Shown here: positions 1 through 64,000 of the stretch, in pieces
Layout: every line of letters starts with the position of its first letter
Numbering within the stretch: position 1 is the stretch's first letter
Source: Octopus sinensis
Taxonomy: Eukaryota
Reading direction: 5' to 3'
NCBI RefSeq assembly: GCF_006345805.1
Contig: NC_043010.1
Location: forward strand, 18,352,001-18,416,000
DNA length: 64,000 nucleotides
Made by a program: the position numbers and the translations under genes
The notes under the pieces: model-generated
The model's input: the letters and a program-made list of their open reading frames with translations, nothing else
Database searches by the model: none
What the model was told of the DNA's origin: nothing

Positions 1-139
1 CATATACGTATGTATATATGCATATATATATATATAATATATATATATATATTATATATATAATATATATATATATTATTATCATTATTTATATTATTAT
101 ATAGTGAACGCCACGCATCCTCTTCCAAGTAAGTTTTAA

Positions 140-195
<56 letters not shown>

Positions 196-198
<3 letters not shown>

Positions 199-408
199 AG
201 TCCACTCAGCTGGCAAAAATGAGTTGTACCTGTATTTCAAAGGACCAGCCTTATCACGCTTTGTGTCACGCTGAATCTCCCGGAGAACTACGTTAAGGAT
301 ACATATATCAGTGGAGTGCTCTACCACTTGCACGTTAATTTCGCTCGCAAGGTGTTCCGTTGATCGTATCAGCTGGGACCCTCGTCGTCGTAACCGATGG
401 AGTGCTCC
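196..408 (+). mobile_element. SINE family C subfamily, 3' part
   Basis: CCAGTCCACTCAGCTGGC...GTGTCACGCTGAATCTCCC...GTAACCGATGGAGTGC; homologous to 41078-41245 reversed. Confidence 0.75.
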
Positions 409-417
409 TATATATAT

Positions 418-476
<59 letters not shown>

Positions 477-532
477 CATAATATAAGGATTAAATCAATT
501 ACCATATAGGTAAAATTATATAGATTAATTAT

Positions 533-860
533 AATTAAGGGTGCTGAGAAACAGCACCTAGATGCTAGAGATAGACATCAGATTACTCTAAAAACCACTT
601 CAAATTACATTCCATTAGCACAAGACTGGAGGCGAGGAAATGAATAAAAGAGATTTAATAAAAATATTCTTTCAGGTTATTTCTAGGTCGTCCGATTTCT
701 GGTTTAGTAATATAATTACTTTACCATCACCAGTAGAATACACCAATAGTACATAAATGTAAATATATAGTCATGCTCATGGAATGTAATTTGAAGTGGT
801 TTCTAGAGTCATTTGACGTCTATCTCTAGCATATAGGTGCTGTTTTCAGTGCCCTTGATT
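533..860. repeat. Foldback element between (TA)n tracts, arms about 92 bp (533-627 / 769-860)
   Basis: Arms are reverse complements at roughly 85% identity by eye (e.g. ACCACTTCAAATTACATTCCAT / ATGGAATGTAATTTGAAGTGGT). Confidence 0.85.
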
Positions 861-871
861 ATATATATATA

Positions 872-1147
872 CTTTTATCTTTTACTTGTTTCAGTCATTT
901 TACTGCGGCCATGCTGATGCCCCGCTGAATGAACGGTTGTCAAGCAGTGGTGGGGAACAAATACAGACACACAGACACATGCATAAACGCATATTCATTT
1001 GTATATATATACCACGGGCTTCTTTCACTTTCCGTATACTAAATCCACTCACGCGGCTTTGGTCGGCCTGGGAATATAGAATAAGATACTTTCCCAAATT
1101 CTTATGAACTTTGAACCATGTGGTTGGGAAGCAAACTTCTTACCAGA
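872..1147 (-). mobile_element. SINE family A, internally deleted copy
   Basis: Tail TTTTACTTGTTTCAGTCATTT..CTGCGGCCATGCTG and head-side AACCATGTGGTTGGGAAGCAAACTTCTTACCA. Confidence 0.85.
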
Positions 1148-1227
<80 letters not shown>

Positions 1228-1270
1228 ATCTATCTATCTATTTATCTGTCTGTCTGTCTGTCTGTCTATC

Positions 1271-1310
<40 letters not shown>

Positions 1311-1685
1311 TAGGTAGATAGAAAGATAGATAGATAGATAGATACAGAGCTGTGTAATTAATGAAGAAACCGGGTTCACGTGCAAAAAAAAAACGTATTT
1401 CGTATTTCATGTTGTTTACTTTTGTGACGTCCCTTCGAAACACGCATTGAGCCGAAACAGGGGCAGCTGAAGAAGGGGAATGTTCTTTGTGTTGGTTGTC
1501 TTGTACTCTGTTTTTTCGTTGTTAAAAAAAGTCCGTTTCCTTGTTTGGTTTTATGTTTTTGTTTCTCGTTGTGTTCTACGTTTATTTGTGGTGTCCTGTA
1601 CCCATATATGCATGTATATATACATATAGATGTAGGCATGTATATATATGTATGTATGCATATGTTTTATTTATTATATTGTTAT

Positions 1686-1724
<39 letters not shown>

Positions 1725-1984
1725 ATGTATATATGTATATATATATATGTATATATATATATTTATTTATATATATGCATATACATATATGTACATATAT
1801 GTATGTATATACGCATATATATATGCATATATATATGTATTTGTATATATATATATGTATATATATGTATATATACATATAGATATATGCACACACATAC
1901 ATACATACATACATACATACATACATACATACATACATACATACATACATTCATGAAAACAATGCCAGTCATATGGCGAAACCC

Positions 1985-3566
1985 GGCCAACGGCATATCA
2001 GAATCAAATTTTATAAAATGTTGACAACCTTTCTGAGCGTAATCTTCCAAGGTCACGATGGCGTCATCACAGCTGGGATGAAAGAGGTTTGGGGAAGGGC
2101 TGAACGAGTTTTGATCATGAAAAATCTGTGCTGACAGAGGTGCGGTGGCATATGAGGAAGTATGTCACGGACGGCTGGGTTCCAGGAAAGTATTGGAGTC
2201 TGTTTCACACTCGTGGATATTTGCGTCCCTCTGACAAACTAAAGTTCCAGATACCATTTTCAAGGTCATAAACAACCTGACTTTACACTGGGCCACCAAC
2301 CAGGGAGCCATAGGGTAAAATACCACTGAGGTATCTTTCAAGGGAACAGTCTTCTCCGTGAAACTGTTTATCTACGCATGTTTTTTTCTGCCACGGAAAT
2401 AAATATGTGTATGTACATAAAGCATGCAGGTGCGTGGCATAGTGCTTAGGTTGTTGCACCCACGATCGCTAGATCATGAGTTCGACTCCTGGACCGGGCA
2501 GCACGTTGTGTTGTGTAGCAAAACACTTTATTTCACGTTGCTCCAGTCCAACCAGCTGTTTATATATGAATCCTTCATCGTTTTTTAAAATTAAGAATGC
2601 GTGATTCAATCAGAAGGGAAGAGAAACACCAGCGTCATAGATAGCTTCTTTCTGGACGATCTGAAAGTATGTCACAATACGCACGACACGAAGAAGAGTC
2701 AGACCTGTAAATGTCATCATTAAAGGAGACAGGGAAGGAATTTGGTCAGGATAAATGTTCCAAAAAGAATGTTAATCGGTGGAGAATTAACAAAGACGGT
2801 CTAGCAACATCTCTCTTCCATGGATTGACTATTTTTTTGCTATCTGACGAGAAATACAACGTCTACTTAGAAATGGCTGAAATTATGTGCTGTGATGTAA
2901 CTTTTTATTAAGGGAGACGTAACTAGGGAACATCATACAGGAATTTAAAAAAACAAACAATAATATCCTCAGAGCATTGGTCATGTAAGAACTGGTGCAA
3001 ACTCAATGGAATTAACACCGAAGACATTAACTACACAATAAGGAGCTGTCTCAAGACGTCATTACAATGCGGTCTATCTATGCGGCATGATGCCCTGGCC
3101 AAAACGTCGTACTTAGAGATTCATTGAAAGAATAGTCTCCAGGATCAAAATATAAGAAGCTACAGTGATGTGGAGGGCATCATCAATCATTATATGAAGA
3201 TGGAATATTTCTGTGAAAAGCTGTGTCAAATATAAACATAACAGACGAGATGTAATGACCTAGAACGAAGTAATGAAGGCACAAACGGTCGTGAAAATCA
3301 ACCGGCCAACGGATGTTAAAGGTAAGTGAGCGACTAAAGATCAACGGCGAAATAATCCGATATCTACCAGTAAGAAACCCGGCTTTAGATTTTCACCTGC
3401 GAAGATTAGGACTCGTTGGTTGTGTAACTGTCTGTCAAAGCATCAACATTACGAAGTTGGTCTTCACACAACCAGAACGGATATTTGGTAATTAGGAAAT
3501 TACTAAATTACAATCAACGATGACTGGGGCTGTGAAACTAAAACATTCCAGAATTTCACTCAGTAA
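1985..3566 (+). mobile_element. Degenerate R4-clade (restriction-like endonuclease) non-LTR retrotransposon: RT, zinc knuckle and RLE remnants, interrupted by a SINE
   Basis: Hand translation of fragments: FYKMLT, AGMKEVWG, WLGSRKVLESVSHSWI (LDYxKAFDSVPH-like), KVPDTIFKVINNLTLHWATN, SFFLDDLK (RT active site), KEFGQDKC (ORF 2711..2911), EDINYTIRSC...MRHDALAKT, KHNRRDVM (HNRPD-like RLE motif). Many stops and frameshifts. Confidence 0.8.
2426..2558 (+). mobile_element. SINE family C head inserted in the R4 remnant
   Basis: GTGGCATAGTGCTTAG, GAGTTCGACTCC, CACTTTATTTCACGTTGCTCCAGTCC. Confidence 0.78.
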
Positions 3567-3596
3567 AAAGTGCATGCACACACATGACTAAACACA

Positions 3597-3642
<46 letters not shown>

Positions 3643-3650
3643 ACATATAT

Positions 3651-3978
3651 AGGCGTAGGAGTGACTGTGTGGTAAGAGGCTTGCTTCCCAATTTCCAGCC
3701 ACATGGTTCCAGGTTCATTCCCACTGCATGGCACTTTGGGCAAGTGTCTTCTACTATAGCCTCGGGCCGACCAAAGCCTTGTGAGTGGATTTGATAGACA
3801 GAAACTGAAAGAAGCCGATGTTGGTGTGTTTACGTGCCCGTCACTTAGCGGTTCGGCAAAATATACCGATAGAATAAGTACTAGGCTTACAAAGATTAAG
3901 TACTGGGGTCGATCTCTTCGGCTAAAGCTGGTGCCCCAGCATGGCCGCAGTCAAATGACTGAAACAAGTAAAAGAAAA
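3651..3978 (+). mobile_element. tRNA-derived SINE family A (CORE-like segment, CR1-like tail)
   Basis: Head with A/B-box-like motifs (GTGACTGTGTGGTAAG, GGTTCATTCCC), then TTGGGCAAGTGTCTTCTACTATAGCC, tail GGTGCCCCAGCATGGCCGCAGTCAAATGACTGAAACAAGTAAAAG. This copy lacks the internal microsatellite. Confidence 0.88.
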
Positions 3979-3987
3979 ATATATATA

Positions 3988-4025
<38 letters not shown>

Positions 4026-4122
4026 ATATATATATATATTATATAATATATATATATATATGGATGGATGGATGGATGGATGCATGTATGTGAGTGTATA
4101 CATGTGATATGACACACATATG

Positions 4123-4156
<34 letters not shown>

Positions 4157-4866
4157 TGTATGAATGTATGTATGTATGTATGTATGTATGTATGTATGTA
4201 TGTATGTATGAATGTATGTATGTATGTATGTATGTATGTATGTATGAATGTGCACATACATAACATCAAACATGTGGGTCTACACATGGAATGACATACA
4301 TTTGCAGTTACTACTTTCACTATGTACATGCAAATAGAACTTCAGACATGAATACATATTTTATGTACCCCACACATGCGCATGCGCGTGTACAGATGTT
4401 GTTTGAATCTGGGTTACGTCGTTTTGCCACTAAAAGCATAAACTGGTTTCACTTCGCTTCTTTTTTTTCCCATTATTTGTCAACTAATTAATTAATCAAC
4501 CAATTAACTAATCGATTACTTGACTAATCGCTAGATCAATCAATCAATCAATCAATCAGTTGGTTTATGAAAATTCTTCCGTCACCACTGGCGACATCAA
4601 CCACGTGACATCCTTTCCTCGGCTCCATATTCTTATCACCATTCTCAGTTATTTTTATTTCACACCAAATCGAATTCAATAAAAAATATCTCTTCTTTCG
4701 AAATCAATCAACAATTGAAGAGTTCTCCTTGAAGTTTGCTGCTCGTTGTGTTTTCTTAATATCTTCCTACCTACCTACGTATCTTTGTATTTGTACCCCC
4801 TTTCTTTCTTTCTTTCTTCTTTCTTTCTTCTTTCTTCTTTCTTTCTTCTTTCTTTCTTTCTTTCTT

Positions 4867-4942
<76 letters not shown>

Positions 4943-5378
4943 CATATATATATATTATATATATATTATATATATAATATATCATGTTTGTTGTCACTAT
5001 TTCTGGTTGTCCTTGTCATCATCATCATCGTCGTCGTCATCATCAGCACCACCGCTGCCACCACCACCACTAGTACGTCGTCCACCAACACTACTATCCA
5101 CACTACCCACCACTACCATCCCCTATACCAGTCACTACCCTCACCACCACCACCACCACAATATCACCATCATCACTATCATCGTCTGCACAACCAGGCA
5201 ACACTCAATAGGCAGGAACTATGCCTCTGCGCCGATCCAAAAGTTCCATTTCAGACCGTCAGAGGAAAATGGAAACCATTGAAGAACTACATCACTTCCG
5301 GTACGGTTTGACCTAGATTGATGCTATGACAGATTATTTTAGGTGTGGGAATGAAAAGAAATGGCGAAATAGTGAGTA

Positions 5379-5425
<47 letters not shown>

Positions 5426-5939
5426 CAAATATTTACATCTTTTTATTCAAATTTTGTTCATTTTATACGTTATTCCTTGAATCATCCGAAGAATAATTCA
5501 GTAATGGACAAACCGACAGATAACTGATGGTTTGGACTGTTCTGCCATTCTAGTGGCATTCCACATTCTGTCCTTGTCTCACTTTGATATCCCTGGTTAC
5601 ACCAAACCAAAGGAGGAACAAATTACAACATTCCCACTTTCTCCAAGTGGACACTCAGCTCTTTTGTGAATGTTCTACTCCTTCTACTACATCTGGCATT
5701 GGTGAAATATTTACCAATCTTTCCTTCCACGACTATATACAAGTACAAGTACAACGGATATTATGAGACTTTCTCTGATTTTTAATCTTCGTAATTATTG
5801 ATATCCATATAATAGCTGTCTTTTGTCTGTTTTGCTGGTCCAATCCCACAGAGCAATGTTAACCAACAGGTAAGGATATTAATGCATGGACCTCAGTCTG
5901 AAATATCCATCCATCAATCCATCCATATATATATTATAT

Positions 5940-6004
<65 letters not shown>

Positions 6005-6221
6005 AAATGTAAGGAACGAAAACAATAGAAAAAATAGGTGGGACAAGTTTTGACAAATAGTGTTTGGTTAACCCACTTAAACTAAGAAGGAAATAGTTTC
6101 AACGTTTCGGATGTTAATCTTTTCGCAGAAGGAAACAAAAACAGGATTACTATAGCGCAATGGTAGAATGTCTGCTCTGCTCTGCTGTGTGCGTGTGTGA
6201 ATGTATGTGTGTGTGCGCGCG

Positions 6222-6433
6222 CGCGTCTTTGTGGCTGTTTTTGTCCCCCGCCATTGTTTGACAACCAGTGTTGGTGTGTTTACGTCCATGTAACCTAGCG
6301 TTTCGGCAAAAGTGGCCGCTAGGATAAGTATCAGGCTTTAATAAAAGTACTGGGATCGATTCATTTGACTAGATATTTTTGAATGTGGTACCCCAGGATG
6401 GTCGCAGTCTAATGACTGAAACAAGTAAAATAG
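6222..6433 (+). mobile_element. SINE family A, 3' half
   Basis: GTTGGTGTGTTTACGTCC...AGTCTAATGACTGAAACAAGTAAAA. Confidence 0.82.
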
Positions 6434-7670
6434 ATGTCCACTGTAGCTTCTGAGATAACAGATGTTGGGGCGACGGAGTATCTTGATAATGATGGTGGCG
6501 ATGTAAGGGAGGGTTGCATGGCTAGTGATGGTTGCCTTTGTTGTTTGGGTGATGTTGTTGGTGGTGATTGGGACAAGACGTAGTATGTGGAATGGTATGT
6601 GCGTGTGTATGCTTGGAAGTTTGTATGTTTGGAAGTTTGTATGTTCACCCTGGTGTATTTGAGAGACCGAGTCAAAAATTAACTGACACGGTCCAGTTTT
6701 CAGCTTCAAATAGGTACCACATGTAAGACACCCTTGTATCGTAATGAGTGTTGCTGTTCACAGGTAGTGCTCAATCCATTCTCTATTTAGAAAAATATAT
6801 GTGCCCAGAATTCTAATCTCCTGAAGAGCTAATCCAAATAACACCATTAATCAATAGGCTTAAGTGTTCTGTCTCTTAAACGGCAAATATTTAATGAAAG
6901 CTGGCATATATAAAATACAGGTAAAATTTGAAAAACGAGTGACGCAGGCAGATAAATCATACGCTAATATTAACGGAAGTAGTTTTAAATGCAGTCATCT
7001 TAGATACACATCAATGTTCAGTGACGAAGAGAGAAGGAATGTCTAATACTTTAACCTGGAATGATCTATCGTTTAACACAATATAAATGCTAAGGCAGAG
7101 ATAATGTCTACATGTCACTATAAGAGTAAGTTTTACTTGGTAAATTACAATAAAGATATAATATCCAATTGACTGACCTACTTAAAACAAACAAACAAGC
7201 AAAAAAGAAGCAAATCAACGCACCATTATCAGCACTTAGGTCAAAAAGGATTTTAAACAGTAATGAATATAGAGACCTAAGGACTAATAAAGGCGTCTTA
7301 AAATAATTAGCAAAAGAATTAAACTCTAACAAAGTCGTGCCTTTAATATGACGCACACGTACACATAAATTCGCGTATGCGGCTTATATTAAATGGTAGG
7401 TAAATACTTCTATTTTAAAGTAAAAAGAGATTGAGCATTTCTCGCTGAGGGAAGAATTGTGGGAGAAGGAAATGACGTCTGGTGATTGATACAAAAATGA
7501 CAGGAAAAATCACAGCTCCAACACTGCCTTTAGACAACGTTCGAGTGGTAGTCGAACCAAGGGCTTGCCTATGTTGTAAGATAATTGGACAGCAGAACAG
7601 AGGATAGTTTAGTCCTTAACAAAAACAAAACCCTCCAGTTTAAATGGATTTTCTCAGGGAAAAACATTTG

Positions 7671-7710
<40 letters not shown>

Positions 7711-7861
7711 CACACGCACACACACACACGCACATACACACACATAAAGCTGATATCGAGGTACATGTGTTCATTCATATTTGTATGATGGACTTTCCGG
7801 CCAAACGACCAGCACAAATGATTTGTTTATGAGAGATCAAATGTTCGTGCCGCACATAAGT

Positions 7862-8055
7862 TCACTCCTTCCATCAAATAGACATTACCTGAACAGGTGA
7901 ACAGGTGTGCCACGGGTCAGGTGTCGAAGTTTCTGCAGAACAACGTGAGATGAAGTGTTTTGCTCAAGAACACAACGCACCACTTGGTCTAGGAATCGAA
8001 ACCCTGATCTCGCGACCGTAAGTGCAACACACTAACCACGGGGCCATGTGTCGTC
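7862..8055 (-). mobile_element. SINE family C, diverged
   Basis: TTTTGCTCAAGAACACAACGCA...GGAATCGAAACC...CTAACCACG. Confidence 0.72.
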
Positions 8056-8099
8056 ACGTAATTTTATATATAAATGTGTGTAATAACATTTATTACGAC

Positions 8100-8505
8100 T
8101 AAGGCGGCGAGCTGGCAGAATCGTTAGCAAGCCGGGCAAAATGCTTAGCGGTATTTCGTCTGTCGTTACGGTCTGAGTTCAAATTCCGCCGAGGTCAACT
8201 TCGCCTTCATCGTTTCGTGGTCGATTAAATAAGTACCAGTCACGCACTGGGGTCGATATAATCGACTTAATCTGTTTGTCTGTCCTTGTTTGTCCTCTCT
8301 GTGTTTAGCCCCTTGTGGGTAGTAAAGAAATAGGTATTTCGTCTGTCGCTAAGTTCTGAGTTCAAATTCCGCCGAGGTCGACTTTACCATTAATCCTTTC
8401 TGGGTCGATAAATTAAGTACGAGTCAAGTACTAGAGTCGATGTAATCGACTATCACCCCTCCCCGAAATTTCAGGCCTTGTGCCTATAGTAGAAAGGATT
8501 AATTA
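8100..8505 (+). mobile_element. tRNA-derived SINE family B, two-unit form
   Basis: AAGGCGGCGAGCTGGCAGAA head, B box GAGTTCAAATTCC, GGTCGATTAAATAAGTACCAG domain, then a second unit ending TTGTGCCTATAGTAGAAAGGATT. Confidence 0.88.
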
Positions 8506-8599
8506 GTACGACTAAAAATTAATCCATTCATCGCAAGTCCCATCTCTCCTCCCTGGGCAATGGACTTCACCCTCAGGAAATGGACTTCACACACTTCTC

Positions 8600-9900
8600 T
8601 ACATGTTAGGTAGTAACTAATAGAATATCACCATGTACGCCAATATACTACCAGCAGAAAGTAGTCAACCAGTTCGTCAATGCCTGGAAAAGTACAAAAC
8701 TCTTCAGTTGGACTTTCTTTCGATAAACCTCCATTGCCTGCTGATGTTCTACCAAGCAACACGTCCAATCTGTAAAAATAAAAAAACACTATGGGCGTCT
8801 GTTGATATTCGTATGGAACTCAGACTTACTGGAATCCTGGTCATCCTAGCATTGGACCATCTGAAACGTAGAGCACTGCACTCCACACGACATATCACAA
8901 CAGAGATACATGGATGACGGTCTTTGACTGATCAATTCCAGAAACAAAGCCATTAATTCCATGTGACCTTCCATGTTCTTCATGTTATCAAGTCAGATAA
9001 TAAATATCCACCAGCAGGGGACTCCCTAAACCAGCCCACATCCCACGGACTTTCATGGCGAATCTAAGTCCAGTTCTACAAGAAATAGAATGACATTTTT
9101 TTTCCCACGCAGACACTGTATATCCATAATGCTTCAAATACCTTACAGCAACGAATGAACTGTTCTGATGAATGATCAAATGCAGCGAGGTTACGCGGAG
9201 AAGTTTCGTGAGGAAAACATTAGAAAAATGAAATCTGTTCGGAGCTATGTACTACGTTCCATGAAGCTATTTCTCACCCACCATAAAGGCACACGTTGAC
9301 AAACATAACAGTCGGTATTGGCACCGTCCGGGCGGATGGTGGCACAGATAAAGAAAAATGTAAAAAGAATTAAAACTGGGTTTAGCGGCCATACTTTGGA
9401 ATGCAGACTGACAAGGCATTTCTTTTTCTCTTTCCGATAGACATAATTAAAACACAAAAGAACGCGGTCACACTGACCGTTGTCCAACCAGATCAGAGAA
9501 AGAACCAACACACAATGGTCAATCATTATGCTTAGTAAGCAATGTTGTTTATAAATCATCCAGCTAATGTGAAGACATACTTGTTGGAGCCACCAAATTG
9601 TAGTTGCACTTCAGAATGGCAGAACACTTTTACAAGGCCATGCCATAGTATTCCAACAACGACAAATATTCAAAAACATATATAAAAACACCGAAAAAGG
9701 CGAGACACACAGGCGAGGATGTGGAGTCACGTTTCAGTAGGAATCAGAGCAGCTACATTGAATTGCTGAGGGGGAGTTAGACACGTGCAGATGTATACGA
9801 AGACAGACCGAGCAATAAAAATATGTAATCTGAGTTTTTCGACTTCCAATATATCGATGACAGCAAAAATCGGGATGGGACTGTTCGTTGGCGAAGAGTT
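8600..9900 (+). mobile_element. Possible highly decayed mariner (DD41D-like) transposase remnant
   Basis: Scattered motif remnants in the expected order: TFHEAISH and HVDKHNSRYW (about 9250-9325), IVFQQ (about 9645), VYEDRPS (about 9795). No TIRs found. Confidence 0.35.
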
Positions 9901-9936
9901 TTGTGATGTATCAGCGCATGGCGTGTTGACGCATTG

Positions 9937-9999
<63 letters not shown>

Positions 10000-10011
10000 G
10001 CAACAAAATAT

Positions 10012-10203
10012 TCTTTTATTTGTTTCAGTCATTTGATTGTGGCCATGCTGGACCACCGCCTTTAGTCGAACAAATCGACCCTAGGACTTATTCTTTGTAA
10101 GCATAATGCTTATTCTATCGGGCTCTTTTTGCCGTTAAGTGACTGGGACGTAAAACACACCAGCATCGGTTGTCAAGCGATGGTGGGGACAACATAGACA
10201 CAA
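10012..10203 (-). mobile_element. SINE family A, 3' half
   Basis: TTGTTTCAGTCATTTGATTGTGGCCATGCTGG...CATCGGTTGTCAAGCGATGGTGGGG. Confidence 0.85.
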
Positions 10204-10210
10204 TTACCAA

Positions 10211-10245
<35 letters not shown>

Positions 10246-10278
10246 ATATTATATATACATACATTACATATACACATA

Positions 10279-10511
10279 CAGGGTTGGCCAAAAGTCACCC
10301 GACAGTAAATCAAAATTCCATAAATACTTAATATTCAATTTTATTTATTCATTCTAATTATGAATGTTTAATAGTTGAATGATGTGAATTAAAATCATTT
10401 CTTTTCAGCGTTTGTCTGTTTGCTGGCGAAGTCTCATTCAGTTGTTAAACATAAATAAATCATAGAATAAATGGTTTTGATTTACTGTCAGGTGACTTTT
10501 GGCCAACCCTG
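10279..10511. mobile_element. 233-bp Tc1/mariner-type MITE
   Basis: 37-bp TIRs CAGGGTTGGCCAAAAGTCACC(C/T)GACAGTAAATCAAAA (36/37 match), TA on both flanks, no coding capacity. Confidence 0.93.
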
Positions 10512-10869
10512 TATACAGTATTAATAATGATAAGGAAAATGGAGATTTTTCACATCCATAATTTTATTTAACAGTTATTTGCAACATCCTTTACTGGACC
10601 TACGCGCGTCTCAACTGCATCGACTGCAAACTGTTGGAAATGCAACCTTATCATTATGAATACTGTTATTTACATTACGGAAATTATGCTGTCCTAAATA
10701 GGACACTCGGATTTACAAAGTGGGAAAGGTTGCCTGAGCCTAACAACTTATTGTTAATTCGGGTATCACAAAAGGTCCTTTGGGGTTAGCCGACATCTGA
10801 AACCGAATTAAGAGGAAACACGGCAATCGCCAGGAGAATATATTCTTTGAACTTATGTTATATATATAT

Positions 10870-10904
<35 letters not shown>

Positions 10905-10906
<2 letters not shown>

Positions 10907-11200
10907 CGCGGTATCGCTCAGACGTCGGATGTTGTCATACATCGCTGGTCACAATGCACTTGACGTCGTTTTAGCTTTCGAATGATGCCTCTCAGCAGCT
11001 GGGTAGAGAACAGGCCAACATCCAAACTTGGTCGGGTGGCTAGTCGGGTACAGAGTGATCCGTTTACAGCTGAGTGGATTTGAGCAACGGGAATTGAACG
11101 CGTTTACTCGAGAAAACGCGCCGTCACCTAGTCAGGAATCGAAAACACTTCCTGTGATCGTGAGTGCACACATCCCTAACCACTGAGCTATGCCCTTCAT
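10905..11200 (-). mobile_element. SINE family C variant
   Basis: TTTACAGCTGAGTGGA...CAGGAATCGAA...CCCTAACCACTGAGCTATGCCCTTC. Confidence 0.72.
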
Positions 11201-11204
11201 ATGC

Positions 11205-11264
<60 letters not shown>

Positions 11265-11284
11265 ATATATATGTGTGTGTTGTG

Positions 11285-11315
<31 letters not shown>

Positions 11316-11491
11316 TGTGTGTGTGTATGCCAAAGGTAAGTGAGTTAACGGTTGGAGTAACCATCTAAGGGATAAGAATATCCGTTATTACTACTGATGT
11401 AAATAACCTATGTTAACCCTGGGCATGGGTATACAAGCTATGCACATCGGATACAGGTAATAACAGAATAAACGAGAGTTTATCAGGAATC

Positions 11492-11878
11492 AAATTTAAA
11501 ATGAGAGAATGGAGAAAACTTTTGAGCAACAAAAAGTTGACTACTATCGTTTAAATATTTTCTAATACAAGGCTTGAATATTGCTTACAGCCGTTTCTGC
11601 TGCCAATGTCAGTCGGTGCCGCCAAAGAAAATTGTGAGAATAATATTCGTCATTTTTATAGCACATCCGATCTAGTACATGGAGCTTCATCAGAGTGAAT
11701 GCAAATGCATAAAAGAAGAGAAGAAGGAAGAAGAAAGAACAGGGCCCCGAGATGAGATATTGGCAGCAGAAACGGCTGTAAGCAATGTTCAAGCTTTGTA
11801 TTAAAAAATATTTAAACGATGGCAGTCAATTTGTTTGTTGATCAAGAGTTTTCTCCATTTTCTGCTCATTTTAAATTT
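11492..11878. repeat. Foldback element, arms about 120 bp (11492-11610 / 11756-11878)
   Basis: e.g. TTGCTTACAGCCGTTTCTGCTGCCAAT / ATTGGCAGCAGAAACGGCTGTAAGCAA perfect; outer AAATTTAAAATGAG / CTCATTTTAAATTT. Confidence 0.88.
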
Positions 11879-11886
11879 ACACACAT

Positions 11887-11923
<37 letters not shown>

Positions 11924-12014
11924 ATAAAAAGTGACAAGAAAAGAGTGAGACCTCGATATTAGGTAAATAGAGAATATTTATATATATGTATAGTTTAGGA
12001 CAATCAGTAAGTTT

Positions 12015-12082
12015 TCATAATAGTACTCAGAGTTTCAAATGCCAGAGCTAAGAGCTACGATGCATTCTCATCGGCTATTATG
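12015..12082 (-). ncRNA. Type-I hammerhead ribozyme motif (PLE-associated)
   Basis: Minus strand: TCATAATAG-CCGATGA-GAATGC(19 nt)GCATTT-GAA-ACTC-T-GAGT-A^CTATTATGA. Helix I 9 bp, helix II 6 bp with one G-U, helix III 4 bp, GUA triplet; U4C core variant. Confidence 0.75.
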
Positions 12083-12285
12083 ACAATAGACGCTATAAAA
12101 GAAACCCGGGAAGTTACTCTAATAGGTAGGAAAAATATAAAAGATAAAAAACATAGGTATAAAACCTCCTGCGTTCATAACGTCTACATACGTATATAGA
12201 GATAATCATACTTGTATGTATAAATGTCTAGATATATGTGTATTGCAGGCATACACGGATGCGTATATCATGATGAAGTTTCGTG

Positions 12286-12335
<50 letters not shown>

Positions 12336-13040
12336 ATATATGTGTGTGTGTGTGTGTGGGTGTGTGTGTGTGTGTGTGTATGTATTGTATATACACACAC
12401 ACACGTTTATGCACATATACAGGTACATAGATATGAATATTAACAAATTGAAAGCTATTATATTTATAAACGAACGTGTACATACATACATATTTGGAAA
12501 TATGCATATGTACGTATGTATGCACGTATGTAAATACAAGCAGGTGTACACCGTGTGTATGTATGTATGTATGTATGTATGTATGTATGTATGTATGTAT
12601 GTATGTATGTAGATGCATGCACACAAATATATAATTAGTTTTCATCAAGAACGAAAGCTGAGAGCCTGGGGGTTGCAAATCGTAAACTTCAACCTAAATC
12701 CACCTTGTCATCTTGGTAAAAATTTAAATCACAGATGAGATCGTTTAAATTACAAAGACACCCAGCTTCCATAAATCCAAACATGGCTTGCATTAAAATC
12801 GATGGTGTTTTATTCAATTTCGCTTCTTATTCCTTTCTAACCAGATTGAAGAGGAACTGCAACAGGAGTTGCTCAGAGGCACGTCTGTGAATACCTAGCA
12901 GCGAAATTTTAAACTTTCGACATTTAAGTACGAGAAGCTTCTAGACTTTTCTCACTGCTGGAATGAATACACACACACACACACACACACCACACACACA
13001 CACACACACACGTATGTATGTATGTATGTATGTATGTATG

Positions 13041-13072
<32 letters not shown>

Positions 13073-13499
13073 ACAGAAATAATTGAATTAAATTCATAAA
13101 TTCTCGTTATTGAATTTATATTATTTTACGTTTTAAGAAGGAAATGGAGGAGGTATTTTCTTTTCGCTTTCTTCGTTTTACAAATTCGCCATTGCTTCCA
13201 GGTAACGGAGAAGATAAAAATAGACACGGAGAATATAGGGATTCCTGTAGACGATCAAATATAAAGATGTATAAACAACACAAATGAATATGTACATTCT
13301 TTCTTACGCTTGTATGTGTGGTCTCGCTATGTGTGGTGTGGTGTGTGGTGTGTGTGCGCGTGCGCGTATATAAATGTACGGAGAGAGAAAGAGAGAGAGA
13401 GACTGACAGACAAAGAGAAAACAAGGGTAAGAGAAAGATACACACAAATATGTATACATACACACACACACACGCAATATGTATGTTGTATGTAGTATA

Positions 13500-13613
<114 letters not shown>

Positions 13614-13635
13614 ATACGATATAGTGTATATTTAA

Positions 13636-13953
13636 ACACATAAGGAATCCACTTATAGAATTCAACCACGCTAGAAAGAACAGCTACGTTCTATAACCAC
13701 AAAAATTAGGGATAAAATTCGACAGGAACGAATTGAAAAATGAAAAACATTTTACCATCTTGTTTCCTGGACCAATTGGTTCCTTGACTCGCTAAACTAA
13801 GATCAGAAACTAATTGGTCCAGGAAACTAAATGGTAAAATGTTTTTCAATTTTCAATTCGTTCTTGTCGAATTTTATCCCCAATTTTTGTGGTTATAGAA
13901 CCTAGCTGTTCTTTCTAGCGTGTTGAATTCCTATAAGTGGATTCCTTATGTGT
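13636..13953. repeat. Foldback element, arms about 148 bp with about 20-bp spacer
   Basis: ACACATAAGGAATCCACTTATAG... / ...CTATAAGTGGATTCCTTATGTGT; arms match along almost their whole length; TA-rich flanks. Confidence 0.92.
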
Positions 13954-14121
13954 CTATGTATATATAGATATATATATATAGGAGATAGTAATAATTTTCT
14001 ATATGGATCATACCCAGCTCTCATCTCCTATTGTGTGTACTCACCCACACATATATATTTACATATAATACATATATGTAATTTGATAAAACTAAATATA
14101 GTTTAAAACTTTTGGCCCAAG

Positions 14122-14312
14122 GTCAGCAATTCTAGAGGAGGCAGTAAGTCGATTACATCGACCTCAGTACGCAACTGGTACTTATTTTATCGACCTAGAA
14201 AGGATGAAAGATAAAGTTGACCTCGGCTGAATTTGAACTCAGAACGTAGCGGCAGACGAATGCCGCTAAGCATTTCGCCCGGTGTGCTAACGATTTAGCC
14301 AGTTCACCGCCC
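14122..14312 (-). mobile_element. SINE family B
   Basis: Reverse complement of the family B head and central domain. Confidence 0.82.
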
Positions 14313-14558
14313 AGCTCAGATGAAGTCTGAACATGTATAAGGCAGCTGTTTAAGCGTTGGTTCAATTAGGATATCTACGAAGCGACGGTTGTGTTGAAGA
14401 GGCAGAAATTCGTCCGTGTAGAAGTAAATAAAATGTTACCAAACAGGGAATCGAGTTTCCTCTCTGTCAGAACAAATGAATGAATGGAGTGTGAATTGAT
14501 TGGAAAGTGGTCTGAGGAAAAGGAGACATTAACACACACACACATGCACACACACACA

Positions 14559-14602
<44 letters not shown>

Positions 14603-15205
14603 CACACATGGATATATAGTGTCTCGGTGTTGGCGATTGTAGTGATGTAGAGAAAAGGGTTGTTTTGTCTATTTCCCTATTCTCCTATGTGAAATCCATT
14701 GCGGATAAAGGGTTCTTTACGTTACCAGATTAAATCCTGTCGACTTTACCTTTCATTTTTTGGGGGTCCAATAATATAAAGTACCAGTCATGTACTGGGT
14801 TCAATGAATTCAATTAAATCCCTTCCCGTCACAATTTCTGGCCTTCTGCTTAAATTAGAAACCATTCTGCTAATTAAGGACGTCCATATTTATTACACTA
14901 TATTAATTAAAGATGTCTATATTACACTATATTAATTAATATGTAATTTCTCTAGATTAAGAATTACCGCAACGTCATGGTGGTGGTGGTGGTGGCGGGG
15001 TTAGTGATGTGGCTGTTGTTGTTGTTGTTGTTATTTAGCTTTCAGTTTTAGCCCCAACCGACAAACAGTTCGGTGATGAAAGGGATTTCCGTCGTCAATA
15101 TCCCATCTTTGTCATATCTTCAGGGAATACAGGACCTCATTACCTTACGTGGTGGGGGTGCTCTTGTTGTGGTGGTGGTGGTGGTGGTAGGAAAGGATAT
15201 TTAAA

Positions 15206-15278
<73 letters not shown>
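15206..15278. repeat. Perfect (TAC)n microsatellite
   Basis: Directly visible. Confidence 0.97.
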
Positions 15279-15279
<1 letters not shown>

Positions 15280-15702
15280 TCAGTTACAATTGTTTCTTTA
15301 TTTGCCAGAAGGGCAGAGGATGAGCTGACATTCCAAAAACTGTGTCAACTTGTATGAGGAAACAGCAACAATAACAAGAACAACATCAGTGTATAAGGAT
15401 GTGTGATGAGGGATATTAAATTATAAAGGCATATGAGGAAACAAAGTCGAGATGCATGAATTATCCATGCTCCCACCACCCACCCCCAATTTGTTTTTCT
15501 TTTCCCATGTTAGAAATCGATGAAATCGCCATCTTCCCCATCTGAAATTTCTTTAGAAAAACCTTTTCTTCCGGAAGTTATGAGGTGTGTGAATTATCCG
15601 TAACTCCTCTTCCTTTCCGTCTGAAAAGCTTTCTCCACAACAACTTCCGATATAATCGGAAACTACACCAACGGAAAGGGGTTTTGGAGGAAACTTCATG
15701 CG

Positions 15703-16120
15703 CATGCGTGGGACAAAGTAAGACATTTGTTTCCCAACCGCATGGTTCCGAGTTCAGTTCCACTGCGTGGAACGCAAAAGTCTTTTACTATAGCTCCAGG
15801 CGAACGAAAACTTTGTGGGGTGGATTCGGTAGATGGAAACTGAAAGAAGCCCGCCGTATATACATGTGTTTGTATGTGCATGTGCGTGTGTGCGTGTGCG
15901 TATGTGTCTTTGTGTCTGTGTTTGTCCCCTATCACCGCTTGACGACCGGTGTTGGTTTGTTTACGTCCCCGTTAACTTAGCAGTTCGGCAAAAGAGACCG
16001 CTAGAATAAGTACCAGGCTTTAAAAAAAGCACTGGAGTCGATTCGTCCGACTAAAAACTCTTCAAAGCGGTGCCCCAGCATGACCGCGGTCTAATGACTG
16101 AAACGACTTAGAGATGAAAG
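15703..16120 (+). mobile_element. SINE family A, full length, diverged
   Basis: Head, GGAAACTGAAAGAAGCCCG, internal (TG)-rich tract and tail GCGGTGCCCCAGCATGACCGCGGTCTAATGACTGAAAC. Confidence 0.85.
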
Positions 16121-16492
16121 ACATAGATCCATTTCATAGAAGGTTGTAAGGAATAAAAAGTCAAGTGAGAACAGAGTTCTGTAGTTATGTCCTAAACTTA
16201 TTGACTGAGCGAATGAGAAAAATGAAACAGAGTTGAGTAGAAACGAGTATTAGACATAACATTAGAAAAATTACAGAAATTGGAAATCACCTGTGAAAAT
16301 ATTATTTAGTGACCAGCATACATACATTATTTAGTGACATACATACATACATACATACATGCATACATAAAACCACCCGGAGGGCCGTGTTTCTGTGCAG
16401 TCGCTGAATGGGTCGAGAGGGTATCCATGTCAAATGGCGATTACATGAACACCTAAAAACAGTAGTGAAAATGTGGTATACATACATACATA

Positions 16493-16556
<64 letters not shown>

Positions 16557-16565
16557 ACATTGATA

Positions 16566-16930
16566 TGTTTCGACCAAAGATTGACTCAGGCCATCTCTAA
16601 CTTAAAAGCACCACCTGATGGGATTAACTAAATCCATTTTTAAGTTAAGTTTTGTGGTATCATGGTCCATTCGAATAAGGAGTTCTTGTTGAGTGAGTCC
16701 TATCCAGGTATAGGTGGCTTATTTGGTATCCCTTGAAGGAATTTGTCCAGATTCCGTTTAAAGGTGATGGGATCCTTTTTTCTTTGATCTGCTTTAGGAC
16801 GATGTTAAATAAGGCAGGGTCTGTTGAGGAAGACAGATTGTATTGCAGTGTATTTATGTATTGTGATCCTGAATTGGGCAGGGGACATTTGGCCCGTCAT
16901 CCTAGCTATTGATGAATTCTGAAATTAATT
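16566..16930 (-). mobile_element. 3' end of another CR1-type LINE family
   Basis: Minus-strand hand translation gives ...STDPALFNIV...DPITFKRNLDKFLQGIPNKPPIP..., matching the ORF2 C-terminus pattern, followed by a stem (GGCC...GGTC) + GAAACA terminus. Confidence 0.7.
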
Positions 16931-16989
16931 AGAAAATTACTATTTTTAAATCTCACAGCGTGAGATATTCAGCAACAGTACTTTGTAGT

Positions 16990-17244
16990 AAAGATTGTTT
17001 GCCAACATAACATGGCAGTCCTGGTTTAGGACGAATGCTGCTGTAATTTAGCCCCAGGAAACATCGTCTCCAGCTAGCTGTACAACACAATCTGTGTCCT
17101 TATATATATATATTTTTTTTTTTCGAAAGTATAAGGACACAGATCGTGTCGTATAGCCAGCTGGAGATGATGTCTCATGGGGCTAAATTACAGCAACATT
17201 CGTCCTAAACCAGGACCTCCATGTTATGTTGGCAAACTGTCTTT
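16990..17244. repeat. Foldback element, arms about 115 bp around a TA/T spacer
   Basis: TTTGCCAACATAACATGG...GTGTCCTTATA / TATAAGGACAC...CCATGTTATGTTGGCAAA. Confidence 0.9.
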
Positions 17245-18049
17245 TCTGAAATTAACGTTGAGTTCGTTTGGACAATGTTGATGGTATATTCTCCACATCG
17301 TGCAAATGGTTGCTATCATTCACGGCCCGGGAGGAGAGATAGAGTTTATACATACCATACCACATACATACAACATACATACATACATACACCTACATAC
17401 ATACATACCATACATACATACACACATACATACATGCATATATACATACATAGATACATGCATATGTATACATATATACATACCATGCATATATATATAT
17501 CTATATAGATATATATATATATATAGATAGATGAGAGAGAGATGATGAGAGGAGAGAGAGAGAGAGAGAGGAGGAAGAGATTCGATGAATATGGTACTTA
17601 AGTTGAGGCACCAAAATTTAGTACGGTATTATCCATACAATTCCAAAATAAGGTGATTAAAATCAAAATAAGCAACAAGGATATCCAGAGGCAATGCAGT
17701 ACGATCGCTTCATGCAACTCCATTTAATTGAATAATGCAATCATTACATCAATTTGAATGCAGAGCAGTCCTCAGCAGCATAAAGACATAGAATTTGATT
17801 TAATTAAAACAGATGGACACATTAGTATAATTATACCTAAAATTTCCAAGAAGGTAAGGAGATACACAAAGAACATGCTGACTTCACATCAGCTTAGAAG
17901 CTACTAAGGTATCAGGAAGAAAGACTTGTTGCAGCTTTTGCTTGTCACGGTTTTTATGTTCATTTAACAACTTCTATTGAACTGTGCACCAAATATGATC
18001 TGGTCGAGACAAAAGCCTTTTTGTAGCCTTTCAGAAAATGATTTTGTAG

Positions 18050-18730
18050 CTGGCGTCCTCAGCGGTCAAAGCGACGACCTCTTTTGGACGACACACATGC
18101 CCGCAGAGGCACGATTGCGGATATAAGCTGACATGCGCCATGAGGGGAGCTGACTGCCTCAAATATTGAGACGTGCCACTTGTCATTTGTGTGTGACGTA
18201 GAGATGCAAGTCGGCAAATCTATGCTTAAAATAACTGAATGTCAACAACCAAAAAGACCTTGAATAGTAATGCCATTCGCAGTCACTATAACCATCCGAC
18301 CAACAGTGCAACCTGACACTCCACTAAGTGATGCTGCACCAACCTCTGCCACAGAAAGCTTCGCAAAACGCAAGCGTACTGATTGGCTTGGCGAAAATGA
18401 TGGAAAGGTGGAAGGGCAGCCTGGTGAAAGACGAAGGTAGCATGAAACAATTCTTGGTGGACGAGGTACACGACAAGCTGCCGCTGACTCAAAAAGGCAG
18501 ATGCCTTACTACGAAAGGAACTACGGTGGTATTTTAAAGAGAGATGGAGGAAGGAGGAAGAAATTCGGCTCATTACTGGCTTTCACAATATGAAGACTGT
18601 CTAAGCCAGTGTAAGCGCACGGTACTCTGGAAAGTAGAAACACATCAATGAGAAGGTAGAATGGATCGCATCTCTGCAACCAAAAAGAGGGACATCATAA
18701 AGCGCTGGTGGGAACATTTTGGAAAAGTTT
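18050..18730 (+). mobile_element. RTE (BovB-like) LINE fragment, APE end and linker
   Basis: Hand translation KRKRTDWLGENDGKVE (RKHQDWFDENDxEI-like) and KRDIIKRWWEHF (ILERWAEHF-like); GADC near 18160. Confidence 0.7.
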
Positions 18731-19398
18731 AAGCGAACCTTCAACAATTTCTCATAAACTTGTGGACTGTGTCCTACAAATCCCGGCAGGTATCAGTTTG
18801 GTTCAACCACTGAATATGAAGCAGCTAGTAACAGCCTCACGTGGTACGCAATCAGAGCAGTCTCCTGATGCTGAAAACATCACCCCCCCCCCAAGTCTAT
18901 GAATATGGTTTGAAGGAATGATGTCTCATATACATATTGATTTTCAATCAAATCTCCTGCGAGTTAACATGGGATCCCTTAACGAACAAGTAACCTCCAT
19001 TTGACTAAGGTATCTTTGGCGTGATGAGTAGTTAGGTAGCAGAGTACCCCTCGTTTGGGTAATTACTACTTCCGAGGTTCTGCTAGATAGGAAACATATG
19101 TAGCCTGGATTTGATCTACTTCATACCCCAAATTTGGATATACATACACGTCAATACACACCACACACACACACACACACACAGACGTAGGTATACGTAT
19201 ATACGGTCATGTGATCCGTATGGAGGGCAGTAAGATCTTGAATTCCTTCTTCTTCGTAGTCTTCCGTTTCATCCTTCCCACATGATCCCTATATTAATTA
19301 TTCACCCCTTAACCGTACTTTTATCAGCTTTTTGCTTCCTCCCGATATGAGCACAATGTAAGAGTGGCACCTTTTGATGCAAGTGCCACTCAAACATT

Positions 19399-19818
19399 AC
19401 TCTTTACTCTTTACTCTTTCACTTGTTTCAGTCATTTGACTTCACCCATGCAGGAACACTACCTTTAGTCGAACAAATCGACCCCAGGACTTATTCTTTG
19501 TAAGCCTAGTACTTATTCTATTGGTCTCTTTGCCGAACCGCTAAGTTCGGGGGACGTAAACACACCAACATCGGTTGTCAGCAATGTGAAGAGGACAAAC
19601 ACACACACACACACACACACACAACACTTACATACATATAGCTATATATAATATATATATTTATACGACGGGCTTCTTTCAGTTTCCGTTACCTACCAAT
19701 CCCTCACAAGGCTTTGGTCGGCCCGAGGCTTAGTAGAAGACACTTGGCCCAAGGTGCCACACAGTGGGACTGAACCCAGAACGCATATGGTTGTAAGCAA
19801 GCTACTTACCACACAGCA
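19399..19818 (-). mobile_element. SINE family A, full length
   Basis: (CTCTTTA)n tail, internal CA/TA tract, CCCAAGGTGCCACACAGTGGGACTGAACCC head. Confidence 0.88.
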
Positions 19819-20065
19819 CTTTTCACTTCGAATTTTTGTGTAAACTGGTGTTGCAAGCAGAATTGGTAGAGAAACATTTGTAATGAATCAGCGAAAATAT
19901 GTTGAACGGTTTCTTTGCCCTTTTATTATGCGGATTATAGTTTACACTTCGCGACACCCACGCAACAATTTTACTGTCGTTGAAGAATGTTGGTATTAGT
20001 CTGGAATCCGTCAGTGTTGATAACCCAGAACTCAGGTTGGGTGCTTCTCTGAAAATACCTTACCT

Positions 20066-20297
20066 ATTTCTTTATTACCCACAAGGGGTTAAACACAGAG
20101 AGGACAAACAAGGACAGACAAACGGATTAAGTCGATTGCATGGACCCCAGTGCGTAACTGGTACTTAATTTATCGACCCCGAAAGGATGAAAGGCAAAGT
20201 CGACCTAGGCGGAATTTGAACTCAGAACGTAACGGCGGACCAAATACCCCTAAGCAGTTCCCCGGCGTCTTAACGTTTCTGCCAGCTCGCCGCCCTT
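20066..20297 (-). mobile_element. SINE family B, left unit
   Basis: CCTATTTCTTTATTACCCACAAGGGG...AATTTGAACTCAGAACGTAAC...CTGCCAGCTCGCCGCC. Confidence 0.88.
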
Positions 20298-20743
20298 TTC
20301 TCTGAAAATACCTTACCTTTATACTTTACCGGGACTTAATGTGTGTGTGTGTGTGTGTGTGTGTGCATGCGCGCGCACGTGTTTGTGTAAGTTGTTTACG
20401 TCATAAGAATCTATAAGCTTTTGAGAGAAGCATGAAATAATTCGTTTTCAATTGTAGAACTCGAAGCAGATAAAGCTATAATTAAGAACAAGTAGATATT
20501 GGGCTAAAAAGGCTGCGCTCGACTTTTTCCTTCACAAAGGTTTCCTATACAATATTTGCATGCTATTATCTACACTTTTATCTCCTTCCAGTTCAGCAAC
20601 GCCAAAGCAAAACTGCCAAAACGTCTCATTCTCCACCCCACCCCTACTCACACACATGCATATACACAAACTCACACATAGATACATATACGTGTTTGCA
20701 TGTCCTGTGTGTGTGTATATATATAAATATATATGTATGTATG

Positions 20744-20800
<57 letters not shown>

Positions 20801-20974
20801 AAATATGCACACAGACTTATACATACATTCATATATATACATATATATACATACACACACACACACACACCACACACCCATATCTATATATATATAATAT
20901 ATCATTTTATATATATACATTTATATATATACATTTATATATATATATACATTTATATAATACATATATATATG

Positions 20975-21039
<65 letters not shown>

Positions 21040-21956
21040 CATATATATATAACACTTATATATTAACATATAGACGAGAATACGCACTTAGCAAATTTTT
21101 AAATAAAACTTAAAAACAGAATAAAATTAAATGATAGCAAATTTAAATAACTGATTACAATGAGTGAAAATGGATTAAAATAAAATAGATTAGTTATGGT
21201 AGAAAAACAATTCTATCGCCTATGAATTATCTCATATCGGCAGTTTCAAAATTAGTTTTTTTTTCATTGTTGTTACTCTGATTATGGCTTAATTTGTATC
21301 TATTTTGTTATCGTTATTTCTTGAAAACTAATTCTATTACTTCTTTTTTTCCCCTACCTTTTTCGTTAATTGGGAAAAGCCCCAAATTTTAAATGTCTAC
21401 AGTGACTAACAGTTACATGATCAGTCAGTTGCTATGAGTTTTAATTCTGTTGTGTGTCACCTGTACATAGAGGACATTTTTTTTTATCTCGTTGGTTTAG
21501 TTTTGACAAAATGTCAGAGAGACCATTTTAAATTATAAATTATACCCTTAGATTTTAGATTAAAAATATATTTCTCGAAGGAGGCTGAATACTTGAGCAT
21601 TTAATTCGAAAATTAATTGCATTCCAAATAAAACCTTTAAAACAGCTGCAGTAGGGACTATATAAAATTTAGGAGTATTATAGTTTCGAACTGTGTACTT
21701 GTAAACTGCATATTTTTTTTAGCTGACAATATCTTTTGAATGGACAATTATCTCTGAGTCTACAATTACATGGAAACTTATGGTTTTTAGATTGAATATG
21801 TTTTATCTATCCTTCCATCTTCTACACCCTCTGTTTCTGGGAGGGTCGTGTGGTTAGGGTTCTCCTGCATAGGGTCTTATCAGAAGCGACCGTCATCAGA
21901 CTTTCCGGTTGGATTCCCAAGTGTGACTAAGTGATACAATGAATGTTATCCAACCC

Positions 21957-22056
21957 NNNNNNNNNNNNNNNNNNNNNNNNNNNNNNNNNNNNNNNNNNNN
22001 NNNNNNNNNNNNNNNNNNNNNNNNNNNNNNNNNNNNNNNNNNNNNNNNNNNNNNNN
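21957..22056. other. Assembly gap of 100 N
   Basis: Run of exactly 100 N, probably a nominal-size scaffold join. Confidence 0.99.
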
Positions 22057-22071
22057 TCGTATGTATATATA

Positions 22072-22111
<40 letters not shown>

Positions 22112-22266
22112 GCGTACTGATTTATATAATATATATATATATATAATATATATATATTATATATTTATACACACACACAAATTAAAGATAAGAAAGAAAA
22201 ATCATGCATCATCAAAGCTTGTTTCTTCCAGTAGATATATGGCATATAATCCCTATAAATCTCTGA

Positions 22267-22356
22267 CCGACACAGGTTTCTATTGCATAGATATCCTAGA
22301 ATGTGGCACCTAAGTTGCACAACCTAGGATATCTATGCAATAGAAACACGTGTCGG
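22267..22356. repeat. Short hairpin, 33-bp arms (31/33 match), 24-bp loop
   Basis: CCGACACAGGTTTCTATTGCATAGATATCCTAG / CTAGGATATCTATGCAATAGAAACACGTGTCGG. Confidence 0.9.
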
Positions 22357-23094
22357 ACGAAGACTTAAAGTGAGTATATTGTAAATAATACTGTAATAAA
22401 CACACTTTGAGGATGTATAAATCTCCATTCTTATTTTTAATCTCTTAAATATACTCTATATACTGTATAAAATCCAAAAACGCACACTCGGGTTTCAGAT
22501 ACTGTGCGATTGTTTACCTTAAACAATTTCCAGTTGTTCGATATCATTTACACTAGAGTACTTCTAAGGTACCTGCTCGGATTTAATATCTCTATTCCTT
22601 CATGTTATACATACACACGTACACACGCAAACACATACATACATACATACATACATACATACATACATACATACATACATACATACATACATACATACAT
22701 ACATACATACATACATACATACATACATACATACATACATACATTCTTATTTAATTTCTTTTGCAGGATTCATGATGTAAAATCGTGTGTTGAAACAGTG
22801 TTCTTGCCAAATAAGTACACGCCACTATATATTCGTTCTTCACTCGAACGAATATACAGTGTATGTGTGTGTGTGTGTATAATGCATATATACGTATATA
22901 TATACATCAAATATGTATATAAAATATACATATTTAATGTATATATATATATATATATACACCGACACATACACATACATATATATATATATACAAAGAT
23001 ATATATACATTATGCATATGCGTGTATATATGTATACACGCTGAACTCAACACGTTTTTTTTTCATTCTCTCTCTGTTTCTTTTCCTCTTATTC

Positions 23095-23130
23095 CTTTCT
23101 GTTGAAGAGCGTAGGCTCGAAACGTAAAAG
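23095..23130 (+). ncRNA. Minimal hammerhead motif with a core mutation (probably inactive)
   Basis: CTTT-CTGTTGA-A-GAGC-GTAG-GCTC-GAAACGTA^AAAG; downstream ~90 bp resembles that of the 60672 copy and ends at a TA tract. Confidence 0.5.
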
Positions 23131-23268
23131 ACTTTTTCATTTTTCCTTAGCGTCATACTTAATACATTTTCTGGTTGTTCAAACACTCGTCTTCGTCTTT
23201 TGTTTTTCTATAAACTTCAACTATATGTGTGTGTTGTGTGTGCGTGTGTGTGTGTATCTAAATGTATT

Positions 23269-23372
<104 letters not shown>

Positions 23373-24057
23373 GTCTGTGCAATGAAGGTTACAAACAGAC
23401 ACTCGTAGACCTCCTTAAACAATATGTTAATTCGTTTGATTGGGGTGTGACTGCAGTCAACACAAAACAGTACAGAATGGCGGCTTTGCTAAGACATTAA
23501 TTTAATAAGTCTGTCACAGAGAATATCTGTGAAATTCCAGGGATTCTGAAATTAATGTGTCAAAAACACTATAATCCAAATAATAGACTTTAGAGTGGAG
23601 ATGCTTCCGAGTTGGTTTTTAATTTAACATATATTTAATCATACTCTGACCTATTTACACTAAACACACACATATATACACGCGCGCGTACGTACTCTCT
23701 CACACACACACACAACACACACACACACACACACACATACCTCATACATACACACATTGACGACGTTTTAAGAATAAAGAAACTTCGAGAGAACATGAAA
23801 TAATTCCGGTTTTTTTTTTTTTCCTTCTGAACAGTTTAACTCGAAGTAAATAAAGCTTTGAATAACATCGTGTAAGTATTTGGTTAAACATTTTTTTTTT
23901 AATCGATAGAAAAATTCGGATTGCTTTGGTCCAATTGTAGAACGTCTTTCATGTTTACAGGGGATATGGGTTCAAATCCCACCAGCAGCCTTCGAATTTT
24001 TCTATCCTAATGGGTTTTTAATCCAATGTTTACATGCCATTATTTATAACTAAACTG

Positions 24058-24268
24058 AAAACGGCGAGCTTGACAGAATGCTTAGCGGTATTTCGTCGGA
24101 CAAAATGCTTAGCGGTATTTCGTTCGTTTTTACCTTCTAAGTTCAAATTCCACCGAGGTTAACTTTACCTTTAATCCATTCGAGGTCGATATAATAATTA
24201 ACGGTTGAACACTGGATTCGATTTAGATCAATTGGCTCCCTATCCCGAAATTTCAACCCTTGTGCCAA
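24058..24268 (+). mobile_element. SINE family B, diverged
   Basis: GGCGAGCTTGACAGAATGCTTAGCGGTATTTCG (duplicated), AAGTTCAAATTCCACCGAGG. Confidence 0.78.
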
Positions 24269-24932
24269 TATTTGAAAATATTATTTTTAGCTTTATTTGC
24301 TTCGAGATAAACCATTCAAATACAGAACTATATTTACGTGTGTATATGCGCGCGCGCGCGCGTGTGTTGTGTGTGTGTGTGCGCGTGTGTGTGTGTGCAT
24401 GTGTATGTGTGTGTATATGTGTATGTGTATATGTGTATGTGTGTAATTTACAACACAACCTGGAACTGAAGAGAGTAAATACATTCCTTCCATTCTTTTG
24501 ATATACGGGAAAAAATGACGAGTCTCTAAACGGACCGTTACATGATTTGTCGATCACCCCTCAGAGAAGATGCGCTCGATTTCCTTTCCTAATCAATAGG
24601 ATAGAGTCTTCGGCTTTTGTGTAAAGCAGTCGTAGGTCATTTTAACGAATTAGCCGACGAAGATTCTATGTTACTGATTAAGGAATAAAACTGCAGATAA
24701 ATTGGCCGCTAGAAGAGTCTCCATCTCTTTCTACCGCACACCAAAAGCTGAGAAGAAATCTGCTGTCCTTTTTAATACTTCACTCAGAGCCAAACTTTAT
24801 TATATGTTAATTTATTCTTCTGATTTACGCTCTGCTGTGCATAAATTATATATTGTTTAATAATTGACGTCAAAAACATACATAAGCAAATTGGGTTATT
24901 CACTTTTGTAGAAGCCTAATTTATCACTGCTT

Positions 24933-25270
24933 GAAGGCGCATGGCTCACTGGTTAGAGCGTCAGGTTCACAATTATGAGGTAGTGAGTTCAATTCTCGGA
25001 CCTGGCTGTGTGTTCTTGCGCAAGACACTTTATTTCATATTGCTCCAGTTCACTCCGGTGTAGAAATGAGTTGCGACATCACTAGTGTCAAGCCGTATCG
25101 GCCTTTGTCTTTCCTTTGGACAAAACCGGTGGCGTGGAGAGGGGGTGCTGTTATGCATGGGTGACTGCTAGTCATCTATAAACAACCTTGACTAGACTTG
25201 TGCCTCGGAGGGGAACTTTCTAAGTACAATACTATACTCATTCATCACTGAAGGGGTTCCTTCTATCTAG
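24933..25270 (+). mobile_element. tRNA-derived SINE family C (CORE-like)
   Basis: A box TGGCTCACTGG, B box GAGTTCAATTC, then TTCTTGCGCAAGACACTTTATTTCATATTGCTCCAG, resembling the MIR/CORE segment. Confidence 0.8.
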
Positions 25271-26924
25271 TGACTGAAAATATTATGTTGTTGATTGGGA
25301 AGGGATGGCTGGTAAGTCTTCTCTGAGGAACGACCAATAAATTGTGAAACGGTTCGTCTGGAGACTCCACTCCTTTTTTTTTTCAGCATTGAAAAATGTG
25401 TTCACTTTCTTCTTATTTCGCTCACAGTCAGGTTTTTTTATATTTAAATTTATTTCAGTCCTCATAAGTGTAAGTGTGCGTATACATGTGTGTAAAATAC
25501 AAAGTGTCTTAAGATGGTATCCCTTCTTTGGACAAAGAGTAAAAGCTTTTCTTCGGCCTGAGACCACGAGATTGTGAGGATTCTCACATCTGTCATAGAG
25601 TGAAGATGAAAGAAAACTAATAACCACTACAGTTCCTGGTTTTTAATCTATATGATGTATACACATTGATCTGATACTTATTAGAGACAGAAAGTGGGGA
25701 AATGGTAGGGGACTCTGGGATAAGGCTTTTGAGAACTGTGAAATGAAATGCGACTCATACAGTTTTCTTACCATACAGTTTTCTTACCAAAAGTACATTA
25801 ATACGCCAACCGTAGATTTGAACTCATAAGTAAGGACGAAAGAGTCCTTACTTATGAGTTCGAATTTATTTGACAGTGTGTGGATGCACAAACACACTTG
25901 CACACATGCGCGTGCGTGCAGAGAGAGAGAGAGTGTGAGAGAGAGAGAGAGAGAGAGTGAGAGAGAGAGTGAGAGAGAGAGAGAGAGAGTGAGTGAGAGA
26001 GAGAGACGCACGCACACACACACAGATAGAGAGACTGAGATATACTGGAGTTATGATATTACAACCCTAAGTCTTTTCATGGCACTGACTCATGAAACGT
26101 CGATCTTATGACTGACGTACCTCAGCGACATACGTCATAGCGAATGGAATTATTTGTCAGACTTTGGTAAGAAGTCTGCAAAACAGAATCCATGTCATTC
26201 ACCGTGACGATCTAACTATATCCACTTACAACACAACATTCCTCAGCCTATACTCATTGCAATATACATACATACATACATACATACATACATTTCATAT
26301 AAATTCTATACATATGTATATACATGCATGCATACATACGTTCATACACACAAACACACAAACTGATATTCAAAATCATGTAGGGAAATCTGTTTTATAT
26401 ACATTTACATATACAAACGTCTATAAAGTAAAGCGTATACATTTATGTGTGTATGTGAGAGATGTGTGTGTGCGTATAAGTGATTAATTCTTTCACGTAG
26501 ACTTGCAGCTCAAACGCATATTATACACTCCACTATTGATGTGGGCATGGGTTATAAGCATTATACATATATATATATATACTGACATACCCGCACATTA
26601 ATCGATCGAGGGTACTTTTGATTCAGGAAGCAATATCGTACACTGAGATTCAAAATCCGAATTATTGTAGCAGATTTGGTAAAGCTCGAAGAATTCAGAG
26701 AATGGTATGGCAGATGAAAGGAAGAGTTGTCGAGATAGAAGTTGGAGTCAGTAGACTTGCTATGGATGGGAGGGAAAATGTGGATATTGTTGATGGTGGT
26801 GCAGATGTCAAGAAAACTAACGCAGGCGTCAGACAAGGCAGAGGTAAAAATCTATGACGAACTGAAAAAGTTTTATAAAGAGAATGTGTCGCTTCTCTGG
26901 GCATGGACATATTGAAGCTCAGAT

Positions 26925-26982
26925 GTCGGTTGTCAATCGATGTTGGGTAGACAAACACAGACACACAAATGTATACACGCAC

Positions 26983-27064
<82 letters not shown>

Positions 27065-27226
27065 GACGGGCTTCTTTCAGTTTCCGTCTACCAAATCCAC
27101 TCACAAGGCTTTGGTTGGCCCGAGGCTATAGTAGAAGACACACTTGCCCAAGGTGCCACGCAGTGGGACTGAACCCGGAACCATGTGGTTCGTAAGCAAA
27201 CTACTTACCACACAGCCACTCCTGCA
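26925..27226 (-). mobile_element. SINE family A, 5' two-thirds with long internal (TA)n
   Basis: TACGACGGGCTTCTTTCAGTTTCCGTCTACCAAATCC...GGGACTGAACCCGGAACCATGTGG...TTACCACACAGCCACTCCTGC. Confidence 0.9.
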
Positions 27227-27227
27227 C

Positions 27228-27480
27228 ATGTGAACATGCTCACAAAATCAGAAAACAACACTGCACCCATGACTTTCGAAAAAGTTTTTCACGTTCAGAA
27301 TTGCTGAAGCATGGAATAAACTACCCGCATCAGTTGTTAGCTGTCGAGACACTCCATCTTCTAGACTTCCATGCTTCCTGAAATCTGCCAACAGTACACT
27401 GTATACAACAATTTCTTTCCTACATCAGATGAACCTGTTGAGCTGTTGCCTGGGGAAGTTGATAATGCCTAAATAGTAGT
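27228..27480 (+). mobile_element. 3' end of a CR1/L2-type LINE
   Basis: Hand translation HAHKIRKQHCTHDFR then, across a frameshift, FFTFRIAEAWNKLPASVVSCRDT, resembling the FFxxRVxxxWNxLP C-terminal motif of CR1/L2 ORF2. Confidence 0.75.
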
Positions 27481-30032
27481 CTATATAATGACTGGAAAAG
27501 CTTCGTGGGATGGGTCCCGTTATGAGGAAAAGGCCCTGTTATGATGAAAAGGGTACTAATCTAGGAATTTGCGAGATGTCGTGCAGTAATTTTTTCGACT
27601 TTTTGCGTTGCAACAGCACCACTGACATCACTACTACTTATGTCTGCCATTCCGAAAGCGGTGGAGTTTCCTTGGACAACATCAGTGGCACAGAGAGAGG
27701 AGATCTGCTTGCGGAACATCTGTCAGCCTTTCTCACAAAAAAGTACGGAGGCTACAGATAGGGATAAGGAGTTGACCGTACGTGACGGAGGCCCTTGTTT
27801 GTGGGTGCGCGCGCGTGTTTGTGTTGTATCCTTTATGAATATTCTCAAATTATAGTTGTTGTAGACAAATTGATCTGATCAAGTTGAAATCATTTCCTGA
27901 TTCCGCTTCTTCCCTAGAACTAATTTGTTCCAGATCCCTTATAAATACTCCGCAGAAACTCACGAATTTTAAAATATATTTCGTTTCCCTTAAAAATTTT
28001 AAGGACCACGTTGCGTTAGGTGCTACCCTTCAAATATTCTGGTTACCAAACTCAGCTCACAAAAATCCTGAAACGCCTTAACAAGGGTGGACTCGTTGAT
28101 TTCTCCTGGTTCAAGTTGACATTCAATGTCCAGTTGGTCAGCGACATTACTCATAAACACAAGAGTTTCGTTACGCATCGGTTGAGTGAGGTGGATAGAA
28201 AGGTTACTCATTTACCAGGAGGTCAGAAGTACTTGAATTAACTGAGCTGGACATTGTCCCCCAATGACCAAGTGATCATAGAGACACCAAACTGGCTCAA
28301 ACGGATATGTATTGACCAAGTGGTCAGAGAAATATTGCAATTTATAAATGGACGCGCAATGGCCTTCAAAGCCAAGCGGTCAGCAGAAGATACACTTACT
28401 TAAGTAGCCACTGTCCCGGTCAGTGGGACACGAGTGGACACTCAGTTGGCAAGTGTAGCAGAATAAAGGTCACTCTTTCCAATTATTGGTTTGTAAAGGA
28501 ACGGACGGCGGTCAGCAACACTTGCACGTGTGGAGGCCTTTTTTGCATGTCAAACATTGCCACCTTGCAACCAGCATCTCCACCACCATCATCATGTGCA
28601 TTGCTATAATCACAATCATCATCGCCACCACCATCATCCTCATAACCATTAACACTTCTATCCTTCCAGCCTCCACCATAAAACCCCTCCCCCATTATTA
28701 TTATTACCACCGCGCCTTAGCCGCCATCACCAATGCAACCACAAGCACCACCATCTCCACCAATAATTTTAACACCACCACAGCTACAATTACTAAAACT
28801 AAGGAACGCCCCCCCACCCCCACTGCCTATCCTCGCCTCCATTCTCACCACCCCCATCGCCACCCCCACTGCCTACCCTCGCCTCCATTCTCACCACCAC
28901 CACCACCACCACTATAACTACCGTAACCACTAGTGTCATCAACACCACCACCACCACCACTTCCCTCTTACCACCACCATCAGCACCATCCACCTCATGG
29001 CCACCCACCCAAACTTCCACACTCCTCAGCCTTCAAAGAAAGCTGGTAGAATCTACAGAAGAAGTTCTTATTGCCCGTGGGGCCGCAATCACACACACAC
29101 ACACATACGCTAGTCTTACACAACCAACTACAATGGCCATCACATAAGCACACACATACACAACATGCACACACACACATGTACACCAACACACACTAGT
29201 CTTACACAACTTACTGCGATGGCTGCTGCTAAACACATACATACACCCTTACATATTACACACGCACACACATACACACTTATACATACGCAAACAACAA
29301 TAGCCACTACACACACATAAACCAACAACAATAGCTGCCACACACACGCACACACATAAACTCACGCCCGCACGCACATACATTCACGCACGCACACACA
29401 ACAATGGCTGCCACACGCACACTCACACACACACACACAAACAATGGATGTCAAACACACACACGCACACTCACGCACACACACATACACTCACGCACAT
29501 ACACTCACGCACGCACTCACCACAATGGCTGCCACACACACACACGCACACTCACGCACACACACATACACACGCACACACAACCCAACAACAATGGCTG
29601 CCGCACACGTGTTCAGGCGAATGCTTCTCCTCGTTGTTCGACTTCAATATTTTTGTTTTCAAGTGAAGCAGGTCACTGCATGTTGTTGTTGTTGTTGGTA
29701 TTGTCGTCGTTGTTGTTGTTCTTCTCCTTTTACTATTGTTGTTGATAGTGCTGTTATTGTAATTGTCCATATTGTTGCTTGTGTCTGTTGCCATTTTTGT
29801 TGCTGTTATTGTTGTTGTAGTGGTGGCGGTGGTGAAGGCGGCGGCGGCGGCGGCGGTGGCAGCGGCGGTGGTGGTGGTTGTTACTGCTGTTGTTGTTGTT
29901 GTTGTTGTTGTTGTTGCCATTGTCGTTATGTATTTACCAACAATGAGGAACATGAAAACAATGTTTATTTTCTCTTATAACAGTAAGACTTTTACACGTG
30001 TTTAATGCGTGTGAATTCATGTATATGTATAT

Positions 30033-30432
30033 ATTTCTTTACTACCCACAAGGGGCTAAACATAGAGGGGACAAACAAGGACAGACAAGGGGATTAAATC
30101 GATTACAGCGACCCCAGTGCGAAACTGGTACTTAATTTATCGACCCCGAAAGGATGAAAGGCAAAGTCGACTTCGGCGGAATTTGAACTCAGAACGTAAC
30201 GACAGACGAAATACCTATTTCTTTACTACCCACAAGGGGCTAAACACAGAGTGGACAAACAAAGACAGACAAAGGGATTTAGTCGGTTACATCGACCCCA
30301 GTGCGTAACTGGTACTTAATTTATCGACCCCGAAAGGATGAAAGGCAAAGTCGACCTTGGCGGAATTTGAACTCAGAACGTAACGACAGACGAAATACCG
30401 CTAAGCATTTCATCCGGCGCGCTAACGTGTCT
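30033..30432 (-). mobile_element. SINE family B, tandem units
   Basis: Two near-identical units (TTTCTTTACTACCCACAAGGGGCTAAAC...GAACTCAGAACGTAACGACAGACGAAATACC). Confidence 0.9.
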
Positions 30433-31080
30433 GCTAGTATATATGCTTGCTGCGCGCGTGTATGTCTATATATAAATGTGCTTGCTGCGAGTTTGTGTGT
30501 GTGTCGAGGTTTCACGTGGTCTATGTAAGTGTATTTTCTTTTTCAATATCTTGTCAATCTATAATTGATTGAGTATTGATCCCTAGAAACCCGTCGATGT
30601 ATCACACTAAATTCAGTTCGAGACGTCGAGTTGGCTGAATGGTCAGCAACCCAGGACAAAATACTTAACGACATTTCTACCAATTTTACGTTCTGAGTTC
30701 AAATTCTGCTGAAGCCGACTATGCCTTTTATCATTTCGGGATCGATGAAATAAGTACCAGTTACGAACTGGCTCGACTAGCCCCCCTCCCACCCCAAAGT
30801 TTCCGGCCCATTTACGCACAACAGATTAGACGTTTGACAAAAAATTCCTAACATCGGGCTACAACGAGTAACCTCAGCTGTCAAGAACCTTCCTAAGTAT
30901 CCTGGCTCTCCGTAATAAAACTGGTTTCTGGAGCTTCACTATGTTAAGTTTTGTGGTTGTTTCCTGTTTTTCAAATTTTCCGAGATAGTTCCCAATGCAC
31001 CAATAACTACAGGGATGCATTTTACCCGCACTTAAATTTTATCTCTGTAAATTAATGGCAATTATTATTATAGTTATATT

Positions 31081-31313
31081 AAGGCGGCGAGCTGGCAGAA
31101 ACGTTAGCATGCCGGGCGAAATGCTTAGCGGTATTTCGTCTGCGTTACGGTTGTGAGTTCAAATTCCGCCGAGGTCGACTTTGCCTTTCATCCTTTCGGG
31201 GTCGATAAATTAAGTACCAGTTACGCACTGGAGTCGATGTAATCGACTTAATACCTATGTCTGTCCTTGTTTGTCCCCTCTGTGTTTAGCCCCTTTGGGT
31301 AATAAAGAAATAG

Positions 31314-31318
<5 letters not shown>
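31081..31318 (+). mobile_element. SINE family B, left unit followed by (TTA)n
   Basis: Near-consensus head to GGGTAATAAAGAAATAGG. Confidence 0.9.
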
Positions 31319-31360
<42 letters not shown>

Positions 31361-31690
31361 GAGCGAGAGAGCAGTGCCCGCCATCAAAGTGACACTGGGG
31401 TAAAATATACGAAGCCCAGTATACCCATCATGACTAACCGTCTGATAAGGGTATATACCAGGCACATGCATCACGACCATATGTGTGTGACATGGTGAAC
31501 TCATGTCAAGATAAACAACGCATGACCTTGCAGGTGGGACCCAGTTAGAATTTTCTTCGGGTTGAGTAGCCCATTCCGCTCAAAAGAGGTCTCTGAATAA
31601 GGGTTGTTTAAGGATGTTGAACGAAACACTCATGTTTCCAGAGGTGAATTATCCAAACCTCAAAGAGTTTATTTCAGATATTCTCATTTT
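31361..31690 (-). mobile_element. Family D element copy abutting (TTA)n
   Basis: GAGCGAGAGAGCAGT...CCATCAAAGTGACAC...ATACCCATCATGACTA...CCCAGTTAGAATTTTCTTC is the reverse complement of 63200-63511. Confidence 0.75.
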
Positions 31691-31778
31691 AAAAATCATC
31701 TCTGGCTAATCGTTGAGAGGACGCTGCTGTTGTCTTGGTGGGGATTTGCGCTCTCTGAGTGCTCTAGTTTACTTTGTT

Positions 31779-31814
<36 letters not shown>

Positions 31815-31923
31815 GAGTGAGCGAGTAGTGCATGCCATCAAAGTGACACTGGGGTACAAGTATACGAAGTTCAATAAACCCATCATGACTACCCGTCACA
31901 ATACACCCAGGCACATGCATCAC
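31815..31923 (-). mobile_element. Short family D copy abutting (TTA)n
   Basis: Same terminus (GAGTGAGCGAGTAGT...CCATCAAAGTGACACTGGGGTA); internal deletion; ends where a SINE begins. Confidence 0.7.
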
Positions 31924-32305
31924 AGGTGAGCTGGCAGAACCGTTAGCACGCCGGGCGAAATGCTTAGCGGTATTTCGTCTGCCTTTATGTTCTGAGTTCA
32001 AATTCCGCCGAGGTCGACTTTGCCTTTCATCCATTCGGGGTCGATTGAATAAGTACAAGTTACGCACTGGGGTCGATATAATCGACTTAATCCCTTTGTC
32101 TGTCCTTGTTTGTCCTCTCTGTGTTTAGCCCCTTGTGGGTAGTAAAGAAATAGGTATTTCGTCTGTCTTTACGTCCTGAGTTCAAATTCCGCAAAGGCCG
32201 ACTTTACCTTTCATCCTTTCGGGGTCGATAAATTAAGTACCAGTTGCGTACTAGGGCCTCCTCCCCCAAAATGTCGGGCGTTCTGCCTATAGTAGAAAAG
32301 ATTAT
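31924..32305 (+). mobile_element. SINE family B, two-unit form
   Basis: Left unit plus right unit ending GCCTATAGTAGAAAAGATTATT. Confidence 0.88.
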
Positions 32306-32898
32306 TATCATTATTGGTTCCGCTCTATTTGGTAGGGAGAAAAAGCAAGGGTCACTTGTCAGGGACGTCAATGATGATGTCGATTCGTGCCTAACAGTCA
32401 CCTTTGAGATGCAATAGGGGTGGAGTAAACGCAGTTGTTACACTTGGTGCCATGTTGTGTGGTGGAATCACTCTAGCCATAAAATTCATGACCCACAAGA
32501 CTAGAGAACAGAGTCAAAACTGTGACCTCTGCTGAGATAAGATGCATATTTCATGGATGAGGACCAAATTGAAACGAGGTGGAACTAACTCTCAATCTGA
32601 ACAAGCTAGAATTCACAGTTCTTCGCAAGAGTGACAAGTTCCAATGGAGCGATTCTACAATGTATGCAAAGAATATGCAAATTGAAAACGGATCGAGAAG
32701 GAAATGAAAAATTGGATTTAAATTGTAGACTTTATGAAGTTCTGTATTTCACTCATCCAGTACAAGTACAACATCGATTATCCGAAACCTTTCCGGATTA
32801 CAGACTTTTCCGAACTAGGATATCACCATGGTCAACACACTCTTAATTAAATATTCAATAAAATTATATAATTAAATGAAATACAGGTACCTGTATAT

Positions 32899-33314
32899 TT
32901 ATCTTTTATTCTTTTACTTGTTTCAGTCATTTGATAGTGGCCATGCTGGAGCAATACATCGAAGGGTTTTTTAGTCGAATGAATCGAGCCCAGAGCTGTT
33001 ATCTTTTGTTTTCTTTTAAAGCTTGGTACTTATTCTATCAGTCTGTTTTGCCGAATCGCTAAGTTACTGGGGCGTTAACCCACCAACACCGTTTGACAAA
33101 TGGTGATAGGAGACAAACACACATGCATATATGTGTGTGCGTATGTGTATATGACGGGTTTCTTTCAGTTTCCATCTACCAAATCCACCCACAAGGCTTT
33201 GGTCGGCCCAAGGCTATAGTAGAAGGCACTTGCCCAAGTTGCCACATAGTGGGACTGAACCCGGAACCATGTGGTTGGGAAGCAAGCGTCTTACCACACA
33301 GCCACACACGCACC
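32899..33314 (-). mobile_element. SINE family A, full length
   Basis: Same head, body and tail motifs as the other copies. Confidence 0.88.
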
Positions 33315-33596
33315 TTTGTGTAACTGATGTGAATGTATTACTCCTGTGCTGCGCAAGATGTTTTAGTCCAGGCAAACTATCAGCAAACCAGTCTGGCGGC
33401 CACAAGAGTTTGAAGTTCCTGTTTGTGAATTGGTGCGGAAAAGGTTCGGGACGATGAATGTGTGGGACGTGGGTTGTATCTGTATATCACAAGAACTCAC
33501 GGAAGAGGTTGAAATCACCAGCTATGAACATGTATTGGAAGATAGCACAGGGGCAGCGTGAATGGAGCAGGCCCTGACCAACACACGAGGAAGTTT

Positions 33597-33990
33597 TAAA
33601 GGAGTGGCTGTGTAGTAAGAAGTTTGCTTCCCAAGCACACGGTTCAGGGTTCAGTCCCACTGCGTGGCACCTTGCCACTTTGGGCTGACCACTGCATGAC
33701 ACGTGGCACTTTGGGCTGACCAGAGCCTTGTAAGTGGATTTAGTAGACGGAAACTGAAAGAAGCCCGTCATTTACATGCATGCATGCGTGTGTGTGTGTG
33801 TTTGTCCCCTTTCACTGCCGCTTGATAACCAGTGCTGGTGTGTTTACGTCCCCCGTATTGTAGCGGTTCGGCAAAAGAGACCGTTTAAGTAAGTACTGGG
33901 GGTCGATATATGCGGCTATACATTCTTCAAGGCGGTGCCCCAGCATGGTCACAGTCTAATGACTGAAACAAGAAAAGGATAAAAGCTAAA
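33597..33990 (+). mobile_element. SINE family A, full length, with small internal duplication
   Basis: GGAGTGGCTGTGTAGTAAG head; CACTTTGGGCTGACCA duplicated; tail GGTGCCCCAGCATGGTCACAGTCTAATGACTGAAACAAG. Confidence 0.87.
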
Positions 33991-35138
33991 TATCACATAT
34001 TACACGATATTTTTTTAAGATATCGAGGTTCAATTATTGTTTCGTTTATAATATTTTTTTCTTATTCATTTCCGGCTAAATTTTCCGATCGTCCAATTAC
34101 ATATGCTATGATATCATCACCATTCTCGTTTCACACCTGACTATAAGTGACCACTTGACCTGCTAGAAACAGCAGATGATTCACCTCAAATCACGTCCTA
34201 CTGTTTTACAAAAGGACACTTTGAACACCGTATTCCCTGGTGATCACAACTGATCTGTGTTTGGTTATGGGCTGTTCAGAAACCAGTGATGAGCTGGAAT
34301 TAAATCAACAACGATATACTTTTTATGTCCTATGTTAACAAAGCAAGAGTGTCTTTATGTGGGTGGTTCGTTATGCTAGATATAATAGCCAAGATTCCCC
34401 AAAGCATAAATTTCACATTAAATAAAGACACATTACGATATACTAAGTCTGGGGAAAAACACAGAAGGGTGCAGTTGGAAGGTTTTTCATCGTCTGCTGG
34501 TTCTCATGTGGTGTGAGGACTTAGGGCTAAATCACGGCATTAACAACAACAACAACAATAATAAGTACAGCCATAACAGCAATAAAAACAGCGACAATAA
34601 GCACAGCTCTAGCATCAATAACAACAACAACAACAACAAAAACAGCGATGATGACAAGAATAACAACGTCTATCACAAGAAATGTAATGGCACTGCAGAA
34701 ATAGATGGTGGTGGTGGTGGCGGTGGCGGTGGCGATGATCGAGAAGAAGAAGAAGAAGAAGAAGAAGAAGAAGAAGAAGAAGAAGAGATGAGGTGGGGCC
34801 GGGATAATGATGGGGAAAACTCAGTAAGAAAGAAAACAAGCAACAATAGAAAACACATTATCAGCGACAACTTCAACAACAACAACAACAACAATAGTAA
34901 AGATAATAAAAAAAGTTTCTATCATTGCACTCCTCTAAAAAAAAACAGAAAAGACTCACAGCCAGTAAAACTTATCACGGCAAACTGTCATCTACAACTT
35001 TTCTGTGGCTTCCATCTTAAGTCACATGACCTGTCGTTGTTATCATATGACAGCAGTTATAAGATGGTAGCACACACTTAGCGTTGCCTTTTAATATCAC
35101 ACACTGCTAAAGTATGTGTATGAGTGTGCCGGCGCGCA

Positions 35139-35190
<52 letters not shown>

Positions 35191-35920
35191 TATCATATAT
35201 ACATATGTGCGTGCATATATATATATACATATATGTGTGTGTGTGTGTGTGTATGTGCGTGTCAATGCATATGCACACACATAAGTGTGTATATATATAT
35301 GTATATGTATATGTGGGCATATGCACATATAAGTATACATGCGCACAACCACATATTTGTGCGCGCGCGTGTATGTGCGTATACGTGTTTGTATATGAGA
35401 GAAGTGTGTAATCGTACGTGTGGGGCATGTATGGATGTTTTTTATGTTCATTTATGTGCGTTTGTGCATTTGTACAACACATCGAATGGTTACGCTCATG
35501 AATGCATTTCTGAAAGGCATAACATGGAATACGCAAGAAAACCCGTGTGTCTTAATATGTCGACACACGTGTGTATACCATTGAGTTATAAAGTGTATGA
35601 GTCTATCTGTATGCGTATGTCTGTGGTGTAACTGTATGTATGTATGTATGTATGTATATGTATGTATGTATGTATGTATGCATGCATGTATGTATGTATG
35701 TATGCATGCATGTATGTATGTATGCATGCATGTATGTATGCATGTATGTATGTATGTATGCATGCATGTATGTATGTATGTATGTATGTATGAATGTATG
35801 TATGTATTAGGATTATATGTTTGTTAGAGTATATACACTATACATATATGTCTATCCTTGCAATATATAGGTATAGATATGTGCTCGTATATGCAGGCGA
35901 TAATATATATTATATGAGTG

Positions 35921-35974
<54 letters not shown>

Positions 35975-35990
35975 ATACATATATATATAT

Positions 35991-36021
<31 letters not shown>

Positions 36022-36120
36022 TGATAAAAACGGTAAGACAACAAAAGAAAGAAAGGGACCTCGATATTATGTAAATAGAGGAATTTATTTGTAAATGTAA
36101 TATGTGACAATTATTCGGTA

Positions 36121-36190
36121 GCCATGATAAAACTCCGAGTTTCGGATGCCGTGGTGGAAATCCACGCCGCCATCTCTTTAGTTATCTGGC
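36121..36190 (-). ncRNA. Degenerate hammerhead motif related to the 12015 copy
   Basis: Minus strand: GATAA-CTAAAGA-(helix II region)-GAA-ACTC-G-GAGT-T^TTATC; flank shares GACCTCGATATTA(G/T)GTAAATAGAG with 11950. Core G5 is mutated. Confidence 0.45.
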
Positions 36191-36217
36191 CATCGGAAAG
36201 TCACATATTACATTTAC

Positions 36218-36255
<38 letters not shown>

Positions 36256-36411
36256 ATAATATAATATATATATATATACTAATGTACGAAAATAAGTACA
36301 AAAGGTGTGGAACATAGTGCTCGAATACCAAAGGTAGAGTATTACTATTTTATTAAAACTGAAAAAAGGTCAAAGTTTCACAAGACCGTTCATCAGACAG
36401 CTGTGATAATA

Positions 36412-36540
36412 CACAAATCCACTTTGGTCGGCCTCAAGCTATAGCTGAAGACACTTTCCCAAGGTGCCACGCAGTGGGACTGAACTCGGAACAATATGGT
36501 TGTGAAGCAGACTACATACCACACAGCCACGCCTGCACCT
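36412..36540 (-). mobile_element. SINE family A, 5' part
   Basis: CCCAAGGTGCCACGCAGTGGGACTGAACTCGG...TACCACACAGCCACGCCTGC. Confidence 0.85.
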
Positions 36541-37204
36541 GTATGTCTACTCCGTAGGATTTTGTTTACTAAATATAACTCCCACCCAAATAAATGCGCA
36601 ACTACATCTTCATCTAAAATCATTCATTTCCACATTTCGCATTCTTCACAAAGGACAACCGAAACGTTTCTTTCCCAGTTCCAGACTTCTATAATTCCAC
36701 GTTTTCCATTATCGACTCTAAACCTAAACACTGTCGTCTTTGTACACTCATCATTTTTAACCCCCACGCCCTACAGAGTCACGTTTCCAATTTTATCCTC
36801 TTTTCCGTTTTCCCCCTGGATCACACTTGAGCACCCCTATATTCCTTATGTCACAAACCCACAAAATCAAATTTACTCAGATTTAGATTGCTTGTTTCAA
36901 AATTTCGCCAAAGTGAAACTTCTACACTGTTGCATTTTCTCAATGCACCCATCAGATCGATGCCAAACTTGCATCCTTCCACATCACCCCCACCCCCCAT
37001 TGCTACATTTCCACAACGTTATCCTTCCATACGGTCAATGTTTGCGCAATAATTCCACATCGCTTCAGTGTCGTGTTTGCATAACATTGGTTGCTAATGT
37101 AGGCGCAATGTGCATAATGTTACAATACTACATTCCTGTCTGGAGCCCTAGCACTTTAAGGGCTGATTTCCTTGTTTCCGTGGCGTTTAAATGACCAAGA
37201 TCAA

Positions 37205-37370
37205 AACATTCCTCTTGGATGGGACGACAGTCCTTACACGCATACAACTGAGTTGATTTATACAACTTGAAATGAAGCGTTTTACTAAGAACACAATGCA
37301 TCGACCAGTCCAGGAATCGAAACCGCGATGTTGTGATCGTAAATGCAACATCGTAACTACTCGACCATGA
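37205..37370 (-). mobile_element. SINE family C, diverged
   Basis: TTTTACTAAGAACACAATGCA...CCAGGAATCGAAACCGCGATG. Confidence 0.68.
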
Positions 37371-38240
37371 AATTACATTTCCACTGTTGAACCTGTCCCT
37401 TCTTCAAGCGTCGCTGCTTTCCCCCAAAAAAACTAAGCACTGGCAAACTTCCACGGAGCGCAATATTTCCAAAATGTCATATCACAAAACCCATATTCCA
37501 TAGTTCCGCATTTCCCAAATTCACACTTACTTAGTAAACTACAACCCCCCACCCTCTACACATACACACACACACCACCACCACCACCACCCCGCTGATG
37601 TCAAAATCTTTGCATTTCAAACTCCATCACGTCACTTTTTTTCTTTTTCTGATTTATCTACATTCGACGCCATTTTAGCTGTTACATTTGCAACCGTTGA
37701 TGATGGCGAAGGACTGGTAGTTATTACTGCCAGATTTTGTTGAGGGTCTTGTAGTTGTTCTTCTTCTTTTTCTTCTTCTTGCTATTGCTGCTGTTCTTCA
37801 ACGAAACATTTAAAAAGGAACATGAACAACAAAACTGTTATATCTTTGTCTTGGCTTCCAAAATAGTTTGCCATTTTAGGTTGTCTGTGTGTCTTTTGAT
37901 TATACTCACTCATACACACACACCTATATACATACATATGCATGTATGTATATATATACACTTATGCATGTATGTGTATATAGATATATGTATATATATA
38001 TACATATCTATATCATATATCTATATATCTATATACATATTTACATGCACACGTATACATATATATATGTACACACATATATCAATATACACATATATAC
38101 ATGCATACACACACACATATATATATATGTACACACATATATCTATATAACACACACAGATATATATATAAAATATATATATATATATTATATATATAAT
38201 ATATTATACATACATATATGAACATACGTATATTTGTGTG

Positions 38241-38298
<58 letters not shown>

Positions 38299-38508
38299 TG
38301 TGTGTGTATCATCTGTTGATTACAACAAGAGAAACCCGACACGGTTAATCTCCAAAACTCTTCATTTCACGGAATTCCTTCTCAAAAAAACTTTATTCCA
38401 ACTTTTCGCAATTACGTCATTGAAATCACATTACTACATATACACACACATACAACATGTGTCTGTATGTGTTATCTACGTGTGTATGTGATTGTGTGTA
38501 TGCACACA

Positions 38509-38545
<37 letters not shown>

Positions 38546-38863
38546 GATATATATATTTAAATATATATATATTTATACACATCCACACAGTCATTGATGT
38601 GTGCGTACAGATGTGCATGCGTGTATTGCACACGTATGTACATTCATATGCATACACACACACACACTCACACACACACACACACACACGACCATAGGCA
38701 CATACACCTGTATGTCTGTGTGTTCGATCAATCGAATTAACTTTCCTCTCATACATGAATTGGCTTCTCTACACTCCAGACATTTCTATCCTGTACATGT
38801 GTGTGTGTGCGTGTACGTGTGCGCGCGTGTGTGTGTGAGTGTGTGTGTGCGTGCGTGTATGCG

Positions 38864-38894
<31 letters not shown>

Positions 38895-38944
38895 CTGTGT
38901 GTCTTTGTGTGTGTGAAGTAAACGATCTTCTTACAGAAGTGTTT

Positions 38945-39337
38945 ATCCTTTATTCTCTTATTCTTTTTACTTGTTTCAGTCATTTGACTGCGGTCATGCT
39001 GGAGCACCACCTTAAATTTTTTTTAGTCGAAGAAACCGATACCAGGACATATCCTTTGTAAGCCTAGTACTTATTCTATCGTTCTCTTTTGCCGAACTGC
39101 TAAGTTACGGGAACGTAAACACACCAGTATCGGTTGTCAAGCGATGGTGTTTTGGAGCACAAACACAGACATACACACATACATATTTTACGACAGGCTT
39201 CTTTCAGTTTCCGTCTGGCAAATCCATTCCCAACTTCGGTCGGCCCAAGGCTATACGTAAAATACACTTTCCAAGGTACCATGCAATGGGAGTGAACTCA
39301 GAACCGTGTGGTTGGGAAGCAAGCTTCTTGCCACACA
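38945..39337 (-). mobile_element. SINE family A, full length
   Basis: Tail TTTTACTTGTTTCAGTCATTTGACTGCGGTCATGCTGG to head GGTTGGGAAGCAAGCTTCTTGCCACAC. Confidence 0.87.
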
Positions 39338-40692
39338 ACAAATTATTTAATGCATTTCTTAAGCGCAAATCAAACCCCGCGTTTTTTAACCCCCGTAATA
39401 GAGTGCGGCCCATTTTCCTGCAACAAAAAAATATAGCTGATCTGTTGTTGAAGGGTCAGAATGTTTAGGAGAGAATGGGATCAGTTGGAAATCACCGGTC
39501 CCTCGCACGGATTGGTCTTTGCTTGAAATATCGTCGGTATTGATCTTGTCTTACGGTTGTATTGTCGTATAGCACGATCAGCGCAACCAGACTCGATCAA
39601 TGAACAGATATATTTCTTGGTCCTAATTTAAAACTTTTCGTTACGATTCACAGCCATCGTTTCCGTTAAGTTCGAAAATATTACAGGATTTCGTAAAATA
39701 ACTTTGTTGTTATCGATTTGGTGTTTAAAGCTGCGAGCTGGCTGAAGCGGCAGCACACTGAACAAAATACTTAGCGGCATTTCGTCCGTTCTGGGTTCAA
39801 ATTCTGCCGAGGCCGACTTTGCTTTCATCCTTCCGGGTCAATAAATTAAGTACCGGTAGAGCACTAGGTCCTACAAAATTTCAGGTCTTTTGCATGTAGG
39901 AGTAAGAGTTATTAACCTGATGTTTCGGACATAAATTAGCACGAAATTTTGACCGAAAATTTAAATAAGATTATTTTAAAACAAGGGTCTCGTATCAAAG
40001 AACCAGGTTCATGTAGATTAGTTTCGAAAGGGTCTACTAGGTTACTGATTAACAAGAATTATAACAAAAAGGAAAGCAGCAACACCCAACCAGAACCCTT
40101 CAAAAGTCCAACCATAACATGCAGTGATCAACTGTGATTATTCATGGTGTTACGACATATTGTTAAAGACCGCTCAATGCATTGACCAAACGTAAATATG
40201 AGGTGAGAACGAAAGAGCGATGACTATCAAGTTTGGTCGGCGTAATGGTCATCCAAATCTGACTTCAAACCATAAACATCTAGTTGTGAGCAGCCATAGC
40301 TAGTTTTGACCAGCAGCTGGAACAAGCCACAAACACGTGTCAGAAGAAAACTCAACATGTCGGTCATTGTTAGGAGCGGTAAGGAACACCTTTACACCAA
40401 ACTGACACCAGATGGTGTTAGTTGACTCAATGCAGTCTTGACTGGATGAAGTAGTTTCTGCTCTACTTGACTAGAGTGAAGCAACTGTAAGAGGAGGAGG
40501 AGGAGGAGGTGTAAATAAAGAAGGGAAGGGGAAAGGGGGAGACGTGCTGAAGTATAGATGAAAGGAGAAGGTGAGAAGAAGGAGGAGGTAAAGAAAAGAA
40601 GGGAGGAGGAGACGTACTGAAGTGTCTTAGGTGTTCATACATACACACACACACACACATACAACAGAACATCCGTAGATGTGTTTAGATAA

Positions 40693-40769
<77 letters not shown>

Positions 40770-40780
40770 TATATATATAT

Positions 40781-41060
40781 TCTTTTGTTTCCGTCATTTG
40801 ACTGCAGCCATTCTGGAGCATCGCCTTTGGTCGAACTAATCGACCCCAGGACTTATCTTTTGTAAGCCTAGTACTTATTATATCGACCTCTTTCGCCGAA
40901 CCGCTAAGTTACGGGAACATACACACCAACATCGGTTGTCAGGCGATGGTGGGGAGACAAACACAGATAAACTAACACACACACACAAATATATATATTA
41001 TATATATATATATACGACGGGCTTCTTTCAGTTTCCGTCAACCAAATCCACTCAAAAGGC
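40781..41060 (-). mobile_element. SINE family A, 3' two-thirds
   Basis: Tail and body motifs up to CAAATCCACTCAAAAGGCTT. Confidence 0.85.
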
Positions 41061-41077
41061 TTTATACACACACACAC

Positions 41078-41420
41078 TACGGCACTCCGTTGGTTACGAT
41101 CAACGGAACAGCCTGCTCGTGAAATTAACGTGTAAGTGGCTGAGCACTCCACAGACACGTGTACCCTTAACGTAGTTCTCGGGGAGATTCAGCGTGACAC
41201 AGTGTGTGACAAAGCTGGCTCCATTGAAATACAGGTACAACAGAAACAGGAAGAAAGAGTGAGAGAAAGATGTGGTGAAAGAGTACAGAAGGGTTCGCCA
41301 CCTCATCTACCCGATGGTGCGTCGTGGACTTTTAAGTGTTTTCGCTCAATAAACACTCACAGCGCCCGGTCTGGGAATTGAAACCGCGAGTCCGCTACCC
41401 TAACCATTGGGTCATTGCGC
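41078..41420 (-). mobile_element. SINE family C subfamily copy
   Basis: GCACTCCGTTGGTTACGA...GGGGAGATTCAGCGTGACAC...GGAATTGAAACCGCG...CCCTAACCATTGG. Confidence 0.75.
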
Positions 41421-42060
41421 CTGCACACGCACGCACACACACACACACCACACACACACACAACACACACACATATATATATATATATCTATGTATGTAT
41501 ATAAAACCTTAAGTGTATATAAAGTGTGTGCCGTATGTATCCTATCATTTGTGTTTCTGTGTGTGTGTGTGTATAAGTCTGTATATGTTTATGTATCTGT
41601 ATTATACATAACCTTACACACACGCATATACACACACATGTCAGTGTATATGTGTGAGAATGTGTGTGTGCGGGTGTATGCAGACGAGTGTGTGCGCGTA
41701 TCTATGTTTCTTAGTTTGTGTATATTTTTTATATTCCGTTGCTGTTCTTTGTCTAACTTAGATACAAGCTTATGATAGAAGACTTTCCAACCGTGACCAT
41801 CACGTTCTTTTTAATACAGTAAACCCTGATTTAAATGTGATTTAGCTGTTACACTTAGCAGACCAAACGACCACGAAGTGGCTCTCCAACAGGTATTTCT
41901 GTGTGTGTATATGTATGGTATGGTACGTGTATGTGATTATGTGTGTATTTGTGTGTATAAAAGGAAAAGAGATAGAAAAGGTTAAAGGCGGAATCCATGT
42001 GCCTCGATGTTTTTAGTTCAAATCTGATCGGAGTCATATCTACCTTTCATTTTTCTAGTA

Positions 42061-43790
42061 CACCGTGGGTCTCAAAAGTCACTATTTCAGAGGCATTCGA
42101 TTGTCACTATATTATCATAAGGATAAGAAGCATCACATGTGCAAATCTGGGATCTTTTCGGTTTGAACGGCAGTTTTTAACATAATTTCTAGGTAACTAA
42201 AAAATTTTAAACTTCGTATACTGGTAGAATGTGTTTATAAAACATCTTTTTCTCTTGGCTTTATTGAGAAAATTCTATAGTTTGTAAGACATTTGTTGTT
42301 TTTTTTTCTTCAATTTCTGCAATTTCAACCAATCACTGATGTCTATTGAGTTAAAAAGCATTCAGTGCCGTATGAATATGTCCCTCGTTTAAGAAACAGA
42401 TTGGGTTTATTTACATTTGTGAAGAAAAAAAAATACCCTTCCCCCCACCCTAACCCTAACTAACCCTAACCCTAAAAGAGATTGAAATGTAATAGATCGA
42501 TACTAGGGTCATAATTATGGGTGACAATTTCATATGACACCGCTAGAAAAACTGCCGTTCAAACCGAAAAGATCCCAAATCTGTGTTTTGACAAAATGCT
42601 GATTCGTTTGTGTCGATATTTGTGGTGTTTATTTTTATTTCTTCGAACCGATTAACTGAAGTTGAACGTGAAAAAAAAAAAAAAAAAAAAAAAATCGGGT
42701 GTTGGTGTCAACACGAAATCTGAAGGAAGTAGAAATAAATTTGAGAGGAAGTTTCTGAAGAAATGTTCAACAGACAAAGCTATTCGTGAAGTTTCATAAA
42801 ACCGGATTTGTGCATGATGGCAGCCGAACTGGACGTCCAAGGAAATTTGGAAAAAGATTTGAATTGGTTCGAAAACAGGAACCGCAATTATCAACTCGTA
42901 GGGCAGCTAACATGTTGCAAAATCCATGCGCATCAATCCATAGAATTCTATGAAGGGATTTGAACAAAAAAAAAAAAAAAAAGGCTTATCACATTCAAGT
43001 TTTTCACAACTTCAGAAGAGGATTATCCCCACAGATCAGCGATTTGCGCTCAGCTTATTGATCAAATTGAAAGAGCCGATTTAATCAACAAAATTCTGCT
43101 CAGTGATGAAGCGACCTTCCATACATATGGAAAGGCTAATCGTCATAATTGTCGCTTTTGGGGAAGTGAGAAACCAACTGAATTTCTTGAATGGGAACGA
43201 GATAGACCGAAAGAGAATGTTTGGCTTAGTGTGAATAAGTCAAAGGTGTATGGATCTTTCTTCTTCACAAAGACTACGGTGTATTCTGATATATTTGAAC
43301 AATTCCGCGAACCTCAACTCCGTACAGATGGCATTCTTGATACAGTAGAGTTTCAACACGAAGGAGCGGCGTACCATTATGCAAAGATTGTATGTAATTA
43401 TCTTGATAGACACTTCCCTCGCTGTTGGAATGGTCGTGGGGTATACAACAATGAGCAGCACTCAGATCCATTTTGGCAACGTTAGATTTTTTTCGCTTGG
43501 GGATTTCTTAAATCTATGGTGTACACCAAGAGAAGAATTAGAGATGTAGCAGAGCTCCGACATCTTATTACTGATGCAGTTCAAAACATAAGACCTCAAC
43601 TGCTGGAAATGTGTTCCAGGAAGCAATTTATCGCTTTCAGCTCTATCATCCCCACATGATGACAGTGATGGTCATCACGTGATGCACTAATTCTTGACAG
43701 CATATACTTCGAAATAAGTATATTAGTCAAATTTAAGCCATTTTTTCATAATTATTTCTCAAAATAGATAGTGACTTTTGAGACACCCTG
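42061..43790 (+). mobile_element. Tc1/mariner DNA transposon (rosa/DD41D-like), decayed transposase, with nested MITE
   Basis: TA on both flanks; TIRs share GTCTCAAAAGTCACTAT exactly, outer left end degenerate. Hand translation: FHKTGFVHDGSRTGRPR, ILLSDEATFHTYGKANRHNCRFWG, FQHEGAAYHY, TLDFFAWGFLKSMVY. 1730 bp, or about 1296 bp without the nested insert. Confidence 0.9.
42149..42576. mobile_element. 428-bp MITE with perfect 30-bp TIRs nested in the mariner element
   Basis: GGGATCTTTTCGGTTTGAACGGCAGTTTTT at 42149-42178 and its exact reverse complement at 42547-42576; AAATCT directly repeated on both sides. Confidence 0.92.
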
Positions 43791-44149
43791 TATATATAAA
43801 CAAACACACACACACACATATATATATACATATTTACATGTAAGCACATACATACATATATATACTTTTATCTTGTTTTTTTTTTCTTACTTGTATCAGT
43901 TATTAAACTGCAGCCATGCTGGGGCACCACCTTGAAGAATTTTAGTCCGACGAATCGACCCCATTACTAATTCAAATGTGTCACGCTCGTTCGGCCTGAC
44001 AATTGCTCTGTGGACTGTTTACCGTCGACAGCGATGAAGTACCCACCAATTTCTGTTGTGTTTTTATATTATATTTTTGAGTTATTATCCATTTCATTCA
44101 TGTAATACACGTTTGTATGACTTCTATCTGCTTAAGAGGTAGAGTATCT

Positions 44150-44700
44150 TATGCATTCATCGCACTCTGTTTATGTCTGTATTTTTCTATGGCTTGGTCT
44201 GTTACTTTGTGTACCTATTGTTGATTACTGTTTATTTTGTTCGATGGATTTCTTTATTTAGTGTTTCGTTTGTCACAGAGAATCGAAACGAACTTCTAAG
44301 TAGAGATTCCATCACTGCCATTTTATATGTGTGGATACATGCTGTCTCTACAGGAATTTCTTTGTGTCTTTGGTCTAGGCGTATTACGATGCATCTGTTA
44401 TTTTTATCTGAATTTTTATCTTGAAATGGAGACATTATGTTGCTTGAAGCTGTATTTACACAGTTTTGGGTGTTCAATTTTAGTAGAGTTCTTTTCTAGT
44501 TCTTCTTGCAATTTATCAATGTCTTCGCACTGTATCCATTACGATTTATTTATCATCTACACTTTTCGTGTGTATCATATATTTATGCCATGGTACTATT
44601 CTGTTTTCTAGTGTTGCCATGGAGAACGCAACGAACGTGGTCTCTATGGCAGAGCCTGAGGCCATTCATCTTTTTTTCTCTTTACCTGACTTGTTTTGTG
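44150..44700 (-). mobile_element. Degenerate Penelope-like RT fragment
   Basis: ORF 44232..44477 contains CIHTYKMAVMESLLRSSFRFS...KEIHRTK, followed past a stop by TVINNRYT (resembles CPxxYKxxVIxxLxxRA...IKQxLxNNGY); a VDD triplet lies upstream near 44550. Confidence 0.55.
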
Positions 44701-45263
44701 GACAGCAAAAGAGATTTGTATCATAAAGGAATTTCTACTCTAATCATTTCTCCCGTATTTTATATGCTATTAAATGTGTTTCGGATTCATTATTTAATGT
44801 GGTTTCCGCTGTTCTTACCATTGGAGCGCAGGTAAAAAGGCATTAAAATTTAAGACGGACATGGTCCAAACTTCAGATCAATCCTTCCTGCAGGTATAAT
44901 TATAAATGGTTTTAGCAAGATATCGTGACACATGAGAAAGGTGTGCCTCACAGATATTTTTAGGTAGTTCACGTTGCAGATGGTATCTTAACGAACTGCC
45001 GACATTTTCTATCACAGCAAAGCGGTTTGGAGGCATCTTTATCGTTCTTATTGATCAGTATATCAAAGCAATCACCTGTCCTTCGATAGGGAAGGTCTAT
45101 CTTCCTAGATGGAATGTGATATATCTATCACAGATCCAGAAGGGGCTGCACCTCAAACATGCACATTCCCAGACACGCATGTATATATGCATTATGCATA
45201 TATATATACATATGTATACTTACATTATATATATATAAATACATGTTCTTGTATACATGAGTA

Positions 45264-45309
<46 letters not shown>

Positions 45310-45419
45310 TACATATATGTATGAATATATCTATATCTACCTACCTATCTATCTATCTACCTACCTACCTTTCCATCTACATACCTACTACTTACCTACT
45401 ACTTATCTACGTACCTACT

Positions 45420-45650
45420 TATTTCTTTACTACCCACAAGAGGCTAAACACAGAGAGGACAAACCAGGACAGACAAATGGATTAAGCCGATTATATCGAC
45501 CCCAGTGCGTAACTGGTACTTATTTAATCGACCCCGAAAGGATGAAAGGCAAAGTCGACCTCGGCGGAATTTGAACTCAGAACGTAACGGCAGACGAAAT
45601 ACAGCTAAGCATTTCGCCCGGCGTGTTAAAGATTCTGCCAGCTCGCCGCC
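45420..45650 (-). mobile_element. SINE family B, left unit
   Basis: Near-consensus reverse-complement copy. Confidence 0.9.
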
Positions 45651-46643
45651 CTATCTACCTACCTATCTATCTATATCTCTACCCATCTTTCCATCTATCT
45701 CTTTCTCTATCTATCTTTCCAGCTATCTATCTATTTACCTACCTACCTACCTATCTATATCTATGCAGCAGAGTTTTTCATCCAAGTTAAATTAAATAAG
45801 GCCTGGCACCAACCTGGCGCAAAACTCTTCTATCTCTCATTTATTCCTCTCTTTTCAACTTTTCCATCGAGAAGGATACTGTCCGAAAATTTGGATTTTT
45901 CACTCCTCACAGCATTTTCTATGCACAATGTAAGTTTTTCCGGTGCAGACCAGCACCAGACTTTTTGGAGTTTGTTTACTCATATATACATTGGCATTAA
46001 ACATGTAGGTTCGCTTATACAAACACACAGATACACACATATTCACATACATTACGCATGCATTCACAGATATAGATATATACCTATATAACAAATAAAA
46101 TTAAAAACAAAACACAAAGGATATCGCGGTACACGTGTTTCAAGCTTTATAAACAATCCGTTCTTACATCAGTATATTATTGATATAAAAGATGGTTTAA
46201 AGTTCTCTTCAGCCGCAAACATTGTTACTCCAAATAGTTACATCACACTATAAAAAATATGAAAAGTACATGTAGTATTGCCCATTATAATAGGTATATC
46301 ATATCTTGCTGAGAAAGTGTATTTGTAAAATTTCCTAACTGTATAAATGTATAAAGATTCATTGGATTTCAAAAATCTGCCCATACTGTATCACCAGTCA
46401 ACATAGAGTCCTATATACCTATATAGATAGAACGATGGTGCTATGTTTGCAGTTTCTTAGAGCAGTCTCGAAAATTACGGCAGTTTTGTTCAGATCAATG
46501 TTTAGTCCAATCACATAACAATAGAGAATACACAAACACGATGCATGGACGTTTATACATTTTCGGCTGAATGTGAAACTAAGTTGCAACTAACTGCACG
46601 AGAGATGTCGTGCATAAGCGTAATTTACACATACATACACGAA

Positions 46644-46704
<61 letters not shown>

Positions 46705-47292
46705 CCACACACACACATATATATATATATATGCATATATACATACATACGTACGTACATACATACATACATACATACATACATACATACATACATACAC
46801 ACACACACATACATTCATCCATGCATACACACACACATACGTACACACATACATACATACATACATACATACATGCATGCATACATACATTCATCCATGC
46901 ATACACACATACATGCATACATACACACATACATGCATGCATGCATACATACAGACATACATACATGCACACATACACACATGCATGCATGCATAGGTTC
47001 ACAGATGTCTACAGAGCCTAACCGTGGTCACGTGCAACTATAAAACAAACAGTGGGATGGTAAAGCTAAAGTGTCGGGAGATTGTTTAGCGAGATATCTG
47101 ACTTTTAGTGATTAACTGTGAAGGTAGGAGTGGAAAGGTATGGTAGGAGACAGACAAGAGAGATACGGAATTGGAGAGGGAGAGGGATGGAAATTGTGCG
47201 CGCGCGCGTGTGATCCTACGTGCGACGTGCACGCACAATATTTGCGTGAGATGGATAAGTACATGAAATAGACAGAATGAAGAGCGATAAGC

Positions 47293-47373
<81 letters not shown>

Positions 47374-47374
47374 C

Positions 47375-47415
<41 letters not shown>

Positions 47416-47450
47416 CAGATAGATAGATACAGATAGATAGATAGATAGAT

Positions 47451-47485
<35 letters not shown>

Positions 47486-47486
47486 C

Positions 47487-47551
<65 letters not shown>

Positions 47552-47568
47552 CAGATAGATAGATAGAT

Positions 47569-47660
<92 letters not shown>
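47293..47660. repeat. (ATAG)n microsatellite, about 370 bp
   Basis: Directly visible, with occasional ATAC and AT interruptions. Confidence 0.97.
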
Positions 47661-47799
47661 GGAGGGGGGAGGGAGAGAAATTTAATATAATATCTGTGTT
47701 ACCTGGAGCTTATAACTTTGGCTGACGGCTTACTCAACCAGCTTTGAGATCAACAGTGACACCTGGAAAATGAAAGTACGAGAGTTTATGAAATGTAAG

Positions 47800-48020
47800 A
47801 GTTGTTACCTCCTATGAACAGAACAAGGGCGCAAAGAAAAGGTGAGCTGTGCAAATTCAGGGCCAACTCCTTACTTTCAGTCCCAACTGACCTCCAGTGC
47901 TCGACCTGTGCTGCAATCTCCAAAGCACGCATCCGGTTGATTGGTCACAGCCGGACACACCCTACCCCGTCTTCTTCTCCATTCGTGGTCATCGTTGACA
48001 TCGACGAAGGAACTAATAAC
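47800..48020 (+). mobile_element. RTE (BovB-like) LINE 3' terminus
   Basis: ORF 47802..48089 contains RAQRKGELCK...LQCSTCAAISKARIRLIGHSRTH, resembling the C2H2-like CxxC...RIGLxSHxRTH end of RTE ORFs. Confidence 0.8.
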
Positions 48021-48516
48021 TCAACCAGTACTTGGTCGCCTAGTCCTCTCCTCCGTGAACATTCCGTTGTAATTCTGAAATTTGCTTGAAAATACTAACA
48101 TTTAGACAGACAGGCGGGAAATGAGAGAGAAACGAAATCGGAGAATTACAACAGAACCTTGCAGCCAGATAACATCATTATGAATTCTCTCTCTCTCTCT
48201 GCTGGAGAAGAAATGCCTGTTGCAAAGTGTGTTTCGTAAAAGATGGAAGTATATTGCAAGTATGTTGCAAGTGAAAGAACCTGTTTAAACGGAAATGTAA
48301 AAAAGGAGAAAGCAAAGTCTTCAGTGTGAGTATGTGGTTTGTGGGATCGACCGCGTCCTCCGCTTCATTTTTTGTTAATCACTCATTCTCATTTAATTGT
48401 ATATATATTTAATTGCTTATTCATACGTTTCGTCTCATTCGATATCCTGACCCCTATGTCTGTTTTGTCTCTCTTCGTATCGTCCTCTCTTTTTCTCAGC
48501 CTCATGGTGAATAAAG

Positions 48517-48562
<46 letters not shown>

Positions 48563-48724
48563 ATCTATCTATCTATCTCTCTCTCTCTCTCTCTCCCCTC
48601 GAAAGGAACAAGTCACCGAAGCGTTAGATTCTCTCTCTCCCCACCGTAGATCATTTTAATGAATTCTTTAATAAACACACCTCTCAATTGTGGCTAAACC
48701 AGACAACCTCCTCCTCCCCGCCTA

Positions 48725-48771
<47 letters not shown>

Positions 48772-49039
48772 AAACAAATGAGAGAAATGGAAAATGGAAT
48801 TCATGAGATCCTTTATTAATCACAGAGATTGTTTCAACCCATCTTGCATCGATCCCTGCAGGGTGAGATTCTGAGCAAATGGATGTGGAGCATCCTTCGG
48901 TGCAGATGTATCTCAAGTGATTTTCAAAAGGTATTTCGCTCATTATACTCGTTTTCACTGAGATCCATTCTTAGATATTTCGTTATTGGCCTGTAGCAGG
49001 TTGCATACAGAAGTGATCATGGTTCTGAATCTGTATGTA

Positions 49040-49620
49040 CGGGGGTGGGGTCGAGCTGGCAGAAACGTTAGCACAGCGGGCGAAATGCATAGCAGTATTT
49101 CGCCTGCCGCTACGTTCTGAGTTCAAATTCCGCCGGGGTCGACTCTGCCTTTCATCTTTTCGGGGTCAATTAAATAAGTAGCACTTACGCACTGGGATCG
49201 ATATAATCGACTTAATCCGTTTGTCTGTCCTTGTTTGTCCCCTCTTTGTTTAGCCCCTTGTGGGTAGTAAAGAAATAGGTATTTCGCCTGTCGCTACGTT
49301 CTGAGTTCAAATTCCGCCGAGGTCCACATCCTTTCGGGGTCGATAAATTAAGTACCAGTTGTGTACTGGGGTCGATCTGATCGACTGTCCCCACTCCCCA
49401 CAAAATTCAGGCCTTGTGCCTATAGTGGAAAAGAATCGTTACAGCGCCGAACAGAATGTTTAGCGGCATTTCATCCTTTAAGTTACGTGTGCGAATTCCG
49501 CCGAGGTCGATTTTGCCTTTCATCCTTTCGAGATCGATTAATAAAAATCAATTGAACACTGAGGTCGATGTAATTGACTTACCCACCATCCCAAAACTGC
49601 TGGCCTTGTGCCAAAATTTG
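49040..49620 (+). mobile_element. SINE family B, two-unit form plus a third diverged unit
   Basis: GAGCTGGCAGAAACGTTAGC head; three occurrences of the AATTCCGCCG(A/G)GGTC...GTCGAT module. Confidence 0.85.
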
Positions 49621-49789
49621 AAATCAATATATATGTATGTATATACATATTTATATATATATGTGTGTGCGTGTCTATATATATATATGTATGTATACAT
49701 ACGTGTGTACATATGTATTCATCTGATATCCTAAACGCAAGAAACACAAAATAAGTGGTATTTAATCTTATCTTTTAAAAAATTCTTTC

Positions 49790-50545
49790 CGGGATAATCA
49801 TATGCAGTTTAATGCTGAAAAGTTTCAAGCCCTGCGCTACCAGCGTCCGAAACTGAATATGAAATTTACAGGGTACACCGGTCCACAGGGAATTTCAATC
49901 CCAGGGCCTAAGTCAGTGTGGGACCTGGGTATCGACATGAGTGGTGATACCTCTTTCCAAGTGCACATTACCAGGATGGCGACAAAGTGCAGACGACTGG
50001 CAGGATGGATCCTAAGAACATTCAGAACTAGAGATAAGGAAACCATGATGGTCCTCTGGCAGACATTCGTCCTCAGCCGCCTGGATTACTGCCCACAGCT
50101 ATGGTCACCCGCCAGTGTGAAATTAACAGCGGACCTTGAAGCAATCCAGAGAAGATTCACAAAGAAGATCGTCTCTTTGCAACATCTCAGCTACTGGGAA
50201 AGGTTGAAACAGCTAAGACTCTACTCCCTGGAGAGAAGACGGGAGAGGTATGCAGTAATATATGTCTAGAAGATCCTGGAAGGAATTGTGCCAAATTTTG
50301 GCATTGAAAGCTATACCAATACCAGAAAGGGACGACACTGCACAATGCCAAAGATCCCAGCAACGCCATCGCGCTTCAGGACCAGTTACTACAACAGCCT
50401 GGATTTCAGGGGCCCACGGCTTTTTAATATTCTCCCAAAGAGCCTGAGGAACCTGCACAAAGTAGATGAAGGCGTTTTAAAATCAAAGCTGGACCTCTTC
50501 CTGTCGAGATTCCCAGATGAACCTACATCACAGCAATAGGTGCAA
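49790..50545 (+). mobile_element. Fragment of a second copy of the same CR1-type LINE (C-terminal ORF2)
   Basis: ORFs 49802..50269 (MQFNAEKFQALRY...SRLDYCPQLWSP...LERRRERY) and 50288..50539 (FRGPRLFNILPK...PDEPT) are collinear with ORF2 at 53001-53815; ends at a (TA)n tract without the 3' tail. Confidence 0.93.
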
Positions 50546-50552
50546 ATGAGGG

Positions 50553-50632
<80 letters not shown>

Positions 50633-50989
50633 ATAATATTAGGAAATAAATTATTCCAATCTAAAATTCAGTATAATAATATTAGACCGAATTCGTAATA
50701 TATAATATATACATATAACTAATTTAGTGACGAACCACCATTCTACAACTCAGTCAATGAAAAAACCCGTCCAAAACCATGTTGTGAGACATATACCATA
50801 CAAAATACTAATCTAAAATTTTAATAATATATAATATTGAACAGTAAGATTATTACATATAATAGCAAATACTTTTAAAATCACAGCGAATACCATACAA
50901 AGAACATTCATCATAAAATATTAATCTAAAATCAAATAAATTATAAATTGAACAATAAATTTTAATACAATAATATAATGTATAAAAGT

Positions 50990-52915
50990 AAGTACTTGTA
51001 CATCAACTACGCGCGTTTCATGGCTGAATTAGGACTATATAAAATCATGTAAGAAACCATATCCAAGTTCATTAGAACGAGAAAATGATTTTAGTCCCAA
51101 AAGCAAGTTAATCATCAGGTCAAATTCCTAAAAAAAAATCCCTAAAAACTAAAAATTTAACTTACCTCATAAGGAATTTAAAAAATAAGGAATAAATATA
51201 TATATATATATAAAGAAACAAACCTGTAATGTAACCCCTAAGTTAAAGACGTTAATATTATTAAAAGTTACGAACTAAAATATTCAAATAGAGTATTATT
51301 GTGAACATGATTAATTCATTATGGAGAAGGTAAATAAACGTAACTACGTGTTAGTGTATAAAGTTAATAAAAGACGTATGTTGATATCGTTTAGAATAAA
51401 TTTTGAAAGACATGACTTATCTGCCGGCGAACTACTCTAGATTAAACCGAAATAAGTGTACTTTAGCATTTATACTCAAAAGTAACGTGATAAATATGGC
51501 GTCCATTACCCAGAGATAAATACATATTATATTTACTATAATAAAATTATCGACAAAGTATATTGTTTATTGAGTATTTAAAATACTTAAAACCTTTAGA
51601 TCTACAAAAAACAATAACTATAACACGAACGAAATTTATGTGCTACGTAAATAATGCTATAAAACATTGTAAGAATGCACATATCGTTGAATTCGTTATC
51701 AGTAAAAAAGTAGTTATTTATTCTAATTATATATAATTATGTAATGTTTGAAGTGTATTTTAAGCTAATTATATGTATTTAACGCTACTAATCATAACTA
51801 TAAATTGGTAACTTTTCATGGGTTTTAAATAAATCAATACATTGTCTATACTTATATAAATAATTTAATTTATGCCACATTTAATATTACGTTCATCTTG
51901 GAAGTTAATCAATTTTTTTAATAGCTGATAATATCTCAAAGCAAAATTTACTTCCTATTCTATACGATTTAGCCTTACAAACTATTTCCCATTTTAAATC
52001 GTATTTTATTCTTTCACATTTAAGTTCCCAAATGTATTTACTTAATACCTGTTCTTAAAAGAATTCATATGTTGGGCCACCCGTGATTTAATTTTATTGG
52101 AAGTCGATCCTATGTAAATAGTATTTATGTTATCATTATTACTATTATTATTATTATCATTCAAAATCACTATACATTTATATAATACGTCCTCATTAAA
52201 ATTTACATTTAGTCTTATCTCTACAATTACAATCAATTGTATTCTGGTCTCCATTGGAGGTATTAATTTATTATTTTAAAACTTATTTAATTAAAATTTA
52301 TTAAGGCTGAAATGATATTGCCAACATAATTATTGGTGGAAAAAATTTATTGCTTGAAAATATGTCCTTCTTTTTATGGTTCTCTTTAATAAATGTCTTA
52401 ATTATATTTAAAATCTCTTTGATAATGTTAGTTTTAACCTGCATCCCATAGGGAATTATTAGCCATATTTTATTCTTATTATTATTACTTTGGGGTTTAT
52501 TGTTCATATTACTAACTACATCGGACTTCAGATGATTCTTAATGTTGTGTTTATTGTTATAGAAGGTGTATGCATCATTTAAATTATCTTTTAAATTATA
52601 ATTATATTTAGAATTGTTGAAAAATTTAATACTATTATTATATCCCGCCTTATGAAGCGCTTCATTATAATGTGGTACATGTTTATTGAATATGTCATAG
52701 TTGGAAGAAAGTAATGAAATTCGATTTCCTATATTATTTGCTAACGCTTTCTTAATGGAAGGTGGATGGTTACTCTTAGCATTAATATATTTCAGGTTTT
52801 TGCTAATTTTATAGAAATGTTGGGTTATAACTGTTATAAAGTTAACATTTACATCTAAGTAATTAACATTGCTATTTACGTTATAAATTGTAATCCTAAT
52901 CTTACTGTTCAATAC
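50990..52915 (-). mobile_element. 5'-truncated, AT-rich Penelope-like element (RT C-terminus + GIY-YIG endonuclease + 3' region), possibly Naiad-like
   Basis: ORF 52301..53158 has NYLDVNV...YINAKSNHPPSIKK...RISLLSS...YNEALHKAGY...IWLIIPYGMQVKTNI; ORF 52042..52254 has IYIGSTSNKIKSRVAQHMNSFKN; hand translation below 52040 gives KYIWELKCERIKYDLKWEIV. Clade assignment from recalled motifs; downstream boundary uncertain. Confidence 0.85.
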
Positions 52916-53000
52916 ATATATATATATCCTTAAAATCCTTAAAAATGTTTTAGCCCGAAGGCCGCGGCCATGCTGGGGCACCACCGCTGAATGAGCTACA

Positions 53001-55990
53001 CTAGTTTGTGAATCCACCTCTGATACGTGGCACTTGATCAACAAGGGAGTTCGATGCTGCTGCCCGCATCCGTGTCTCCTGTCGTGAGGTAGGTTCATCT
53101 GGGACTCCCAACAAGAAGAGATCCAGTTTAGTTTTAAAGAAACCCACATCCACACCATGTAAGTCTCTCAGGCATTTAGGGAGGATGTTAAAGAGCTGTG
53201 GTCCTCTGAAACCCAAGCTGTGCAGTATCTGGACCTGTATTTTGATGGTGATGTTGGAATCCTGGCACCACGCAGCGGCGCCCCGTTCTGCGGTTGGAGT
53301 AACTTTGAATGCCAAAGTTTGGGACAAGACCCTCCAGGATTTTCCAGATGTATATCACTGCATATCTCTCCGCCTCCGCTCCAGGGAGAAGAAGAGGTTA
53401 ATACCTTCAGTCTTTCCCAGTAGCTGACATTTGCATTGAGACGATTTTCTTTGTGTAGCTTCTCTGAGTTGCTTCGAGTTCTGCTGTTTGTTTTATATTG
53501 TGTGGTGACCAAAGTTGGGAGCAGTAGTCCAAGCGGCTGAGGACAAATGTTTTCCATAGGACCATCAGTGTCTCCTTCTCTCTTGTTCTGAAAGTTCGGA
53601 GAATCCATCCAGCTAGCCGTCTGCATTTTATCACCAGATTAGCAATATGCATTTGGAAAGATGCATCATTGCTCATGTCAATGCCCAGGTCACGCACTGA
53701 TTTTGACTCAGGGATTGCAATTCTTCCTGGGCCAGTGTATCCAGTCTTCACGTCATTTACTTTGTGTGCCAGTAGCGCAGGGCCTGGAACTTACCTGCAT
53801 TAAACTGCATGTTGTTGTCCTCAGCCCACCTGTATATTGTGTCCAGCTCATGTTGCAGATGCGCAATATTTTCAGGGTTTTGTATTGCGTGGGAGACTTT
53901 TGTGTCATCTGCATAGCTAGCAAGGGTGGTCATCGTAGCAACTGAAGGCATGTCTGAAAGGGCCACTATGAACATCAGTGGCCCCAAGACAGTGCCCTGT
54001 GGGACACCGCTTGTTATTTGCGTTTCCCTGGAGGTGGCTCCATTGCTCACAACTGCCTGTTTCTGTCTTTTAGGAGGAAGTTGTGCAGCCACTCTCCAAG
54101 TTTCCCGCCTATGCCGAGACCACGCAGTTTGTGACAGATCATACCATGGTCGACTTTGTCAAAGGCTTTTGCAAAGTCAAGATATATTACATCCACATTT
54201 GAGCCATTTAGTAGCTGTTTCAACACCAGTCATAGTGTTGCAGGAGCTGTGTTAGGCAGCCTCTACCTGGTCGAAATCCATGCGGATGGGGTCAGACAGT
54301 AAGTCATTTTCTTCAAGGAACATGATTAGTTTCTTACGGACTATTCGTTCCATGACTTGCTGATGTGTGAGGTCAGAGAGATAGGCCTATAATTTTTAGC
54401 ATCTGCTCTGCTACCTCCCTTATGGATAGGGCATATTACCCCCTCTTTCAGTTTGACTGGGAGCTTACCACTTGCAAGAAAGCTCTGAAAAAGAAGCTGT
54501 AGCGGTTTGCAGGGCTCGTTTGCACGATTTGAGAAGGATCGCTGGGAATCCATCAGGTCCAGCAGCTGAGTTTGTGCAATCTCATCAATGGCTAGTGTGA
54601 TATCATCTTCTTCGATGTTGATGTACTCAATTTTTGTCTCTTTGGTCGCTGGTAAGTGGCAAAGAATTCTTCTGGGTTGTTACTTGCCTGTGTCTAGAGG
54701 TGTAGTGAACACACTTTGGAACTGTTCATTCAGTATTTCACTTATCCTCGTGGATTTCCTGTGAGAGAGCCATCTTTTTGGAAGAGAGGTCCTATTCTCT
54801 GGTGCACTGTGGCTGTCTCTTTGGCAAACTTAAAGAAAGCTTTAGGGTTTGATTTTATATTTTCTATTACCCAAGCTTCTTTATCTGCTCTCTCCTTTTC
54901 ATGGGACTGATGTAGACTTTTCTCAGTTTCCATTAGCATTCTTTCGAGCCGAGACTTCTCACCACTTTTGGTGTGCTTGCTCAGGCGGTTTGCAATCCTT
55001 GTCCGTCGTCTCATAAGAATCCTCCTTTCTCTAGGGATCCTGTTTTTGTCTTGTGTGTGCTGGCCCTGCACATTGGGACATATTTGTCACATATGGCTTG
55101 TATTATGGACATGAAGTGTTTGTGTTTCATGTTTATGTCCGGTGTGGAGAGACATTCAGGCCAATCCTGTTTGAGGATCTCTTTCTCAATCGACTTCCAG
55201 TTGGCTTTATGAAAGTTAAGTTGGAGAGATGGTGGGTGCTTCGTATAGGCTGTGTGTGTCTGCGGGGGCTTTTGTTCCATACATAGACAGCTCTATTATG
55301 TTGTGATCCGAGATCATTGTCGGCATCACATTAACATTATGGATAATATCCATATTGTTTGTAAAGCAGAGATCCAGTATATTATCTGCCCTTGTTGGTT
55401 GCAGAACTATTTGCTCCATGAAAGAGATATTTGTGAGATGGAGCAGGGACTCCACCTGTGCCTGCTGATGGTGTGTCATCCCTGGGAGCATCTGCCCCCA
55501 GGCCATTCCACATTGGGGAGGTTAAAGTCACCATGAAGAATACACTGTTGTGCTGTTCAAGGTTGGTGAGGACTTCTCTATTTTTGTTAGGCAGTCTTCA
55601 AACATGCCTGAGTGTTTGGGGCGTCTGGTGGGCGATATGTAGTGCATATGACGATATTCAGTTGTCTTATGTGTACAATTTGAGTTTCACATACTGAGTT
55701 TGAATATGACAGCAGGACTGGGGCGTGAGGTCATCTCGGATGTACATTGCAACTCCACCATGGCTCCTCCCTTTTCTATCTGTGCGTATGACTGCATATT
55801 GCGGCATGTGTATTCTGCATCACCTATATCGGGTTCAAGATGCGTTTCTGTGAGTGCCATGCATATAGCTTGATTGCATGTCACAAGGTCTCTCAGGAAT
55901 GAAATTTTCTTTTTACAGTTTCCGCGCAGCAGCCCTCCTACATTCAGTAGAAATATTTTTGTGGTGTGTGTGTTGGTGTTGGTGTCTGTG
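53001..55990 (-). pseudogene. LINE ORF2 pseudogene: apurinic endonuclease + reverse transcriptase
   Basis: ORF-track pieces 55687..56091 (KIFLLNVGGL...ALTETHLEPDIGDAE), 55216..55506 (PTRADNILDLCFTN), 54742..55071 (NIKSNPKAFFKFAK), 54341..54553 (PIHKGGSRADAKNYRPISLTSH), 53757..54092 (SGVPQGTVLGP, YADDTK), 53407..53751 (SRLDYCSQLWSP), 53001..53327 (GPQLFNILPK). LDFAKAFDKVDH read by hand near 54150-54185. Start coordinate approximate. Confidence 0.95.
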
Positions 55991-56839
55991 GTGGCCATCC
56001 TGCATCTGTTGGAGGTGGCCTTATGTGGTGGTAGTTCCAGCTTTGTGCTTGTAGCCAGGTCAGCTGCTGAACAATTTTTTGTGCCATGCACAAAAAAGAC
56101 TGCTGTTCAGCTGCCGCCCTTCTCACATCTGGGTGAAGCTGGCCACCTGTTGGGTTTCCGCGCACCACATCTGCATACCGTCTTTCAGTAGTGGTCAGTG
56201 CGCTTTTTCCCTTCTTTTAACTTTTTGTTTTTGTTCTCCCTGAGGGAGGGACCTCTGTCTCGCGTCCGTGCGGTTTTGGTAGGCCTCCGATGTGCAAAGC
56301 GACAGTTTGCACCTTCAACGCCGTACCAGCAGTCCCCCCTCAGGTAGAATTTGCAGGTGTTTCTTTCCTGCCCTTACAGTTTTTGCTGGGGGTCCCTCTG
56401 CTGTCTCTGGACAGGGCTTCCTTTAGCCTTGATTCTGTCACCCTTACCTCCTGCTTCCCATCAATTCCAGGGTGCCTTTCCTTTCTTGCGGCCATCGCAC
56501 CTCTTTGGTCTTCAGTTGTGGTGTTGGAAGCTGGACATGTGTCATCGTTTCCCTTTGTTCCAGGCTTCTCCATTTGGCTCTGGATGCTTTCCTCATCCTT
56601 TTGGCCCTCCCTGCTGCCGTCACCTCCCAGGATGATGTCCAGGGTGTCCATATGTTGCCTGATAGAGCGTACGAACGGATAACTTCTCTCTTCTTTCGCT
56701 CTATCTGGGCGGTGGTTCTCGAAAAATTGTTGCTTTTCAGCGCCGCAGCAATAATGTCGTTCGGCGAGTCGTCCTCAGCGATCTTCCAAGCGCGGACGAA
56801 CAATTGCACCTCTCGCAGACCAGACCAGTTTCTTGCCAT
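55944..56839 (-). pseudogene. LINE ORF1 pseudogene (about 300 codons over four frames) with N-terminal Myb/SANT-like trihelix domain and a CCCH zinc finger
   Basis: ATG at 56839: MARNWSGLREVQLFVRAWK...IIAAALKSNNFSRTTAQIERKKREVIRSY, continued after a frameshift by MDTLDIILGG. Hand translation of 56355-56290 gives CKFYLRGDCWYGVEGANCRFAH (C-x7-C-x8-C-x3-H). Confidence 0.75.
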
Positions 56840-56859
56840 TTTCTTCTAGTGAAATATAG

Positions 56860-57730
56860 GAACAGAGAGAGAGATAGAGAAGAGAGATATGAGATGGAGA
56901 GGGAGAGAGAGAAAGGAGAAAAGCCAGGGGGGATAGAGAGAGAGACGAGGGGATTTTCCTGAGAGAAGAGAGAAAGAGAGAAAATAAGAGGAAAAAAGAG
57001 AAAGGTGAGGAATGGCAGGTCAGCAGGGGAGAGTGAGCGGGATAGAGGTGTAGTAGAAAGGGACAGGGTGGAAAAGTGAGACAAGAGGGTGGACCCTAGG
57101 GGGGGGGGGCAGGGAGAAGAAAGGCGGAGAGATAAAATGGAGAGGAAGAGAGAGATGAAATGGAGAGGGAGAGAGAGAGAGGGCAGGATAGAGGTACCAG
57201 GGAGTGAAGTAAAGGGACAGAGAGGGTGGTGGAGGAAGGAGACAGAGAGAGGAAAAAAGAGACAGGGGGTGGTGAGCCTTAGAGGGAACAGGGAGAGGAA
57301 AGGTAGGAAGAAAAAAGGGGGGAAGAGGAAGAGAGGGGGCGCAACAGAGTGTAGTAAAGGGACAGGGAGGGTGGTGTAGAGAAAGAAATAAGGGGACAGA
57401 AGGGGAAGAGGAAAAGGGGTTTGACCTGTGAAGGAGCGGAGAGGAAAGAGGCAGAGAGAGGGAGGGGGAGTAACAGAGAGAGAGAGAGAGAAAGAGGGCG
57501 GTATATAGATACAAGAGAGAATGAGTGAAGTTGAGGAACTGAGAGAGGGGGTGAGGTGAGAGAAAGTTGATCTGAGAGAGATGCAGAAAGAGAAACGATT
57601 GCAGAGGGAGAGAGAGGGAGGAGGGGAGAGTGAGAGCGGAAATAGAGGGTCTGGTGGATGGGGAGACAGATAAGGTATAAACTGTATGAGAGAGATAGAA
57701 ATAGAAATGTAAGAAAGAGAGGGAGAGATT
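56860..57730. repeat. Purine-rich (GA/GGA) low-complexity tract upstream of LINE ORF1
   Basis: Almost purely A/G on the plus strand, i.e. a long pyrimidine tract on the LINE sense strand. Confidence 0.9.
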
Positions 57731-58543
57731 ATAAAGATAGAATAGCGCGTATTTTTATATCTTTTTAATTATTATTTTCTGTTTGAAAGAACACTAATGA
57801 TAACAAATAATAAAAATGTATGAGAGAGATAGAAATAGAAATGTAAAAAAGAGAAAGAGAGTGCGTGGCAGGCACGGAGGACGAAATTATAAAGATTATA
57901 AAGATAGAATACCGCGTATTTTTATATTTTTATGTCTTTTTTTAATTTTTTTTTAATTATTTTCTGTTTGAAAGAACACTAATGATAACAAGATAAATAA
58001 TATCTTACCTTACCGGCTGAGAGAGAGTACTTACGTGATTCCTTTTTATAAGAAAGGAAGATAGATAGACAAGACAGACCTTTTATATTCCTCCCCAAGC
58101 GCACTTTGTAAACAAAAGGGGTTTGAGTTTCGATTTAGCACATGCAACAGTTTCACGATACTTTCTATATTTTCCTAAGCGATTTGGTATTAAGCAGCAA
58201 ATTTTTCAGAGGCTTTTTTCAGAACACGCAGATATACATCAAAACGAAAATATCCTTCTCAAAAATACTGTGTCTTGTTGATTCACAGACGAAGAATAAA
58301 ATTCACTTCGATTTCGGGAAGTAACACACGTGCGTTTTAACACGTGTATTCGCGAGTATGTTCTAGTTGCAAATACTACATCAAAAGTGAAAATATTCTT
58401 CTCAAATACAGTGACTTGTTGTACTATCACTTATATTCGCTTTGCAGACAATTTCGCTTCTGATAACATCGATCTCTGGAAGGACTTCTTTAATATTTAG
58501 GAGAGACACGTTAACACACTTGTTGTTAGTTCAGCGCCATCTT

Positions 58544-58544
58544 G

Positions 58545-58600
<56 letters not shown>

Positions 58601-59522
58601 GAGAGAGATAGAAAGATAGATATACATATATACATATATATATATATATACGTATATACATATATGCATATATATATAGATATATACATATAGACATATA
58701 CATACATATATATACATATAGATACATATACATACATATAGATACATATACATACGTATACACATATACATACACATGTATACATAGACATAGATGCATA
58801 TATATACACATATATACATAGACATACATGCATATCTATACACATATATACATACACGCACATACATATATACACACATATACATACGCACACATACTTA
58901 TACACATATACATGCATATATACATACACATACATACATACATATATATGTATACATACACATATATATGTACATATACACATACATACAGATATACATA
59001 CACACATACATATATACATACACACATATACATATATACATACACACATATACATATACATATATATATATATATATACATATATACATACACATACATA
59101 TATATATACATACATACACATACATATATATACATATATACATACAAATACATATATATATATATATATACATACATATACATATATATACACATATACA
59201 TACACATACATTTATATACATATACATACATATATATATACATATACATATATACATACATATACATATATACATACACATACATATACATATTTACATA
59301 CACATACATATATACAAACACATACACGCATATATATATACAAACACACACACATATTTATGTATACATATACATATATATACATACATATATATATACA
59401 TATATACATGCACATACATATGCATATATACATACACATACATATGCATATATACATACACATAGATATATACATACGCATATATACAAACACACACACA
59501 CACATATATATACACACACACA

Positions 59523-59568
<46 letters not shown>

Positions 59569-59685
59569 CACACACCACACACAACACCACACATATATAT
59601 ATACACACACACACACACACCACACACACACATATATATATACACACACACACAATATATATATACACACACACACACACACATA

Positions 59686-59727
<42 letters not shown>

Positions 59728-59790
59728 CATACATACACATACATATATATACATACACACACACATATATACACACACACATATATATAT
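58544..59790. repeat. Compound TA/CA/GA microsatellite field, about 1.25 kb
   Basis: Directly visible; source of the longest low-complexity pseudo-ORFs. Confidence 0.95.
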
Positions 59791-60520
59791 GCTATTATTA
59801 GGCACAGCATATATATATCGTAGAATTTCCTCAATGTAATTTGAAGTAAAAACAGGAAACAAAGCGAGGCAAATGACACTGCGTTCGATTGTGCAGTGAA
59901 CTTCACCGAAACAATAAATCCTTAACTCGAGTAATAACAATAACAATAATAATAATAATAATGATAATAATAATAATAATAATGATAATAATAATAATAA
60001 TAATAATAATAGAGTGGCAGCCTTTTGTTCCCCACAGCAAGAAAAGTGGCGATCTCCAGTGTAAATAGGATCTGAAGTACAACAGCCCCACCACCCGGAT
60101 AATTTATTTTAAGCGGATGTTATAGCAGCGGTTTGCTTGTGAAGGTAAAAACATGCACTTTTCGTTCAAATTTTAAGCTGTTGGCGACCAGTGTGACGGA
60201 CAAAACTCTTGTATTTGGCTGGAGTACAGCCAAAGACAGGAAATGTTGCAATTCATTACATAAAGAACCACACCTTGTAAGAAGCCATCTTAGTTATAAG
60301 TAGCCTAGGTCGTATGAGGGTACCGTGTTTGGGATTTTAAAACTAAAATAGTTGATTGTTTCTTTGAGAAATATATCTTAGGTCAATTCTTCGGAGATTT
60401 CACTGAAAGTAAATTGCTGTTTTTTTTTCGATTATTTTTATTAATTGCTTTTATATTTACGTATGTACGTGTGTATGTGAGTGTCTGTATATGCGTTCAC
60501 ACTCACACAGATATACACAA

Positions 60521-60569
<49 letters not shown>

Positions 60570-60671
60570 TATATAAAGTTAATCCAAACAAGAAAACAAA
60601 AAGACAACAACGCAAGGATATGGAACAAATACAGTATTATTGGACGCTCAGGAAAGAAGGGAAGAAGGAGG

Positions 60672-60706
60672 GCTTGACGTTTCGAGCGGAGCTCTTCATC
60701 GGAAAC
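60672..60706 (-). ncRNA. Minimal type-I hammerhead ribozyme motif
   Basis: Minus strand: GTTT-CCGATGA-A-GAGC-TCC-GCTC-GAAACGTC^AAGC; helix III reduced to the palindrome ACGT, as in dimer-type PLE hammerheads. Confidence 0.6.
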
Positions 60707-60812
60707 ATAGGAGAAGGAAAGATCCTGAGACGGGAGGACAGAGGAAAAGAATCGCCGGTGGTATTCACGAGGTCACACACTAAAAGGCGGAAGTGGTAAA
60801 AATGGAGGAAAT

Positions 60813-61427
<615 letters not shown>

Positions 61428-62213
61428 GAAGAAAGATTTCTTAAATTTAAAGTTATTGCTTATATTAAACTCTTAAGAAGAATAGAATAACATGAACCTT
61501 TGTTTTAAGGAATTTTCCTATTTGAGGACTTTCACTGTTTGCAGCTTTTCGAACACACTTGTTCTGCGCTTACACTCAATACGAGTTCCTCCTTCCAAAA
61601 TATACGTCATTCTGTCTGTTTTTTAACATTTAAAAAACAATATAATTAATAATTTTTCATTTAAGAACATCTCTCTTCAAATATTGTGACTGTTTAAAGA
61701 ATATTTTGCAAAAACCTTTTAAATATATGAGTTTGTGAGTGTGTGAGTGTGTGTGTGTGTGTGTGTCTGTGTGTGTGTATGTGTGTATGTGTGTGTGTGT
61801 GCGTGCGTGCGTGCCATAGAGTGTGCTGGAGTGTTTGTATTTATTGCTTCAGTCAGAACAAATTTCATGTATGGTCAATAAGGTGACCATTACATTACTA
61901 TTCGACTTGCAGTTGCAGCTACCTTGAATCAAGCATCAACATCATAAAAAGAGAAAGACACTTAAGGAAGGGCACATTATCCCCGAAAACAAACAGGTTT
62001 CGCCTGAACGACGGTCATATGTAGGCTCTTCATCAGGATATGACAGGCGGCAATAAACAACAATTACAAGTTTTCAAATTTTATTTCGCCCTCGATTATC
62101 GACTGATCAGACAAAGAGATGCATTTCGAACCTACATTTCTGAAAATGAGTTGGTATCCATGCACATATGTATGTCCATGTGCATAAATGCACAATGTGC
62201 ATAGATATAAATA

Positions 62214-62432
62214 GGTTTGTTTGTCCTCTCTGTGTTTAGCCCCTTGTGGGTAGTAAAGAAATAGTTATTTCGTCTGTCTTTACGGTCTGAGTTCAAATTC
62301 CACCGAGGTCGACTTTGCCTTTCATCCTTTCGGGGTCGACAGATTAAGTACCAGTTGCGTACTGGGGTCGATCTGATCGACTGGCCTCCACCCCCTTAAA
62401 AATTTCTGGCCTTCTGCCTATAGTAGAAAAGG
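62214..62432 (+). mobile_element. SINE family B, 5'-truncated two-unit form
   Basis: End of left unit (TTTAGCCCCTTGTGGGTAGTAAAGAAATAG) joined to right unit ending GCCTATAGTAGAAAAGG. Confidence 0.87.
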
Positions 62433-62968
62433 TTAATTTATACGCACTCTTCGCTCCGTTTCCATATATTTGATTTCACTCATAAAGCTTTGTTTAAAGC
62501 TACAATATTGAATGTGTCACGCTGTAGGACCGAACCCGTATATATCAGAAAATCACCACAATCAAATCCCTTCGCAACAAACTACAAGCCATAGAGCGTG
62601 CATCAGCCAGTCAGTGAAATAATCGTGTTTGAATTAAGCATGAAAAGTTCCTCATTGAAGTTGCTTCACAGGAGACAAAACTACGACGCTTTCCCGTCGT
62701 TTGAAAGAAGCGATATTTATAGCACAGAAAACAAAAATATATCTAGATACGTAAATGTTAGCTGATAACGCTACCATTCTATATGGAATTACACAAAAGA
62801 ACTGCGAAATTAAATATAGAAGACTAACCTAATTTCAACACACGCAGTTCATGTAGAATAAACTATGAAAATATCAAGAAATTCACCGCTAAACATTTGT
62901 TATATTTAGCTAAAGCGGGAAGACTGAATTAGTAATTAAGTATCTTCATGAAAACATGTTATATTTCG

Positions 62969-63030
<62 letters not shown>

Positions 63031-63511
63031 TTGGTTTGTCTTGGTATAAAAGACGGGCTATAGCAAATATTCTGCTCAATACCACAGATTTGCTTGTCAG
63101 TTGTTTAACCTTAACCAGTTGAGCATGTCCCTTAGTGGCTGACAATATGTGCATCTCTGATCACAAGTAGAAGTAGTGAGGGAGCATCATAGCCATGTGT
63201 TGAGAGGGATTCTTTGGGGTTTAAATAATTCATCTCTAGAAACATGGGGGTTTCGTTCAGCATCCTTAAACAACTCTTATTCCGGGAGCTTTTGAACGGG
63301 ATGGGTTACTTGACCAGAAGAAAATTCTAACTGGGCCCCCACCTGCAAAGTCATGTGCTGTTTATCTTGATATGAGATCACCGTATCGCGCACATATGGT
63401 TGTGATGCATGTGCCTGGTGTACCCTTATCAGATGGGTAGTCATGATGGGTATACTGGGCTTTGTATATTTTACCCGTGTCACTTTGATGGCATACACTG
63501 CTCTCTTACTC
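63031..63511 (+). mobile_element. Family D element embedded in (TAA)n, probably a 5'-truncated non-LTR retrotransposon 3' end
   Basis: Homologous to 31361-31690 and 31815-31923 in opposite orientation; (TAA)n on both sides. Strand inferred from the shared terminus. Confidence 0.7.
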
Positions 63512-63566
<55 letters not shown>

Positions 63567-63862
63567 TCGATTGATTTATTTGATATAGATGGTCGCCTTA
63601 CCGGAAGTTAATCCACTGACAACTTGGATGAGCCAGCCGGAAGCCTGCAACAAGTTCTACTCATTTCTGCTCATCTGCTCGTCCACCCTCATCAGAGAAT
63701 TATTCCAAGCGCTAAATTCGAAGTAGCTAAACATAAAGTGACCTGAGCTAATAAACGCAATAAATTTGCTTTGCACCCGGTATTGAATACTCTAGATTTT
63801 ATCTGCAAAGTAATGTTATAAATATCTATACATACACATTTCTTTGTCTCAATCTGCCTCTT

Positions 63863-63910
<48 letters not shown>

Positions 63911-64000
63911 TTACTATCTCTCTCCACACACGCACGGACACACATACACATACACAATATACATATATGCAAATGTATATGTATTATATACAGAGACCAA

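What the first reader, a model, noticed from the sequence alone, without database searches (positions are those of the whole stretch)
55944..56839. LINE ORF1 apparently built from a trihelix Myb/SANT-like domain plus a CCCH zinc finger
Seen: the ORF directly upstream of the APE-RT ORF2 starts MARNWSGLREVQLFVRAWK...IIAAALKSNNFSRTTAQIERKKREVIRSY and, after one frameshift, continues MDTLDIILG. A third frame encodes CKFYLRGDCWYGVEGANCRFAH. Known: W...IAxxL...RTxxQ...K...Y followed by a F/YxxLDxILG helix is the pattern of Myb_DNA-bind_4 / trihelix domains, typical of PIF/Harbinger accessory proteins and their domesticated derivatives. CR1/L2/Jockey-group ORF1s usually carry RRM+CCHC, PHD, esterase or L1-like domains. 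Inference: this family may have captured a DNA-binding module from a Harbinger-like source, giving an ORF1 type I do not recall being described.
Basis: partly seen in the sequence, partly recalled or inferred. Interest (0 to 1): 0.8.

Follow-up and report, generated by a model that had tools for sequence, protein, structure and literature searches.

The report
Octopus LINE with unusual ORF1 protein
This is a dead copy of an octopus jumping gene (a LINE retrotransposon) whose first protein has a domain make-up I found described in no paper searched: a small three-helix domain that weakly resembles Myb/SANT DNA-binding domains, one CCCH zinc finger and a long C-terminal helix; intact relatives exist in other octopods.

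Summary
All three peptide strings are present on the minus strand at 56839-55944. This is the frameshifted ORF1 of a 5.6-kb LINE (about 58543 to 52926).

- **Linkage is not chance.** Seven other copies carry the same ORF1 ahead of an APE-RT ORF2: five in Octopus vulgaris and O. sinensis, and two on unnamed contigs. A fully intact element in Argonauta hians does too (ORF1 291 aa, ORF2 1021 aa).
- **Ancestral ORF1 is one reading frame of about 300 aa.** It holds an N-terminal three-helix domain, a disordered linker, one C-x7-C-x8-C-x3-H finger, a (S/T/R)YADxV motif and a C-terminal helix.
- **CCCH finger is confirmed.** It scores 25 bits against a Pfam cut-off of 20.5. Related LINEs whose ORF1 has a PHD-like N-terminus share this finger, so only the N-terminal module is new.
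- **The Myb/SANT call is weakly supported.** PF13837 is the only recurring Pfam hit, but it is sub-threshold (best 19.6 bits against 27). hhalign to the GT-1 trihelix gives P=0.006. Foldseek finds nothing significant.
- **Capture from a Harbinger transposon has no support.**
- **Incidental finding.** Copies sit inside (TA)n or (CA)n microsatellites.

Verdict: a real feature, a new ORF1 variant of a known kind of element, of moderate interest.

The parts
58545..58570 (.). (TA)n microsatellite abutting the 5' end of the element; putative target site
   Evidence: junction read-out. The same holds at the 5' junctions of L002, L001, L010 and L004. The background is 2-4% of positions.
56840..58543 (-). 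5' UTR of the full-length element (about 1.7 kb), pyrimidine-rich on the sense strand, with degenerate direct repeats of about 140-190 nt
   Evidence: The 5' terminus AAGATGGCGCTGAAC.. is shared with the O. sinensis copy L002 at 7634. Internal repeats are shown.
55944..56839 (-). ORF1, disrupted here by private frameshifts; conceptual product about 300 aa
   Evidence: intact homologous ORF1s in L005, L006 and L011.
56622..56839 (-). N-terminal three-helix domain (NW..E..L..AW...PN.I.aaLK.n.F.RT.aQIERKK.EF.RSY.LI..H...LD.IL), weakly Myb/SANT-like (PF13837-like). It contains a private 3-nt insertion near the start and a private 1-nt deletion near 56669.
   Evidence: Alignment; Pfam; AlphaFold; hhalign.
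56356..56621 (-). Low-complexity, K/E/T-rich linker, predicted disordered
   Evidence: pLDDT below 50 for the corresponding part of the homolog P0029; poorly conserved in the alignment.
56290..56355 (-). Single CCCH zinc finger, C-x7-C-x8-C-x3-H (CKFYLRGDCWYGVEGANCRFAH)
   Evidence: PF00642 E=1.7e-5, 25 bits against a cut-off of 20.5. The spacing is conserved in the family and in the first finger of the L008/L009 ORF1s.
56157..56183 (-). RRYADVVRG, the local form of the conserved (S/T/R)YADxV motif
56049..56117 (-). Conserved C-terminal helix (AAAEQQSFLCMAQKIVQQLTWLQ), a candidate oligomerisation helix
   Evidence: Conserved in P0015, P0027 and P0029. AlphaFold predicts a helix at 236-276 with pLDDT about 91 in P0029.
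53001..55998 (-). ORF2 (APE endonuclease plus reverse transcriptase). It overlaps ORF1 by 55 nt and is broken here by several frameshifts and stops.
   Evidence: RVT_1 hit. tblastn with the near-intact L010 ORF2 shows pieces in all three frames. YADD box at 53915-53898.
52926..53000 (-). 3' UTR with conserved hairpin core GGTGCCCCAGCATGGCC (52982-52966) and tail AAGGATTTTAAGGAT
   Evidence: The same core is present in the Argonauta element.
52912..52925 (.). (AT)5GTAT run directly after the 3' tail; target microsatellite or tail extension
   Evidence: all five 3' ends found are followed by TA-rich microsatellite.

Best explanation
Window 58543-52926 (minus strand) is a full-length but dead copy of an octopod APE-type LINE. 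I place it provisionally in the CR1/L2 group.

**Shown: the architecture of its first ORF (56839-55944), four conserved parts**
1. An N-terminal domain of about 75 aa with three helices.
2. A disordered basic linker.
3. One C-x7-C-x8-C-x3-H zinc finger.
4. A (S/T/R)YADxV motif followed by a helix of about 40 aa.

ORF1 overlaps ORF2, which encodes APE plus RT.

**Inferred: the mechanism**
- The ORF1 protein binds the element's RNA in cis through the CCCH finger and the basic linker. This would be the job done by CCHC knuckles or RRMs in other LINEs.
- It self-associates through the C-terminal helix.
- It uses the N-terminal helical domain as a nucleic-acid or chromatin contact module. This domain sits where the closest relatives carry a PHD-like finger.

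**The N-terminal domain** is most likely a very divergent Myb/SANT-like domain of the PF13837 (trihelix) kind. This rests on weak, sub-threshold evidence.

**Family history.** The family arose by replacement of the N-terminal ORF1 module. The CCCH finger was kept from the PHD-type ancestor.

**Insertion sites.** Copies insert into microsatellites that match the element's 3' tail: (TA)n in Octopus and (CA)n in Argonauta. Whether ORF1 contributes to that choice is untested.
For: **Linkage and multicopy nature**
- L001 is 92% identical, L002 87%, L004 92%, L010 97.9%, and the divergent L003 72-79%.
- L005 and L006 have an intact ORF1 followed by APE.
- The Argonauta locus L011 has an intact 291-aa ORF1 and a 1021-aa ORF2.

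**Single ancestral ORF**
- L010 and L004 read through from the linker to the stop.
- L005, L006 and L011 are fully open.

**Architecture**
- Alignment of 25 proteins.
- AlphaFold on P0029: residues 1-80 at pLDDT 80-97 with helices 3-19, 26-39 and 46-82; the finger at about 76-80; helix 236-276 at about 91.

**CCCH finger**
- PF00642, 25 bits against 20.5; 22 bits for the conceptual ORF1.
- The same spacing and E of 1e-5 to 1e-10 against the first finger of the L008/L009 ORF1s.

**Myb/SANT-like assignment**
- PF13837 is the only recurring family: 5 of 25 members and consensus E=0.0012.
- hhalign to GT-1 (2jmw) gives P=0.0058 over 34 columns in the helix 2 to helix 3 register, against c-Myb 0.32 and homeodomain 0.49.

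**Module swap**
- ORF2 relatives at 48% identity have an ORF1 with a 2A-like motif, a PHD-like finger and 3 CCCH fingers.
- Those ORF1s give no hit to the N-domain HMM.

**Microsatellite insertion**.
Against: **Against the Myb/SANT assignment**
- PF13837 never reaches its gathering score (at most 19.6 bits against 27).
- hhalign probabilities are 3-6%.
- Of the canonical Trp triad only the first Trp is kept.
- A profile search of PDB sequences found only chance uS8 matches and not GT-1.
- Foldseek against PDB and BFVD gave nothing with E below 0.3. GT-1 appears at rank 21 with E=9.3.

**Other limits**
- The clade is not established by an RT phylogeny.
- RNA binding, oligomerisation and any DNA binding are inferences.
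- The insertion-site sample is small: 5-6 junctions per side, in a genome where 2-4% of positions lie next to (TA)4.
Confidence: 0.75

Rival explanations
1. The N-terminal domain is a lineage-specific helical domain with no common ancestry with Myb/SANT. The PF13837 similarity would come from convergence or composition in a basic helix. Its role could be protein-protein or RNA contact rather than DNA binding.
For: All Pfam hits are below the gathering score. Foldseek gave no significant match. The PDB profile search missed GT-1. The profile search of 1.84 billion proteins found no bona fide Myb/SANT protein. The second and third Trp of the triad are absent.
Against: The same single family is hit over nearly its full length (profile positions 2-70 of 89) by five divergent members and by the consensus, with E down to 0.001. 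hhalign prefers GT-1 (P=0.006) over c-Myb and a homeodomain, in the expected register. The predicted fold has three helices with a long basic third helix.
Confidence: 0.3
2. This is the first reader's reading: the domain was captured recently from the Myb-like accessory gene of a PIF/Harbinger transposon.
For: Only the general fact, from established knowledge, that PF13837-type domains are typical of Harbinger accessory proteins. No tool result supports it.
Against: The HMMER profile search returned 25 proteins, all small ORF1-like, and no Harbinger-type or host Myb protein at E<1e-3. The similarity to PF13837 is remote, not recent. The domain is already shared by families as divergent as Octopus and Argonauta (about 34% identity).
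Confidence: 0.05
3. The Myb-like ORF and the APE-RT ORF lie side by side by chance, or the ORF is a host gene fragment.
For: None beyond the fact that the window copy is broken.
Against: The same order and the same overlap of ORFs occur in at least 8 other loci from at least 3 species, including a fully intact element. 5'-truncated copies start inside ORF1 and run to the common 3' end.
Confidence: 0.01
4. The CCCH finger is expressed by programmed ribosomal frameshifting, because it lies in another frame in both the window and L001.
For: The window and L001 both place the finger in the -1 frame relative to the upstream part.
Against: L010, L004, L005, L006 and L011 have it in frame. The spacer lies in an A-rich run that differs by 1 nt between copies. 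The breaks are therefore decay.
Confidence: 0.02

Closest known systems
CR1/L2-group LINE ORF1 with an N-terminal PHD finger (type III of Khazina & Weichenrieder 2009; Metcalfe & Casane 2014, PMC4120745)
   Same: - It is a bicistronic APE-RT LINE.
- A small N-terminal reader or binding domain sits at the start of ORF1.
- ORF1 is built from modules.
- The 3' tail is a microsatellite-type repeat.
- The nearest ORF2 relatives found here (L008, L009) have a PHD-like finger and share the same CCCH finger type.
   Different: - The PHD finger is replaced by a three-helix, weakly Myb/SANT-like domain.
- There is one CCCH finger instead of three.
- There is no 2A-like motif.
- Neither CCCH nor Myb/SANT is listed among ORF1 domains in that survey.
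Myb_DNA-bind_4 / trihelix domains (PF13837; Arabidopsis GT-1, PDB 2jmw; Harbinger Myb-like accessory proteins)
   Same: - It has three helices with a long basic third helix.
- It shares the pattern G(F/Y).R(S/T)..Q...K......Y followed by ..LD.I.
- PF13837 is the only Pfam family hit, and hhalign gives P=0.006 to GT-1.
   Different: - It scores below the Pfam threshold.
- The second and third conserved Trp are missing.
- There is no significant structural or PDB sequence match.
- It is encoded by a retrotransposon ORF1, not by a transcription factor or a DNA-transposon accessory gene.
Myb-like domains in other LINE proteins: the R2 N-terminal zinc finger plus Myb, and the TRAS/SART ORF2 Myb-like region (from established knowledge, not tested here)
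   Same: A Myb-type helical domain carried by a non-LTR retrotransposon protein. In R2 it binds the target DNA, and those elements are target-specific.
   Different: Those domains lie in the RT-bearing protein (the single ORF or ORF2) of the R2 and R1 clades and are canonical Myb. Here the domain is in ORF1 of a CR1/L2-like element and is only remotely Myb-like.
Type I ORF1 (Jockey, I: RRM plus CCHC knuckles)
   Same: It is a zinc-finger-bearing ORF1 presumed to coat the LINE RNA.
   Different: It has one CCCH finger rather than CCHC knuckles. No RRM is detectable by Pfam or in the AlphaFold model.
Microsatellite-targeting LINEs (for example the Togen (TG)n elements in PMC4640811; from established knowledge also Dong (TAA)n and Waldo, Mino, Kibi, Koshi)
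   Same: Copies are flanked on both sides by one microsatellite type.
   Different: The known cases are mostly restriction-like-endonuclease clades or the R1 clade. Here the preference is only suggested by a handful of copies, and it may reflect pairing between the 3' tail and the target rather than protein recognition.

Membership tests
APE-type bicistronic LINE (non-LTR retrotransposon) | ORF2 with an APE endonuclease and a reverse transcriptase | tested here: met
   RVT_1 on a window piece. Exo_endo_phos_2 plus RVT_1 on ORF2 relatives. The whole ORF2 maps onto window 55959-53004.
APE-type bicistronic LINE (non-LTR retrotransposon) | ORF1 directly upstream on the same strand, in many copies, with 5'-truncated copies sharing a common 3' end | tested here: met
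Myb/SANT-like DNA-binding domain, Pfam PF13837 (Myb_DNA-bind_4 / trihelix) | Score at or above the Pfam gathering threshold (27 bits) | tested here: not met
   Best scores: 19.6 bits (family consensus, E=0.0012), 19.2 bits (P0029), 17.2, 16.5 and 15.6 bits. The window's own broken copy gives no hit.
Myb/SANT-like DNA-binding domain, Pfam PF13837 (Myb_DNA-bind_4 / trihelix) | Three-helix bundle superposable on solved trihelix or Myb structures | tested here: inconclusive
   AlphaFold gives three confident helices. Foldseek has no significant hit; GT-1 (2jmw) appears at rank 21 with E=9.3 and TM 0.43 on the target. hhalign to the GT-1 sequence gives P=0.0058 and probability 6%.
Myb/SANT-like DNA-binding domain, Pfam PF13837 (Myb_DNA-bind_4 / trihelix) | Three regularly spaced Trp or aromatic residues forming the core | tested here: not met
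   Only the first Trp (NW) is conserved. The positions of the second and third are Ile and Lys in the family consensus.
Myb/SANT-like DNA-binding domain, Pfam PF13837 (Myb_DNA-bind_4 / trihelix) | Binds DNA | not testable with these tools
   This needs EMSA or a similar assay on the recombinant domain.
CCCH zinc finger (Pfam PF00642 and relatives) | Score above the gathering threshold, with three Cys and one His conserved | tested here: met
   25.0 bits against 20.5 on the window's own sequence. The C-x7-C-x8-C-x3-H ligands are conserved in P0015, P0023, P0027, P0029, L010 and L011.
CR1/L2 group of LINEs (Jockey superfamily sensu Metcalfe & Casane) | The RT domain groups with CR1/L2 references in a phylogeny | not tested
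   No labelled reference RT set was available. The supplements looked at were unlabelled or not held.
CR1/L2 group of LINEs (Jockey superfamily sensu Metcalfe & Casane) | The 3' end is a short tandem repeat or microsatellite rather than poly(A), with a conserved 3' UTR hairpin | tested here: met
   Tail (AAGGATTT)2 in Octopus and (ATACAAG)2 in Argonauta; shared core GGTGCCCCAGCATGGCC.
CR1/L2 group of LINEs (Jockey superfamily sensu Metcalfe & Casane) | PHD-type ORF1 and/or a 2A-like motif in close relatives | tested here: inconclusive
   L008 and L009 show the C4HC3 pattern and GVE(Q/K)NPGP. Pfam PHD_4 gives only E=0.023.
Known ORF1 types I-IV (RRM+CCHC; coiled coil+RRM+CTD; PHD; esterase) | Presence of an RRM, CCHC, Transposase_22, PHD or esterase domain | tested here: not met
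   None appears in the Pfam scans of 25 members or of the conceptual ORF1. The AlphaFold model has no RRM-like sheet. It would fall under type V (unclassified).
PIF/Harbinger Myb-like accessory protein as donor | Closer to Harbinger Myb-like proteins than to other proteins | tested here: not met
   The profile search of 1.84 billion representative proteins gave only ORF1-like hits.

The most novel reading that the evidence does not exclude
The N-terminal Myb-like domain of the ORF1 protein is a sequence-specific DNA-binding module. It would steer the LINE ribonucleoprotein to microsatellite targets, (TA)n in Octopus and (CA)n in Argonauta. That would be an ORF1-based targeting mechanism, previously unknown for APE-type LINEs, in which the module takes the place of the PHD chromatin reader of related elements.
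Probability: 0.12. Interest if true: 0.75.

Novelty: new variant of a known kind. Interest (0 to 1): 0.5.

Why it matters
ORF1 is the least understood LINE protein, and it is known to evolve by swapping modules.

- This finding adds a module combination absent from the published ORF1 classifications that I could search: a helical, possibly Myb/SANT-like domain, a CCCH finger and a C-terminal helix, with no RRM or CCHC.
- Close relatives show which part was swapped. The N-terminus changed, and the CCCH finger was kept.
- Intact copies exist in Argonauta hians and a near-intact one in O. vulgaris, so the protein can be expressed and tested.
- If the N-domain binds DNA, the family would link ORF1 to target choice in elements that sit in microsatellites. 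That is relevant to the very microsatellite-rich and TE-rich cephalopod genomes.
- If it does not bind DNA, this is simply one more lineage-specific ORF1.

Tried and rejected
- **Pfam on the window's own broken pieces.** No Myb hit; intact relatives were needed.
- **AlphaFold with a 4-sequence alignment.** Poor model, pLDDT 61, and Foldseek on it returned nothing.
- **Foldseek with the good model.** No significant match against PDB or BFVD.
- **Profile search of PDB sequences.** Only chance matches to ribosomal protein uS8, E about 0.01. I reject these because the model is helical where uS8 has a strand.
- **Second word-indexed protein search with the 25-sequence alignment.** It returned only 3 proteins.
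- **N-domain in the relatives' PHD-type ORF1.** None found.
- **RT clade placement.**
  - Names of ORF2 homologs gave none beyond 'hypothetical protein'.
  - The supplement of Metcalfe & Casane is only a list.
  - The supplement of Odon et al. is not held.
  - The gastropod alignments are unlabelled.
- **Literature searches.** Searches for Myb, SANT or CCCH in LINE ORF1 found nothing relevant. The octopus LINE paper (PMC9115989) concerns an RTE element, not this family.
- **Tandem Repeats Finder on the 5' UTR.** It saw only two short arrays. The longer degenerate repeats needed a self-BLAST.
- **Whole-window repeat finder.** It gave only microsatellite and SINE noise and no second copy of ORF1.


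Full report
**1. What is in the window**

On the minus strand, an ATG at 56839 opens MARNWSGLREVQLFVRAWKIAEDDSPNDIIAAALKSNNFSRTTAQIERKKREVIRSY. From 56669 a second frame reads RSIRQHMDTLDIILGGDG... A third frame holds CKFYLRGDCWYGVEGANCRFAH at 56355-56290. The second frame then resumes with RRYADVVRG (56183-56157) and AAAEQQSFLCMAQKIVQQLTWLQ (56117-56049), and it stops at 55946-55944.

ORF2 starts at 55998 (MATTDTN..KIFLLNVGG..), 55 nt before the ORF1 stop. It runs to 53003-53001, with the YADD box at 53915. ORF2 is scattered over all three frames, so this copy is dead.

**2. Host and other copies**

The repaired ORF1 hits only Octopus vulgaris and O. sinensis proteins. Fetching their loci gave these independent copies:

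| Locus | Species | Identity to the window copy | Note |
|---|---|---|---|
| L001 | O. vulgaris | 92% | 5'-truncated in the 5' UTR |
| L002 | O. sinensis | 87% | full length |
| L004 | O. vulgaris | 92% | fragment |
| L003 | O. vulgaris | 72-79% | divergent subfamily |
| L010 | O. vulgaris | 97.9% | 5'-truncated inside ORF1 |

- All have the ORF1 region followed by APE-RT.
- The nucleotide alignment shows that the window's first frame break is a private 1-nt deletion. The other copies read KKREFIRSYALIRQHMDTLDIILGG.
- In L010 the linker, CCCH finger, RRYADVVRG, C-terminal helix and stop form one open frame. L004 does the same apart from one private extra G.
- The ancestral Octopus ORF1 was therefore a single ORF of about 300 aa. 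The idea of a shifted-frame finger is rejected.

**3. Wider family**

A HMMER profile of the N-terminal domain, searched against 1.84 billion representative proteins, found only 25 proteins with E<1e-3. All are small and ORF1-like. They come from O. vulgaris and from unnamed ENA or Logan contigs.

- Three are full length (289-371 aa) and share the four-part architecture.
- On contigs L005 and L006 the intact ORF1 is immediately followed or overlapped by an APE domain homologous to the window's.
- The best-named ORF2 relatives are from Argonauta hians, at 61-62% identity.
- In A. hians, locus L011 carries a fully intact element: ORF1 of 291 aa (98% identical to P0029) and an open ORF2 of 1021 aa that overlaps it.
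- Linkage is therefore established across at least two octopod families, including a probably functional element.

**4. Domain identities**

*CCCH finger*
- PF00642 gives 25 bits against a cut-off of 20.5 on the window sequence itself.
- The C-x7-C-x8-C-x3-H spacing is conserved.

*N-terminal domain*
- PF13837 (Myb_DNA-bind_4) is the only family that recurs. It hits 5 of 25 members (best E=0.0017) and the family consensus (E=0.0012, 19.6 bits).
- The hits cover profile positions 2-70 of 89.
- They always stay below the 27-bit gathering score.
- AlphaFold with the 25-sequence alignment gives a confident domain: pLDDT 80-97, with helices 3-19, 26-39 and 46-82.
- Foldseek against PDB and BFVD has no significant match. 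The hits are generic helix-turn-helix folds, with GT-1 at rank 21 and E=9.3.
- A profile search of PDB sequences gave only chance uS8 matches.
It gives 0.32 for c-Myb R2R3 and 0.49 for the Antennapedia homeodomain.
- Only the first of the three canonical Trp residues is present.
- I read this as a probable but unproven remote Myb/SANT-like relationship, at roughly 60-65%.

*Other domains*
- No RRM, CCHC, esterase or Transposase_22 domain is detectable.

**5. Which part is new**

ORF2 relatives at about 48% identity (marine metagenome contigs L008 and L009) have an ORF1 of about 600 aa. It carries:
- a 2A-like GVE(Q/K)NPGP motif;
- a C4HC3 PHD-like finger;
- three CCCH fingers;
- a C-terminal helical region.

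Their first finger has the same spacing as the octopod finger and aligns with it at E=1e-5 to 1e-10. The N-domain HMM finds nothing in them. The CCCH finger therefore belongs to the wider lineage, and the octopod families differ by their N-terminal module. This is consistent with the modular ORF1 evolution described by Metcalfe & Casane 2014. Their survey lists CCHC, RRM, PHD, esterase, Tnp22, coiled coil and zf/lz, and never mentions CCCH, Myb or SANT. Other literature searches found no such ORF1.

There is no evidence for a Harbinger donor.

**6. Element anatomy and insertion sites**

- The 5' terminus (AAGATGGCGCTGAAC, window 58543) is shared with the O. sinensis copy. This gives a 1.7-kb 5' UTR with degenerate direct repeats of 140-190 nt.
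- The 3' UTR has a conserved hairpin core, GGTGCCCCAGCATGGCC, and an (AAGGATTT)2 tail.
- All five 5' junctions examined abut (TA)n or TA-rich microsatellite: two at the full-length 5' terminus, two 5'-truncated copies and the L004 fragment. All five 3' ends are followed by TA-rich microsatellite. The background is 2-4% of positions.
- The Argonauta element has an (ATACAAG)2 tail and (CA)n on both sides.
- This suggests insertion into microsatellites. It could reflect endonuclease preference, pairing between tail and target, or, speculatively, the ORF1 N-domain.

**7. Mechanism**

*Shown*
- The architecture, its conservation and the linkage to ORF2.

*Inferred*
- The CCCH finger and basic linker bind the LINE RNA.
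- The C-terminal helix mediates self-association.
- The N-domain contacts DNA or chromatin, in the place of the relatives' PHD finger.

**8. Clade**

The CR1/L2 group is suggested by three observations:
- the repeat-type 3' tail;
- the 2A-like and PHD-like ORF1 of relatives (2A-like motifs are reported in the Rex1, Crack, L2, L2A, CR1 and Ingi clades; PMC3708506);
- the absence of any Pfam domain beyond APE and RT in ORF2 relatives.

No RT phylogeny could be run.

**9. Verdict**

- It is a new variant of a known kind, of moderate interest (0.5).
- Intact elements in Argonauta make the open questions testable.

Noticed in passing
window 58545-58570 and 52912-52925; L001 about 7860 and 11947; L002 about 7620 and 12915; L010 about 5950 and 9670; L011 3760-3810 and 8450-8462: Copies of this LINE lineage are flanked on both sides by one microsatellite type: (TA)n for the Octopus family and (CA)n for the Argonauta element. 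Two related LINEs sit head to tail in the same TA/TACA microsatellite in L001. The background chance of being next to (TA)4 is 2-4%.
   Followed up: partly
window 3930, 10041, 16069, 32939, 33934, 38992, 43912 (plus 52966 in the LINE itself): The 3' UTR hairpin core GGTGCYCCAGCATGGCC occurs 8 times in the window (expected 0.01). Seven occurrences lie in SINE-like repeats ending ...GCAGTCAAATGACTGAAACAAGTAAAAGA, often next to microsatellites. This looks like a SINE family sharing its 3' tail with this LINE lineage.
   Followed up: partly
window 56840-58543 (minus strand): The 5' UTR is 1.7 kb long and pyrimidine-rich, with degenerate direct repeats of about 140-190 nt (for example 57478-57347 and 57335-57202). 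It differs in length from the O. sinensis copy and is reminiscent of monomeric LINE promoters.
   Followed up: partly
window 49793-50554 (+ strand): A fragment of a related LINE family: the ORF2 C-terminus, 70% amino-acid identity to the L010 ORF2.
   Followed up: no
L007 8001-8990: An internally deleted derivative in O. vulgaris. A divergent ORF1 (N-domain, degenerate finger, SYADAV motif, C-terminal helix) is fused in frame to the last 60 or so residues of ORF2, followed by the 3' end.
   Followed up: no
L005 1178-1834; L006 about 880-1172: In these two intact relatives the ORF2 frame has no ATG between the preceding stop and the APE domain, and it overlaps or abuts the ORF1 stop. This suggests non-canonical initiation or re-initiation of ORF2. 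The Octopus and Argonauta elements do have an ATG in the overlap.
   Followed up: no
L008 523-2385; L009 2-1765: Marine-metagenome relatives (48% ORF2 identity) have a 590-620 aa ORF1 with a hydrophobic N-terminal stretch, a 2A-like GVE(Q/K)NPGP motif, a PHD-like C4HC3 finger and three CCCH fingers. CCCH fingers in LINE ORF1 are not mentioned in the ORF1 surveys I could search.
   Followed up: partly
window 8108-8464, 20061-20286, 30028-30437, 31083-32284, 45416-45650, 49047-49409, 62217-62395: Several families of repeats of about 180-330 nt occur in both orientations (families D13-D19 and I1-I5). They are probably SINEs, and the window is also extremely rich in TA, CA and TACA microsatellites.
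   Followed up: no
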